Source: Promethearchaeota archaeon
GTDB lineage: Archaea; Asgardarchaeota; Lokiarchaeia; Sigyniarchaeales; SOKP01
NCBI GenBank assembly: GCA_029838195.1
Contig: JALGVJ010000007.1
Location: 79,260-143,259 of the forward strand
Reading direction: 5' to 3'
Length of the DNA stretch: 64,000 nucleotides
Shown here piece by piece: positions 1 to 64,000 of this stretch; within the stretch, counting starts at the first letter, position 1; each line of letters begins with the position of its first letter. The notes beneath the pieces are model-generated. The model was given only the letters and a program-made list of their open reading frames with translations, was not told the origin of the DNA and ran no database searches. Position numbers and translations under genes: made by a program.

Positions 1-1
1 T

Positions 2-2386
2 ACCTTTCAAACGGCTTTATTAAAAGAAACGGATTGGATTGGTAAATGGATAACTATAAAAGAAGTTTTGGAAAAATCTACAAGAAAAAAATTATTAAAA
101 TCTACAAAAGTCAAAGGTTTCTCGGGACGTATCAAGTTATTTCCCGCGTTTTATTTTAGAAAAGAGTTTTCTGTAGAAAAACCCATTAAAAAGGCGAAAT
201 TACACGTTTGCGGCTTAGGATATCACGAAGTACACGTAAATGGAAAAAAAATTGGGACTCATGTCCTTGATCCTGCTTGGATAGATTATGATAAACTGGC
301 GTTATACTCTACTTTTGAAATAACGGAAGAACTACAAGATAAAAATGCGATTGGGGTAATAGTGGGAAATGGTCGACAGCTATCTGCCTATGGCTATGAT
401 TTTCCTAAATTGATCCTTCAACTTCACGTAAAATTTTTGGATGGCTCCGAAATCCTCATCGCAACTGATGAAACGTGGAAAGTATCCATTTCAGGGCCAA
501 TTCGTGAAAATGGAATTTATTATGGGGAAAACTATGATGCTCGGTTAGAAATGCCCGGTTGGGATGAACTTGACTTCGATGACGGTTCTTGGGATTTTGC
601 CGTGCCCGTAAAAGGACCCAAATTAGCTGCTCAACTCATGCAGCCCATAGAAATTACCCACATCCTGCGACCTGAGAAAATGTTTAGCCCAAAACCCAGA
701 ATCTACATTTTTGATTTTGGACAAAATTTTACCGGGGTTGTTCGATTAAAAGTGAGAGGCCCCAGAGGTCAGCAAGTAAAAATCCGCCATGCAGAACTCC
801 TCAATAAAGATGGAACGTTAAACATGGGCACTATTCAAGAAGCTCGAGCCACGGATGTTTATACGCTCAAAGGAAATGGATTAGAAGTTTATCAACCACG
901 TTTTACGTATCATGGCTTTAGATATGTAGAAATCACGGGTTATCCTGGAATACCAAAATTAGAGGATATTGAAGGCCTTTTTTTCCATACAAACGTGCCT
1001 ATGATTGGCACCTTTCATTGCTCGGATCAATTGATCAATAAAATTCATGCAAATATAATTTGGGGTCAGTTAAGCAACTTGATGAGCATACCTACCGATT
1101 GTCCTCAGAGGGCTGAACGCCAAGGCTGGATGGGTGATGCCCAATTAACAGTAGAAGAAGCGATCTATAATTTTGACATGGCACGATTTTATACAAAATA
1201 TCTTCGTGACATTCAATTGTGTCAAAAAGAAGATGGAAGCATTTCTGACGTAGTACCTCCTTATTGGAAATTATATCCCGCAGATCCCGCATGGGGCTCG
1301 GCATATATTACTTTTGCTTGGTATTTATACTGGTATTATAATGATAAAGAAATCCTAAAAATGCATTATCCTTACTTGAAAAAGTATATAAATTTCTTGA
1401 CCGGTAAAGCCGAAAATCATCTTCTCTTGAATTTAAAAAAGTATGGCGATTGGTGTCCGCCCGGTTCCATCCACCCAAAGCGAACGCCCTTAGAGCTCAC
1501 GTCTTCTTGGTACTATTATCACGACACGCTATTATTATCAAAAATTTGTGAAATTTTGGGCCGTGAAAATGATCACGAGGAATTAAAAAACCTTGCGGAA
1601 GCCATTAAAAATGCTTTCAATCAACGCTTTTTAAGTTATGGGTATGAATCGAAGAAGATCTTTAAAGCCGAATTCACACCAAACCAAACATCAAATATTT
1701 TACCCCTCTATCTCGATATGGTTCCGGATAAGAAAAAAAAACAAGTCATTTTACTTTTATTAACTAGCCTTGAGAAAGACTGTGATTATCATGTTGACAC
1801 GGGGATTATTGGTACTCGCTATTTATTTGAAGTCCTATCGAAAATCGGGCGGGATGATGTTGCCTATAAAATAATCACGCAAGAAAGTTATCCCAGTTGG
1901 GGCTACATGATTAAAGAGGGTGCAACGACCTTATGGGAGCGATGGGAAAAATTAGGAGAGGGTGGAATGAATTCACATAATCACATCATGCTTGGAAGCA
2001 TCGATACGTGGTTTTACAAAACTTTGGCGGGAATCAGGGCAGCAGAACCCGGATGGAAGAGACTTGAGATAAAGCCCTATATTAATAATGAATTAACCCA
2101 TGTTTCTGCTTCCTTAAACACGTATCGTGGATATATTAGCGTGTCTTGGGAAAAAGTAGAAAATAGCGTGAAAATAACCCTTTTTATCCCCGTTAGTTGT
2201 AGCGCTATTTTATCAATTCCACGCATTCATGAGAACATGGTGATTAGAGAAGGAGAAGCAATTATATATGAAAAGGATTCCGTTCCAAATGAATCGAAGG
2301 GCATGAAATATAGAGATTTTGATGAGAAATACGTCCATTTTGAGGTGGGCTCGGGATTTTATCAAATCGTGGTGGAGAAAAAATAG
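2..2386 (+). CDS. alpha-L-rhamnosidase, GH78 family (5'-truncated by the window edge)
   Basis: Motifs PTDCPQRxERxGWxGD, GATTLWERW, SHNHxMLG and DFGQNF. The frame stays open upstream of 68 (TFQTALLKETDWIGKWI, a typical GH78 segment), so the gene starts before the window. Confidence 0.92.
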   Translation, partial: TFQTALLKETDWIGKWITIKEVLEKSTRKKLLKSTKVKGFSGRIKLFPAFYFRKEFSVEKPIKKAKLHVCGLGYHEVHVNGKKIGTHVLDPAWIDYDKLALYSTFEITEELQDKNAIGVIVGNGRQLSAYGYDFPKLILQLHVKFLDGSEILIATDETWKVSISGPIRENGIYYGENYDARLEMPGWDELDFDDGSWDFAVPVKGPKLAAQLMQPIEITHILRPEKMFSPKPRIYIFDFGQNFTGVVRLKVRGPRGQQVKIRHAELLNKDGTLNMGTIQEARATDVYTLKGNGLEVYQPRFTYHGFRYVEITGYPGIPKLEDIEGLFFHTNVPMIGTFHCSDQLINKIHANIIWGQLSNLMSIPTDCPQRAERQGWMGDAQLTVEEAIYNFDMARFYTKYLRDIQLCQKEDGSISDVVPPYWKLYPADPAWGSAYITFAWYLYWYYNDKEILKMHYPYLKKYINFLTGKAENHLLLNLKKYGDWCPPGSIHPKRTPLELTSSWYYYHDTLLLSKICEILGRENDHEELKNLAEAIKNAFNQRFLSYGYESKKIFKAEFTPNQTSNILPLYLDMVPDKKKKQVILLLLTSLEKDCDYHVDTGIIGTRYLFEVLSKIGRDDVAYKIITQESYPSWGYMIKEGATTLWERWEKLGEGGMNSHNHIMLGSIDTWFYKTLAGIRAAEPGWKRLEIKPYINNELTHVSASLNTYRGYISVSWEKVENSVKITLFIPVSCSAILSIPRIHENMVIREGEAIIYEKDSVPNESKGMKYRDFDEKYVHFEVGSGFYQIVVEKK

Positions 2387-2422
2387 TTAGAACGTTAATT
2401 TTTAAAAAATATTTTTTATTTT

Positions 2423-5131
2423 TTATCCAAAGGGATTCATGATTTCATAGGCCTGTTGGATCATTTTTTCTATTCTTTTTTCGCCTCTTTTTCCCAGCAT
2501 TTGTCGAAGAGTATCATACTCATGAGACTCGATGCCAAAATAATCTTGGGTTAGAGATTTTTCTCCTTTCAAGAGATTTGGCTTGAAAATATCGCCATTT
2601 AGGGCGGGAGGTCGTCCATGAGAGCAAGCATTAGTCCATGACTCATCATTAAAATCGAGCCGTGTCCATTCAAGAGTAGAAAAATATTTATCTTTACATC
2701 CTTTCCAGGAGCTATCTGAGCGTAGTTCCAGCATGGTGTCATCGTGGAGAAGAATTTGTCCATATACATTTATAGCTCCTTTATAATATTCAAAATTATA
2801 CGCTTCTATAGAAATTACATTCTTTCCTTCCTTCAAATGATTAGTTATATCAAAAACTCTAGTTCTATAGAGAATGGGAAGAATGGCAAATGTAGTTCTT
2901 CCCGAGACGCTTCCAATATACATGCCATTCACATGAATTTTCATGTGCGTACACGCAAGGCATTGGATCAATGCTTTTTTAATAGGTCGTTCAACATGGA
3001 ATGTTTTTCTAAAATAGCGCGGTTCAATGGGAGAAATTTTCTCATTTACCCAAATCCACTCAGAAGAAAGATAGGGGTCTTCATGCCAAGTGTTTTTGGC
3101 AAGTTGGTCTATCTTATTCTCATAGGCTCTAATTAAAAAATCAAATAATTCAAGATTGTAATCCAAGCAAGGTCTTTTTGCTTCCCTCAACCATAATCTT
3201 TCATATTCATTTTTTAACGAATTTATTTTTTCTTTCAGTTCATTGAGTTCAGAGATGAGCTGATTTTTTAAATCGACATTTTTTTTCATTTCTTCAATGG
3301 AATTTGATATTTTGAGCGATAAATTTACTTTTTCGGAATATACTCGTGCCATTTGGGCATTAAATTTAAGAATTTCATAGATATCTGATTCAAAATGAAT
3401 AGTGAATTTTAATTTTTCATGTAATTCAATGCATTTGAAAGCTGCATTACCCAGTTCTTCATGATTTTTAATGGGCGGGGAAAATTGTTCCGTAGGAAAG
3501 GGATGCTTGAAAAAATACGTGTAGAAAGAAATGAAAATGAATTCTGGTTCCACTTTAAAAAATGAGTTTAAATCATCTAAACCCAGCAGCAAATTTGAGA
3601 AATCCTCTAAAGATTCTTTTCTTATTCCATGATAGAGAAATCCGTATTTATTCAAAAAATCTTCATAATTAAAGCCCTCTACCGTCCATGACACGGCTCC
3701 CGTCAATATACCACCGAGATATTCCACCCCTCTTAGAGTATAATATCGATAATCTCCCCAATTGGATGTTAGCAACCCCAAACATCCTTTATCCTTATTT
3801 TCCTTAGCCTCTCGTGCCATGTTCATGATATTAATGCTTGCATTTCTATAATTAGGAAAGATTCTCTGCCAATTTAGCATGGACGGGCTTGCTATGACTT
3901 TGAAGCCTTTTTTCACGTACTCTTGGATTTTTGGATACTTCTCTTTTGGAGCATAATCCCAATACATTAATATGATATCCTTGTTCATTTTTTCTATAAT
4001 TTCCTTGTCATCTCTAATAAAATCCTCATACATGATGACATGCATGTTTCCATGCTTCCGAGCGATTTGATATACTTTTTCATAATGATATAGTAAGGCC
4101 AACTTGCCTTGAGATTCAAATAATTGTTTTGAACGATATTTTCCAATATCGAACGTCTCATCACAGCCCACATGAAAATATTTAGTGGATAAGCACTTGC
4201 TAAGTTCTGCGATATAATCATTTAATAGATCGTACACCCGGGGATTGGAGATGTTAAAACATTTGGCTCCTGGAAATTCTCCCAATGGTTCATAGTTTTC
4301 ATGTATTAAAATATTATCCACGTGGCCGAGACATTGAAAGATGGGCACTAATTCAATGAATCTCTTTTTTGCAAATTCATCCAATTCTCTTAATTCTTCT
4401 GGTGTTAATGCACCTCTTTTCTTCCCTATATCAGGGTGGAGCGGATGAGCAAACATGTCTTCTAAGTAGAGGAAATAAAAATTAATTTTATAATGACTTA
4501 ATAGTTTCATGTATCGTTTTGCTGATTCAATCGTGAATATTTGTCCCCGTGCGATATCGTCAGTGATGCCTCGCATTTTTAGATCCGGATAATCCTCGAT
4601 TCGAAGGTTAGGAATAGATAAGGCATTTGGAACCTCTTTCGTCCTCTCCTCTTCCTTGAGATTCAAATAACTATTTTTAATTATTTGAATTAACGTCTGA
4701 ACGCCGTAAAATAATCCCTTTTCGTAGGGAGATTGAATGATTATTAAATCCTTTTGTATTACAAGAGCATGTGCCTCCTCATCTTTTTCTTGAAATTGGA
4801 AGTCATTTCCCCGAGTTTCCAAGATGATTCTATCCTCCTCAGAAAGTGGGGCGAATTTTATCCGGAAAGAAGAAATTGCTTTTAGAAAATCATTTATTTC
4901 TCTCAATAAAAACATGAAATACTCGTGTTCTATATTAAAAGGCGATGCCTGACAGTCTGAGGACATCAATGACCCAACTCCCTCATTCAAAAACGAAATT
5001 TTCTTGGGCCGGGGTAATAGTATAGGGAATTCTTCAAAATGATCATCTATTGGAGTTAAATTTTTAATTACAAATCTTTTTATCATGAACTCCCACTCAT
5101 AAATGTTGAATGTATTAATTATAAAAGTCAA
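2423..5131 (-). CDS. GH20 beta-N-acetylhexosaminidase-like protein with C-terminal beta-sandwich domain
   Basis: DYPDLKMRG, GLFYGVQTL, catalytic HVGCDE and LTSNWGD. The C-terminal YFRKTF...NG domain is galactose-binding-like. The true start may be one of the downstream Met codons. Confidence 0.85.
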   Translation of the reverse strand: MTFIINTFNIYEWEFMIKRFVIKNLTPIDDHFEEFPILLPRPKKISFLNEGVGSLMSSDCQASPFNIEHEYFMFLLREINDFLKAISSFRIKFAPLSEEDRIILETRGNDFQFQEKDEEAHALVIQKDLIIIQSPYEKGLFYGVQTLIQIIKNSYLNLKEEERTKEVPNALSIPNLRIEDYPDLKMRGITDDIARGQIFTIESAKRYMKLLSHYKINFYFLYLEDMFAHPLHPDIGKKRGALTPEELRELDEFAKKRFIELVPIFQCLGHVDNILIHENYEPLGEFPGAKCFNISNPRVYDLLNDYIAELSKCLSTKYFHVGCDETFDIGKYRSKQLFESQGKLALLYHYEKVYQIARKHGNMHVIMYEDFIRDDKEIIEKMNKDIILMYWDYAPKEKYPKIQEYVKKGFKVIASPSMLNWQRIFPNYRNASINIMNMAREAKENKDKGCLGLLTSNWGDYRYYTLRGVEYLGGILTGAVSWTVEGFNYEDFLNKYGFLYHGIRKESLEDFSNLLLGLDDLNSFFKVEPEFIFISFYTYFFKHPFPTEQFSPPIKNHEELGNAAFKCIELHEKLKFTIHFESDIYEILKFNAQMARVYSEKVNLSLKISNSIEEMKKNVDLKNQLISELNELKEKINSLKNEYERLWLREAKRPCLDYNLELFDFLIRAYENKIDQLAKNTWHEDPYLSSEWIWVNEKISPIEPRYFRKTFHVERPIKKALIQCLACTHMKIHVNGMYIGSVSGRTTFAILPILYRTRVFDITNHLKEGKNVISIEAYNFEYYKGAINVYGQILLHDDTMLELRSDSSWKGCKDKYFSTLEWTRLDFNDESWTNACSHGRPPALNGDIFKPNLLKGEKSLTQDYFGIESHEYDTLRQMLGKRGEKRIEKMIQQAYEIMNPFG

Positions 5132-5266
5132 GCGGTAATAAAAGTTTTAATAGAAAAAATAAAATGTCAAAATAGAATAGAACATGTTTATTAAAAAAAG
5201 CACTCTCAAGGTCTCACGATTTAAATATCATTAAAAAAGACAAGAAAAAAAATTGGCGGAGATTCT

Positions 5267-5950
5267 TCATGGGGGTTTAGAACTGGTTAAGAGTCTCATG
5301 ATATAATCAGCCACCCCTTCGATTGAATCTGAGATTGCTTCAATTATATCCATCGTATTGCCTACAGTGAAAATTGTAAAGGCATTCACGTGGAATTCCG
5401 TTTCTTGAAAACTCTTTCGGAGGGCAATATTTAATATATCTATTTCGTGTTCAATGCTATTAATCTCTCTTGCATAATCTTTTACATTTTTTCTTTCGCC
5501 AAGTAAGTCCATTACAATTTTATCGAGAAATTCCACACATTTTTCGGTTTTCGCCATCATCTCTAAGATAATTGATTTGCTTTCTTCGCTACATTCCTCC
5601 CAAAATTTAAAAGGAATGGTATTTATTCTACGGGCTACTCCTGTAGCACAATCCGCCACTCCATCTTGCCTTCTAATTAAATGAGAAAGGTCCATTCGGA
5701 CACTGGAGGATAATTCTCCCGAAGAGATTTCTTTTTGTATTTTCCTTCTAAGTTCATCGGCTTCTTTCTCAATTTTATCAACAATTTTAAATTTTTGATG
5801 GGCCTCTTCCACTTTCTTATCCTTAATGAGGAGCTGAATTCCTATATTTAGTTCCCGCACACAATCTTGAACTTTTTTAGCGTGAGAAATAGATTTCTCT
5901 AGTACAGAGGCCGCTGTTTTTAATTTAAAATATTCTATAAGTGACCCCAT
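5267..5950 (-). CDS. DUF47/PhoU-like phosphate transport regulator
   Basis: IEKEADELRR, QDGVAD and IEHEID helical repeats; directly downstream of the PiT gene. Confidence 0.85.
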   Translation of the reverse strand: MGSLIEYFKLKTAASVLEKSISHAKKVQDCVRELNIGIQLLIKDKKVEEAHQKFKIVDKIEKEADELRRKIQKEISSGELSSSVRMDLSHLIRRQDGVADCATGVARRINTIPFKFWEECSEESKSIILEMMAKTEKCVEFLDKIVMDLLGERKNVKDYAREINSIEHEIDILNIALRKSFQETEFHVNAFTIFTVGNTMDIIEAISDSIEGVADYIMRLLTSSKPP

Positions 5951-6027
5951 TGTTTTTCTTATTTTTCTTTCTTTAGCATGTATTTCATTACTTTTCTATA
6001 TATTATTTCATTCTAAATAAGTTTAAC

Positions 6028-7056
6028 TTAAAAAAAGCCATTAAGGAGAAACATGTAATAAATAACTCCCGCAAATAGAGCGGCCATGGGAAATGTAAGT
6101 ACCCAAAACACAGCCATTTTTGCAAATCCTTTATAATCAACTTCCTTCTTTTGTGCAATATTCATCCCTAAAATACAGAATACAATTACATGACTATGAG
6201 AAATAGGAAGCCCCAAAAACGTGCAAATCATGAGGATAATAGCAGAAGATAATTGAATAATGAACCCTTCACTAGGACGGGCTTCGGTCATGTGAGAGGC
6301 TAAATTTTTTATAACAAATCGTCCAACTAAAAAAATCCCTAAAAAAACAAAAATTCCACAAATTACCACGTAAAATTGATATTCTCCCCATGTTAATGAT
6401 TCATTATTATAGAGACCATAAAAAATGCCAATGCATTCTGCAGAGTTACCCCCCACCCAGATTTCAGCAAATATTACCGCTAAAAAGAGCAACCAATTAA
6501 ATCTTTTTTCACTTTTTTCGATCATAGTTAATCCTTTTAACCGGGAAAGGATCAATTTGGCAATGATCTTGAAAAGGATAAATGTTATTAATAATCCGAA
6601 CAAGGGTGATAAGAACCATCCAATTACTACATTCAAAAGTTTTGTATAATTAAATGCTTGTTCAATCCTCAAATCTTTATAAAATAAAGCATAAACGATA
6701 ACAACTCCGAATATGCTTCCAACAGTGCTATGCGTAGAGGATAAAGGAATTCCCGAGAGACTTCCAATAATTAACCATAAAATAGAACTAATTAATACTG
6801 CCAATAACATGAAAGTCGTGTATTTGATACCAGGTCCTAAAATATCCGCGCCTACTGTTTTCCCCACGCCTCTACTAAAAAAAATCATTCCAAAACCGGC
6901 AGCCAACCCACCTAATAAAAGAGCCGTTCGAAATTTAATTACACCAGAGCCTACTAATGGAGCGAGAGTTTCATCATTGGCACCTATGGAAAAAGCAAGA
7001 GATATGCCCATTACAATTAGAACTTGAATTAGAATTAATGTAAGTTGATCAGCCAT
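6028..7056 (-). CDS. pit: PiT-family inorganic phosphate transporter
   Basis: GAND signature, GIPLSSTHSTVGSIFG and GLPISHSH motifs; multiple TM helices. Confidence 0.9.
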   Translation of the reverse strand: MADQLTLILIQVLIVMGISLAFSIGANDETLAPLVGSGVIKFRTALLLGGLAAGFGMIFFSRGVGKTVGADILGPGIKYTTFMLLAVLISSILWLIIGSLSGIPLSSTHSTVGSIFGVVIVYALFYKDLRIEQAFNYTKLLNVVIGWFLSPLFGLLITFILFKIIAKLILSRLKGLTMIEKSEKRFNWLLFLAVIFAEIWVGGNSAECIGIFYGLYNNESLTWGEYQFYVVICGIFVFLGIFLVGRFVIKNLASHMTEARPSEGFIIQLSSAIILMICTFLGLPISHSHVIVFCILGMNIAQKKEVDYKGFAKMAVFWVLTFPMAALFAGVIYYMFLLNGFF

Positions 7057-7078
7057 CGTTTATCTCTTAAAAAATAAT

Positions 7079-7741
7079 TCATTCAAAAATCAAGTATTTT
7101 GTTGCAAGAAATTGAATGTATTCTGAAAAATTCTTTAAGTGATCTGCCAGCATCATTATTCCTTCAATGAATTCTTTAAGATATAAAAAAGTTCTGGAAA
7201 GATAATCCATATCGTAATTCCAGAGAGTGGTCAAGAGTTTCCATTCTGCTTTCCTCATCCGCCTTCTTTCTTCTTTAATATTTTCACAGAGATCCCGAGA
7301 TTTACTCAAATCCGTAGAAATAAACTTGATCGCTTCCGTAATGTTCATGGAAAGCATTTTAAGAGATTTTAAAATGTTTTGAACTTGAAGCTTAAAATTT
7401 TCATCCGGAAAAATGACTCTATATATTAATAATTTATGAGCTAAATATTCTCCAATATTTTTAGTATCATTAATTTTTCTAAAGACTTTTAACCTATCCG
7501 CCTTCGAAAACATTAACTTAGTTTTAAAAATTTTTGATTCAAAAGTTTTTTTTATCTCTTCTTCTTTTGCGGTTTCTATTACGGACTTTAAACTTTTTTC
7601 AAAATTGTCAAAATCCTCTTCCACCAAATATTCAATTCCTTGAATGAGGAGTAAATTTTGGTCATTTATAAACTCGGCAAATAATTCTGTAAGTTCATCA
7701 ACATTTAATTTTTTGAGATCTAGCGTCTCTAATTTATTCAT
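7079..7741 (-). CDS. divergent DUF47/PhoU-like helical protein
   Basis: All-helical, about 220 aa, similar layout to the downstream DUF47 protein; first gene of the pit operon. Confidence 0.55.
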   Translation of the reverse strand: MNKLETLDLKKLNVDELTELFAEFINDQNLLLIQGIEYLVEEDFDNFEKSLKSVIETAKEEEIKKTFESKIFKTKLMFSKADRLKVFRKINDTKNIGEYLAHKLLIYRVIFPDENFKLQVQNILKSLKMLSMNITEAIKFISTDLSKSRDLCENIKEERRRMRKAEWKLLTTLWNYDMDYLSRTFLYLKEFIEGIMMLADHLKNFSEYIQFLATKYLIFE

Positions 7742-8094
7742 GATAAGAACAGTATTTTTATTTTTATTTTTATTTTTTAATTTTAAAGACCCACGTGTTT
7801 AAAAATCATTTATTTTTTAAATTGTTTATAATTTTGAATTTCAATTATTAGTGCACATTAATAAACTACAAGTTTTTGAAAAAACATTTAATTCAGCTTG
7901 AGGATTAGTACAAGCATGGTTTCTTGCTTCTTAAAACTCAAATCCAGAATATTGAAAAACTCTTGAGGCAAATATAAGAAACATGTTTCTCTTTTCGTCC
8001 AATTTTACAAGGAAACCCTAGATTCACATTTAATCATGAAAATAATAAAGAAAGATCCGTGAATAATTAAAAAAAAATATGTAATAAGTTAAAA

Positions 8095-9510
8095 TTAAAG
8101 AGCTGGACGCTTATCTTGCCACGGTGCTAACTTTTCGAATGCTCTGGAAACTTGAAGCACCAGTAAATCTTGAAAACGATTACCGATTATTTGCATGCCA
8201 ATAGGTAATCCTTCTTTTGACCAGCCACAGGGAATGGATGCAGCAGGCAACCATGTAAGATTTAAGGGAAAAGAAAAGGCCTGCCAAGCTGTTGGAGAGA
8301 CATTTTTTCCATTGATTTGAGGGGGAAACATCAGCCCTAATTTGAATGCAGGAATGGCAGTCATCGGAGTTATGAGAATATCAATTTCTTTAAAAATTTG
8401 ATAAAAGGTTTTATATATTTCTTTTCTCTGATTTAGCGCTCGCATTATGGCCATTCCATCATAGCCTAATCCAGCCTCTACCAATTTAATTAATTCCGGA
8501 TCTAATTTATCTCGCCATTCATTAAGCTTAGGTTTTAAATCATAAGCTAACATTGACGTCCAAAGGGTATAAAAACATAATTCCGGTTTTCGTAATTTCA
8601 TCTTAATCTCTTCTACAGTCCAGTTCAATTGTTCCAATTTTTTTACTGAATTCAATACGGCTTCTTTAACTTCCTCATCTACGACTTTAGCATATCCTAA
8701 ATTCATGGAAAATCCAATCTTAAGCTTTTTGGGTGTTTCTTCAATTTTATCGAAATAGTTGATGGGATCGGCCGGAAGAGAATATCTATCTCCGTGATGA
8801 GATCCTTTCATGGCATCTAACATGAGAGCTGCATCTTTCACGTATCTGACGATGGGGCCAATGTGAGAGAGCGTGTGTCCCATGAAATAAACACTGGGAT
8901 AAACGGAAACACGCCCGAAACTTGGTTTTAGACCATATAGTCCACAGAAACAAGCAGGGATTCGAATAGAGCCTCCTCCGTCTGAACCTTGTGCCAAAGG
9001 ACTCATTCCTGCAGCTACGGCAGAGGCGGCCCCACCACTGGAGCCTCCAGAAGTACGAGTAAGATCCCATGGATTTTTCGTTGTTCCAAATAGATAATTA
9101 TCTGTGACTCCTTTAAATCCAAATTCTGGCGTGTTGGTTTTTCCTAGTAGTACGATACCCGCATCTTTTAACCGAGAAACATAAACCGTATCTTCCGTTG
9201 GCATAAAATTTTCATAAATTTTTGATCCAAAAGTAGTTCGTATTCCTTTTGTCAAGGCCAAATCCTTAATTGATGTGGGGATTCCGTTGAGGATTCCAAT
9301 TTTTTCTCCCTTTTTTACTTTTTCATCCGCAGTTTTAGCCATTTCTCTTGCCAAATCGAAAGTTGGAGTACAATAGGAATTCAAAAGGGGATTATATTTT
9401 TCAATGCGTTCAATGATGATTTCTGTGAGTTCTTGTGACAATAGCTCTTGAGTCTCGATTTTTTCTTTCATTTTCCAAGCGGGTAAAAAACAAATATCTT
9501 CTTTACTCAT
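8095..9510 (-). CDS. amidase signature family enzyme
   Basis: [23 protein letters not shown] and [12 protein letters not shown] catalytic motifs. Confidence 0.93.
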
Positions 9511-9867
9511 TTACTTTTTTTTCCTCCATTTTTTAATATTATGGGAGAATGATAATTGACCGAGAAGTTTTTAGATTTATAGTATTAAGCACGTCTTCGC
9601 TTAAAAATATCATGTAGTTAAATCTAAATTATTTAGAAATTATTTAAATTTACGCATAAATATTCCAATCAATTACGTGCATAAATTTTATTAGAAAGCG
9701 AAAGATTTCTGGTGATTAACTTTTTGTTTTAAAATTAACGAAAATTTAAAAAATAAAAAAAATTCTTTACAAACTAAAGTTCGCTTCTAATCACTAAAAT
9801 TTTTTCCTTTAATTATAAGATGGATTATATCAAGGGAAAAAGAAAATAAATAAATCTTCAACTGCTT

Positions 9868-12800
9868 TTATAAAGGAACATGTAATCGCGCTTTAATTTT
9901 CACGGGTCCTATTAGCCCAGAAGGCATTAAGTTTTTTTTCTTGTGTTGTTTCCAATCTTTTCCACCTTTCTTGCCATATCCCGTAAGCCTATTTCGCAAG
10001 GTGGGTGTTATTTCAATTTTTATTATATTTTTACCTATTTTAATAGCTTTTGTTATATCTACTTCATATGGATACACTAATAATGTTTCCACTTCTTTTT
10101 CATTGATGATAATTCTTGCGACATCATGAACTTGATTAATGGATAAATAGACATGATAGTTGGCTTTAAAATAGGCTTCGGATAAATTAAAACTCGTGGT
10201 ATAAATTCCCTTACCGGAGCAATATTTTACTTGCTCAATCTCACGCCAATCTATCAGCGAATTCAATTCGAGCTCGACGAGAGTGAAACTTCCATCCAAG
10301 TTTCTTCGATTTACGGATAAATGCCAATTTTTAAGTTCTATCGGAGGAGGCATGTCCTCTTTTATTTCAATTTTTTTCATTGAGCCATCGCTTAATTTAA
10401 TTTCGTGCATGCTAGCTTTTTCAATGATTCCATATAATTGATCATTTTCTCGAATAAGGTCAATGGGGCTTTGAACGGCATGAATGTATTCTTCTATTCT
10501 TTTAAATTTAATTAAAAATGAACCGTAGGGAGGAAAATGCAAAGCCATTAAAACACCTAATTCTTTAGTATCGTACTGGGCAGCTTTAGAAATATCTCCC
10601 GTCCAAGGATTAAGTATAAAAGGAATTTTCTCTTGTCTTGTAAATAAGGTTGATAATCTTAAAGATTTATTAGTAGAATTTCTCAGGAAATAATAATCCG
10701 CATCATCAGTTACTTTATGAATGAATTGTATTGAATTTTGAGAAGGTTCATATACGATCTGGGGAATTATATTCAATTGTTTAGTTAAATAATCAGAAAT
10801 CTTGATAGTATTCTTGATTAATTGAACGTTGGGAAGTTTAACTAATTCATCCATTAGAGAGGAGATCTTTGCATCGTTTTCCTTATGATTTAAGAAGCCT
10901 GGCTGTCGTGAGGGAAGAGCCTCTAAAAATAAAAGGTTTATTCCCTTATCGGCAATTTCTTCTAATTTTTTGGCTAATTCAAGGGAAATAGACTTAATAT
11001 TTGGAAGGATGAGGACTTTAACGGTAGTAGCTCCGATTTTTAAGAATTCATTCTCAATTTTCGCATTTAATAGGCTTTCTTCATTTACGTGAAAATAATA
11101 ATAGCCATTAAAAACCAGATCGTCTCCAAGCTCTTGTAATGAATGCGTCCACTTTTCCTCAGTATCCCATTTCTCTTTTTTTTTAGGATATGCATCGATC
11201 TGATTCTTGGCTTTTAGAGCATCGTTCTCATCTAAATATCCCCCAACTAATTCTTCATTTTTTAAAACGGTATCCGGGTAATTCCGGATTGAATAATAAA
11301 TGGCTACATCACAAACCGTTTTTCCTCGCTGCATTACTAATTGACAGCGAGTAATGTATTGATTCATGGCTGGAAAAAATTCCCAGAAGGGATTCATTCT
11401 ACTGAAATTAGAAGAAAAAGTCATTAATTTCGGAACATGCGGCGTGGAAAATGCGCAATACCCCGGGTATGGAAATGAAGGATGTTGATAAGGGAATCCA
11501 TGATAGATCATCTGATTAATTCCGGCAATAAAAAGCCTATCTGCCCCAACTTTCCATTTTAATGGCGTGGTCATATAATCCCGCTGATTCCACACGAGCG
11601 ATTCGGCCGAGACAATGGGAGATTCATGAATGATCCCCGCCGAACCCGCGAGTTTTAGAAAATCGATGACACCTCCCCCATAAAGCTGTTCGGTTTCTGG
11701 AATGTGTGCTCTTCCGTAAGCTTTAAGAGTGTCTGCTCGAATTCCGTAGGCTTGAATTCTACTTTTCACGTTATTTTTATCTGCCCATTGTTTTATGATT
11801 TCCAAAAATTCTTCGGTGAAAAGATCCGATATCGTGAGTTCATAATCATATCTAATGCGCTTCCCTATATCCGTATCTTTGAAATCAAAAGCTGGAGGGG
11901 AGATTCCAAAAAACACGTGAAGATATTTGTTATCTCTATTAGGAACGAAACAAAGGGGTAAAAAGGGCGTTAAATCATAGCCTCTTCTCTTATAAAATTG
12001 CTCTAGAAAGTCATCTGACCATAACCAATCAGAACTTAATTCTAAACTGTCAGTAAAGAAAGCTCTCAAAGTTTTTCCAAAATATTTTCCATAATACTTT
12101 TTACCAATTCCAAAATGAGCCTCTAAATGATATTTAATAGCTTCCGCAGAGAGATGGTCCAATACCAGACTGTCTCCTTCAGATGAGGAACGACAATCTC
12201 CTAAAGGTTTAGTTCCGGAAGGCCCCTTATAAAAAGCAAAAACTTGCCATCTGCCTTCAGGAACTTCCCATTCAAAAAATCCCTCCTCATCTACTAATTT
12301 AGTTAGATTAATTAATGAATCTTTCTTTAAGTAAGCGGTTTTTACATTTCTATATTTTATCTTCCCCCTCTTTCCCACCGGTTGAGCAGCCATTAATGCT
12401 TCCAATTTCATATCGTTTTTAAAGAACTCTGCCACTTTAGTGCCTACAAGGATTTTGAAGAGAGGTTGGAGCTTATAAAATAAGGGTTTTTTAAATTTTG
12501 GAATCTTGCCTCTATAGAGTTTAGGCCCCTTGATTGTTTTTTCTCCCACGAGTAAGACTTTTAATGATTTCTCTTTCGTAATATGAGTGCCCCCGGCTGG
12601 CCAAGAAGAGCCAATTGTTAAATCTATTACCATTTCCCTTTTTGATGCCTCTTCGAGTAAAGCTTTAATCATTTCATGGTAATAAGGTTGCATGAATCTA
12701 TGTGTTCGCTTGAGCCTTTCCTCATCCATTTTTTTTGGAGAGCCAATTAAAAAAGCTTGAATTTCTGCTCCATAAAAACCTGCCTCATCGAGTTCTCGTA

Positions 12801-12924
12801 ATTCTCTTAAAAGTTCTTCTTTATCCACATCTAAGCCTGGCCACCACCACCGAACCATGGGGCGGGCAGATTTCGGGGGATTTTTAAATTCCTCGGGGTC
12901 GATGGTTGTTTTCATTAATGTCAT
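9868..12924 (-). CDS. GH106-like glycoside hydrolase (alpha-L-rhamnosidase-type)
   Basis: RPMVRWWW, GSSWPAGG, FFTDSLE, PETE and GINQMIYHG motifs; C-terminal SGLIGPV. Confidence 0.85.
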   Translation of the reverse strand: MTLMKTTIDPEEFKNPPKSARPMVRWWWPGLDVDKEELLRELRELDEAGFYGAEIQAFLIGSPKKMDEERLKRTHRFMQPYYHEMIKALLEEASKREMVIDLTIGSSWPAGGTHITKEKSLKVLLVGEKTIKGPKLYRGKIPKFKKPLFYKLQPLFKILVGTKVAEFFKNDMKLEALMAAQPVGKRGKIKYRNVKTAYLKKDSLINLTKLVDEEGFFEWEVPEGRWQVFAFYKGPSGTKPLGDCRSSSEGDSLVLDHLSAEAIKYHLEAHFGIGKKYYGKYFGKTLRAFFTDSLELSSDWLWSDDFLEQFYKRRGYDLTPFLPLCFVPNRDNKYLHVFFGISPPAFDFKDTDIGKRIRYDYELTISDLFTEEFLEIIKQWADKNNVKSRIQAYGIRADTLKAYGRAHIPETEQLYGGGVIDFLKLAGSAGIIHESPIVSAESLVWNQRDYMTTPLKWKVGADRLFIAGINQMIYHGFPYQHPSFPYPGYCAFSTPHVPKLMTFSSNFSRMNPFWEFFPAMNQYITRCQLVMQRGKTVCDVAIYYSIRNYPDTVLKNEELVGGYLDENDALKAKNQIDAYPKKKEKWDTEEKWTHSLQELGDDLVFNGYYYFHVNEESLLNAKIENEFLKIGATTVKVLILPNIKSISLELAKKLEEIADKGINLLFLEALPSRQPGFLNHKENDAKISSLMDELVKLPNVQLIKNTIKISDYLTKQLNIIPQIVYEPSQNSIQFIHKVTDDADYYFLRNSTNKSLRLSTLFTRQEKIPFILNPWTGDISKAAQYDTKELGVLMALHFPPYGSFLIKFKRIEEYIHAVQSPIDLIRENDQLYGIIEKASMHEIKLSDGSMKKIEIKEDMPPPIELKNWHLSVNRRNLDGSFTLVELELNSLIDWREIEQVKYCSGKGIYTTSFNLSEAYFKANYHVYLSINQVHDVARIIINEKEVETLLVYPYEVDITKAIKIGKNIIKIEITPTLRNRLTGYGKKGGKDWKQHKKKNLMPSGLIGPVKIKARLHVPL

Positions 12925-13185
12925 GATATTTTCTTATTATATTTTTATAAGAATTGTTATATTAAGTAATGAAATGTTAAAATAATATATAAACCTTAAT
13001 GCATTATATTTCATGCAATTATTACTTTTTATTTAAAAAATATTTAAGTTTAAATGGTTAATTTAAATTTTTCTCATTTATGTTCCGAGCTTGTAAATTA
13101 ATAGGGTACAATCTAAGTCAAGAAGAATGGGATCTTATCCAAATTAAATACACGATAAAAGAGAATTAGAAAAAAGAGATTTTTT

Positions 13186-14157
13186 TCAAGCTTCTGTTTT
13201 ATAAAACGGAGATTTACTTAATAACATCCGTTTTGCTATAGGTCTTACGATTAAAGGAAATAAACGATTCATAAAACGAGAAAATTCTACTTTTTTTTTA
13301 ACTTCCTCAAAATAATCTTCGAGTGTATATCTTTGATATTGGAGTAATTCTTGGCTCTTTTGGGTATCCATGAACCCACAATGGAATTCTTCATTGCTAA
13401 ATGCTTCTTGAGGTAAGAGATCTCCTCCCAAGCCGAAGAGATCTAGCATTTTATGAATATAATCCCTGTAAATAATGCGACATTTAGGTCCTCCGGCAAT
13501 ATTGAGAATATTTCCCCATACCTCCGGTTTTTCAACGGCATTAGCAATGGCATATCCCACATCTCTGGTATGGCAAATTTCTATGCATGTTTCTAAGGGC
13601 ATGTGGAACATTAATGGATCCAGAGCAAGTTTCTCCATGGAAACAATGTAAGTTAATCGCAAAATTAACCACTCCAGAGAAGAATTTTGGATTAATTGTT
13701 CGCATTGAACTTTTTGATGGGCGTAAGGATCATCTTTATTTGGATTTATGGGATCCGTGGTTTTAATGAGGGGTGATTCACGCCTATCCCCATAAACAGC
13801 AATAGATGAGGTGAAAATTAATTTCGGTTTTTTCTTTTGACATTCCATGGCTTTTATCACGTTTTTCGTGCCTCCTACATTTACTTCTTCTGCTAAGGTA
13901 GGATTTTGATCTGCCAAAGGAGGAATAATTGCTCCCACATGAATAACTATATCAACATTGCTAACAGCTTTTTGAACTTCCGAATAATTTCTTAAATCTC
14001 CCCAGATTAATTCAATTTTATTCTCATATTTCTTAGCTATTTTTAAATTTTTGTCATTTTTTAATTCAAAAATTTTTATATCATGACCTCTCTCGATTAA
14101 TTCTTCCAAAGTGCTCAAACCAACATTGCCAAATGCTCCTGTTAAAAGTATCTTCAT
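13186..14157 (-). CDS. NAD-dependent epimerase/dehydratase (extended SDR)
   Basis: TGAFGNVG Rossmann motif, SS and YxxxK catalytic motif. Confidence 0.9.
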   Translation of the reverse strand: MKILLTGAFGNVGLSTLEELIERGHDIKIFELKNDKNLKIAKKYENKIELIWGDLRNYSEVQKAVSNVDIVIHVGAIIPPLADQNPTLAEEVNVGGTKNVIKAMECQKKKPKLIFTSSIAVYGDRRESPLIKTTDPINPNKDDPYAHQKVQCEQLIQNSSLEWLILRLTYIVSMEKLALDPLMFHMPLETCIEICHTRDVGYAIANAVEKPEVWGNILNIAGGPKCRIIYRDYIHKMLDLFGLGGDLLPQEAFSNEEFHCGFMDTQKSQELLQYQRYTLEDYFEEVKKKVEFSRFMNRLFPLIVRPIAKRMLLSKSPFYKTEA

Positions 14158-14341
14158 TTACTTAATACCTCCAATAAAAATCAAGCTTCTGAACGAATTT
14201 ATTCGTGTTAAATCAAAAAATATTTTTTATTAAAAAAATATAATAATTTTAATAATATGAAAATATAGGTTGCCATTGCAACTTCTTTAAATAATAAATA
14301 AAATAAATTTATAAATTCAAATTTTAAAGAGTATTGATCTA

Positions 14342-15055
14342 ATGAAAGCTATTCGCTTACAATTACCGGGAAATTTTTTGAAATATCTTGGTTTCCATGA
14401 TATTTTTCAGGATATTGAATGGATAGAAATTTTACAAGCATTTCAATATGATTCAACTCATTTATTTTCGATCCAACGAATGAAATTCATGCATTCTATC
14501 AATGACCCGTTGGACGTGTTTATTCAAACTAAGTTCAATCCAAAATTTTATCAAGTTTTAAATGTCATGGAGGACGAAATGACTTGCATCCTTAATCAAA
14601 CTCGCTCTTCTGGGTTTTTTCCCATAATAGAATCGGGACCATGGGCGTTTCGTTTTCCTATTCATGTTTCTAAAGAAAAAATCCTCTTGAGCATGATTGT
14701 ACAAGAAGAATATCTCCCTAAATTGTATGAAATTTTAATGTCTTTCACGAACACTTATGAAATTCTTGCCAGCACGGATTTAGATAAAATTGAAGATATT
14801 AAAGATTTTTTTGGAGCTTATTTTTTACCTTTTCCAAATTTCACGAGAAGACAACGGGAATTAGCTACTTATGCTGCTGAGAAAGGGTATTTTCAATCAC
14901 CAAAGAAAATAAGTGCGAAAGATATAGCTAAAAAATTTAACATTTCCGTTACAGCAGTAAATAAACACATGAACAACATTAAAAACATCGCAATGGAATA
15001 TTTTTTTGGAAAACCTGAAAGATATATGACAAGAAGGAGAAATACTGAATTGTAA
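14342..15055 (+). CDS. Bat-type (HTH_10) transcriptional regulator
   Basis: C-terminal TRRQRELATYAAEKGYFQSPKKISAKDIAKKFNIS helix-turn-helix; divergent from the SDR gene. Confidence 0.8.
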   Translation: MKAIRLQLPGNFLKYLGFHDIFQDIEWIEILQAFQYDSTHLFSIQRMKFMHSINDPLDVFIQTKFNPKFYQVLNVMEDEMTCILNQTRSSGFFPIIESGPWAFRFPIHVSKEKILLSMIVQEEYLPKLYEILMSFTNTYEILASTDLDKIEDIKDFFGAYFLPFPNFTRRQRELATYAAEKGYFQSPKKISAKDIAKKFNISVTAVNKHMNNIKNIAMEYFFGKPERYMTRRRNTEL

Positions 15056-15353
15056 AGCAAATAGGTATCTTTTGGTCTTCAAAGTAATTTTTAAACGCAT
15101 TTTTAATTATAGAGTTACATCAAAATGGTGTGATTTTCGGAGAGTGTGAGTTTGCTCGATAACCCTTTCAATATTTTGGAAAAAAGATTGCTTCTATTAA
15201 AAAAATAATCATCAATTTCATGAGTATCTCATTTTTCTTGAATTTTTTTCAAAAAAAATATAAAGGTGTACAGAAATTGTTTATTTAAGAAACATTGATT
15301 ATTATAATTGTGAATAATAATAATAATAATTTATACAAGGAATAAGGAATATC

Positions 15354-17492
15354 ATGAAATCTTTGCTACACGATTCACTCCTTTCTCAATATGGAGAAAT
15401 TATTATTTCTACGATTTTAAATGAAATTTCGGATTTAATTGCAGTATTAAATGAAGCTTTCATCATTGAATACATTAATGAGGGCCCTCATTTCCATTTA
15501 TTAGGATATTCAAGTGAGGATTTAGTTGGTACTTCGATTCTTAACTTGTTTAGGAAAAAAGAGAGAGAAAAAGCAAAAAGAGGATTAACTACCATTCTTG
15601 AGAGAGGTGTATATAAAAATGCAGCCAAGGTTATAACGAAAGAACAAAAAATAGCAACGTTAGAATTCATTGGTAAAAAGTTTAAATCAAATACAGGAGA
15701 AATAAAAATTATATTAATTTCGAATAAGCTAGATAAAAAGAGTTTTCTTTCGAGATTATCGAATTCCACCAAGAGGTTACAAGAATTTAATGAATCGCTT
15801 TCAGAAATCCGGTTTTGGAAATTACTTGCGCCTGAAGCATATAGTGAGGCATTGGAGAAATCCTATGAGATCTTTCAATTCATTTTGGATAATATTCCTT
15901 TGCAAGTATGTTGGAAAGATTTAAATTTAGTTTATTTAGGATGTAATAAAAAATTCGCAGAATATTTAGGATTTGAAGATTCCCTTCGGATAATCGGAAA
16001 GACTGATCAGGAACTAAGTTGGAATGTAAAAAATAAGATTCAATTTCACGATAAAGAACAGAGAGTTATTGAATTAGATCAAGCCTTGTATCACGATATT
16101 CAAGAATTTGAAGATTTGGTCGGAAACAAGAGCTGGTTTGAAATCAATCGGATTCCCTTACACGACCATCAGGGTAAGGTCAATGCTATTTTAATTACAC
16201 ATGAGAATATTACAGACAGAATTAAAGCGGAAAAAGAAAAACAATTAGCAGAACAAAAGTTAAAAGAATCCGAGGTTAAATATCGGCATCTATTCAACCA
16301 TTCTCCTGATGCTATTTGGTTAATAGATACTGATGGCTTCATTCTTGATTGTAATGAAACGACGAATAAATTTTTATCAGTATATAAAAGAGAAGATTTA
16401 ATCGGAAAGAATTTTAAAGAAATAATAACCATGTTTCTCAGGTATGGAGACCCTCGTTTTAAAGAACTTGGTTCCATTTTTGAGAAGCGATTCCAAAAGC
16501 TAATTGAAGGAGAAATGCTTAATCCATACGAATTTCAAGTAGCTCGTGTGGATGGAAAGGAATTTTGGCTCACGTTAGAATCAACACGGGTCAATGTGGG
16601 AGGCAAAAATTTAATCCAAGTAATAATTCGAGATATCACGCAACAGAAAACAGCAGAATTAAAATTAAAAGAGTCAGAACGTCAATTAAGAATTTTAAAT
16701 AGAGAACTGGAGAAAAAAGTACAAGAAAGAACAAAAAAATTAAAACAATCCGAGAAAAAACTACGAGAACAAAATATTGAATTAATGAAATTAGATAAGT
16801 TAAAAAATGAATTCATTAATACCACATCGCATGAATTAAAAACGCCGTTAGTATCGATAGCCGGGTTTACTGATTACATCTTACTGAAATATAAGGATTT
16901 AAATCCGGAGATTAGAGAAGATTTAGAAATCGTGAAAAAAAATGTTAATAGGCTGAAGTTTTTAATTGAACAATTATCGGATGCTTTAAAAATCGACTCG
17001 AAGAAATTAAAGCATGATATTAAATTAAAGAAAGAAAACATGCGGGATATCATAGATAATTGCGTTTCGGACTTAAAATTTTTAATGGAAAATAAAAATC
17101 TTGTCATGGATGTAAATGTTAGAGAAAATCTTGTTTTAACAGTGGATAAAAATCGAATGATTCAAGTATTTATTAATTTATTATCTAATGCAATTAAATT
17201 TACCCCCAACGACGGATATATTACCATAATTGCGGAAGAGCAAGGAGATTATTATTTATTTAAAGTAAAGGATTCCGGAATTGGATTAAATGCGGAAGAT
17301 ATTCCCAAATTATTTGGAAAATTTGTTAAATTGAATTTTAATGAGGAAAATTATTCGAATGGCACGGGATTAGGGCTCTATATCACGAAAGGGATAATAG
17401 AAGCTCATGGAGGGAAAATCTGGGCTCTTTCAGAAGGTAAGGATAAAGGAGCGGAATTCTGTTTCACGCTCCCTAAAAACAATAATGTTTAA
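15354..17492 (+). CDS. cytoplasmic multi-PAS sensor histidine kinase
   Basis: Three PAS-like domains, H-box SHELKTPL, N-box NLLSNAIKFT, DSGIG and GTGLGL. Confidence 0.93.
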   Translation: MKSLLHDSLLSQYGEIIISTILNEISDLIAVLNEAFIIEYINEGPHFHLLGYSSEDLVGTSILNLFRKKEREKAKRGLTTILERGVYKNAAKVITKEQKIATLEFIGKKFKSNTGEIKIILISNKLDKKSFLSRLSNSTKRLQEFNESLSEIRFWKLLAPEAYSEALEKSYEIFQFILDNIPLQVCWKDLNLVYLGCNKKFAEYLGFEDSLRIIGKTDQELSWNVKNKIQFHDKEQRVIELDQALYHDIQEFEDLVGNKSWFEINRIPLHDHQGKVNAILITHENITDRIKAEKEKQLAEQKLKESEVKYRHLFNHSPDAIWLIDTDGFILDCNETTNKFLSVYKREDLIGKNFKEIITMFLRYGDPRFKELGSIFEKRFQKLIEGEMLNPYEFQVARVDGKEFWLTLESTRVNVGGKNLIQVIIRDITQQKTAELKLKESERQLRILNRELEKKVQERTKKLKQSEKKLREQNIELMKLDKLKNEFINTTSHELKTPLVSIAGFTDYILLKYKDLNPEIREDLEIVKKNVNRLKFLIEQLSDALKIDSKKLKHDIKLKKENMRDIIDNCVSDLKFLMENKNLVMDVNVRENLVLTVDKNRMIQVFINLLSNAIKFTPNDGYITIIAEEQGDYYLFKVKDSGIGLNAEDIPKLFGKFVKLNFNEENYSNGTGLGLYITKGIIEAHGGKIWALSEGKDKGAEFCFTLPKNNNV

Positions 17493-17692
17493 CTCAATTA
17501 ATAAGAGAGGAAAAAGAAAGAAAAGAATTTTTAAACAAATTCTTTTTAATAACATTAAATTAAAAAAAATCGGTATTTCCTGCTCTTGAATCAGAATTGG
17601 ATATAAAAATTCAATAAAGAGCAAGGCATTTTATAGTATAAAGCAACTCTAATATTAAAAAATTAAAAAACATGACACTATTTTAAATTCCG

Positions 17693-19888
17693 ATGCCCAC
17701 CCTCATTGTTGCTGAAAAAAATAAAGCAGCGTTAGCAATTGCGGAAGCTCTTGGTACAATTGAAACCATTAAAAAATCACGAACTCTAAAAATATATCAT
17801 GTTAAATCAAGGGATTTATATGTAATCCCTTTACGAGGGCACCTTTTGGAATATAAAAACGTGGGAAAATATAAGAGTTGGAATAAAACTCCGCCAAGAG
17901 ATATTATTACAGACCCGAATTCTATAAAAAAAGTCCCAAAAAAAACCGCTTATCCTTATATAAAAGCATTGGAAGAGCATGCAAAGATTTGCGACCATTG
18001 TATTATCGGAACAGATGCTGATATAGAAGGTGTTAATATTGGCTTGTTTGATGCCTTTCCTTATATTCAAAAATCAAATCCTTCCATTCATGTCTCTCAG
18101 CTTTGGCTAAGTTCATTACAAAAACATGAGATCTTAAAAAAAATTCAAAATTTAATTCCTCCTAAATGGAATTGGGGTGAAATGGGAGAAGCCAGAGCCA
18201 TCATTGATGCTATTATTGGATTTTCAGCAACAAGACAAATTACTGCCATGTTAAAACCCTTATTACATCAATATAATGTTTTTTTCATAAGTATCGGTAG
18301 AGTTCAAACATCGTTATTATTTTTAATATATTTAAGAGAGCAACAGATTAATGCTTTTACTCCGGAACCCTATTTTACGATAGATGCCATTTTAAATATT
18401 GATTCTCATCGGGTAAAAGTTCATCATAAATCCAATCCTTTTAAATCACCTCAAAAGCAATTAGCTGAAACTATTTATCAAACTATTAAAGATGCTACTA
18501 ATGCTAAATTTTTAAATAAAAAAGAGGAGCAAAAAGTCATTAAACCTCCGACTCCTCTAAACACTTCTAAAGCCCTCATATTACTTACCCAACAACTCAA
18601 AATACGAGCAGATTTGGCCTTGAAAACCCTAAATTCACTATACTTGAAAAAGATAATCACGTATCCCAGAACGGATAGCGATGTATATAAAGCGGATTTT
18701 GATCACGTGCAATATCTCAAGAATTTTATGCCCCATTCCACTTATGGAACCTTTGCTTCTAATTTAATAAAAAAGAATCGATTCATGCCTACTAAGGGCA
18801 AAATTGATGCCGGAGATCATCCCCCCATTACCCCTTTACTCTCGTTAGAAAATACAAGCAAGCATTTCCAAAACGATTTAGAGCGAAAAATTTATGATTT
18901 AATTGCTCGCTATTATTTAGCTCTTTTTGGAGAAGATGCGATTGAATTGAACGAAACTTTGAAGGTTTTAATTAAAGAGGAACCTTTTGAAGGAAGGATT
19001 AACGTGCTCTTACGTGAAGGATTTTTAGAAATCGCTCCCTTTTTAAAGAAAAAATTTGACCCTCCCATCCCAATTCATGATTCTCTCTTGCCCATTCACG
19101 AGATTTCTTTAAATGAGCGTTCTACACGCCCTCCACCACGATATTCCGATGCTTCTCTTTTAAAACTCATGGAACAAAATAATTTAGGAACTAAAGCGAC
19201 ACGCCCCCTCATGATTGAAATTCTATTGAAACGCAAGCTCATTTACCGTGAAAAAAAAAGATATTTCATAACAGAATTAGGTCTATTTTTAATAAGTAAT
19301 TTAGAACAAGTCTGGAAACCATTTCTTGAACCGACCTTCACCAGTTATATTGAAGCGCAGCTGGAAAAAATCAAAAATGGAACCATGACAATGCAAGAAT
19401 GTATAAAGGTCATGAAAAAAACCTTCTTAGATTTATTTGATGCACTTCTTAATAATCAAGATAAATTATTCTCCAATAGAGCATCTCTAAAAAATTATCA
19501 AATTTCCTCTCAAAAACAATCTCTACCCCCTAAAAACCAAAAACACCTCAATATCACGTGTCCCTATTGTAAAAAAAATGGCATGACATTAATTCTCACG
19601 AAGAAAAAGAAAAGATTCCTTCGATGCCTAAATGATGAGTGTAAAAAAACTATCGTGGTGCCCCAACACGGTAAACTCACTTTTTTAAAAACATCATGTA
19701 AACACTGCGGGTTTGTTGTAATTAAAGTAAGTAGAAGGAAGAAAAATCATCATTACTCATATTATCTCTGTCCATTCTGCTGGAATGAAGGTTTAAAAGA
19801 AACGGGAAAAAATACAAAAAAGGGATTCTGTTCTAATTGCAAAGAATTTAAGATCTCAAAAGATCACTGCGTGGAGCAAGAAAAATAA
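17693..19888 (+). CDS. topA: type IA DNA topoisomerase (Topo III-like) with C-terminal Zn fingers
   Basis: Toprim AEK and DxDxEG motifs, GRVQT, catalytic ITYPRTDS, HPPITP, GTKATR; Cys-rich tail. Confidence 0.93.
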   Translation: MPTLIVAEKNKAALAIAEALGTIETIKKSRTLKIYHVKSRDLYVIPLRGHLLEYKNVGKYKSWNKTPPRDIITDPNSIKKVPKKTAYPYIKALEEHAKICDHCIIGTDADIEGVNIGLFDAFPYIQKSNPSIHVSQLWLSSLQKHEILKKIQNLIPPKWNWGEMGEARAIIDAIIGFSATRQITAMLKPLLHQYNVFFISIGRVQTSLLFLIYLREQQINAFTPEPYFTIDAILNIDSHRVKVHHKSNPFKSPQKQLAETIYQTIKDATNAKFLNKKEEQKVIKPPTPLNTSKALILLTQQLKIRADLALKTLNSLYLKKIITYPRTDSDVYKADFDHVQYLKNFMPHSTYGTFASNLIKKNRFMPTKGKIDAGDHPPITPLLSLENTSKHFQNDLERKIYDLIARYYLALFGEDAIELNETLKVLIKEEPFEGRINVLLREGFLEIAPFLKKKFDPPIPIHDSLLPIHEISLNERSTRPPPRYSDASLLKLMEQNNLGTKATRPLMIEILLKRKLIYREKKRYFITELGLFLISNLEQVWKPFLEPTFTSYIEAQLEKIKNGTMTMQECIKVMKKTFLDLFDALLNNQDKLFSNRASLKNYQISSQKQSLPPKNQKHLNITCPYCKKNGMTLILTKKKKRFLRCLNDECKKTIVVPQHGKLTFLKTSCKHCGFVVIKVSRRKKNHHYSYYLCPFCWNEGLKETGKNTKKGFCSNCKEFKISKDHCVEQEK

Positions 19889-19900
19889 AAATATCACGTG

Positions 19901-20156
19901 TTATTTTAATCGAAAGCGATATTTATTATTGGTTGCTCTCGATAATCCAATATGATTGTCCGATATCTTATAATGCATTTCGCCTCCAATTATTTTTTTT
20001 TTCCCACGTAAGCATTAGTTATATTATGATTTAACGAGTGTAACATTGTCCCTAACGTAATAGGGTCTAAATAGTTTCTCTCTCCTTTTCTTTTAGCAAT
20101 TCTCACTAATTCTGTTTCTGAATACCACGCCCCGTCCAATAATGCAAAATTTAAAT
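19901..20156 (-). pseudogene. 5'-truncated, frameshifted copy of the 3' part of the gene at 31356..31709
   Basis: Aligns with 31356..~31609 in the same orientation. It has a +2 nt shift in the T/C run near 19993-20005 and lacks the first ~33 codons. Confidence 0.9.
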
Positions 20157-20517
20157 TGATATGCAAGTCGATGGAGGAAATCACGTGAAATTCTTGAAAT
20201 AAATTGGTACTATCAGATTTTTAAAATCTGTTAATAAAGGAAAATCGAACCGGCGAATATATTCTCCTTAGAATAACTCAATAACCAAATAACATGTTCA
20301 TTTTTTCGAATAATCAAACTTCTATTTATTATCAAATAGCTCTAGCTCAATAAATATATCGAAGCATTTTCAGCCTAGCTGTTAATATATAATACTAGAA
20401 AGAAGTTATAATATCAAATTAAAAAAATTTTATCTCAATCTTATTTAATTTTTCAATATTCATTTAATAAATTTAAATTATTAATTGTTAAAAAATCAAG
20501 AAAAACGAGGATAATTA

Positions 20518-22137
20518 ATGCATTTTGATATTTTAATTAAAAATGCCAAAGTAATCGATGGTTCGGAAAATCCTTGGATGCCACGCGAGATTGGAATAAA
20601 AGAAGGAAAAATCATTAAAATTTTACCTAAATTGAAATCAGAAACCGCTGACAAAGTAATTAACGCTGGTGGCCTCATCACGTGTCCGGGTTTCATTAAC
20701 ATGCATTCGCACTCAGACATGCTCCTTCCTTTCTATAATAGAATGGATACTGCTATTCGGCAAGGAATCACCACGGAAGTAGTAGGAATGTGTGGCGAAT
20801 CTCTTGCACCCATTCCTTCGGAAAAAGTTGACGTGTTCAAAAAATTATTTGCTCCTCCCATGGGAGGTGAACTTAAAATCACGTGGGATACTTTTAAAAG
20901 TTATTTAAATGAAGTGAGTAAAATGCACGTGCCTTGTAATCTCGCATTTTGCGTGGGATTTAGCACTATTCGAGTAGCAGGTGGTCCAGGATTTGAAAAT
21001 CGATCTCCTACTGAAAAAGAAATGCAAACCATGAAATCGCTTGTAGCAGAAGCCATGGAAGCAGGCGCATTTGGCATGAGCACGGGCTTAATATATTCCC
21101 CTCAAGTATTTGCTAAAACGGAAGAAATAATTGAATTGGCTAAAGTTGTAGCGCAATATAATGGATTATATTTTTCCCATATTCGAGGTGAAGGAAATAC
21201 GTTAATTGAAGCGGTAAAAGAATTTATTGAAATAGTGGAGAAATCAGGAGTTGCTGGAGGTCAAATTGCTCATCATAAAGTTGCGGATAAGCGCCTTTGG
21301 GGGATGAGTAAAGAAACGCTCCGATTGATTGAAGAAGCGAATGAGCGAGGCTTGAGCATCACCTATGACCAATATCCATATAATAGAGGCCAATCAGGAC
21401 TCGTATCGACCTTGCCTCCTTGGACTCGAGAAGGAGGTCCCGATAAAATATTAGAACGATTAAAAGATCCCGAAATAAGAGAAAAAATAAAAACGGATAT
21501 CTTCGCTGATCAAAATAAATGGGAAAGTTGGATTAAAGCAGTAGGATTTGAACACGTGTACATTTCATTTCTAAAAAATAAAAATTGGAAAGATGTTGAG
21601 GGAAAAAATATCTCAGAAATAACAAAAATAAAAGGAAAAATTGACGAGTGGGAAACTTATTTCAAGCTATTAATCGATGAGAAAACAGACATTCCCATTA
21701 CGATTGAATCCATACACGAAGAAGACATTCGCAGGATCATGAAAGGAAGGTATCATATGGTTGGAACGGACGCTAACGCATTTAAACATTTACCAGGATT
21801 TAAAATCTTTCATCCTCGCACATATGGTACATACCCCAAAATTCTAGGAAAATATGTTAGAGATGAGGGTTTATTAACAATGGAAGAAGCGATAAGAAAA
21901 ATGACTTCCTTTCCTGCCCAGCGTTTAGGATTGAGAGACAGGGGATTGATTAGGGAAGGATATTGGGCAGATATCGTTATTTTTGATCCAATGACCGTGC
22001 GAGATAATGCTACATTCGAGGATCCTCATCAATTTCCTTCAGGTATAATCGATGTTATTGTGAATGGGGTTCTTGTCGTTGAAAATGAGAAACAAAAACG
22101 AAAATATCCTGGTAAAATTTTAAAAAGAACTCTCTAA
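20518..22137 (+). CDS. N-acyl-D-amino-acid deacylase (D-aminoacylase, amidohydrolase superfamily)
   Basis: PGFINMHSHSD, GITTEVVGMCG, GAFGMSTGLIY, SHIRGE, HPRTYGTYP and GYWADIVIFD. Confidence 0.9.
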   Translation: MHFDILIKNAKVIDGSENPWMPREIGIKEGKIIKILPKLKSETADKVINAGGLITCPGFINMHSHSDMLLPFYNRMDTAIRQGITTEVVGMCGESLAPIPSEKVDVFKKLFAPPMGGELKITWDTFKSYLNEVSKMHVPCNLAFCVGFSTIRVAGGPGFENRSPTEKEMQTMKSLVAEAMEAGAFGMSTGLIYSPQVFAKTEEIIELAKVVAQYNGLYFSHIRGEGNTLIEAVKEFIEIVEKSGVAGGQIAHHKVADKRLWGMSKETLRLIEEANERGLSITYDQYPYNRGQSGLVSTLPPWTREGGPDKILERLKDPEIREKIKTDIFADQNKWESWIKAVGFEHVYISFLKNKNWKDVEGKNISEITKIKGKIDEWETYFKLLIDEKTDIPITIESIHEEDIRRIMKGRYHMVGTDANAFKHLPGFKIFHPRTYGTYPKILGKYVRDEGLLTMEEAIRKMTSFPAQRLGLRDRGLIREGYWADIVIFDPMTVRDNATFEDPHQFPSGIIDVIVNGVLVVENEKQKRKYPGKILKRTL

Positions 22138-22386
22138 TATCCCTATTTATTATAAATTTTATTAAATACATGCCCATCATTTTATTAATTTAATTTTTTA
22201 CCCATGTTATAGTAAAGAAACCATACCAACCAACAATCTTATCTTTATTAATTAATCTCGCTTAATCTTATTTGAGAAATTAAAAAATCCCAGAAAAATT
22301 GAAGTATCAAAAACAACGGAACAATAACTAATCAGAATTTTTTCACCAGTTCGATAACATCATGATTTCTTAGATTTCAAGATTAA

Positions 22387-23793
22387 TTAAGAAAATTTTT
22401 CCATTAATGTTAAATGCTCTGGAAGGCTTATTCTCCAATAATATCCATTTTGAGCCGGGATGTCTCCTGCAGCGACCCAGGCTTCCTCTATTTCTGGTAT
22501 AAAAACACAAGACCAAAGACTCCATGCTTTATTACTAATAATTGGTCTTTCCGTTCCAAATAAATGTTTACACGTGGGGGCTAATTGAATTCTACCAGGC
22601 ATTCTTTCAATTGTAAAAACTTTATCGCTCTGAATTTCAATGGCTTTCGCCACATCAATTTTACCAAAATTTTTTTTTAATAATTCTCGATATCTTTCAT
22701 ATCTAGGACATTTCACATTTTTTCGCCATTTTTCTAAAGTATTGAAATCCTCTAAAGAAATGGGAGGATTTAAAAAATCTGGTAAATCTTTCTCATTCAT
22801 TTGGGCCCAATAAGTTGCTTGGCCGGGGATCATATTTATCCCATCGTATCCTTGAAATCCGGGATAACAAGTGAAAATATTAGTCACCCATATAACATCA
22901 GGAAATTCGGGATCTTCATATCTAAGAGCAATATCTTTTCCAGCGAGTTCTATATCAACTGCATGTGGGTTAGAGCCTTTTCCTTCTGCAATTAAATTTG
23001 CCCATCCGGTTGTTCCACCAGTTTTTTGAAGGATTGAATAAGCTTCTTTTATAGTGGATGCTTCTTGAGCAACCTTTCTTCCGTGCATTAAATGAGGAAT
23101 TTGAGGCCATTCTACATTAACTGAATTACAAGTCATTTCTCCATAACTTAATCCTTTATCGTTAATCCAAGAATTAGGAGATATATTACCCGCACAATGA
23201 ACTCCTAAAAAAACGTTCCCCTCTTTTGGTCTTGCAATCATAATACCCACGTAATTTTGCATCACATCAAACGTTTCAAAGTCCAAGTTTACACCATGTA
23301 TTACCATTCCATTAACCGCCGCAGTATTCCATGCTGCAAAATTACTACAATGTTGAAGGATCCAAGCATCTTCAGGCATGCAATTTCCAATGATAATATC
23401 TTCCCATTGAAGGGGGCTATTTGCTTCTTTTAACCCTTCATAGAGTCCTTTAAGTTCTTCCCAAAAATTAGGTGCTTGTTTCATAATGGCAGGAACACAT
23501 CGTTTATTAGCTAAGGCTAGGATGATTTCTTTTCCATGTTCCATTTGTTCTAAAGAAGGAACTTCCCCCGATGTTGGATCCCAACCACCAAATATGGCCG
23601 CTATTGGAGAGAAATATTCTGAAAAAAAATGCATTATTTTATCCGCATAGAGATATCCATGAGCTTTTCCCATCTCATGAGGTGTACCTTGAAGATATAA
23701 GATTGGGGGTCTGAATTTATCTTTAGGAAATTCAAGTAAAGTACATTTTTGATATGTAATAATGTTTGCATCCTCAATTCCCTTATTTACCAT
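22387..23793 (-). CDS. C45-family Ntn-hydrolase (autoproteolytic acyltransferase/peptidase)
   Basis: LQGTPHEMGKAHG N-terminus, HCSNFAAW nucleophile Cys and HGVNLDF. Confidence 0.75.
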   Translation of the reverse strand: MVNKGIEDANIITYQKCTLLEFPKDKFRPPILYLQGTPHEMGKAHGYLYADKIMHFFSEYFSPIAAIFGGWDPTSGEVPSLEQMEHGKEIILALANKRCVPAIMKQAPNFWEELKGLYEGLKEANSPLQWEDIIIGNCMPEDAWILQHCSNFAAWNTAAVNGMVIHGVNLDFETFDVMQNYVGIMIARPKEGNVFLGVHCAGNISPNSWINDKGLSYGEMTCNSVNVEWPQIPHLMHGRKVAQEASTIKEAYSILQKTGGTTGWANLIAEGKGSNPHAVDIELAGKDIALRYEDPEFPDVIWVTNIFTCYPGFQGYDGINMIPGQATYWAQMNEKDLPDFLNPPISLEDFNTLEKWRKNVKCPRYERYRELLKKNFGKIDVAKAIEIQSDKVFTIERMPGRIQLAPTCKHLFGTERPIISNKAWSLWSCVFIPEIEEAWVAAGDIPAQNGYYWRISLPEHLTLMEKFS

Positions 23794-23875
23794 TTTATCG
23801 CTTATTCTAATTGATATTCACCTAAAAAATCATAATAATGAATTCATAAAAATGAATAAATAATTTTTATTAAAC

Positions 23876-24577
23876 CTAGGAGCGTTTTGAAGATTCTAGT
23901 TGATTTTTGATTTGTTTTAAAATGAAAGCTTTATATTTTTCTTTAATCAAGCACCTATATTCTTCTATTGCTAATTTATTATGAGGTATAATGGGTTCCA
24001 AGATGGGATCGCTATGGTCAAATTCTCTGAGGACTTTTACAGCCCCATAAACTAAATTATAAAAATAATAAGATAATAATTCAGTATCTTTAATATCTAA
24101 TTCTTTAACGTCCACGGCTTCATCAATTAAATCTTGAATGAGATGCAAGATATTATATGATTGATAGCTTTTTTCAAACGGTCCTTTTTCCTTGGAAAGA
24201 GGAGGTGGAATAATGCTCATCATTTTATGACGAGAATAATCTTCAAAAGCAAAATTTAGATAAAATTCTGCAATTTTCAGAAATAAATCAACATAAGAAA
24301 TTTTTCCCCGATTTTTATTTATTAATTTTTTTAAACGATCAAGAAATTCTTCATAATATTTACTCCGAATAGCAATATATAATTCTCTTTTACTTTTCAC
24401 ATAATTATAGAGATTACCTTCTGACATGCCTAAGAACCTTGCTAGAGCTCGCATGCCAAATCCTTCCCATCCTTTTTCCTTGTACAATTTACTCCCAGCA
24501 TTAATGATCTCTTGGAGTTTTTTTAATTTCTCTTCCTTGCTCCTGCTCCTTTTTTTCTTCTGCTGAGTGTTTATCAT
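23876..24577 (-). CDS. TetR/AcrR family regulator
   Basis: N-terminal HTH: GWEGFGMRALARFLGMSEGNLYNYVKSKRELY. Confidence 0.9.
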   Translation of the reverse strand: MINTQQKKKRSRSKEEKLKKLQEIINAGSKLYKEKGWEGFGMRALARFLGMSEGNLYNYVKSKRELYIAIRSKYYEEFLDRLKKLINKNRGKISYVDLFLKIAEFYLNFAFEDYSRHKMMSIIPPPLSKEKGPFEKSYQSYNILHLIQDLIDEAVDVKELDIKDTELLSYYFYNLVYGAVKVLREFDHSDPILEPIIPHNKLAIEEYRCLIKEKYKAFILKQIKNQLESSKRS

Positions 24578-24619
24578 AATTGATTTTACTTTTCCTTACA
24601 AATTTTTTAATATATTTTT

Positions 24620-24634
24620 ATGAACATTGTTTAT
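24620..24634. promoter_or_regulatory. candidate TetR operator (ATGAACA-T-TGTTTAT)
   Basis: Near-palindrome 43 bp upstream of tetR; matches the site at 28128. Confidence 0.55.
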
Positions 24635-24832
24635 TGAAAGAATTTTGTTTATAAATAAATATGTAATTAATACTAAATTCTTGTTAAATATAAATTTGGT
24701 TTTTAATTAACATTGAACTGCAAAATAAATTTCTAATTATTTCATGATAATAAATTATCCCACATAATAATCATGGGATTATACTCAAGATTGTTATGTA
24801 AATAAAAGATAATATGGCATTCATAAAGTTAA

Positions 24833-25732
24833 TTATAACTCATTTTTTAATAACACAAATCCATTTTTAATCACTTTTTTCTTATCTTCATTACTTACCT
24901 CAAAAAATAATTCTGAAGTTCTTTCTTTCGTGTTTTTACCTAATAGATTAATTTGAATATTCGTAGCAGGGAATACAAATCCAGTAAATTTACATGCGAT
25001 TTCTTGTATTTTATGAGGATTTTTATTAGCTTCTCGATTTATGATTTCCTTTACGGCGAACGCTAAAGTGGCAGTTCCTTGTAGAATTATATCCCGTAAT
25101 CCTACAAAATGGGCAAATTTTTTCGAGGTATGAATGGGAAAGAAAATATTTGTACATCCATCATAAATAAAAGATCTCAGTTTATCTACATGAATAGTCG
25201 TATCCCAAATAGGATTGCCACTCGGCTTATATGGGGGAATAATTGGCAAGTTTTCCATGCCTTTAGGTTCTCCCTTACATTCAATCCCTCGTAATAATCC
25301 TCCCATGAATTCGGTGAATACAAGTTCTTCTTGTTTATCTCGCGCTTCGAATTGTTGGATAACTAAGGTTCCTGCTCGATGAGGTAATAGGGCAACGATT
25401 TTGCCTTTAATTTTTAATTGATCTCCTGATTGAATTAACCGATGAATTATGAGATGTTCATAATAATGAACTACCCTCTTAAAAACCTTTATGGGAAATT
25501 TCTTTGATATAATAAATTCAGAAAGATTTTCTATAATTGGCCAAGTGACTGCAACTGCGAACATTGGATGGGCTACAATACCATCTTCTCTTTCATCATT
25601 AAAATAATAGGGATTATCGTCATTAATAGCGGCCGCATAATTCATTATGCTTCTCCAATCAATTTGAGTCGTGTATTCCTTATATGGTGTATTAACTAAT
25701 TCAGTATCAATTTTCACGCTAAATTTCCTCAA
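24833..25732 (-). CDS. double hot-dog MaoC-like dehydratase
   Basis: YAAAINDDNPYY and AHPMF in the first domain; FFPIHTS...ILQGTAT and KFTGFVFP in the second. Confidence 0.8.
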   Translation of the reverse strand: MRKFSVKIDTELVNTPYKEYTTQIDWRSIMNYAAAINDDNPYYFNDEREDGIVAHPMFAVAVTWPIIENLSEFIISKKFPIKVFKRVVHYYEHLIIHRLIQSGDQLKIKGKIVALLPHRAGTLVIQQFEARDKQEELVFTEFMGGLLRGIECKGEPKGMENLPIIPPYKPSGNPIWDTTIHVDKLRSFIYDGCTNIFFPIHTSKKFAHFVGLRDIILQGTATLAFAVKEIINREANKNPHKIQEIACKFTGFVFPATNIQINLLGKNTKERTSELFFEVSNEDKKKVIKNGFVLLKNEL

Positions 25733-25742
25733 TTTATCCTGT

Positions 25743-26843
25743 TTATTTTTTGAGAATAACTCGAGACCAGCGAGTTAAGATATTTGCCCAGAGAGGATTT
25801 CCAGCACTACTATTAATCAAAATAACGATTCCTTCCTTCAATTGAGGGACGATGACTAACATGCTACGCCATCCAATATGACCTCCACTATGTTGGACAA
25901 TTTTCACCCCATCAATTTCAGTAATAAAATGACCTAATCCATATTTCCATTGATATCCAAAATCATCTCCGGCATCAATAATTCCCGTGTACATTAATTC
26001 AATTGATTCAGGGTTTAGAACATTTCTTCCGGGTAATTCTCCATTAGGGCCCTCCATACCAGCTATTCCAAATTTTGCAAGATCTTCTACTGTGGAATTA
26101 AGGCCTCCTGCTGCCTTCGCTTCAAATTTATAATGAGGAAGGGGGTTCAATTCCTCATCATATGGAGTTGCAAATAAAGATAGGTCTCGATATTCAAAAC
26201 TGGAAGATTCCATTCCTAATGGCTTTAAAATTTCAATTTCCATGAATTTACTGAAACTTGTTCCTGTTACTTCTTCAATAATAAGTTGTAAAATCGAATA
26301 TCCTCCTCCCGAATACAAGAATTCCTTTCCTGGTTTTAGAATAACTCTAACTGGCTTTTCTTCTTTATGGGGATCAAGCTTCCAAGTTTCACTATATTTA
26401 AGCTGATACTCATCCTTAGGTCCTGGAGTTTTACCGTTTAGAGATTCTTCAATTGAAAGTAATTCGTATTTTGGTTGATGTCCTTGATATCCAGAGAGAG
26501 ATAACCCTGCGCTATGACTTAATACTCTCTTGATGGTAACCTTATCATGATTAAATTCAGAGGGAGGTAAATGCCAGCGAGTTAAATATTTTTCTATAGG
26601 AGCTTCTAAATCAATTTTTTTTTTCTCTACTAATTTTATGATTCCCCATGCTGAAACTGCCTTTGATATTGAAGCAACTTGAAACCAAGTTTTTTCGGTT
26701 ATTGGTATCTTTTCTTCAATGTTAGCAAATCCATAGGTTTTGATTGATGCAATTTTTGAGTTGGAAATGAATGCTATCGCAACTCCAGGAATTTTATATC
26801 TCTCCAATAGTTTTGAAACTATTTTATCTAGTCTTTTAATCAT
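25743..26843 (-). CDS. class C beta-lactamase-like serine hydrolase (D-peptidase/esterase family)
   Basis: FQVASISK (SxxK), LSHSAGL, FLYSGGGY and HSGG; no signal peptide evident. Confidence 0.88.
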   Translation of the reverse strand: MIKRLDKIVSKLLERYKIPGVAIAFISNSKIASIKTYGFANIEEKIPITEKTWFQVASISKAVSAWGIIKLVEKKKIDLEAPIEKYLTRWHLPPSEFNHDKVTIKRVLSHSAGLSLSGYQGHQPKYELLSIEESLNGKTPGPKDEYQLKYSETWKLDPHKEEKPVRVILKPGKEFLYSGGGYSILQLIIEEVTGTSFSKFMEIEILKPLGMESSSFEYRDLSLFATPYDEELNPLPHYKFEAKAAGGLNSTVEDLAKFGIAGMEGPNGELPGRNVLNPESIELMYTGIIDAGDDFGYQWKYGLGHFITEIDGVKIVQHSGGHIGWRSMLVIVPQLKEGIVILINSSAGNPLWANILTRWSRVILKK

Positions 26844-26902
26844 GATTCTTCTTATATGTTATCTAATTGATTTTTTTTAAATATAATTTGAAATTCTTGA
26901 AG

Positions 26903-28006
26903 TCAAGGAATGAGAAAATTTCCTTTCTCATAAATTAACTTTCCATCCGCAAAGATTTGCCCATTTTCTTTCATATCACATAATAAATCTTTATGAATAG
27001 CACTTTTGTTTTGACTTCCCGTTTCCGGATAGCCATTCCCTATAGCTATATGAATCGTACCTCCTATCTTCTCATCAAATAAGATATTTCCTATAAATGT
27101 ATCAAGCCCCCAATTAGTCCCTATAGCTACTTCCCCCAATTTTCGGGCTCCCGGCACATGTAATAAAGCATCCAATGCCTCTTGACCATTGCTTGCTCTT
27201 GCCTCAATTATTTCTCCATTCTTAAACTCGAATTCAATATCTTCTATTACATGTGATTTGTCAATTGTAGGATAAGAAAATTTTATATGACCATTAACCG
27301 AATCTTCTACTGGACCTGTAAAAATTTCTCCATCTGGTAAATTTCCCCTCCCATCACTATTAATCCATTTTCTTCCTTTCACGGACATTGAAATATCAGT
27401 ATCCTTGTTAATAATCCGTATATTATCAACAGAATTTAAATGTTCACAGTAAATTTCTTGTTTATCATGTAGTTGTTTCCAAGAAGCAATTGGATCTTCT
27501 CTATCTAAAAAACATCCTTTCACGATGATCTTAGCCAATTCTTCTTGACTTAGATTCGCTTCTTGAGCCATAGCGTTCGTAGGATAAGGTATCATGGTCC
27601 ATTTTAATTGATCTTTCGCTTGCCGTTCATAAAAAATGTTCATGATCTCCGCACTTGCCATTTTTTTCTGCTGGATTTTATGAGAAGGAATAGTTGATAA
27701 TTCCCTCGTATTCATTTTTCCTTCAATGAGAATGAGAGCATCTATTTTTTGCATCAGATTTAATTCGAAAGGATCTAAGAAATTTAATTGCTCTTGGTTT
27801 GCTTCTAGATAAAAAATATATTCCATTTCCGGAAATTCTATATAAGGGCGAATGGGATGAGCACCTACCTTCAGAATTTCTCTATATAATTCTTTAATAA
27901 GTGGGATTGCTTCTGATGCACCAATAATTAATACCTTATCTCTGCGTTCTATACTTGCACTATATGTGATTACAAACTTCGCATATTGATTAAAATCTAA
28001 TATCAT
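26903..28006 (-). CDS. M29 aminopeptidase (AmpS/AmpT-like)
   Basis: NLPDGEIFTGP, LGEVAIG, LFDEKIGGTIHIAIG and SAIHKD. Confidence 0.92.
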   Translation of the reverse strand: MILDFNQYAKFVITYSASIERRDKVLIIGASEAIPLIKELYREILKVGAHPIRPYIEFPEMEYIFYLEANQEQLNFLDPFELNLMQKIDALILIEGKMNTRELSTIPSHKIQQKKMASAEIMNIFYERQAKDQLKWTMIPYPTNAMAQEANLSQEELAKIIVKGCFLDREDPIASWKQLHDKQEIYCEHLNSVDNIRIINKDTDISMSVKGRKWINSDGRGNLPDGEIFTGPVEDSVNGHIKFSYPTIDKSHVIEDIEFEFKNGEIIEARASNGQEALDALLHVPGARKLGEVAIGTNWGLDTFIGNILFDEKIGGTIHIAIGNGYPETGSQNKSAIHKDLLCDMKENGQIFADGKLIYEKGNFLIP

Positions 28007-28127
28007 GAGAGCTCGTGCCTTAATAAAAATTTAAACTATTAAATGAACATTGATCTTGTTTTGGAAATATTTAATTTAATAATTATTCCTATTATTATTT
28101 ATAATTTTTTATTTTTTCATATTGATC

Positions 28128-28142
28128 GTGAACAGTGTTCAT
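28128..28142. promoter_or_regulatory. candidate TetR operator (GTGAACA-G-TGTTCAT)
   Basis: TGAACA-N-TGTTCA palindrome in the divergent promoter region between the aminopeptidase and MFS genes; a weaker copy lies at 28043..28057. Confidence 0.55.
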
Positions 28143-28230
28143 TAAAAAGAGAAAATTTAAATAAGAATTAAACTAACCATTAATTTAAGAATAAAATTTA
28201 ATAGAAAATACAACATCGATCGTGAACTAA

Positions 28231-29655
28231 ATGAGTAATGAATATGAATTAAACAGGCACTCAAAAAAAACCTATCTCTCATTCGGGATGACCCGCTTTA
28301 CTATGACTTTTGTATTTGCACCTATTGATCTCTTTTTACTATTTTATTACGTTCAAGTGATCGGATTAAATGTAGGCTTTTATGCAATTGCCCTATTAAT
28401 TTTTTCCGTATGGGATGCTGTTGATGATCCAATTATCGCTTGGTTAATTGATAGAAATTTCAAATGGACCGCAAAATGGGGTAGAAGATTCCCATGGATT
28501 GTGATTGGTTCCCTTCCGTGGGCTATTGGACTCTTTCTATTATTTTCAGTACCCCCCTTGCCCCCCGCTTCTGTGGATCCCTTTCCAACTTTTCTATGGT
28601 TAATAGTTGCATTATTTATTTTCGATTTATTTGGTGCTATTGCAATGATTAACATTCAATTACTCTTCCCTGATAAATTCAGAACAGAAGAGGAGCGAAG
28701 ACTTTTGATGGGCTACAACACGCCCATTTCCATGATAGCTATTGCAATTGGAATGTTAATACCGCCCTTACTTTTAAGGGGTCAAGATGTTGCCAATTAT
28801 AGAACCATGGGATTGATAGTGACTCTTATCACGCTAATCTCAGTTGTATTATATCTCCCCGGCTGTCGTGAAGATCAACAAGTTAAAGAACTCTATCTGG
28901 CAGATAATTCACCTCGCATAAGTTTACTCAAGGGATATTGGTCGGTCATTAAAATGAAAAGTTTTTGGATGCAATTCTTAGCAACAGTCATGTACATGAC
29001 GGTAAATGGTATTTTAATGGGATTACTGGTATATATTTTTACTTTTGAATTTAATAATCCTGGACTCATGATAATGGCGTTAGCCGTGTGGCTTTTGGCG
29101 GCCATTTGTTCTGTTCCCGTATGGATTAAATTAGCGAAAAAATACCAAAATACGAAAAAAATATATACTTTAGGAATGGTGATTTATGGAGTAGCTTTTG
29201 GAATATTTTTCTTCTATTTTGATCTTATTTCCTTATTGATATTTGCAGCCATTTTAGGATTTACAGTTGGAAACATGTGGACATTCAATAATCTAATTTA
29301 TGCTCATGTTCTGGATGAACACATGGTAAGAACGGGTAAGAATCAAAAAGGCATGGTCCAAGGAGTTAACGCAATATTTAATCGTCTCGCAGCTACCATT
29401 GATACATATCTTATTGCTTTTGTATTTGGAATCACGGGATTCGCTGCTTACGCTGGAGTTACAACCTTGGAAGAGCTTCAAGCAGTAGCCACAACTGAAC
29501 AAATACAAAGATTTATATTTGGATTTCATGTCTTAATAGGCATCATTCCCATGATCTTGCTCCTCGTGGGTGCTTTAATTTTTTGGTTCATATATCCTTT
29601 GGATAAAGAGACGGTTTTTAAACTAAAAGAAAAGATTAAAGAATTGAAGCTTTAA
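28231..29655 (+). CDS. GPH/MelB-like MFS transporter
   Basis: WDAVDDPIIAWLID, WGRRFPWI and about 12 TM helices. Confidence 0.88.
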   Translation: MSNEYELNRHSKKTYLSFGMTRFTMTFVFAPIDLFLLFYYVQVIGLNVGFYAIALLIFSVWDAVDDPIIAWLIDRNFKWTAKWGRRFPWIVIGSLPWAIGLFLLFSVPPLPPASVDPFPTFLWLIVALFIFDLFGAIAMINIQLLFPDKFRTEEERRLLMGYNTPISMIAIAIGMLIPPLLLRGQDVANYRTMGLIVTLITLISVVLYLPGCREDQQVKELYLADNSPRISLLKGYWSVIKMKSFWMQFLATVMYMTVNGILMGLLVYIFTFEFNNPGLMIMALAVWLLAAICSVPVWIKLAKKYQNTKKIYTLGMVIYGVAFGIFFFYFDLISLLIFAAILGFTVGNMWTFNNLIYAHVLDEHMVRTGKNQKGMVQGVNAIFNRLAATIDTYLIAFVFGITGFAAYAGVTTLEELQAVATTEQIQRFIFGFHVLIGIIPMILLLVGALIFWFIYPLDKETVFKLKEKIKELKL

Positions 29656-29669
29656 TTTTTTAAAATAAC

Positions 29670-30791
29670 TTATTTTTTTTCTAATAATTCTTGTAATAAC
29701 TCATCTATTAAGTTGAGCCCTTCCAAGAGCTCTTCTTTTTTAGTCCCAATTCCAATTCTTAAATAATTATCCATTCCAAAGCAATCTCCAGGAACAACGA
29801 ATACATCTTTTTTCTCACGCAATTTAATCGATAATTCCGAAGAATTCATGGGAAAGTTATATCTGAGAAAAGCGATTCCTCCTGCTTGAGGAGAAATGAA
29901 ATGAAAGAGATTTTCATGTTTCTTGACCCATTTTTTCATGATTTTTAGATTTTCTTTCAACATTTCACGATTTCGCGATAAGATCTTTTCTCTTAAAGGA
30001 GATTGTAAAACGCGGCTGGCTACGAATTGGCTAATCAATCCCGTTGTAATGGTAGTATAATCACTATAACTCCATAATTTTTCAATTTCGTTTTTTGGGC
30101 CAACCAGCCAACCTAATCTCAACCCTTGAAGAGAATAAGCTTTCGAGAGTCCTCCATTAACGATCACTTTATCATAAAGCCCCCAAAAGGAAGGAGTTTC
30201 TTTCTCGATTAATTCAGCCCCTCGATAAATTTCATCCACATACAACCAAATATCAGCTTTTTTAGCAATATCTACAATGAATTCCATGGATTTTTCATTA
30301 AGAACCGCCCCGGTAGGATTATTAGGATTACAAAGCGAAATCAATTTTGTCCGAGGTGAGAGCAATGGTTCAATCTCTTTAAATTCTGGTTGCCAATCCA
30401 ATTCTTCTTTTAAATGAAAAGGTTTGACTGTTATTCCGAAGGAACGGGCAAGTCCATGAAGTTGCATGTAATTTGGCAACATAAAAATCATCTCATCACC
30501 CGGCTCTAACAAACACCACGCTACTAAAAAGTTAGCTTCTGCTGAACCATTAGTAATTAAAATATTATCTAAATTAGCTCCAGGATAAAGGCTGCTTATG
30601 ATTTCTCTTAGCTCAATTGAACCATTAGTCTGACCATAACCTAATGGTAAATTAAGAAGTTCTTCAATTTCATCATCATTTAATATTTCACGAAGAGAAC
30701 ATGGATGTATTCCACTTTCAGTCAAATTATATTTCACTAAATTTTCCCATAGCGATTGTGTCCGTTCTAATTTAAATTCTTCAATTTTCAT
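29670..30791 (-). CDS. class I/II PLP aminotransferase
   Basis: CNPNNPTG, DEIYRG and GLSKAYSLQGLRLGW. Confidence 0.92.
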   Translation of the reverse strand: MKIEEFKLERTQSLWENLVKYNLTESGIHPCSLREILNDDEIEELLNLPLGYGQTNGSIELREIISSLYPGANLDNILITNGSAEANFLVAWCLLEPGDEMIFMLPNYMQLHGLARSFGITVKPFHLKEELDWQPEFKEIEPLLSPRTKLISLCNPNNPTGAVLNEKSMEFIVDIAKKADIWLYVDEIYRGAELIEKETPSFWGLYDKVIVNGGLSKAYSLQGLRLGWLVGPKNEIEKLWSYSDYTTITTGLISQFVASRVLQSPLREKILSRNREMLKENLKIMKKWVKKHENLFHFISPQAGGIAFLRYNFPMNSSELSIKLREKKDVFVVPGDCFGMDNYLRIGIGTKKEELLEGLNLIDELLQELLEKK

Positions 30792-30953
30792 GTGTTTGCA
30801 CCACGTTTACTAAAGAAGGGTTTGCTCCTTAATAATATTTATGAAAAAAATTTCATAAAAACCTATTATCGGTTAAATTAAACGACTCTTTTCCATCCTC
30901 CAAGTAAGACCATAACAAGAGAAATGAAAATAAAAAAAATATTGGAAATTGAA

Positions 30954-31259
30954 TTATTTAACTTTATTTAGAGCTTCCTTCAAAATTATTTCAAATTTCT
31001 CCAGAATAAAATCACAGTTTTCATCCGTAATGATGAGTAGAGGCTTAATTTTAACTACATTGTGGCATAAAACCTCTCCTTTCGCATTCAAGTACGGCAT
31101 ACTCTCCCCAAGATAGAGTCCATGTTCCGGCGCTATAAGAATCATTTGTTCACACAAATCATTAAAAGGTTCTCGAGGGTCTCTATTCTTTACTAATTCC
31201 ACTCCGATAAAAAGCCCTGCTCCTCGAACATCTCCAATGACTTTAAATCCCTCTTGCAT
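30954..31259 (-). pseudogene. C-terminal remnant of a class III aminotransferase
   Basis: IGDVRGAGLFIGVELV...NVVKIKPLLI is the C-terminal subdomain only; there is no room upstream for the PLP domain. Confidence 0.8.
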
Positions 31260-31261
31260 CT

Positions 31262-31287
31262 AATGCCGTTAAAATGCCGTTAAAATG
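31262..31287. repeat. 11-bp tandem duplication (AATGCCGTTAA x2 + AATG)
   Basis: Directly visible, at the truncation point of the aminotransferase remnant. Confidence 0.8.
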
Positions 31288-31355
31288 ATATAATTTAATT
31301 GCTAAGAATTTAAGATCTTAAAAGATCAATGCGTGGAACACGAGAGATAAGACGT

Positions 31356-31709
31356 TTATTTTAATCGAAAACGATATTTATTATTGGCTGCTCTCGATAA
31401 TCCAATATAATTGTCCGATATCTTATAATGCATTTCGCCTCCAATTATTTTTTTTTCCACGTAAGCATTAGTTATATCATGATTTAACGAGTGAAACATG
31501 GTTCCCAATGTTACCGGCCCTAAATAATTCCTCTCTCCCTTTTTCTTGGCAATTCTTACTAATTCTGTTTCAGAATGCCACGCACCATCTAATAATGCGA
31601 AAATTAAATCATTTTTTATATTGCTTTTTATATTTTTAAGTTTTTGAAATAAATTCGAATAATTTCCATCAATATTAGCATTTTCCTCTAAATTTTTAAT
31701 ATTTTCCAT
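31356..31709 (-). CDS. small putative winged-helix protein
   Basis: LIFALLDGAWHSETELVRIA...VEKKIIGGEMHYKI helix-helix-helix-wing layout; SD-like GAGGT upstream. Mostly synonymous divergence from its duplicate supports coding. Confidence 0.7.
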   Translation of the reverse strand: MENIKNLEENANIDGNYSNLFQKLKNIKSNIKNDLIFALLDGAWHSETELVRIAKKKGERNYLGPVTLGTMFHSLNHDITNAYVEKKIIGGEMHYKISDNYIGLSRAANNKYRFRLK

Positions 31710-31852
31710 GATTTACCTCGCCTCTTTACACTCATAGTGATCCTTATGAAAATAATTTACATCATTCTTTTAATTTAAGAATATCATCCATGTATTATCG
31801 TCAAGAAAAAGTATAGAACAAGGATTAATTTTTAATCGTTCTGATCATGTGA

Positions 31853-33001
31853 TTACTCTTTTACTAAATCTTCAGGTATTCCTTCATTATAATATTTAGA
31901 TCTCGTAATCCACTTTTGCGCAAATTCCGGAAGGATGCTCAGAATGGAGCCGCCAATCCACACGGAAAAGGTACGCTCTCTAGGAGCAATGATTTTTAGA
32001 TTTTGACTTAATTTTTTATCCCGCATCATTTTTAACTCTAACTCTTGATAGAGCCGTGCTTTTAAATTCTGAAATAAAGAACCGCCCCCAGAAAGAAATA
32101 TATTATTTAAAAGTTCCGGACGTAAATCTACATCGCATGAATTAATAGCATCCATGATTGCAACATGAAGAGGAGGATCTTCCATTTGCATTAAAGAAGG
32201 ATCAAATAATAATTCAGGAATCATGAATCGCTCTTTAGAGAGAGTAAAAATCGAACCATCGGGTAAAGAAAATTTCTTTTTGTATTGTTCACTACGTTTT
32301 AAATCTTGTTTAAAATCTAAAGAAACAAAACTTGCTTTTTCCTTGAGCACGCGCACCAGATCCCGTTGGATGGAAGAATCTACAGAAAGTCCAATCGTTT
32401 TTGAAAGAATATTTTCAGCATGGCGAGTAATGGCACGCCCTCCAACTTTTGAAATGCGAATCGAATGGGTGATTTTATAACTCTTGTAAATCGGAACGAT
32501 TCGAGTACTGCTATCCCCAATTTCAACAACTAATCCCGTCTGAAAGCCACCAGAATATAACGTGAGTAAGGAATCTAACACCGGATAAAATGCCATGCAC
32601 TGATATTTTTCCAAGAAAATTTCAAATAGTCTTTGGAGGTCATTCTTGGGAAATAAAGGGTGAATCGCAAACAATATGTTAAACATCGTAGGATCGATTT
32701 TCAGGTTAAAAAAGATATAATCTAATAATAATTGGAAATGATCCCAATTTGTAATTTTCCCATTATTAATGGGATAAGTGATTTTAAATAACCCTAAGGA
32801 TTGAATTTCATCTCCTACATAATATTGTTGATTTTTGGAGCCATACTCTGCTTGAATATCATGATATTTTGGATGGCCAACAATAGAAGGAAACACTAAT
32901 GAGGGAAAATCCTCAGCAGCAAAACCTGCCTTAGTAGAAAATTGACCAATGTCCAATACGATAGTTAGGGTCGTCATGGTTTCATCACGATTTTCAATCA
33001 T
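31853..33001 (-). CDS. actin-family protein (divergent Asgard actin / ARP-like)
   Basis: IVLDIG...KAGFAAEDFPSLVFPSIVGHPK, YVGDE, LKEK, LPDG, ERFMIPELLFDP, CDVDLR, LSGGGSLF and ERTFSVWIGGSILS. Confidence 0.95.
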   Translation of the reverse strand: MIENRDETMTTLTIVLDIGQFSTKAGFAAEDFPSLVFPSIVGHPKYHDIQAEYGSKNQQYYVGDEIQSLGLFKITYPINNGKITNWDHFQLLLDYIFFNLKIDPTMFNILFAIHPLFPKNDLQRLFEIFLEKYQCMAFYPVLDSLLTLYSGGFQTGLVVEIGDSSTRIVPIYKSYKITHSIRISKVGGRAITRHAENILSKTIGLSVDSSIQRDLVRVLKEKASFVSLDFKQDLKRSEQYKKKFSLPDGSIFTLSKERFMIPELLFDPSLMQMEDPPLHVAIMDAINSCDVDLRPELLNNIFLSGGGSLFQNLKARLYQELELKMMRDKKLSQNLKIIAPRERTFSVWIGGSILSILPEFAQKWITRSKYYNEGIPEDLVKE

Positions 33002-33100
33002 ACATTTAAAATCGCCATTAGAATACTATAATACATTTAACATGGTGCATGAATAAATATATCTTTGTAAGGAGTGCTTTAATGAGATCGTTTCTATAAA

Positions 33101-33838
33101 CTAGATCAATAAAATTTTCAATGGAGTATATGTCGTTTCGGGAATATAAGCTTCGCCATATGCTTTGCCAATTTCATTCCCCCGCAAAATTGCTGTATCT
33201 TCTGCCCAATCTAAGACTCTTTCTAATACCTCCTTTTGAGAGACATAAACTTGATTAAAGATTTCCTTTTTTCGTTCCCAATATTGTTCGATATCCACGA
33301 TTATAAAAACAGAGCTTTCTATATATTGGAATTTACAAGAGGGTGATTCATAATAATATACTCCAAACGGTTTCCAAGATCTTCCATGTCCTCCGTACGC
33401 TTTTCCCGTAGAACAATGATAAATGCTTTCTCGCACGATTAAAGATAAATTTCTATGAACTCTATGAAAATCCGTAAAATGGGGAATTAAAACCACTTGA
33501 GGTTTTCTCTCTCTAATTAAATTGGTAATTCTATCTATTTTATTTCTATTAATTAACAAATCAGAATAACCTAATTCAACAATTTCAGTATTTAAAATAT
33601 CAGACACCAATTTTAATTCACTTTCTCTTGTTTCAATGATGCTCTTTTGTTGATTTGATTTCGCATACCCTCCCAGTCCTGGAGTAGCAATTACAATGAT
33701 AACTTCCGTACCGAGTGCTTGATATTTTAAAATTGTACCCCCACAGGAGATCAACTCGTCATCCGGATGTCCGGCAAAGATCATCATTTTTTTTGGGATT
33801 ACAATGGGAATTTCCTCTTCACACATGATTGTGTTCAT
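33101..33838 (-). CDS. PIG-L/LmbE family N-acetylglucosaminyl deacetylase
   Basis: GHPDDELISCGGT, RESE and DFHRVH motifs. Confidence 0.88.
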   Translation of the reverse strand: MNTIMCEEEIPIVIPKKMMIFAGHPDDELISCGGTILKYQALGTEVIIVIATPGLGGYAKSNQQKSIIETRESELKLVSDILNTEIVELGYSDLLINRNKIDRITNLIRERKPQVVLIPHFTDFHRVHRNLSLIVRESIYHCSTGKAYGGHGRSWKPFGVYYYESPSCKFQYIESSVFIIVDIEQYWERKKEIFNQVYVSQKEVLERVLDWAEDTAILRGNEIGKAYGEAYIPETTYTPLKILLI

Positions 33839-33993
33839 CGTTCCGAACCTCTTAAATGTTCAATCGTTTAATTTACTTCCAGAAAATTTTAGCAATTCAA
33901 GATCCAAGAAAGATAAAGTTTTTGAACCTTCTTGCCATGAGTATTATTAGGTAATCGTGAGGGAAAAAAAATTATAAGATTTAAATTTTTTAC

Positions 33994-35550
33994 TTGGGTT
34001 TATCAATAGTTGATCGATACATTTTTAATTCCATTTGGAATATAAAAAAACTTTATCAAAAAAAAGAGGAACTTCTAATGGCATTAATAAAAAATATAGA
34101 TCAAGAAAAATTACGGGAGAATGCTATAAAGATACCGAAACCTAGTGAGTTCAAGGAGCCTGCTAATATCACGGTTGAATTTTTATCCGTGGCCTTCACG
34201 CGCTTGATCGCGGCTGCTCTTTTCATCCTTTCTGGAATGATTTCCTTATTAGTATTTGGACCAGGTGTGGGCCACCATCAAACGCGATATGGAAATGCGA
34301 TATTCTTGGGTGGACCATCTTTTTTTTACGTGACAGGCTTGCCCGTGTTGATGATCGGAATAGGGTTATTGATTTATTTCATTTTTAGCATTTTCAAGGG
34401 AACATTCTCCAGCTCTGACCATTTTTTATATTTTCAAGAAATACGCCCCCGCTTGCCCCGTTTTACAGAAGTTCCCAAAAATAAAATAGAAGCCTTAAGA
34501 TTCCAGAATAATCAATTAGGGCCAAAATTAACGTGGATAATCATTCTTACTCCCTTTATCGTACTTCAATTACTCACGGGAATACCGTTATTTACAGCAG
34601 AAAGAGCCGCACCCGCCCACGTGTTATCTTGGACTTTTCTCATCATTTCCATTTTAGAAATCATGGCCGTGTATATTCTCGTCATGCATCCTCAAGCATA
34701 TTTTGAATTCGCCAGCGATGAAAAATTGCATGAAATGTGGTTCGCTCCCAGGAAAATGGATGAATTGATGGGAAAATTTCAAGCTTTGTTTAATCTTTCA
34801 ATACCTTCAAAAGAACAGGAAAACCGTCCGGAATTTGCTCCAATTAACGATACTCATATCAGCCTCTTCAGAGTCATCTTGGGAATTTTTTTAGTAGCCT
34901 CTACTTTAATCATGATGTTAGGAATGGTTCTATTCGGCTCTCTTTTCTGGTGGCTAGGATTAATCTATGGAGTTATATTACTTGTAAAAGCAAGATTTCA
35001 CGATTTCAGTGATCCCCATACTGATAAATTTTTCTTCAATGAGCAAGAACGGATATTCAAGTTCTATAAAAAATTCAAGAATAAATTTCACTACATCCTT
35101 GCAACTGATGTTAATTCTGTAAAATTAACACGATGGTTTAGAAGATTAGATTTTTTTGACGTGGGACTCATTGGTGGAATGCTTGTCTCTCTCATATTCT
35201 TACAAGTCGAAGGATGGAAAATTGCAGATTCCACGATCGCCATTCGGGATAATGTTATCAGCACTATTTACATGGGTATTTTAATCTTCTTATTATTCGT
35301 GTTTCTTTGCGTGCCCATTGATGTCGTCGAATTTAAAACGCCAACCATTACCTATCGAATAGAAACTACCCTCAAATCCAAGTCTAAAAAACATTTTCAC
35401 CACTTCCTTGAAGATTTAAAAACGTTACATATCATGCTGAGAGAGCCTCAATTTAAAAGGACATTCCTTCTTCGAATCACCATCATTGGAATTCTCTTGC
35501 TAATAGGACTCAGTTGTAGCTTGATAGAGTTTGATTTTTATCTATTTTAA
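33994..35550 (+). CDS. uncharacterised polytopic membrane protein (likely start ATG 34078)
   Basis: About 9 hydrophobic segments alternating with beta-rich soluble segments; apparent two-fold internal repeat. Confidence 0.7.
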   Translation: MGLSIVDRYIFNSIWNIKKLYQKKEELLMALIKNIDQEKLRENAIKIPKPSEFKEPANITVEFLSVAFTRLIAAALFILSGMISLLVFGPGVGHHQTRYGNAIFLGGPSFFYVTGLPVLMIGIGLLIYFIFSIFKGTFSSSDHFLYFQEIRPRLPRFTEVPKNKIEALRFQNNQLGPKLTWIIILTPFIVLQLLTGIPLFTAERAAPAHVLSWTFLIISILEIMAVYILVMHPQAYFEFASDEKLHEMWFAPRKMDELMGKFQALFNLSIPSKEQENRPEFAPINDTHISLFRVILGIFLVASTLIMMLGMVLFGSLFWWLGLIYGVILLVKARFHDFSDPHTDKFFFNEQERIFKFYKKFKNKFHYILATDVNSVKLTRWFRRLDFFDVGLIGGMLVSLIFLQVEGWKIADSTIAIRDNVISTIYMGILIFLLFVFLCVPIDVVEFKTPTITYRIETTLKSKSKKHFHHFLEDLKTLHIMLREPQFKRTFLLRITIIGILLLIGLSCSLIEFDFYLF

Positions 35551-35586
35551 TTACAAATATTATAATTTGAAAATTGATACATCTAG

Positions 35587-37206
35587 GTGGAAGAATTGAG
35601 AATTAGAAAAAGAAAAACCTTACCAAGACGGAATGCGCTTGTGGTCGTTCTATTTTTCATCCCCGTTCTCTGCGTTTTATCCTATTTAGGACTGTTCATG
35701 TATATTTTATACGATATCTCTTCCTATAACCTCGAAATGCCCCCTCCTAAAACGGAATATTTCTACGATTTGAATGAAATTAATGAAAATACGCTAGATA
35801 AATTAGCCCATACCTATGAATATCAATTAAAATACCATCATTCCCCGGCCTACATTCCTGTCGATGTAACCTTTAAGGATTCTACATATACTTCAATTGA
35901 TTATTGGCACGGAACAGATAATGGGGCTTTACATCTTGGATATGCCCTCGCAGCCGAGTGCCACAGATATAAAGCCGCTTTAAGAGAAGGCGATATAGCT
36001 GAAGCTAATAGAGCCCTCATCATGGTAGAGCGATTTGTAACCGGTTTTAGCTACATGCTAGCAGCGCCAAACGGAGGCATCGGTCCTGATTATCCAGGAA
36101 CACCTGCCCGATTTGTTTGTTCTCCCGAAAACCGAAAGTATCATCCATTCATTTTTGAAGAGCATCCTCGTCATTTCAATGGCACGGGAGAATATAAAGA
36201 TTGGCGAGTGCGATTATATACGTCCCGGGATGAAATTGCCGGTTATTACTTGGGATTTGCTTCCGTATTGAGTTGCATTGATCCTGAACTAAACGAAGAT
36301 AGTAAATGGTGCGTCGATAGGATAAAATTGTTGACAGCTCAACTAATCGAAGGTTTCAAGAATACAAATTGGTTGGTCTTGGGAGGAGAAGGCGAGCCAG
36401 TGGGTTCTGATTTAAATACTTATCTCACGGGAAGCACGTGGCAATTGGCTCTCTTGAGAATCGGTGCCACTGCATATCCAGAAAAATATGAATCCTTATA
36501 TCAATATTGTGCCGCAAAGACGTTATCAGCCAAAAACGCAAATATGGGAAGTCTCAGTAACACCTTATACGATACATATGCTCTTGCCTTTAGCATGGAC
36601 GTAATGTACTCATTAATAATTTTAGAAGATGATCCGGGTTTGCGATATTATTACATTAAGAGTTTTGAAAATGGTTTTTATAATTTCGTGCGATATCATC
36701 GAAATGCATATTTTAATATCATTCATCTCATTTTCATGGAATTATTAAGTGAGTCCGAGCGAGTTGAATTTAATCACGAGGAATACAATGATGATATGGT
36801 AAGATGGGATGTTTTAGATCAATTGTGGCGATTTCAAGCCTCTGGATGGGATGATGGCGTGCGAAATTTAAATTTAAGGCGACGTCCTCATTCGACTCGT
36901 TGGAGCAGCGAGAATCCTGATATTCGGCGGATGGAGAAATTTCCAAGGAGAGATTATTGGGCGAATTTTTTCGAAAATAATAGCATCGGAAACATGTATT
37001 TGGGGATAAAAGACGAATTTGGGTTCGATAAAGAAATGTATAAATATCCGCTAACCATATCGGAATGTGCTCCTCATTATTTTTTATGGGAGCATTCGAA
37101 ATTTTTTGGAATGGGGGCAGATATTCATGGAAATGGTTTGACGCAAGCAGTACCTACGTCGTTTTTAACGGTCTATTGGATGGCGCGAGCGTTTGATATC
37201 ATTTAA
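35587..37206 (+). CDS. membrane-anchored hypothetical protein, probably an alpha-helical toroid enzyme
   Basis: Basic N-terminus followed by one TM helix and a large aromatic-rich helical domain (DNGALHLG, SRDEIAGYYLG). Confidence 0.6.
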   Translation: MEELRIRKRKTLPRRNALVVVLFFIPVLCVLSYLGLFMYILYDISSYNLEMPPPKTEYFYDLNEINENTLDKLAHTYEYQLKYHHSPAYIPVDVTFKDSTYTSIDYWHGTDNGALHLGYALAAECHRYKAALREGDIAEANRALIMVERFVTGFSYMLAAPNGGIGPDYPGTPARFVCSPENRKYHPFIFEEHPRHFNGTGEYKDWRVRLYTSRDEIAGYYLGFASVLSCIDPELNEDSKWCVDRIKLLTAQLIEGFKNTNWLVLGGEGEPVGSDLNTYLTGSTWQLALLRIGATAYPEKYESLYQYCAAKTLSAKNANMGSLSNTLYDTYALAFSMDVMYSLIILEDDPGLRYYYIKSFENGFYNFVRYHRNAYFNIIHLIFMELLSESERVEFNHEEYNDDMVRWDVLDQLWRFQASGWDDGVRNLNLRRRPHSTRWSSENPDIRRMEKFPRRDYWANFFENNSIGNMYLGIKDEFGFDKEMYKYPLTISECAPHYFLWEHSKFFGMGADIHGNGLTQAVPTSFLTVYWMARAFDII

Positions 37207-37353
37207 AAAAAGAATTTAAAAAAACCTTAAATAACTTCCTTTTTTTTTCATTTTCATTTTCATTTTTTATAAATTTATAAGATTTTTGTAATAAAATTTT
37301 TAATTTTTCAAAAGTTTCCTTATTTAAATGAATAAATTTTAATAGAAATTAAA

Positions 37354-38796
37354 TTGGATAAAAAAAATTTAATTTTAACTGCCAGTGGCATTCGGGGAAT
37401 TGCTCATGAAAGTTTAACAATTGATTTTGTGAAAAAATTAGCATGGGCGTTCGGAACGTGGTTAAAGAATGAAGAAAAAACGGTCGTGATCGGAAGAGAT
37501 ACCAGGATTAGCGGAAAACCCTTTGAAGATGCCATTATTGAAGGGTTAACAATAGCACGATGTAAAATTATTAATTTAGGAATCTGCCCGACACCAATCA
37601 TTATTTTTTCTAAGAATCAGTTAAATATAGCCGCAGGCATGATAATCTCCGGATCTCACAATCCCCCAGAATGGAATGGAATAAAATTGCTTCATGGTTT
37701 TACTTTCATTGATGAAAATGAGTTAAATCAAATCATGAATTTAATGGAAAACCATTCATTAAATGCCAATTCGCTGGATTTAAAAAAAAAAGATAAATGG
37801 GTGGTGGAACATTATAATCCAATCCCAGAATACGTGCGTTGGTTATACTTGCATGTGGACGTGAATGAAATTAAGCAAAAAAATCACCTTAAAGTTGCCA
37901 TTGATACCGGAGCTGGGGCAGGAAAACTTATCACCCCCCAATTATTAACCGATTTAGGTTGCGAAGTAATCAAGATCAATAATGAATTCGTGAACGGTAC
38001 CGAATTTCCCCGTAATCAAGAACCCATTGCTAAGAATCTTCAAGAATTGATCGTGAAGGTCATGACTGAAAAATGCGACGTTGGATTTGCCCATGATTGC
38101 GATGCTGATAGATTGGCGATAATTGGAGAGGATGGCACGTGGTACCCCGAAGATACGGGACTCGCCATTATTGCTAACCATTATTTAAAAAATTCTCAAG
38201 AACCTACAAGGAAAATCTTTGTTACAAATCTGGCCTCTTCTATGATGTTTGATGTGATTGCAGAAAAATATGATGCTGAATTAATAAGAACTCCCGTTGG
38301 AGAAAGACATTTAGCCGCAAAAATGCAAGAATTATTGGATAAATACAAAAACGAGCCACACCCCATCTTGATTTTCGGAGGAGAAGGGTCGTGTGGAGGA
38401 ATTATGTTTCCCCCTTTCAATAATGCCCGTGATGGAATCTTTGCCACCGCAAAACTAATTGAAATCTTGACTAAAACGGGTAAATCCATGACTGAACTCG
38501 TGTCCGAATTGCCTAAATTCTATTCCTATAGACAAGTTCTTGAAATAAATAGCACGAAAATCCACCAATTAATACACGAATTAAAAAGTGAGCTCGTGAA
38601 AGAAGGTGAAGATGTGTCTCAACATGGTCTCGATCTTCGCTTCGGAAAAGATAAAGAATGGTTCGTCCTTATCCATCCTTCTAATACCGAACCCGTGATT
38701 AGAGTGATTGCCGAGGCAAAAAGAGAATCACTTGCTCGATTATATTGTGAAACCACCACGGAATTATTAAAAATAATTAATTCTCGTTTAAATTAG
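37354..38796 (+). CDS. phosphohexomutase (phosphoglucosamine/phosphomannomutase)
   Basis: SGIRG, GRDTR, SGSHNP, DCDADR and PSNTEPVIRV. Confidence 0.93.
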   Translation: MDKKNLILTASGIRGIAHESLTIDFVKKLAWAFGTWLKNEEKTVVIGRDTRISGKPFEDAIIEGLTIARCKIINLGICPTPIIIFSKNQLNIAAGMIISGSHNPPEWNGIKLLHGFTFIDENELNQIMNLMENHSLNANSLDLKKKDKWVVEHYNPIPEYVRWLYLHVDVNEIKQKNHLKVAIDTGAGAGKLITPQLLTDLGCEVIKINNEFVNGTEFPRNQEPIAKNLQELIVKVMTEKCDVGFAHDCDADRLAIIGEDGTWYPEDTGLAIIANHYLKNSQEPTRKIFVTNLASSMMFDVIAEKYDAELIRTPVGERHLAAKMQELLDKYKNEPHPILIFGGEGSCGGIMFPPFNNARDGIFATAKLIEILTKTGKSMTELVSELPKFYSYRQVLEINSTKIHQLIHELKSELVKEGEDVSQHGLDLRFGKDKEWFVLIHPSNTEPVIRVIAEAKRESLARLYCETTTELLKIINSRLN

Positions 38797-38863
38797 TTCA
38801 ATATCCTAATTCTAAAAAAGTTTTTAATGAGGTATTTGTAAAAAGATAATAGAGCGAACGAAA

Positions 38864-39628
38864 TCATTCTCCTCTCATTATCTTTTTAAGACGATTCAAT
38901 TCTTCTAACATTTCATCCCTTAAAGAACTTAAACTTCCTCCCGCTTGAGTTGCGCCGGGTGCTGGGGTTACTGCTCCCGGAGGTTTTACTCCTGGTGGGC
39001 CCACAGCGGGAGATTTTGGCGGTCCTGCTGAAGGGGGCTTAGGAGGACTCGTTGCGGAGGGGGCTGCCACGGGCGCCTTTGGAGGAGCTGAAACAGGTGA
39101 TTTAGGTGGTGATGGTGCTGGTGGTCCTGCAGAAGGAGGCTTTGGTGGTCCTGCAGAAGGGGGCTTTGGTGGCCCTGCTGAAGGGGGCTTTGGTGGCCCT
39201 GCAGAAGGGGGCTTTGGTGGCCCTGCGGTTGGAGGTTTGGGAGGCCCCACAACGGGAGATTTTGGCGGTCCTGCTGAAGGAGGCATAGAAGGCCCTTCTT
39301 TTGAAGAGGGAGTTCCAAGTCCAGTAATGAGTGGATTACTTGAAGCTTTCGTAGCAGCTTCTCCACCTCCACTTAATAAATTAAAAAGAGTGCTTGCAGC
39401 TTTTGTTTTAGCTTCTTGAGGTGGTGCTAAGATTTGAGCCGAGGAGCTACTGACAGTCTGTACAGCTTCTTCAGCGGAGATACCTTTTAAATCTTTTTGA
39501 GCTTTATTTATGGATTCGATAAAGTCATTTATGTTTTTGACAGTTTCTTCCAGATCATCAGCCAGTGAGCTAAGTCCTTTTTTTAGAAATGTTAGAACGC
39601 GATTAATTTTTTTTTTCTCAGAGACCAT
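38864..39628 (-). CDS. coiled-coil / proline-rich repeat / C-terminal amphipathic-helix protein
   Basis: N-terminal heptads, SAGPPKPP-type repeats, C-terminal SLRDEMLEELNRLKKI; GGAGG SD-like motif upstream. Confidence 0.85.
   Translation of the reverse strand: MVSEKKKINRVLTFLKKGLSSLADDLEETVKNINDFIESINKAQKDLKGISAEEAVQTVSSSSAQILAPPQEAKTKAASTLFNLLSGGGEAATKASSNPLITGLGTPSSKEGPSMPPSAGPPKSPVVGPPKPPTAGPPKPPSAGPPKPPSAGPPKPPSAGPPKPPSAGPPAPSPPKSPVSAPPKAPVAAPSATSPPKPPSAGPPKSPAVGPPGVKPPGAVTPAPGATQAGGSLSSLRDEMLEELNRLKKIMRGE
39120..39287 (-). repeat. about 7 x 24-bp coding tandem repeat (octapeptide K/MPPSAGPP variants)
   Basis: The unit ggtggYcctgcWgaaggRggcttt is repeated, with synonymous differences between units; related units lie at ~38995-39046. 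Confidence 0.9.
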
Positions 39629-40423
39629 GGTCGGTGCTTTCCTCCGATTGAACTTGAGACGTAATTAATATTAATATAATATTATAGAAATATAAATATT
39701 TCTTATTATACATGATATTCTTTTAGGTATTTAAACCATGATAGTAAGAAAATTTTTGATATTTAATGTTTTTACTCCTGATTTTTAATGATTTAGAAAA
39801 TATACCCCGCTCATGTTTTCAATAATATTTCTTAGGAATTTCCCTTATAGAACAGAATAAACCTAACGGGATTCTCTTAATTAAAATCATTGAGGTGAGA
39901 AAGAGTGAATTATAAATTTGATTTAATTACTTCATGCTTGGAAAAGAAAAGTGAAGTTCCCTATTTCATTCGTATTAGATTCTTAAAATAAATTTAAATT
40001 TGCTACACGCTTAATGATTCCATCAGGAATTAAAAAAAACATTGCCTTTTTTAAAATTAATCATGGGGTTAAGAATTAAACATAAATAATTGGTAAAAAA
40101 AGTTAGACCATTATCTTTTACCCGGTTTATTGAGGATAAAAAATAAAGCAAATCAATATTCCATGAAGCGAGATTTATTAAAAGAAGAGATGGGGCCAAT
40201 TTGAACAATTTGGGAAGAGCCTCATGCTAAAAAAGTTATACTAAAGCAATTAAGTGATGGGTCATGAAAGCCAACGGGAAAACCAAGCCCATGCAAAATG
40301 AAAATAAGCATTTATGGAGGGTATTTAAGAATCTGAGAGAGCTCATACCTAAATATGGTTTAAATAAAAAGCATGCATGCGTGCGTAAAGCTATGGAATT
40401 TATCTTTAAATACCAAACGGCTC

Positions 40424-40570
40424 TTATTTGGTTCGATTTAGAGGCGTATTATATTTTTAAAGGGTTTTATGGTTATTTGGTTCGATTTAGAGGCGTATTG
40501 TATTTTTAAAGGGTTTTATGGTTATTTGGTTCGATTTAGAGGCGTATTGTATTTTTAAAGGGTTTTATGG
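40424..40570. repeat. intergenic tandem repeat, 3 x 49 bp
   Basis: TTATTTGGTTCGATTTAGAGGCGTATTRTATTTTTAAAGGGTTTTATGG at 40424, 40473 and 40522; one mismatch, no spacers. Confidence 0.95.
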
Positions 40571-40777
40571 TTAGAAGAAAATAAATTAATGAAGGAAATG
40601 AAACTTTATTTCCCATAAAATTTTTTAATTTTTGGTATAACCAATAATTAATTTCAATTACTTTATTTCTAATAAATAATAAAAATAATAAAAATTACTA
40701 ATATTATATCATTCAATTCAAATCGAATAAATTTTTTTAAGAAATAATCTTAAATTTTCTTAAGCATAAAAATAAAT

Positions 40778-41050
40778 GTGAGAAATATGGCCAAGAAAGA
40801 ACTGTTCATTAAAAGAGTATACGAGATAGTCAATGAATTAAAAATTCCATTAATAGATGAGCGCGTGTACGATAAAGTGGCATTTGGAGGAAATCCTATT
40901 GCAAGTATCGTCTTTAAATTTGAAGAAGATGAGTCCGTAATTAGAGGTTTTTTAGGTTTAGCAGAATACTTTCATACGGTCGTAATAAAGAAAAAAGATG
41001 ACTTCTTCATTCCTCATAATAACTTGATCTTTCGCTTGATTTCAGCTTAA
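40778..41050 (+). CDS. small hypothetical protein (likely start ATG 40787)
   Basis: Compact alpha/beta-looking ORF followed by a T-rich tract; family not recognised. Confidence 0.65.
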   Translation: MRNMAKKELFIKRVYEIVNELKIPLIDERVYDKVAFGGNPIASIVFKFEEDESVIRGFLGLAEYFHTVVIKKKDDFFIPHNNLIFRLISA

Positions 41051-41286
41051 CTACTCTTTTTTTTATTTAAAACATTTTTCAATTAATTTTCCTATTATTT
41101 TTCATTTTTTTATCATTAAGAATGAAAAATAGTCCTTTTACCGATCTAAGGGGGAAATGGGGGAATTTGAGAAAGATTTTGAACCCATGCCATGAAATTT
41201 CTTCAATTATGTGACCCTTGATGGATCCCATGAGAGATTTATTTGCTACTGTTTAGATGAACAAGAAAAAGAAAATATTTGAAAGG

Positions 41287-41994
41287 TTAAATGGTATTGG
41301 TATAATATTTAGATTGCTTCAAGATATTTAATACTTCTGATTCAGGGATATCATACCAATGTTTATAGGCATTAGCCACTGCGAATTGCCAAGCGTGAGA
41401 GACGTGCGGGCAAAAAATTTTGTCTGTAAATTCTTGAATTTTTTTGATTGTTCGAATAGGGGCAGTAGGAACGGCAACATGTATGTTTTTCGGGGTATAT
41501 TTTTTAACCATTTCTATAGCAGCTAACATGGTAAAACCTGAGGCCAGACCGTCATCCAAGAGAAAGATGGTTTTTCCTTTCATCTTTTTAAATAAGAGGG
41601 ATTGAGTTTGAGGGGAAATTTGATAAAACTGCAATCGGCCCTTAATTTCATTTTTAGTCAATTGGATAGCTCGTTCTATTTCAGGTTTGCTCAAATTTAA
41701 ATGAGGTAAAAGATCTTGATTCAATAAAATAGTTCCATCAGTAGTGACTGCGCCAAAACCCGCCTCGGGGTTATATGGAATTTTAATTTTTCGCACGATT
41801 AACATGCTATAAGAAAGATTAAATATTTGGCAAAATCCCTCAGTAACGGGAACTCCGCCATTTGGAATGGCAAAGCAAAAAAATTCTTTGGGATTTTTCA
41901 GAATGGAATCATGGAGATTTTTATCTTTTTTTTCTATTAACCGAGCAATTTTAATACCCGCTTCTAATCGTGAATTATATCTTTCAAATTCCAT
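41287..41994 (-). CDS. type I phosphoribosyltransferase family protein
   Basis: IPNGGVPV, VRKI...NPEAGFGAV and the PRPP loop LLDDGLASGFTM. Confidence 0.9.
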   Translation of the reverse strand: MEFERYNSRLEAGIKIARLIEKKDKNLHDSILKNPKEFFCFAIPNGGVPVTEGFCQIFNLSYSMLIVRKIKIPYNPEAGFGAVTTDGTILLNQDLLPHLNLSKPEIERAIQLTKNEIKGRLQFYQISPQTQSLLFKKMKGKTIFLLDDGLASGFTMLAAIEMVKKYTPKNIHVAVPTAPIRTIKKIQEFTDKIFCPHVSHAWQFAVANAYKHWYDIPESEVLNILKQSKYYTNTI

Positions 41995-42212
41995 TGAAAT
42001 TCCATTTTGATAAGAATTGTTCTTGAAAATTTTAATTAGGTAAAATTTATAAAATTTGGGCCTTGGATACTTGCGATTGCAAAAAAATAAATAGAGCGTG
42101 GCAACATGTATTTTTTATGATGATATAAATATTTTACAATAAAGTATATTTTTTCTTATTTTTAAATTTAAGGTGGAGCATGTAATTAAACGAGCTAACG
42201 AATGGAATTAAA

Positions 42213-43856
42213 ATGAGGCAGGCGGACAATAAAATCAAGATTTTAATTGAAAAATTTAAAAAATCGCGGGATCTAAACAATAGAATAGAGATTCTAAATG
42301 ATTTATCTAAATTGCAAGAAAAAAACCATTTTCTTGAGTTTAAGAATTTCTACTTGAAAGAATCTTTTTCAGAAATCAAGAGCACGCTCATACCCTTTAT
42401 CATTGAATTTTATCCGGACCAAGGCATGGAATTCTTGGTAAGTCAATATAGACAAGAAAAGGATTGGAAAGTAAGAAATAAGATAATAGAAGCTATTGGA
42501 TTATGTAAAAATAGAAATTCCCTTTTATTTTTAATAGAAGCTTTAAAAGATAATAATGTTGAAAATAAACGATTAGCAATTTCTTTATTAGGACGAATGA
42601 AAGCAGAAGAAGCCTCAGAACCCCTAATATCAATGCTACAACATGGAATGAATGAACTTTATGACGATATAATAAAAGCTATAGTTAACATTGGTAAAAA
42701 AAATAATCTCAAGGCAATTTTAGCTCATATAAACCAAGAAAACATTTACATAAAACGAGCCATTCCTATCATATTAGCACGCTTGAAAGACAAAAGCTCC
42801 CAGCAAATCCTATTAAAATTATTGGAAGATCCCGATAGAGAGGTAAGAAAAAATTCCATTAAAGCATTAGTACATGTTTTAGACCTAAGAAAAATAGGAG
42901 TTCTTTTTAAAAAATTACAAGATGATAATTTAGAAATAAGGAAAGAGACAATAAAAGCTTTAGGAGAATTAGGCTCCTTAAAAGCCATAAAACCCCTTTT
43001 AAAATTATTACTAGATAAGAAATTTGTCATTAGATCTCAAGCCATGAAGGCCCTTACCAAGTTATTTATTAAAGCTAAAACTCATGAAGAACTTTACGAG
43101 GTGTTGGAAAAAAGAAATTTATTAGGACGTCAAAGTGCTATTAAGATTTTAGGCCAAATCGGCTCTCCCGAAGATATAAAAAGATTGTTGCCTTTTTTTA
43201 CGAGTAAAATCCCACAAATCCGGCAAAATGCCTTTAAATCCATTTTAAAAATTGCTCAAAATACTGAATTTAAGGAAGAGAGCTTAGTTTTAATAATTCA
43301 ATCCCTTAATTCGGAAAAATGGCAAATTAGAAAGTATAGTGCTAACTTATTAAGCAAATTAGGCGATGAAAATACAATTGAGGCTTTGTTTGTTTTATTA
43401 GGAGATGATAATAACGAGGTGAGAAAAGCAGCCATTCAAACGTTAGCAACTTTTAGAACCTCTAAAGTTATTGATATTGCGAAGCAATTTTTAACGGATG
43501 ATTCTTGGAAAATGAGACGAGCTGCGGTGAAACTTCTCCTAAAAATAGGAACGGAAGAAGCTCTTTCTCCTTTAATGAATTGCCTTAATGATGATGATAT
43601 TTACGTAAAAAGATGGGCCATAAAAGGATTGGGCAAATTACGTTCTTTTTCAAATCTATCCGCACTTTCAAGGTTATTAAAAGATAAAGATCCAAAAATT
43701 CGTTTATCCGTGGTAAAAGCCTTCGAACAAATAGGGGAAGAAAGTGTCATTCCATATCTCATTGATGCTTTAGGGGATGATGTTTATGAAATTAAACGAG
43801 AAGCTGAAAAAGCCTTGGAAAAAATAGATCCCTTCTGGATTGAAAAATATTTATAA
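42213..43856 (+). CDS. HEAT-repeat (PBS-lyase-like) alpha-solenoid protein
   Basis: Many ~31-aa repeats of the type LxDxDxxVRxxAxxALGxxG. Confidence 0.9.
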   Translation: MRQADNKIKILIEKFKKSRDLNNRIEILNDLSKLQEKNHFLEFKNFYLKESFSEIKSTLIPFIIEFYPDQGMEFLVSQYRQEKDWKVRNKIIEAIGLCKNRNSLLFLIEALKDNNVENKRLAISLLGRMKAEEASEPLISMLQHGMNELYDDIIKAIVNIGKKNNLKAILAHINQENIYIKRAIPIILARLKDKSSQQILLKLLEDPDREVRKNSIKALVHVLDLRKIGVLFKKLQDDNLEIRKETIKALGELGSLKAIKPLLKLLLDKKFVIRSQAMKALTKLFIKAKTHEELYEVLEKRNLLGRQSAIKILGQIGSPEDIKRLLPFFTSKIPQIRQNAFKSILKIAQNTEFKEESLVLIIQSLNSEKWQIRKYSANLLSKLGDENTIEALFVLLGDDNNEVRKAAIQTLATFRTSKVIDIAKQFLTDDSWKMRRAAVKLLLKIGTEEALSPLMNCLNDDDIYVKRWAIKGLGKLRSFSNLSALSRLLKDKDPKIRLSVVKAFEQIGEESVIPYLIDALGDDVYEIKREAEKALEKIDPFWIEKYL

Positions 43857-44126
43857 AGATATCCGCCTTATTTTCCTTTAATTCTTTCCCTTTATTGATA
43901 ATATTTAAAAAAATCGCGTGTGGTCAACATGAGACGTAATCAGGCATTTTTAATTATTTTTAGCTGAAATTACTATTGGATCAGAAAAGAAATATGAATT
44001 ACCTTTCAAAAAAAAACTGAAATTTACTTTTTAAGAAATTTTTAATTTCTTAGCGAATTAAACTAGTTATAATCTCATGTTAGACGCTAGAGATACCTTT
44101 TTAAATGAACATGATCGTGAATTTAT

Positions 44127-44681
44127 ATGGTTAAAGATGATTCCAAGCTCAACATCGTTCTTGAAACCTTGCCTTCTGAAACTTTTTCGATAATTGGGCA
44201 CCTCATAGCTGGAATCATCCTAACGCTATTAATTCTTCCTTTTAAGAGTTTTATCATCCTAATTGTAATCATTCCTGCATTATTAAGCGTGAGAGGGAAT
44301 GTAAGTGGTCCATTTTATGCAAGAACTTCGAGAGATTTGATGCTAGGCGATTTTAATAAACAGACATGGACAGAAAATATTTTAGCAACTTATGTTCTTT
44401 CCTTAATATGTTCTTTTCTTATTGGAATTTTTTCCCTTTTTCTTAATGTAATTCTTATTAAATGCGGTACTATAAGTAATTTTCAATTGATATTCACTCC
44501 CATGCTAAGTGTTTCTATTTCTCTTTCGATTTCAGTTATATGTTCCACCCTATTAAATTACATTACGTTTCATAGAGGGTTAAATCCAAATAATGTGGTA
44601 CCTCCTATCATGACTACGCTAGATGATTTTTTAACGATTATTAGTTTTTATGGATCTTTATTAATTTTAAAGGTGGCTTAA
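44127..44681 (+). CDS. MgtE-type divalent cation transporter, membrane domain
   Basis: PALLSVRGN and GLNPNNVVPPIMTTLDD. Confidence 0.8.
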   Translation: MVKDDSKLNIVLETLPSETFSIIGHLIAGIILTLLILPFKSFIILIVIIPALLSVRGNVSGPFYARTSRDLMLGDFNKQTWTENILATYVLSLICSFLIGIFSLFLNVILIKCGTISNFQLIFTPMLSVSISLSISVICSTLLNYITFHRGLNPNNVVPPIMTTLDDFLTIISFYGSLLILKVA

Positions 44682-45233
44682 GTGAAATATTTCGTAAAAA
44701 TTATTAAAGAATCCATTTTAATTGTTATATTAACATCGATTATTGGATTATTTACGGGATCCCTTCTATCTTTAAATGAAAGAATACTTTACTCTTTTCC
44801 TATAATTCTCCTCATTTTACCTTCATTGAACTCATTAACAGGGGATATTTGCACCATTTTAGTCTCAAGATTAACCACACATTTATATATCGGTACGATT
44901 GCTCCGCGTTTAGAAAAATCGAAACGTCTGAAAGAAGATTTTTTAGGTTTGTTAATAACACTTTTGTTGAGTTTAATTTTGCTCATCGTCGTGGGGCATG
45001 CGATTGCGTTCTATACTGACATCAAAATCATCAATCCCTTTTTTATCATCATAGTTTTATTTATTACAATAATTCTTCTATTTGTAAGCATGTTTATCGT
45101 GTTATTTATTGGTTCTATATTTCTATTTAAGAGTGGAAAAGATCCTAACAATTTTTTAATTCCCTTCGTGACCTCGTCTGCGGATTTTCTAACCCCTTTT
45201 TTTTTAATTATTTTTATCATAATATTTTTATAG
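44682..45233 (+). CDS. MgtE-type transporter, second membrane domain
   Basis: PSLNSLTGD...SRLTTHL and GKDPNNFLIPFVTSSAD. Confidence 0.8.
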   Translation: MKYFVKIIKESILIVILTSIIGLFTGSLLSLNERILYSFPIILLILPSLNSLTGDICTILVSRLTTHLYIGTIAPRLEKSKRLKEDFLGLLITLLLSLILLIVVGHAIAFYTDIKIINPFFIIIVLFITIILLFVSMFIVLFIGSIFLFKSGKDPNNFLIPFVTSSADFLTPFFLIIFIIIFL

Positions 45234-45252
45234 AATTAAAAAATAAATTTTA

Positions 45253-46515
45253 ATGAGTGAAAAAAATAAGATGACTATAATCAAAAAGCATTTCAAGTAT
45301 AAACCCCTTTCACTCAAGGATATCCTCCGTGAAATGAAAAAAAACATTGACTTAATGATTGACCTTGCTTACAGTGCAATTAAATTTGGAGACAAAGAAC
45401 TTGCCGATGAAGCGTATAAGATTGAAGGGCGCATCCATGAACTTACTTTTCTTTTAAATCTCCAAATTATCATGACTCAACCCGGAGGATATAAAAATGC
45501 TAAAGAATTAGAACCAATCGTCGTAATGGGATATTGTATTGATAAAATAAGCGACGCTTTGTCTGACATTGCTCGTGTAGTCTATGTTAATAGTGATATA
45601 TATCAATTCACCCAGCTTTTCTGGGATAGCGTGCCTGAACCCATTGTAAAAATCACGGTGAAACCTAATAGTGAATTTATTGGAAAATATAGAAAAGATA
45701 TTCATTTTAGATCCCTCCATGGTGTAGATTTAATTGCTATTAGGCGAGGAAGTAAATGGATTTTTGATACGAAGCAAAAAATTCTAAAAAATGATATACT
45801 TATCGTGAAAGGAGAAATATCGCCAATTCGAGAATTAAAAAAAGCGTGCATGGATGATGAACCCTTCTCCTTTGATTTAGAGAAAATTCATAAAGAAATA
45901 GAGTTTGATCTCGAGAATCCAGAAATCTTCGAAGCATTGGAAGAGCTTAAAAAAAATTATGTTTTAATAACGGATCTATCTGAAACCATGATTGAACTTG
46001 CACTAGTAGCGCTATTCTTTAATAATTATGAAGTAGCAGAGGACATTTCTGAAATGGAAGAATTAATGGATGGGCTCAACATCGCATTTGAAAAAGACTT
46101 ACTAGAAATCGCTCATTTGATAGAAAATCCTAAAGATTTAACCGGGATCATGCGCATTGTATTTTCATGCGAATTAATTGCAGATGCGGCGGCAAATATC
46201 GCAGAAAATATCATTAAAGGTTTCACGCCCCACCCAATTTTTCAAAAAGCCATATCGGAAACCGATGAAATTGTTGTAAGGGAAACGTTATCTCATGATT
46301 CTTATTTTAAAGATAAAACATACGAAGAGCTTCAAGATAGAAGATATAAGCGGGGTTTCCACATCATTGCTCTAAAGCGAGAAGATAAATGGATTTATCG
46401 CTTTAGAGATGATTTTCTGTTTAAAGAGGGAGACTTAATCATCGGATTAGGGCCAAAAGAAACCGTAATGCAATGGAGAAGATGCGTAAATCCGGAAAAA
46501 TTTAGAATGTCTTAA
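45253..46515 (+). CDS. tandem PhoU-like + TrkA-C (RCK_C) regulator
   Basis: Two repeats of MIDLAYSA...ISDA followed by IAIRRG...W...DILIVKG. Confidence 0.8.
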   Translation: MSEKNKMTIIKKHFKYKPLSLKDILREMKKNIDLMIDLAYSAIKFGDKELADEAYKIEGRIHELTFLLNLQIIMTQPGGYKNAKELEPIVVMGYCIDKISDALSDIARVVYVNSDIYQFTQLFWDSVPEPIVKITVKPNSEFIGKYRKDIHFRSLHGVDLIAIRRGSKWIFDTKQKILKNDILIVKGEISPIRELKKACMDDEPFSFDLEKIHKEIEFDLENPEIFEALEELKKNYVLITDLSETMIELALVALFFNNYEVAEDISEMEELMDGLNIAFEKDLLEIAHLIENPKDLTGIMRIVFSCELIADAAANIAENIIKGFTPHPIFQKAISETDEIVVRETLSHDSYFKDKTYEELQDRRYKRGFHIIALKREDKWIYRFRDDFLFKEGDLIIGLGPKETVMQWRRCVNPEKFRMS

Positions 46516-46530
46516 CGAAATGGGAAGTCA

Positions 46531-47118
46531 GTGACGACCATGAAGATTGAAGACCGATTTTTTAATACCATGCTTGAAATTAGCAAGCAAATTAATTTTA
46601 ACGCTGAAAATATAAATAGGGCCCATTTAAGCGATTTTATATCTTTAATTCTTAATATAAACGAGAAAGGAGACAGGATCTTCGTATACGGAGCAGGCAG
46701 GTCCGGTTTTATTGGACGCTGTTTTGCTCAAAGACTAATGCATTTAGGAGTCAATTCTTGTTTCGTATCAGATGCGATCACTCCTCAATTTACTTCTAAT
46801 GATGCATTAATTTTAATTAGCGGGAGTGGTGAAACCACGTCGACCGTCGCTATTGCTAAAAAAGCTAAAGAAATAGGGGGAAAACTGTTATTATTAACGA
46901 GTAATCCGGAAAGCACCATTGGAAAAATTTCTGACATTTCTTTGAAAATTATAGGAAAAAGCAAGGATGTAGCAACTGTTCAAAAAACTCTTGCCCCATA
47001 TACTAGCTTGTTTGATATCTCCACATTGGCCGTATTGGACTCTATTGGAGGGGTTTTAATGGAGCTTCTCAATGTTTCAGAAGAGGATATTAATAATAGA
47101 CACGCAACCATTGAATAG
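46531..47118 (+). CDS. hxlB: 6-phospho-3-hexuloisomerase (SIS domain)
   Basis: VYGAGRSG, FAQRLMHLG, ISGSGET, LAPYTSLFD and C-terminal RHATIE. Confidence 0.88.
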   Translation: MTTMKIEDRFFNTMLEISKQINFNAENINRAHLSDFISLILNINEKGDRIFVYGAGRSGFIGRCFAQRLMHLGVNSCFVSDAITPQFTSNDALILISGSGETTSTVAIAKKAKEIGGKLLLLTSNPESTIGKISDISLKIIGKSKDVATVQKTLAPYTSLFDISTLAVLDSIGGVLMELLNVSEEDINNRHATIE

Positions 47119-47302
47119 TTCGAATCTTTAACTTCTTTTTCAGACGCGAAAGAGAATAATACCCATGAAGCCCTTCTTATAGAGATAAATATTCATTAAT
47201 AATAGCTCAATGGGCGTTCTTTAGCTCTCAATTATCAAGTATTTATTTAAGGCAATTATTGCACTCATTTTTAAATAGGAATCTTTCATTGATTGAATAG
47301 AA

Positions 47303-48115
47303 ATGATGGATTTAACAGAAGAACAAATAGAACGATATTCTCGACAAATCGTTTTAAAAGAAATGGGAGGCATCGGCCAAGAAAAGCTATTAAATTCGAA
47401 AATAGCATTAGTCGGGTTAGGCGCATTAGGTTCTCCCGCCGCGTACTATTTAGCCGCTACGGGCATCGGGAAATTAAAAATTATCGATTACGATAAAGTA
47501 GAACGATCAAATCTTCACCGTCAAATTTTACATTTTACAGAAAACATTAATGAGAAAAAAACTCTTAGTGCTTCAAAAAAGCTAAAAAAATTAAATCCCG
47601 ATTGTGAAATTGAAATTGTGAATGAGCAATTATTGCCTCATAATGTAAAAGAAATCATCAAGGAGGCGGATTTCGTTATCGAGGGGTCTGATAATTTACC
47701 TACAAAAATGTTAATTAATGATGCATGCGTGAATTTGAACAAACCATTCACGATCGCAGGGGTATTACGCTTTCATGGCCAGATAATGACAGTGGTACCC
47801 GAAAGAAAAACAAGTTGTTATAGATGCGTGTTTGGAGATATATCGGGAGACAATTTCGGTTTATCATGTTCTCAAGCAGGAGTTATTGGATTAGTACCGG
47901 CAATCCTTGGAAGCATAGAAGCTATGGAAGCTATTAAATATCTCTTGGATATCGGAGATCTAATCATAAATAAAATTCTTTATGTGGATCTGTTAAAAGT
48001 AAGCTTTAATTTTATTGATATTTATCGAAACGATAATTGTATTGCGTGTGGTATTAAAGCCAAAGATCTAGTTTCAATTAAAAATTATGGATTTGATGAA
48101 GCATGCCGGTTATAA
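47303..48115 (+). CDS. MoeB/ThiF/UbaA E1-like adenylyltransferase
   Basis: RYSRQI, GLGALG, SNLHRQ, CYRC, SCSQAGVIG and CIACG. Confidence 0.93.
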   Translation: MMDLTEEQIERYSRQIVLKEMGGIGQEKLLNSKIALVGLGALGSPAAYYLAATGIGKLKIIDYDKVERSNLHRQILHFTENINEKKTLSASKKLKKLNPDCEIEIVNEQLLPHNVKEIIKEADFVIEGSDNLPTKMLINDACVNLNKPFTIAGVLRFHGQIMTVVPERKTSCYRCVFGDISGDNFGLSCSQAGVIGLVPAILGSIEAMEAIKYLLDIGDLIINKILYVDLLKVSFNFIDIYRNDNCIACGIKAKDLVSIKNYGFDEACRL

Positions 48116-48375
48116 AAGAAGAAATCGAAAAGGAATCAAGATCTAATAAGATAATCGATATTAGAGGAAAAATTTGCCCTTTAACATTTGTATACACGAA
48201 ACTTGCGTTAGAAAAGATGGAAAAAGGAGATATACTTGAAGTAATTCTCGATTTTCCCCCTGCTCTTAAAAATATACCAAATAGTTGCATGCGACAAGAT
48301 TTAGCAGAATTAATCGAAATAAAAAAACTAAATTCTGATGATAAGACTTGGAAATTAATTTTAAAAAAGCTTTAA
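48103..48375 (+). CDS. TusA/SirA-like sulfur carrier
   Basis: IDIRGKICPLTFVYTKLALEKM...GDILEV. Confidence 0.85.
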   Translation: MPVIKEEIEKESRSNKIIDIRGKICPLTFVYTKLALEKMEKGDILEVILDFPPALKNIPNSCMRQDLAELIEIKKLNSDDKTWKLILKKL

Positions 48376-48462
48376 TTCACGAGTATCAATAATTTGTAAT
48401 CAATCCATTTTTATACATCATGAAATTACTAAAAATAATAATTAGAAGAAGAAGGTGAAATA

Positions 48463-49299
48463 ATGCCAGAATTCGTGCATTGTTTAAAATGTGGTTCGAG
48501 ATTAGGAGAAAAAGAACAAGAATACATGACCTATTGTTCTGAATGCGTCTTGAATTTGAATTTTCAAGTCACGGATTTAGATATGAGCAGAATGAGTGAA
48601 AATTTGCAAAAAATTTTGGACTTCTTCATCTCGGATGTGAACTCCGCATTTAACAAGGATCCAGCAGCTATTTCTTTATTGGAAGTGCTAACGTGCTATC
48701 CGGGAATAAAAGCTGTTCTTATCTATCGCATTAGCCATTTTTTTTGGGAGCTCGGGATGCCCTTTATTCCCCGATATCTTTCCGAAATTGCTCGAGAAAT
48801 GACGGGTATAGAGATTCATCCTGGAGCTAAAATAGGGCATGATTTTTTTATCGATCACGGGGGAGGAGTTGTGATTGGTGAAACTGCTGAAATCGGGGAT
48901 AACGTGACTCTTTATCAAGGAGTGGTTTTGGGAGGCGTGACCACGAAACGAGTGAAAAGGCATCCTACTTTGGGAAACAACATCGTTGTAGGAACGGGAG
49001 CGAAAATTTTAGGCCCGGTGAAGATTGGAGATAATGTTAAGATCGGGGCAAACTCTGTGGTGGTAAAGGACATCCCTCCAAACTCCGTGGTCGTGGGTGT
49101 GCCTGGTAAAATAATTTCAAGAAAGGGGGAAAAAATAAGCAGGATAGATTTATCTCACGGAGATTTGCCCGATCCTTTAGCAATTACGCTTTCTAAAATA
49201 AATGAGCGATTAGAATTCTTAGAAAACAAGATTTTAAAGGAAAAAAGGACAAAAGATGAAATAGAAATTTATTATGGGTTGGATGGGGAAGGGATTTAA
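48463..49299 (+). CDS. cysE: serine O-acetyltransferase with N-terminal Zn-ribbon-like extension
   Basis: [26 protein letters not shown] and hexapeptide repeats. Confidence 0.93.
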
Positions 49300-49348
49300 C
49301 TATTTAATAAAAAACAAAAAAGAATTAAAGAGGAGGTAAAAAATAGGA

Positions 49349-50272
49349 ATGATTTTTAATAATATTATTAAAACAATTGGAAAGACCCCTTTAGTTAAAC
49401 TCAATAGAGTTGCAGAAGGGCTTAAACCTAATATTTTCGTAAAATTAGAATGTTTCAATCCAGGAGGCAGTGTAAAAGATAGGATCTGCATGTCAATGAT
49501 TGAAGCAGCGGAACGAGAAGGTATTATTAATGAAAATACTACAATCGTGGAGCCTACTTCAGGTAATACCGGAATTGGACTTGCCATGGTCTGCGCGGCA
49601 AAAGGGTATCGATTAATTTTAACCATGCCTGATAGCATGTCCATTGAACGACGAAGAATTTTAAAGGCCTATGGGGCAGAGTTAATTTTAACACCAGCTA
49701 GTGGGGGCATGAAAGTAGCTATTGCAAAAGCAGAAGAATTAGCCAAAGAAGAAAATAATGTGTTTATTCCTCAGCAATTTAAAAATAAAAATAATCCGGA
49801 AATTCATAGAAAAACCACCGCAGAAGAAATAATTAAGGATTTAGATGGAAAGGTAGATGGATTTGTAGCGGGAGTTGGCACGGGAGGCACCGTTACAGGG
49901 GTTGGGGAAATCTTAAAGCAAAAAGTTGGCCCCCATGTTAAAATTTACGCTGTAGAACCGGAGGATTCTCCTGTTTTATCCGGTGGCAGTCCAAATCCAC
50001 ACAAAATACAAGGGATTGGAGCAGGATTTATTCCAGATGTATTAAACACGCGAATCTATGATAAGGTGATTAAAGTGAAATATGAAAATGCAATTGAAAC
50101 GTCTCGAAAATTAGCTAAACAGGAAGGAATTTTCGTGGGAATATCTTCTGGTGCAGCTGCGTGGGCAGGATTAAATGTTGCAGCAAAAGAGCTTCAAGAG
50201 GGACAGAATCTCGTAATACTTTTACCCGATACAGGCGAGCGTTATCTATCAACGGAATTATTTGAAGCGTGA
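49349..50272 (+). CDS. cysK: cysteine synthase A (O-acetylserine sulfhydrylase)
   Basis: [30 protein letters not shown] and DTGERYLST. Confidence 0.95.
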
Positions 50273-50344
50273 ATGATAATGATTACCGGTAAGTTAAAAC
50301 AAGGAGTAGATTTTATAATTAGAGGGGGACTTATTAAAAAAAGT

Positions 50345-50662
50345 TTAACCTCCCGCAATTGCCGGAAGTAAGGTAATTTCATCATTTTCATTTACTCGTT
50401 TAGAAATATCAGAGAGATTTCGAAGATCTTTTCCATTAACACTAAATAAAATGTATTTATTAATGATTTCATCGGGATTTTCTATTTTATTTTTTAAATT
50501 TTCTCTTAATTTTAGCTTGATATCCTTAATTATGTCTTCAATAGTAGAAGTGGAGGGAACTTCCATCGCCATTTCTTCTTTTCCCATGAAATCCGCCAAA
50601 ATGGAAAGAAAATTTATTTTTATTTTTATTTTCATTTTCATCCTCTCCTTTTCATTGTTCAT
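50345..50662 (-). CDS. MoaD/ThiS/SAMP ubiquitin-like sulfur carrier
   Basis: beta-grasp layout, SVNG, and C-terminal LLPAIAGG. Confidence 0.88.
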   Translation of the reverse strand: MNNEKERMKMKIKIKINFLSILADFMGKEEMAMEVPSTSTIEDIIKDIKLKLRENLKNKIENPDEIINKYILFSVNGKDLRNLSDISKRVNENDEITLLPAIAGG

Positions 50663-50763
50663 TTTCTACGACCATTCCATGCATCTAAATAAATTTTTAC
50701 TTATTAACGATTATGAATATAAATTTTAATAATAAAAGAAAATTTATCATATCTTAAATAAGC

Positions 50764-51723
50764 ATGAGGGAGGAAATCATTAGAAAACAAAAATTAAAGA
50801 TTGGACATTTATCCACGGCATATCATTCAAATTTTATTATTATGGGATCTGATGATTTAGAACAGGATTTACAAATCCCTATTAGTTGGCACTTGTTCGG
50901 CACGGGACCTGAAATGATGGATGCTTTTCGCAAGGGAGAATTAGATGCGGGATATATTGGTTTAACGCCGGCTGCAATAGGGATTGCCCATGGAATACCC
51001 ATCCAATGCGTTGCGGGAGGGCACGTGGAAGGTACAGTCATGACTGGATTAAAAAAATATCAAGGGATTCAAGATTTTTCGGGCGATCTTTATTCTGTAT
51101 TCAATCAATTCATTGGAAAAACCATTGGAGTCACATCCAAGGGCTCCATTCATGAGGTGATATTAAATTATTATTTAGACCGCTTCGAATTAAAGGATAA
51201 AATTAAAATTCAATATTATTCACAAGCTGAATATATTGCCTTGGATTTGAAAAAGGGAATTATAGAAGGTGGAGTGGGTACGCCTTCATTAGCAATTTTT
51301 GCCTCTACGATATTAGATTCTCATCTAATAATTCCGCCTAAGTATCTTTGGAAGTATAATCCAAGTTATGGCGTGTTTTTCCATGAAGAAATTATTCAAA
51401 ATTATCCTTTCCTCGTTAATGCATTTTTAAAACTTCATAAACAAGCTTGTTACATGTTGAGAAATGATAGAGAGAGAGCTGCAGAGTTGATTTCTAATTC
51501 CTTTAAGATTTTAGATAAAGCTTATATCATGAGGATTTTAAATGTATCTCCTAAGTATTGCATTGCCTTTCCCGAAGAATTTATAGATTCCACGATGAAA
51601 TTGGTCAAGGTGTTAAAAATTTTGGGGTACATGAACAAGGAATTGAAATTAGAGGATATTTTTAATTTTTCCTTCATGGAAGAAGTCCATCCTGAAGAAG
51701 CCCATTATGATCAAATGACTTAG
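50764..51723 (+). CDS. NMT1/SsuA/TauA-like substrate-binding-fold protein without signal peptide
   Basis: GTGPEMMDAF..GELDAGYIGLTP and GKTIGV...GSIHEV; no N-terminal hydrophobic segment. Confidence 0.75.
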   Translation: MREEIIRKQKLKIGHLSTAYHSNFIIMGSDDLEQDLQIPISWHLFGTGPEMMDAFRKGELDAGYIGLTPAAIGIAHGIPIQCVAGGHVEGTVMTGLKKYQGIQDFSGDLYSVFNQFIGKTIGVTSKGSIHEVILNYYLDRFELKDKIKIQYYSQAEYIALDLKKGIIEGGVGTPSLAIFASTILDSHLIIPPKYLWKYNPSYGVFFHEEIIQNYPFLVNAFLKLHKQACYMLRNDRERAAELISNSFKILDKAYIMRILNVSPKYCIAFPEEFIDSTMKLVKVLKILGYMNKELKLEDIFNFSFMEEVHPEEAHYDQMT

Positions 51724-52664
51724 GATAATTCTAACATTTTACTAATTGGTAAAATTGCTCTCTCGGCAATCTCATGAGGTACTTTTACTTCAAAATTATT
51801 ATCATCAAGATGTTCTAACACGTATTTTATTAATTCAATGGTATGCTTTTTCATGTTGTAACAAATCATTTTTTTCTGGGCTAAGTAAAATTTTTTCTCG
51901 GGAAAATCTAAAGCTAATCTTTCTAAAAGTCCCTTTTCTGTTCCCACAATAAATTCATTAACATTATTTGGATTTTTTTTAACATGAGCGTACATTTGGG
52001 AAGTAGAACCTATAAAATCCGCAACCTCTCTTACTTCCCTGATGCATTCGGGATGTACAATGAGTTCGGCGTTAGGATGCTCGCTTTTAATTTGCTCAAC
52101 ATCTTTTTTAGTTAAAACCGAATGAACAATACAATGGCCATTTTCCGGCATCTTAATTAATTTTACGCCTAATTGTTGTTCTACATGATCGGCTAAATTT
52201 GCATCGGGTCCAAAGAGAACCGTATCAGTATTATATTCCTTCATTACTTTTTCGACTATTCTTGTTGAATTTGAAGATGTACAGCATACATCCGATTCGG
52301 CTTTTACCGCAGCAGTACTATTCACGTACGTGACGACGGGAATGCCGGGATGTTTTTGCTTATATTCTCTTACCATTTCTGCTGTCAAGAATGCTGCCAT
52401 TGGACAGCACGATTCGGGATTCGGAATTAACACTTTCTTCTCTTGATTTAAGATTGATGCCGTCTCTGCCATGAAATCTACTCCAGCAAATAAAATATGT
52501 GGAGTATTTGAGCGTTCCTTTGCTGTACGAGCTAATCCCAGAGAATCGCCAATGTAATCGGCTATTTCTTGAATTTCAATTCTTTGATAATAATGCGCCA
52601 AAATCGTGATATTTTTTTCATTTTTTAAAGATAAAATCTCTTCTTGAATCTGACTAAATGTCAT
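51720..52664 (-). CDS. nadA: quinolinate synthase
   Basis: ILAHYYQ, GDSL, FMAETA, CPMA, YVNS, CCTSSN, GHCIVH, HPEC and C.NMK. Confidence 0.95.
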   Translation of the reverse strand: MTFSQIQEEILSLKNEKNITILAHYYQRIEIQEIADYIGDSLGLARTAKERSNTPHILFAGVDFMAETASILNQEKKVLIPNPESCCPMAAFLTAEMVREYKQKHPGIPVVTYVNSTAAVKAESDVCCTSSNSTRIVEKVMKEYNTDTVLFGPDANLADHVEQQLGVKLIKMPENGHCIVHSVLTKKDVEQIKSEHPNAELIVHPECIREVREVADFIGSTSQMYAHVKKNPNNVNEFIVGTEKGLLERLALDFPEKKFYLAQKKMICYNMKKHTIELIKYVLEHLDDNNFEVKVPHEIAERAILPISKMLELS

Positions 52665-52924
52665 GGGAATCCATTTTTTTATTTGATAGAAAATAAAAAC
52701 CTCTTTAATTTTGAAATATTTTATCCTTGTTAATTTTTCCTCTTAAATTAATGTATTGATGAGCAAGAATTTAATTATAAATCAAAATCACTTTTGTTTT
52801 TAAAAAAGAGAAAACGTCTAAAGAAAAAAATATAAAGGTTCCGATGTTTTTATGAAACTCATGTAATGCTTCACTCATGAAAAGAAAGGGAAGAATTTAT
52901 TGAGGAGGGATTTTTTGAGTTTAT

Positions 52925-53488
52925 ATGGCTCTGGATAACATTGATAAACAAATAATAAGAGAATTGTTTAAAAACGGAAGAGAAAGCTTGACCACCATTA
53001 ATACAAGAATTTACAAGGACGAGAGTGAAACCATGAGTCACACGGGAGTAAAGAATCGGATAACCAAGTTAGAATCCGAAGAAATCTTAAAAGTTCAAGG
53101 AAATATAAATGTAGAGAAATTGAAGTATAAAGCTTGTTTCATTCTTTTAGAAATGAAAAATTATGAGGAAATTAAAAAAATCTTGAAAGAGTATTCCGAT
53201 TGTCCACGAGTTTTCTTATTGGCTCACGTTACAGGACAATATAATGTAATAATGGGGGTTATTGGTCAAAACATTGATGTATTACATCGTTATATTAATT
53301 ATTGTGGTCCTACTAATAAGGAAGGAATTTTACACTCCCAAATCATGTTTGTTTCCACTATAGAAACTCCTAAGTTTTTACCCATTAATTTATTTTGCGA
53401 TAAAAGTCAAGAAAATAAATGCGGAAATGTTTGCAAGGATTGTGAAGCGTTTCTTTCGGGAAATTGTGATGGCTGTGGAAATTTTTAG
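52925..53488 (+). CDS. Lrp/AsnC regulator with Cys-rich C-terminal tail
   Basis: LDNIDKQII N-terminal HTH, RAM domain (VTGQYN), and tail CGNVCKDC...CDGC. Confidence 0.82.
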   Translation: MALDNIDKQIIRELFKNGRESLTTINTRIYKDESETMSHTGVKNRITKLESEEILKVQGNINVEKLKYKACFILLEMKNYEEIKKILKEYSDCPRVFLLAHVTGQYNVIMGVIGQNIDVLHRYINYCGPTNKEGILHSQIMFVSTIETPKFLPINLFCDKSQENKCGNVCKDCEAFLSGNCDGCGNF

Positions 53489-53756
53489 CTCATTTGTTCA
53501 AGTATTTTAAGATATATAAAATATCTCAATTTCGATGTTAATTAGAACACCATCGCTCAAATTTACATCTCATAGCTATCTTTAAAAAGAGAGTATCAGT
53601 TTGGAATGCATCTTTTTTTCTCAAGATCTCCCTTCGCGCGTAGTTTAAAATCTAAACTATTTCTTAAAAATCATTTAAAATTTAAACTTGAAGCCATATC
53701 ATTGTTTAAATAAAAGATAACCCAAAGTTTTTTAATATCCTCTTCTAATAATAATA

Positions 53757-54062
53757 TTGGGAGTTAGTTTTAAACAAGAACGGTTTCCATGGAGGAGAAT
53801 TAAAATTATTGTCAATGATTTTTATTCCATTCCGAATAAAGAATCAAAAAAGGAATTATTTTCTTTAACGCCCTCAAGTAAATTCATATTGTATCTCTTG
53901 AAACAATCAGGTCCGCTTTCCAGGCGAAAAATCGAGAGAAAAACGCTACTTCCTAAACGGACAATAGCATATTCTTTAAAAATTTTACAAGAAAAAGATT
54001 TTATCATTAAATATAAGGATGAAAAAGATAAGCGGAAAAGTATTTTCGAAGCTAAAATATGA
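53757..54062 (+). CDS. small MarR-like winged-helix protein
   Basis: LTPSSKFILYLLKQSGPL...TLLPKRTIAYSLKIL...DKRKSIF; start uncertain. Confidence 0.75.
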   Translation: MGVSFKQERFPWRRIKIIVNDFYSIPNKESKKELFSLTPSSKFILYLLKQSGPLSRRKIERKTLLPKRTIAYSLKILQEKDFIIKYKDEKDKRKSIFEAKI

Positions 54063-54205
54063 TCTCACGCGCCAAAATTAATGATAATTAATCTCACGCT
54101 TGACTAATTAATCTTGGAAATTATAAATTATAATAAAAAAATAAATAATTAGCATGAAAATTTGTATATATTATAAAAACGTAAAAAAATGGAAAAGAAG
54201 AGGGC

Positions 54206-55447
54206 ATGAATGAAAAAAAATATGTGTATTTAGATTATGCGGCGACTACCCCCATGGATCCACGAGTCGTAGAAGAAATAAATAAACATTTCACGAATAC
54301 GTATGGAAATCCCTCATCCTTACATTATATTGGACAAAAGGCTTCTAAAGTTTTAGAAGATTCGAGAGCAATGGTTGCTTCCTTAATAAATGCACGCCCA
54401 GAAGAGATCATTTTCACGTCATCTGGTACAGAATCCGATAATTTAGCAATTAAGGGAGTTGCTTATAAAAATAAAAAAAAAGGGAACCATATTATTACAT
54501 CGGCAATTGAGCACCATGCTGTGCTCGAGCCGTGCAAGCGGCTTGAAAAAGAAGGATATGAAATTACATATCTTCCTGTAGATAGAACAGGATTAATAAA
54601 TTTAAACGAGCTAGAAAATGCGATTACGGATAAAACCATTTTAATTAGCATCATGTTCGCCAATAATGAAATTGGGACAATCGAACCTATCAAAGAGATT
54701 GGAGAAATTGCCAAATCTCATGATGTTTTTTTCCACACGGATGCCGTACAAGCTTTTGCAAAGATCCCCCTTGATGTCCAAGAAATGAATATTGATCTTT
54801 TATCCGCTAGTTCTCACAAAATTTATGGGCCAAAAGGAGTAGGTATGCTCTATATTCGAGATGGGGGAAAAGGAAAAAAAGGCGGGAAATATATTGAGCC
54901 ACTCATGGAAGGGGGAGGGCATGAAAATAAAATGCGCCCGAGTACAGAAAACGTTCCTGGAATCGCCGGTTTTGCTAAAGCTGTAGAAATTGCGAAAAAT
55001 GAATTGCACATAGAAGCTGAAAGATTAACTAAATTAAGGGATAAAATCATTAACACGATAACTACAAATATAGAACATTGTTATCTCAATGGACATCGTA
55101 CTAAACGGCTTCCGAATAACGTCAATTTAGGATTTAATTTCATTGAAGGAGAATCCATACTCCTTAGCTTGGACGCCGAATATATTGGAGTATCTACCGG
55201 TTCTGCATGTTCCTCAAAATCTCTTGAACCCTCTCATGTACTCTTAGCAATAGGCTTGGATCCGCAAGAAGCTCATGGGTCTTTAAGAGTAACGTTAGGG
55301 CGTTTTACGACTGAAGAAGAAGTTGAATATTTCTTAGAAAAATTGCCACCAATCATTGAAAGATTAAGAGAGGTATCACCGCTTGGGGTAAAGAAAAAAT
55401 TGAACGCACGTAATCAAAATGAAACCCATCTTTCTAAATATGGTTAA
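54206..55447 (+). CDS. iscS: cysteine desulfurase (IscS/NifS group I)
   Basis: YLDYAATTP, FTSSGTESDN, SSHKIYGPKG and STGSACSS. Confidence 0.96.
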   Translation: MNEKKYVYLDYAATTPMDPRVVEEINKHFTNTYGNPSSLHYIGQKASKVLEDSRAMVASLINARPEEIIFTSSGTESDNLAIKGVAYKNKKKGNHIITSAIEHHAVLEPCKRLEKEGYEITYLPVDRTGLINLNELENAITDKTILISIMFANNEIGTIEPIKEIGEIAKSHDVFFHTDAVQAFAKIPLDVQEMNIDLLSASSHKIYGPKGVGMLYIRDGGKGKKGGKYIEPLMEGGGHENKMRPSTENVPGIAGFAKAVEIAKNELHIEAERLTKLRDKIINTITTNIEHCYLNGHRTKRLPNNVNLGFNFIEGESILLSLDAEYIGVSTGSACSSKSLEPSHVLLAIGLDPQEAHGSLRVTLGRFTTEEEVEYFLEKLPPIIERLREVSPLGVKKKLNARNQNETHLSKYG

Positions 55448-55512
55448 TATGAGCTTAAAACATGTAATAGAATGGAATAAATTGAATAATAATAACAATG
55501 AGATGATGAGAT

Positions 55513-55899
55513 ATTTATTCTAAAAAAGTAATGGAACATTTTCAAAATCCACGTAACATGGGCAAAATGGAGGATCCGGATGGTGTGGGCGAAGTGGGAA
55601 ACCCCGTATGCGGTGACATGATGGTTATTTATATAAAAGTGAAAGAAAAAGATGGCGTGGAAGTCATTGATGACATTTCTTTCCAAACCTTTGGTTGTGC
55701 CGCAGCCATCGCCACATCAAGCATGATTACTGAACTTGCGAAAGGAAAAACGCTTGAGGATACCCTGAAAATCACGCGCCAAGATGTAGCGAATGCTTTA
55801 GAAGGCTTGCCACCTATTAAAATGCACTGTTCTAATTTAGCCGCGGATGGCCTACATGAAGCAATTAAAAATTATCGAAAGAAAAAACAGAACAAATAA
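55513..55899 (+). CDS. iscU: Fe-S scaffold IscU/NifU (start probably ATT 55513; ORF track uses ATG 55531)
   Basis: YSKKVMEHFQNPRN, GNPVCGD, FGCAAAIA and LPPIKMHCSNL. Confidence 0.93.
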   Translation: MYSKKVMEHFQNPRNMGKMEDPDGVGEVGNPVCGDMMVIYIKVKEKDGVEVIDDISFQTFGCAAAIATSSMITELAKGKTLEDTLKITRQDVANALEGLPPIKMHCSNLAADGLHEAIKNYRKKKQNK

Positions 55900-55927
55900 G
55901 AAATCCGTGGAATGTTCTCCCACTTTT

Positions 55928-56797
55928 TCATTTTTTTTCTATGAGAGATCGTAATATTTCTAAATTTCTTTTATCTTCTTCTATTGTTTTTCCCTTTGGT
56001 GTTTCAAGAATGCCTGGATGATTTTTAAACCTCTCGTCATTCACAAAAAATCCAAAAGGTTTTTTACCAATTTTTCCTTGCCCGATGTGAATATGTCGAT
56101 CGACTCTTGACCCCAATTCCTTTTCAGAGTCATTTAAATGAAATGCAAATAAATATTTTAACCCAATCACGGAATCAAATTCGTCCCAAAGTTGTTCGTA
56201 TTTTTCGGGGGTCGTGAAGTCATACCCTGCGGCAAATGCATGACAAGTATCAAAACAAACACCGATTTTGTCCTTATCTTCAATCAAGTCCATGATATAC
56301 TTTAATTCTTCAAAAGTTTTACCCAAATTATTTCCTTGTCCAGCAGTTGTTTCTAATAAAATTTTAAAGGTAGGCTTTTCTATTTCTTTTAAGAGCGAAT
56401 TAAGTTGAGTAGCAATTCGGGCTAGCGCAGTATGTTCCGTTTCTTTTTCATCATGCTTATTAAGTGTACCAGGATGCATGACTACATGATCTATTTTCAA
56501 TTGATTTGCCTTCACTAACTCATCAAACATTGCATTGTGAGATTTTTCTAATTTTTCTTCATCTGAAGTAGCTAAGTTAATCAAATAACTATTATGGGAG
56601 AGCACTGGCCAGATCTCACTTCTTAACTGCTCTCTTGTTTCTAAATATTTATCAATCTCTTTTTTCTCCAATGGTTTCGATTGCCAGCCGCGAACATTCC
56701 GCACGAATACTTGAATCGATTCGCATGTCAATTCTTTTCCTCGCTCCAGGGCTTTATATTTTCCTCCCGAAACACTCATGTGAGCGCCTAATCGAAT
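55928..56797 (-). CDS. nfo: endonuclease IV (start probably ATT 56797; ORF track uses ATG 56779)
   Basis: RLGAHMSVSGG, HNSYLINLA, LETTAGQG, DTCHAFAAGYD, HLNDS, DRH and ILETP. Confidence 0.94.
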   Translation of the reverse strand: MRLGAHMSVSGGKYKALERGKELTCESIQVFVRNVRGWQSKPLEKKEIDKYLETREQLRSEIWPVLSHNSYLINLATSDEEKLEKSHNAMFDELVKANQLKIDHVVMHPGTLNKHDEKETEHTALARIATQLNSLLKEIEKPTFKILLETTAGQGNNLGKTFEELKYIMDLIEDKDKIGVCFDTCHAFAAGYDFTTPEKYEQLWDEFDSVIGLKYLFAFHLNDSEKELGSRVDRHIHIGQGKIGKKPFGFFVNDERFKNHPGILETPKGKTIEEDKRNLEILRSLIEKK

Positions 56798-56812
56798 GAA
56801 TTCTCACCCCTC

Positions 56813-57988
56813 TTAATCACACTTAAGCTCAAATTCTATTTTATCAATAAGTTCTATAAGATCTAAAACTTGAAATTTCGTATTAAATTTATTATTCGCA
56901 TCATTTAAATTTGTTTTACAGAACGGGCATGTAGACGAGATGACGGTCGCTCCCGTTTCGCTGGCTTCTTGTAATCGTTCTTTGGAAATCTCTAATGCCC
57001 ATTCGGGATAGCCAATCTTCACGCCTCCTCCAGCGCCACAACACCACGCATTTTCTTTATTCCTTTTCATTTCCACCAATTCTAAGCCCGGAATTTCCTT
57101 ATAAACTTCACGAGGCACTTCATATAATTTCATATGTCTACTTAAATGACACGGATCATGATATGTTACTTTTTTATCGTATTTTCCTTTAAATCTGATT
57201 TTTTCTTCAGATATTAATCGATAGATTAATTCGGCAGTATGATATACAGTCATCCCGTGATCAAAACCAAATTTTATCCAGTCTTTTTTAATGGTTTTAT
57301 AACAGCCCGCACAACTTGTAATTATTTTTGTAGCTCCAGTTTTTTTAATTTGAGCAATATTGTAATCGATAAATTCTTTTACGGAATTTATTTGACCCGT
57401 TCTGAATAAAGGACTACAACAACATCGCTCATCAATTAAAGTGAAATTGATATTGGCTCTTTTTAAAAATCTAAGCGTGGCATCTCGAATATTTTGCTGA
57501 CGATAATTGGAAGTACAACCAATAAAATACACCCATTCCGCCTCATCAGGTAACTCATGCTCTTTTCTTAATTCCGCATTCGTCGCATGCAGTTCACCAT
57601 AAGGATTATAAAATTTAGAATTTAGCGTGCGATCAAGCAGTGCTTTCTGCGGGTCCGGACAGAAGCCCTTTGCAGCTGCTTCTGCTCTGGCTGCTTCAAT
57701 GAAATCCACTAGAAAATCATTGAATTTATCAAATCGACAATTTTCTACGCAATTTCCGCACGTAGTACAAGCATATAATACATTTGCCATATTTTCACTC
57801 CATGAAATGTCCCCTATTAGCGCAGCGTAAGCTAACCACAATCTGCCGCCTGTTGAGTAAGTTTCAAACCTATATTTCTTATATGAAGGACAATTAATAT
57901 CCGAATAAGTCGTGGTAAATTTACAATAACCACACCTGAAACATCGATGAATCATAGACTTCCAATCTTGTGCTTCTTGCCCTGCCAT
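56813..57988 (-). CDS. Fe-S/CCG-domain oxidoreductase subunit (GlcF/HdrD-like)
   Basis: CFRCGYC, CTTCGNC, CCCSP, YHDPCHL, CCGAGGG and CPFC. The ATG at 57988 overlaps the upstream stop (TAATG). Confidence 0.88.
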   Translation of the reverse strand: MAGQEAQDWKSMIHRCFRCGYCKFTTTYSDINCPSYKKYRFETYSTGGRLWLAYAALIGDISWSENMANVLYACTTCGNCVENCRFDKFNDFLVDFIEAARAEAAAKGFCPDPQKALLDRTLNSKFYNPYGELHATNAELRKEHELPDEAEWVYFIGCTSNYRQQNIRDATLRFLKRANINFTLIDERCCCSPLFRTGQINSVKEFIDYNIAQIKKTGATKIITSCAGCYKTIKKDWIKFGFDHGMTVYHTAELIYRLISEEKIRFKGKYDKKVTYHDPCHLSRHMKLYEVPREVYKEIPGLELVEMKRNKENAWCCGAGGGVKIGYPEWALEISKERLQEASETGATVISSTCPFCKTNLNDANNKFNTKFQVLDLIELIDKIEFELKCD

Positions 57989-59361
57989 TAATTTTCCACC
58001 TCCCAATTGCCAGGATTCATGATACCATTTGGATCCAAGAGTTTTCGAATGGAACTAAATAATTTCAAGTAATTCGGATCCATTTTATTCATTATCATTT
58101 TTTGGGCTTCTAATTCGGGCTTCCACGGAACACCACCTAATTTCAAAACTTCTACATTGGTTTCATGGAGCGCCTGTCTAGCATTCGCAATATCGTCGGG
58201 ATCAGCACGATTAAACGAATAAGAAATGAAAAACATAATATTATGAGCTTTCCCTATAATACGCGCCCCCATTGTGGGGATAATCCCATGATTATTAGAG
58301 ATTTCATATCCCTTGGAAATTATTTGTGGAATTTTTTCTAAAGGAAGCATGGCTCCCACGTATTCAAAACCGCCTCCTTTTCTAAAATCTGCGGCTTTTG
58401 CAGCAAATTGAGGTTTTTCTAAGAATATATCATAATATCTATCCGGTACTTTCATGTATCGTGCTCCCCTTTTCCTATAGACCTTTTTTAAAATTTTAAT
58501 TTTTTCGTCAATCTCCGCTTGATCGTTTCCGGTTATGTACGTAATGAGGGTTATATAACCTTTCATCCATTCGGGTTTATCTTGTATTCCCAAAAGCACA
58601 TCTTCTATGATATCTAATTCCGTGACGCCGTGTAATAATTCCGGAACGGCATTAGGATCCTTGGCTAATCCAAACACGCACGTTCTTAACTTGGGTTTTG
58701 GATATAACTTATACGAGAGCTTAGTTATTATTCCTAACGTTCCAAAAGAGCTAATAAAAAGACCTATCATGTCTGGAATTGGGCCCCTCGCAAACCAAAA
58801 CTCCGAAACAGCACAAGATCCCAATTTACATAGTTCCCCATTTGGCAAGACCACCTCTAATCCATTAATCATTTGGCCATGGTCACCGTATTTTTGAGAT
58901 AAGTACCCCGAACCATGGATTAACGCATTTCCGGCTATTGTAACCGAAGGCGGGGCATCTGGCATGGAATTCTCTAAATCCGGATGATGCTGTTCCAAGT
59001 AGGCTTTTAATTGGCCGGTCGTGACTCCTGGCTCTATTAAAGCATATCTACTTTTCTCATTAATTTCAAGGATTCTATCCATTCTTTTCAAATCCATTAC
59101 GATTCCTCCTTTCACGGGAAGAGTTAATCCACTTAAAGTCAAGCCACCGCCCATTGGAACGATAGGGATCTTCTTTTTATTAGCAAGTTTGACTATATTT
59201 TGTACTTCTTCCACGGTTTTGGGCATGACTACGAAATCAACTTTACGAGGCAATGAAGCTCCCGGATCAATTCCGTAAATGTAGAGATCTTCGGGCTTAT
59301 TAGAGGCAAATTCAGGGCCAGTTATATCTTGTAATTTTTTAATGATTGAGTCATCAAACAT
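57988..59361 (-). CDS. FAD-linked oxidoreductase (GlcD/D-lactate dehydrogenase-like)
   Basis: VVMPKTVEEV, PMGGGLTLSG, EPGV, GTLGIITK and LDPNGIMNPG. Confidence 0.9.
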   Translation of the reverse strand: MFDDSIIKKLQDITGPEFASNKPEDLYIYGIDPGASLPRKVDFVVMPKTVEEVQNIVKLANKKKIPIVPMGGGLTLSGLTLPVKGGIVMDLKRMDRILEINEKSRYALIEPGVTTGQLKAYLEQHHPDLENSMPDAPPSVTIAGNALIHGSGYLSQKYGDHGQMINGLEVVLPNGELCKLGSCAVSEFWFARGPIPDMIGLFISSFGTLGIITKLSYKLYPKPKLRTCVFGLAKDPNAVPELLHGVTELDIIEDVLLGIQDKPEWMKGYITLITYITGNDQAEIDEKIKILKKVYRKRGARYMKVPDRYYDIFLEKPQFAAKAADFRKGGGFEYVGAMLPLEKIPQIISKGYEISNNHGIIPTMGARIIGKAHNIMFFISYSFNRADPDDIANARQALHETNVEVLKLGGVPWKPELEAQKMIMNKMDPNYLKLFSSIRKLLDPNGIMNPGNWEVEN

Positions 59362-59616
59362 GTGGATACACGAATTTTTAATAATTATTTTAATTTCATT
59401 ATAAATTAGGTGTCCAATTACATGTTATTGTAATAATGGATGATAATCAAATAATAATTAATATTTAGTTTTTTATCTTTAAATATTTCATTTTTTAAGA
59501 TAAAAATTTTTCACTAATTTGGATATCAATTATGGCATTTTTCTTCCATTGTTAAGGAGAAGTACTTTTAAAATGACCTGATTCATAAAAACCTAAATAT
59601 TTAAATTAAATATTTC

Positions 59617-60207
59617 ATGAAGAATCTTCAAAAATATTATCCAATTATCATGTCCATTCAAGCAAAAAAGGAAGGATTATTACGATATTCAGGAATGGGG
59701 CTCATGTTTTTGGGATTAATCCTTTCAATCATCGTGGATATCATCATTTTAGTAACCAGTTTACACGTTGCACTATTTATCATTTTAACAATAACATGGC
59801 TTACATTGATCGCCCTTTTAAAATTAGAAATTGATTTCGTCGTTGATAACTTTTTGAAAATTATACTCGTGGTTGGCATTGTTTCGGTGTTTCTAATAAT
59901 TATCGGATCCCTTTCTACAATAGTTGTTTCTTTTAGAATGTCATTTATTTTTATCGCAATTTCCAGCATCACGCTCTCAATGGCATGGAATTATTCCCTT
60001 TCGATATACAAGCGAGAAAAGCTATTTAGTATAATAGGGATCATTTTTTATTTGGTAATTACAATCCTCTATAGATATGCCTTGGTTACCACCAATACGC
60101 TACTTGTCGTAGAAATATTAGCAAACATCCTAGTAGTTATAGGATTAATTGGCATTATATTAGGAGAAGGATTAATGAAGAAAAAAAAACTATTGAATTA
60201 TATATGA
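59617..60207 (+). CDS. hypothetical membrane protein (about 6 TM)
   Basis: Hydrophobic throughout; family not recognised. Confidence 0.65.
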   Translation: MKNLQKYYPIIMSIQAKKEGLLRYSGMGLMFLGLILSIIVDIIILVTSLHVALFIILTITWLTLIALLKLEIDFVVDNFLKIILVVGIVSVFLIIIGSLSTIVVSFRMSFIFIAISSITLSMAWNYSLSIYKREKLFSIIGIIFYLVITILYRYALVTTNTLLVVEILANILVVIGLIGIILGEGLMKKKKLLNYI

Positions 60208-60208
60208 T

Positions 60209-61927
60209 TTACTCGTATAATCGCTTCCAGAAATCTTGGAAATCTTTACGTGCAAAGGTCACGGTTAGATTTGTAGGGCTAACAGGCTCCTCGCGCAAGA
60301 AGGAAGGAAGATCATTATCTCTTTGATGGATTCCAGCTTTTTCATTAAATTCAATCTCTAACTTTAATATTTTTTTTCCGATATTAATGACATCTTCACG
60401 AGTAAGCCTAAGATCGTACATGGCATTAAGCGCCCCCGCAACAATTTTCATAGTTCCCACATCAGGACCAATAAAATAACAGCAGCCCATGGAATCTAAG
60501 ACCGTAGTATATACTTGTAATTCGCATGATAATTCTAATTTATGAGAATTTTCGGTCAAATCTCCATAATCTCGGTCACTATCAGGCACGCGACCTGCAA
60601 TAGCCGCTCCAGCTGTATGGTCTGCTCCTTGGGGGCTGGTTGCATAAGTTACGCTCATTCCTTTGAATACCCGAGGATCATAGCCCGAAATACCTTGTTT
60701 TTTAACGTGAGGAATGCGAGTGATGTTCAATTGACGACCTAATTCATACACCCCATTCCCATACAATTTACCCGTGTCAGAATTTTTTCTAATTTCCTCC
60801 AAGATTTCTAAAGCTCGCTCGTGATCCCCCCACTTTATTTTTCCCGCATCCATGGCTAAGGCAATGGTATCTCCAAATTCAATTGTATCTACACCGATAT
60901 CATCACAGTAATGATCAATCTGAGCTAATGCATCTAAATCATTAATCAAGCAATTAGACCCATTTGCGAAGATGGTTTCATATTCTAAACTCGATGTTAC
61001 GTGATTTCCTTTCTCATCCACGTAATAATTAGAACATTTAATGACACATGTTGGGCTACAAGGAAGCCTTTTTTTCCCGCCCCGATTTATTACAATTTCA
61101 TGAAGTTTTTCTCCCGAGATGTTATTTGCATCTTCATAAGACCCTTTTCTAAAATTTTGAGTAGGTAATCCACCGATTTCACTCATTATACGCACGCCCA
61201 ATGCTGTACCATAAACAGAGAGAGCTTCTTTCGTTTCTGCAAGTTTCTTAGCAAAGGGTTTTATTATTTTCCTAAATTGCTGAAGGTCATGTATCTTAAC
61301 TTGAGACGTTTTAGTAGGAAAAACGACAATGGCTTTCACGTTTTTAGAGCCCATGACGGCACCTATTCCGCCCCGTCCAGCATGTCTGCTTGGAAATCCC
61401 TCAATATCATTTGTGGCTATAGTAGAATTTTTATACATCCATTCTCCCGCAGGTCCAATGGAATAAATTCCAATTTTATCTCCATATTTGTTTTTTAATC
61501 GCTCATGTAATTCATAATTACCCAATCCTGCAAATTTCTCGGCAGATTCCAATTTAATGCTATTATCATTAATTAAGATTAATGTTTTGGAAGAAGCTTT
61601 TCCTTCTAAAACTAAAGCTCGAATACCCAAGCGCGCTAGCATCATCGCAGGTCTCCCGCCAGCATTTGCTTCTTTAATGCCACCTGTTAAAGGACTTTTA
61701 GCTCCAACAGAAGTGCGAGCGGAGTTTGGAAAGGGCGTTCCCGTTAAAAGCCCATTTGCTATTATTAATTTATTTTTTACTCCAAGTGGATCGCAATCCG
61801 GAGGTACTTCTTCTGAAATTATTTTAGAACTTAATCCCCGTGCTCCAAACAAGAAATACTTCGAATTTTTATCAATTTCCTCAAAACGAACCGAAAGAGT
61901 ATTTAAATCAAGCCTTGCAATTTTCAT
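60209..61927 (-). CDS. tungsten aldehyde:ferredoxin oxidoreductase family
   Basis: KSPLTGGIKEANAGG, IGPAGE, AGRGGIGAVMGSK, EYET, YATSPQGADHT and GCC. Confidence 0.93.
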   Translation of the reverse strand: MKIARLDLNTLSVRFEEIDKNSKYFLFGARGLSSKIISEEVPPDCDPLGVKNKLIIANGLLTGTPFPNSARTSVGAKSPLTGGIKEANAGGRPAMMLARLGIRALVLEGKASSKTLILINDNSIKLESAEKFAGLGNYELHERLKNKYGDKIGIYSIGPAGEWMYKNSTIATNDIEGFPSRHAGRGGIGAVMGSKNVKAIVVFPTKTSQVKIHDLQQFRKIIKPFAKKLAETKEALSVYGTALGVRIMSEIGGLPTQNFRKGSYEDANNISGEKLHEIVINRGGKKRLPCSPTCVIKCSNYYVDEKGNHVTSSLEYETIFANGSNCLINDLDALAQIDHYCDDIGVDTIEFGDTIALAMDAGKIKWGDHERALEILEEIRKNSDTGKLYGNGVYELGRQLNITRIPHVKKQGISGYDPRVFKGMSVTYATSPQGADHTAGAAIAGRVPDSDRDYGDLTENSHKLELSCELQVYTTVLDSMGCCYFIGPDVGTMKIVAGALNAMYDLRLTREDVINIGKKILKLEIEFNEKAGIHQRDNDLPSFLREEPVSPTNLTVTFARKDFQDFWKRLYE

Positions 61928-62139
61928 GTTAATTTAAATAATGGAAGATGTTTTTTTATTTTTACTCCGTCTTTCTGCTATTTTTTCACATGCTCGTTAA
62001 AGTGAAGAAGAAATAAAACTTTCGACTCGAAAAAACCCATTCAATTGTTGAGAAGTCTTAAATACGATATCGCAAAATTACTCCATTTTAGGAGATGTTA
62101 AAAGGAAGATGAAAGAAAAGAAAATGTGGAAAAAAATAA

Positions 62140-62655
62140 TTAAAATTTGTCGTGATGAACAATTTGTTCTAATGGAATGCGATCTTGAACTTCTCCCTTT
62201 TTCTTTTTCGGATATCCAACAGGAGTTAATCCGACCACGCGATATTTTTCCGGAATTTCCAATATTTTTTTTATTTTTTTCTCATTGAACCAGCCAATCC
62301 AGCATGTTCCTAAGCCTTCTGCAGTTGCGGCTAAAATAAGATGTTCAAAACAGATTCCAAAATCCACGGTAAAATATTTTATTCCATTCCCTCCCGTGCC
62401 CGAATCTTTTTCTGAGATAACTCCCACGATAAAAATTGGAGCGTCTGAAAATTTCCCGATTTGGCCTGTAGCTTTTCTAACTGCTTTTACTTTTTCGGGA
62501 TCTTTTACTACTATATAGTGAACGCCTTGTTTATTAGCCCATGTCGGAGCAAGCCGTGCCGCTTCTAAAATTCGATGAATACTCTCTTCCGGTGGCATAT
62601 CAGGAAGGTATTTCCTATAACTTCTTCTAGTTCTAATTACTTCATAAAAATCCAT
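62140..62655 (-). CDS. nitroreductase family protein
   Basis: RRSYRKY, APTWANKQ, LAATAEGLGTCWIG and VGYP. Confidence 0.9.
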   Translation of the reverse strand: MDFYEVIRTRRSYRKYLPDMPPEESIHRILEAARLAPTWANKQGVHYIVVKDPEKVKAVRKATGQIGKFSDAPIFIVGVISEKDSGTGGNGIKYFTVDFGICFEHLILAATAEGLGTCWIGWFNEKKIKKILEIPEKYRVVGLTPVGYPKKKKGEVQDRIPLEQIVHHDKF

Positions 62656-62882
62656 GGCCTTCTTACCTTTTACAATTAAATGGTTGATTTCGAGGAATTT
62701 ATAGTTAATTTAAAATATTCTTGAAAAACATTTCCTCATGTTAATTAAATTATTTTTCGTTTTTATACGCTTTTCCTAAAATTATTAAAAAAATCAGAAT
62801 AAAGTAGGAAAAGATATAAATACGAGAGATGGATCTTCTAGTGTTAAATCTCTTTTAATAATAACCTTTTTTTTCATCCAAC

Positions 62883-63815
62883 ATGAATTTATATCAACAA
62901 GTAAATGTAAAATATGATAAAGATTTCCAAACGGAGGATTTCTCCCACTTTTGTTGTTGCGATAATCAGATCATTGAATCAAGGAATGGTAATAAAGTAT
63001 GCTTGAACTGTGGAATGATCTTCGAACGGATTTACGTGGGAAATGAAAGAAGAGCCTATACATTCGAAGAAATTTCAAATAGACGGCGAACGGAACCACG
63101 ATGGAGAAACTTCGGTCCCAGAACCTTACTCCCCATTACGAATAAAGATTCTAAAGGTAATTCCATTGCCCCGCAAGAGAAAGCGCTATTTTTGAGATTA
63201 TCGAAAATCCAAAACTCCTTAATTTCAAGTATTGAGAGGAATTTTTGGGAAGCCAAACCGAAATTGACCATGTTATCTTCGAAGTTAAATATACCAGATT
63301 ATATCGTGGAAACTGCTTGGAAGATCTACAAGATTGTAGCTAAAAAAAAGCTAACCATGGGAAGGTCTATAGATGGATTTATAGCGGGGTCGTTATATGT
63401 GGCAATTCGGGTTCACGAGTTCCCTCGTTTATTAGATGAAATTTGCGATACCGCATTAATTCCTCGAAGAACAGTCATCCAAAGTTTAGGAATGATTATT
63501 AGAGAAATTCTACCAGCTTTAGGATTAAAATATTCTCCCATTACTGTTGAATCCTTGATATACCGATTTGGAAATGAATTATCTCTTCCCATGAGCATTC
63601 AAAAGAAAGCCATTAATCTTTATTTAATTGCATCTAAAAAGGGCTTAGAGAAAGCGGGTAAAGATCCCAAAGGATTAGCTGCGGCTTGTATTTATATTGC
63701 GAGTAAAGATTCTTCCATCAAAAAGACACAATCCTTTATTGCTACAACTGCAAAAATCACGGAAGTCACGCTAAGAAGCAGGACCAAGCAAATAAGAGAG
63801 ACTTTAACGTGCTAA
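62883..63815 (+). CDS. tfb: transcription initiation factor TFB/TFIIB paralogue
   Basis: Zn ribbon VCLNCG and two cyclin repeats (GRSIDG, PRLLDEI, GKDPKGLAAACIY, ITEVTLRSR). Confidence 0.93.
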   Translation: MNLYQQVNVKYDKDFQTEDFSHFCCCDNQIIESRNGNKVCLNCGMIFERIYVGNERRAYTFEEISNRRRTEPRWRNFGPRTLLPITNKDSKGNSIAPQEKALFLRLSKIQNSLISSIERNFWEAKPKLTMLSSKLNIPDYIVETAWKIYKIVAKKKLTMGRSIDGFIAGSLYVAIRVHEFPRLLDEICDTALIPRRTVIQSLGMIIREILPALGLKYSPITVESLIYRFGNELSLPMSIQKKAINLYLIASKKGLEKAGKDPKGLAAACIYIASKDSSIKKTQSFIATTAKITEVTLRSRTKQIRETLTC

Positions 63816-64000
63816 GATTCAATAAAAATAAGATTTCATTTATTTTCATGAAATAAATAATGGATAAAAAAGAGATTGGTATCAACTGAGGGTATTTTTA
63901 AGTTTATAATTTAGCTTGGTTTTTAAATTTTTTAGCTTTAAGGGCGACAAAAATCGAGATTATAGCAATCGCAGTTTTGTCGGTTCTCGCTTGTAATCCG

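Follow-up and report, generated by a model that had tools for sequence, protein, structure and literature searches.

The 64,000-nucleotide stretch of Promethearchaeota archaeon DNA analysed here (the window) carries a gene, termed gene X, whose product belongs to a real protein family across Asgard archaea in which one of two different front ends is joined through a proline-rich arm to the same C-terminal helix. This layout is probably that of a tether. Judging from sequence patterns, we also propose, as a tentative reading held with less than even confidence, that the tether is anchored and that its end helix docks on Lokiactin. A description of the family was not found in the literature searched. 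Gene X and its modules are arranged as follows.

38864..39628, minus strand: gene X, 254 aa, ATG start, soluble type A member of the pan-Asgard family
39485..39619, minus strand: N-terminal heptad helix of X, aa 4-48, a probable oligomerising coil, type A only
39371..39418, minus strand: short amphipathic middle helix of X, aa 71-86
38963..39310, minus strand: Pro-rich disordered arm of X, aa 107-222, 42% Pro, PP at most
38876..38932, minus strand: near-invariant C-terminal helix of X, aa 233-251, common to types A and B

AlphaFold2, run with 23 homologues, predicted three helices in X (aa 4-48, 71-85 and 233-251) and coil for the remainder, with pLDDT values of 82-95 in blocks of the first and last helices and ~68 in the middle one. 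The first helix has a regular heptad pattern in sequence, with L12, L19, L26, I33, I40 and L47 at position a and L15, L22, T29, F36 and A43 at position d. Residues L81, F82 and L85 are conserved in the middle helix, which is present in type A and absent from the membrane-anchored type B sequences read. The arm contains seven (S/T)AGPP units, and a 24-bp tandem DNA repeat (6.9 copies, 39119-39284) underlies part of it. These results agree with the initial annotation, which had described an N-terminal coil, a short amphipathic helix, about 110 aa of Pro repeats and a terminal helix, whose C-terminal motif reads as quoted there; its caveat that the Pro runs are mostly PP also holds, with no run in X exceeding two. 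Among 120 close homologues the longest Pro run is two in 111, three in eight and four in one, and the motif LPPAPKLPP, lost from the window copy, occurs in 102 of them. A promoter and terminator scan of the locus gave matches at chance level.

A single-sequence search returned 183 homologues of X at E<=0.001, which, where named, are hypothetical proteins of Promethearchaeota and other Asgard bins. A match was found in 36 of 41 relative genomes, essentially as one copy each. The antisense frame in codon register with X is interrupted by stops in 75/75 related loci, with 18 stops in the window copy, and the strand of X is therefore certain. Taken together, the homologues, the presence in relatives and the antisense stops indicate that X is not a chance ORF. 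A profile of X matched 139/251 Asgard genomes, again near single-copy, a count that is a floor given incomplete genomes and divergent front ends.

Distant loci that we read fall into two types, and the arm and tail are the sole parts common to both. Type A proteins consist of a soluble coil and middle helix followed by the Pro-rich arm and tail; they occur in families f1, f2, f4, f5, f6, f11, f15, f22 and f24 and include WEU40329.1 of Odinarchaeum. Type B proteins have one or many transmembrane segments and a helical hairpin with a weak SHOCT score, followed by a Pro-rich arm and the same tail; they occur in families f7, f8, f10 (in part), f16, f18, f19, f25, f28 and f30 and include WXG43242.1 of Atabeyarchaeia. 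Genes of type B usually adjoin two genes that, from their sequences, appear to be rpiA and a PIN-domain ATPase gene. Among the genomes examined, types A and B were never found together. One 71% complete genome, in which neither actin nor Snf7 was matched, contains two tandem multi-pass type B genes of ~560 aa (L112:7289-8959 and 9496-11187). Elsewhere, a single ORF (P0122, L266:412-2061) joins a complete X-like region to a transmembrane segment and a TIR_2 domain; it was seen on one 2.2-kb contig and could be either a genuine fusion or a product of chimeric assembly.

Type A genes are commonly accompanied by a second small gene, Y, which in the source genome's family lies next to a conserved block.

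40787..41050, plus strand: gene Y, 87 aa, no Pfam family, compact alpha/beta model
42213-43856, plus strand: 547-aa HEAT-repeat protein, from a block of genes that the source genome's family keeps upstream of X and Y

The model of Y has a pLDDT of 91. Its best match among PDB structures in a fold search reached Z 4.4 (rmsd 2.8, 56 aligned), Foldseek returned no match at E<=0.001, and comparison with the Atlas gave TM values of 0.65-0.66 to parts of DUF5305 and UPF0182 proteins; none of these matches was clear enough to place Y in a family. Y is present in 71/80 loci of the source genome's family, and its profile matched 91/251 Asgard genomes, comprising type A families and three genomes of f10 that gave no match to X. 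It was not found in the sampled type B families f7, f8, f16, f18, f19, f25, f28 and f30. In 72 of the 82 genomes having both genes, X and Y lie no more than 3.5 kb apart, in divergent (f1), convergent (f6, f15, f22, f24) or tandem (f5) orientation, and the adjacency is mostly broken in f2 and f11. The occurrence of three orientations implies that the adjacency outlived several rearrangements. From this gene context we infer that Y is a functional partner of the type A front end, and it may stand in for the type B membrane anchor. Complex prediction with two copies of X aa 1-95 and Y scored 0.00 in both runs with controls that did not fold, a result that speaks neither for binding nor against it.

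Several Y orthologues (loci L038, L042, L048, L054, L055, L071, L072 and L099) carry an insertion of 27-30 nt with an in-frame stop just after codon 8, and L099 carries a second insertion; the window copy of Y is intact. The inserted sequence folds as a hairpin with flanking bulges, a pattern that would suit a bulge-helix-bulge intron within a protein-coding gene. Many Y orthologues (L021-L100) start with ATT, ATA or ATC behind a GGTG site rather than with ATG, GTG or TTG, so that gene callers miss them.

The tail is the most constrained part of X. Tails of 19 representatives across Asgard families align without gaps, with L236 and M240 invariant and R237, E239, L241, E243, L244, R246, L247 and K248 nearly so, and the core motif is kept in 118/120 close homologues. 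The terminal helix thus proved strongly conserved when its conservation was checked as the initial annotation had proposed. Since the 19-residue helix is invariant on both its hydrophobic and its charged faces, we infer a conserved external partner.

We hypothesize that X is an anchored tether whose front end would fix and cluster the protein, through the membrane in type B and through self-association, probably together with Y, in type A. The Pro-rich arm would act as a spacer rather than as a landing pad for profilin, and the end helix would dock in the groove of a hub conserved across Asgard archaea. Our best guess for this hub is Lokiactin at its subdomain 1/3 cleft, where the helix would dock as does that of arcadin-2 or a WH2 domain and do so without the LKKT strand. 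Clustered tails could then keep monomers of actin, or the ends of its filaments, close to the membrane. Lokiactin fits as the hub because a Lokiactin-type actin was found in 31/32 Asgard genomes searched, matching the breadth of the X family, and the membrane-anchored type B versions favor a membrane tether. More doubtful is the larger proposal that X and its type B counterparts represent an ancestral Asgard actin tether or nucleation/elongation factor, in which a pre-WH2 helix that binds Lokiactin would be carried by a Pro-rich arm on an anchor of oligomeric or membrane type, with Y recruiting the soluble form.

The gene neighborhood adds to the case for an actin partner and also bears on which actin might be meant. 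Downstream of X in the window lie the following genes.

31853..33001, minus strand: divergent actin-related gene (Arp), 382 aa, Pfam Actin E 9e-90
33101..33838, minus strand: PIG-L family deacetylase, in the source genome's family the gene that usually separates X from Arp
33994..38796, plus strand: three genes separating X from PIG-L and Arp, encoding a membrane protein, a 539-aa protein and a phosphomannomutase
31356..31709, minus strand: 117-aa gene, found after Arp in most loci of the source genome's family, no significant Pfam match

The Arp gene begins 5.86 kb downstream of X, in line with the actin gene initially placed about 6 kb away, and its product is 36% identical to the source genome's Lokiactin (C91:22599-23744). 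X precedes Arp on the same strand in 77/80 loci of the source genome's family, which are close kin and not independent, at a median gap of 938 nt; in these 77 loci the two genes are directly adjacent in 19 and separated solely by the PIG-L deacetylase gene in 49. This association with an actin-family gene favors the Lokiactin tether. The three-gene insert of the window was not seen at that place in 80 related loci; relatives of its first gene apparently lie downstream of Arp, as split genes, elsewhere. Outside the source genome's family the X-Arp link weakens to 45 kb in genome G032, where Y also falls within the same 45 kb, and to about 270 kb in L. ossiferum, so that Arp linkage is confined to one family and, loosely, one order. 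The proposed check of linkage to actin therefore came out positive within the source genome's family, and the linkage decays beyond it. That X is a dedicated partner of the neighboring Arp would account for the same-strand linkage and for the cluster in G032. We nevertheless consider this very improbable, because an unrelated deacetylase usually sits between the two genes, three genes break the link in the window itself as does the long distance in L. ossiferum, and the tail persists in lineages whose only actin found was Lokiactin, namely Odinarchaeia, Atabeyarchaeia and seven further families. With a single actin in nine families bearing X-type genes, in the genomes searched, a tail that binds actin must be meant for Lokiactin, and the divergent neighboring actin is not supported as the general partner. 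Against a Lokiactin tether, no well-assembled genome among those checked has X linked to the gene for Lokiactin, and the tail motif was not found in the source genome's five gelsolin-domain proteins.

The initial annotation had read X as a WASP/VASP-like factor with a true WH2 motif and profilin-binding Pro tracts that would deliver profilin-actin. The order of the parts agrees with this, and so does the first half of the helix, in which R237-x-x-M240-L241-x-x-L244 aligns with the R-x-A-L-L-x-x-I helix of the N-WASP WH2 (PDB 2VCP). This likeness also favors the Lokiactin tether; the pattern is short and common, and the Ala position of the WH2 helix is E in 17/19 representatives and A in 2/19. 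Beyond the helix the likeness fails. The Ile-to-Leu spacing is 3 in X versus 6 in N-WASP, whose WH2 has a five-residue Gly linker before the Leu where X has two residues and no Gly; none of the 19 representatives has Gly in the linker, and 0/120 homologues fit a WH2 pattern with a linker of 4-6 residues. The second Lys of the LKK motif claimed at first (position 249) is K in only 10/19 representatives and E, S, R or T elsewhere, position 250 is L, I, F or Y and never T or V, and the helix is predicted by AlphaFold2 to continue unbroken to residue 251. Pfam WH2 (PF02205) gave no match at E<=10 in X, in 25 aligned tails or in the whole genome, a search in which HMMER filters can miss short motifs such as this. 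Searching the PDB with the tail profile returned only SMC3, Lrp1, GCN4 and FliA at E>=0.045 and no actin-binding motif, which, like the Pfam result, also counts against the Lokiactin tether; an Atlas feature search with the tail gave no usable match. The tail may also resemble the F-actin-binding helix of VASP; a PDB search did not return that helix's sequence. No EVH1 domain was matched in Pfam, and the model of X contains no globular domain. X also lacks the acidic tail with Trp that, with a central helix, activates Arp2/3 in WASP/WAVE/WASH factors; it ends three residues past the helix and has no Trp at all. Delivery of profilin is unsupported because the longest Pro run is two in nearly all close homologues, against the five or more prolines per run of profilin-recruiting regions, and because polyproline is reportedly not bound by the profilins of Loki and Odin (10.1101/2020.04.23.051748; PMC9433394). 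Pfam Profilin matched nothing in the source genome and nothing in the controls either, so this search does not bear on the point. On the strength of these sequence features X is not a WH2/WASP protein, and a profilin-actin delivery factor is a highly improbable reading of it. Failure as a WH2 is still compatible with docking in the same cleft, since arcadin-2 binds the groove of crenactin through a linker-separated C-terminal helix with no sequence likeness to WH2 (PMC5173319).

Two further explanations keep the conserved tail and assign it another partner; the initial annotation had already named a MIM1 motif and an oligomerisation helix as alternatives. In one, which we regard as unlikely, the tail serves as a MIM1 of Asgard type for recruiting Vps4 or another MIT protein, and X is an ESCRT adaptor with IST1-like logic whose type B forms are membrane-anchored. 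The six terminal residues ELNRLK are shared with one ESCRT-III of the source genome, and all seven positions conserved across 27 ESCRT-III tails of Asgard archaea (E239, hydrophobic 240, E243, hydrophobic 244, K/R246, L247 and K248) agree with X. The MIM1 pattern of hydrophobic residues at -7, -3 and 0 followed by a basic residue also fits. The source genome has two strong MIT proteins, and an Asgard MIT domain binds both ESCRT-III classes by ITC (PMC7240154). Under a profile built from the same 27 tails, other than the source genome's own, in which the source genome's two true genes rank first and second (27.6 and 22.7 bits), X ranks 13/3646 C-termini; however, at 10.1 bits it is outscored by ten unrelated ones, and in the reverse comparison the X profile places the ESCRT-III tails no higher than 26th and 68th. 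Disagreement is strong at the invariant L236 and L241, whose counterparts in ESCRT-III tails are charged. In genome G075 the distance from X to ESCRT-III is 10 kb, and a 150-aa look-alike lies ~6 kb from an ESCRT cluster in Odinarchaeia, but linkage of X to ESCRT genes was seen in one genus only and in none of the other well-assembled genomes. No Snf7 core was matched in X, and the two Snf7 genes of the source genome lie elsewhere. The tail, by alignment, shares the register of Asgard ESCRT-III tails; the likeness is real, not diagnostic, and because the last ten residues fit those tails about as well, it also weakens the case for Lokiactin.

The other explanation, possible but in our view doubtful, is that the partner of the tail is a conserved hub other than actin or MIT, or that the tail is a short coiled-coil assembly element, X being joined to other tail-bearing proteins in a trafficking or cytoskeletal scaffold. 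The tail forms a clean heptad (d233, d240, a244, d247, a251) with invariant i,i+5 pairs L236-L241 and E243-K248. Two more proteins with a coil, a Pro-rich stretch and a terminal helix are encoded in the source genome (C23:84325-84777, 150 aa; C34:103-675, 190 aa), the first of which occurs in 57/61 genomes of the order and 67/121 Asgard genomes. By eye the tails of both resemble that of X. The tail of the 150-aa protein, however, scored 8.6 under a profile of X tails in a held-out test, below the best reversed-proteome score of 13.3, and gave no BLASTP alignment to X, so that the 150-aa and 190-aa tails are treated as analogues. Stable coiled coils are usually longer than 19 residues, and self-assembly alone rarely fixes one Met, here kept in 19/19 lineages, which argues against a pure assembly element. 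In two relatives, Sec23/24-like proteins (L151:3362-5029, minus strand; L152:3057-4805, plus strand) with a zinc finger, trunk and beta-sandwich contain, after the beta-sandwich, an internal helix closely like the X tail. Such a helix suggests a non-actin hub or a generic motif and counts against the Lokiactin tether; BLASTP detected no orthologue of these proteins in the source genome.

The look-alikes have surroundings of their own. The gene that precedes the 150-aa gene encodes a helical protein of 228 aa whose FCH/F-BAR score is weak (E 7e-4, under the cut-off), as at L166:10326-10778 (150 aa) and L166:11080-11766 (228 aa), both on the minus strand, and the 150-aa gene lies near the ESCRT cluster in Odinarchaeia and in family f24. 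A search of longer proteins with the end of the 150-aa protein found none. The 190-aa protein, with its Pro stretch and similar terminal helix, is placed at a contig end (L167:103-675, plus strand).

Published interaction data for Lokiactin come from L. ossiferum, in which the X locus is annotated on the wrong strand. In the GenBank record of strain B35, the antisense frame UYP44328.1 (NEF87_000613; L205:7368-8240) is called at this locus between UYP44327 and UYP44329, and it is labelled 'collagen-like' in UniRef. Judged by its reading frames, UYP44328.1 is an antisense shadow of X and thus a gene-calling error in the principal cultured model. The true X ORF lies opposite it on the minus strand, at genome position about 729,370-730,180, and several tryptic peptides of 17-32 residues are predicted from it; none of three start variants tried for this ORF was present in the protein collection searched. 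Exact matches to X and to the 150-aa protein of three complete genomes were likewise not obtained with the starts tried. Contigs of four RNA libraries from one study cover the locus, although they are strandless, give no level and may include DNA. Lokiactin co-immunoprecipitation recovered profilin, gelsolins and an Arf, and the identifiers given in that report map in order onto L. ossiferum accessions (10.1101/2025.11.30.690169). As those accessions call the antisense frame, the search database probably lacked X and the experiment probably could not see it, so that the partner list neither supports nor excludes X. GNAMCCOK_00620, which corresponds to X by offset, is absent from the portion of the text examined, which is uninformative given that this gene call is probably antisense. 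By the same offset, Y is tentatively GNAMCCOK_00427, which is abundant.

Asgard cells move and grow protrusions on Lokiactin, for which the known regulators are only profilins and gelsolins (PMC9433394; 10.1101/2025.11.30.690169), and the filament nucleation machinery has been stated to be undiscovered (PMC9433394). A protein that spans the phylum, keeps one docking helix invariant and comes with either of two interchangeable anchors is a good candidate to fill this gap. If the Lokiactin reading is true, X would supply the link from Lokiactin to the membrane that is still missing for Asgard protrusions, and it would have escaped notice through the wrong-strand annotation in the model organism. 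If MIT binding is true instead, X would be a membrane adaptor of the Asgard ESCRT system.

Compared with known systems, X shares with WASP-family proteins (PF02205; 2VCP) a Pro-rich region followed by an R-x-x-hydrophobic-hydrophobic-x-x-hydrophobic helix, but has no Gly linker, no L-basic-basic-T/V, no C-A region, no terminal Trp and no Pfam match. Like Ena/VASP it has a coil, in X a probable oligomerising one, a Pro-rich region and a terminal amphipathic helix, but its coil is N-terminal, and it lacks EVH1 and long Pro runs. With the MIM1-like tails of Asgard ESCRT-III (PMC7240154, PMC8970359) it shares the register of the last ten residues and the Glu four residues before the last Leu, a likeness not above that of the best unrelated C-termini, and differs from them in lacking a Snf7 core and in the extra invariant L236, R237, L241 and hydrophobic 250/251. 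Arcadin-2 of Pyrobaculum (PMC5173319, PDB 5LY3) differs in that its binding has been measured (31 nM) and relies on a Trp that X does not have; no sequence link between the two was seen, and X has in addition an arm rich in Pro and an anchor formed by a coil or by the membrane segments, with actin linkage in one family only. Both proteins are archaeal, both are encoded near an actin-family gene, and both place a small conserved C-terminal helix past a non-conserved linker.
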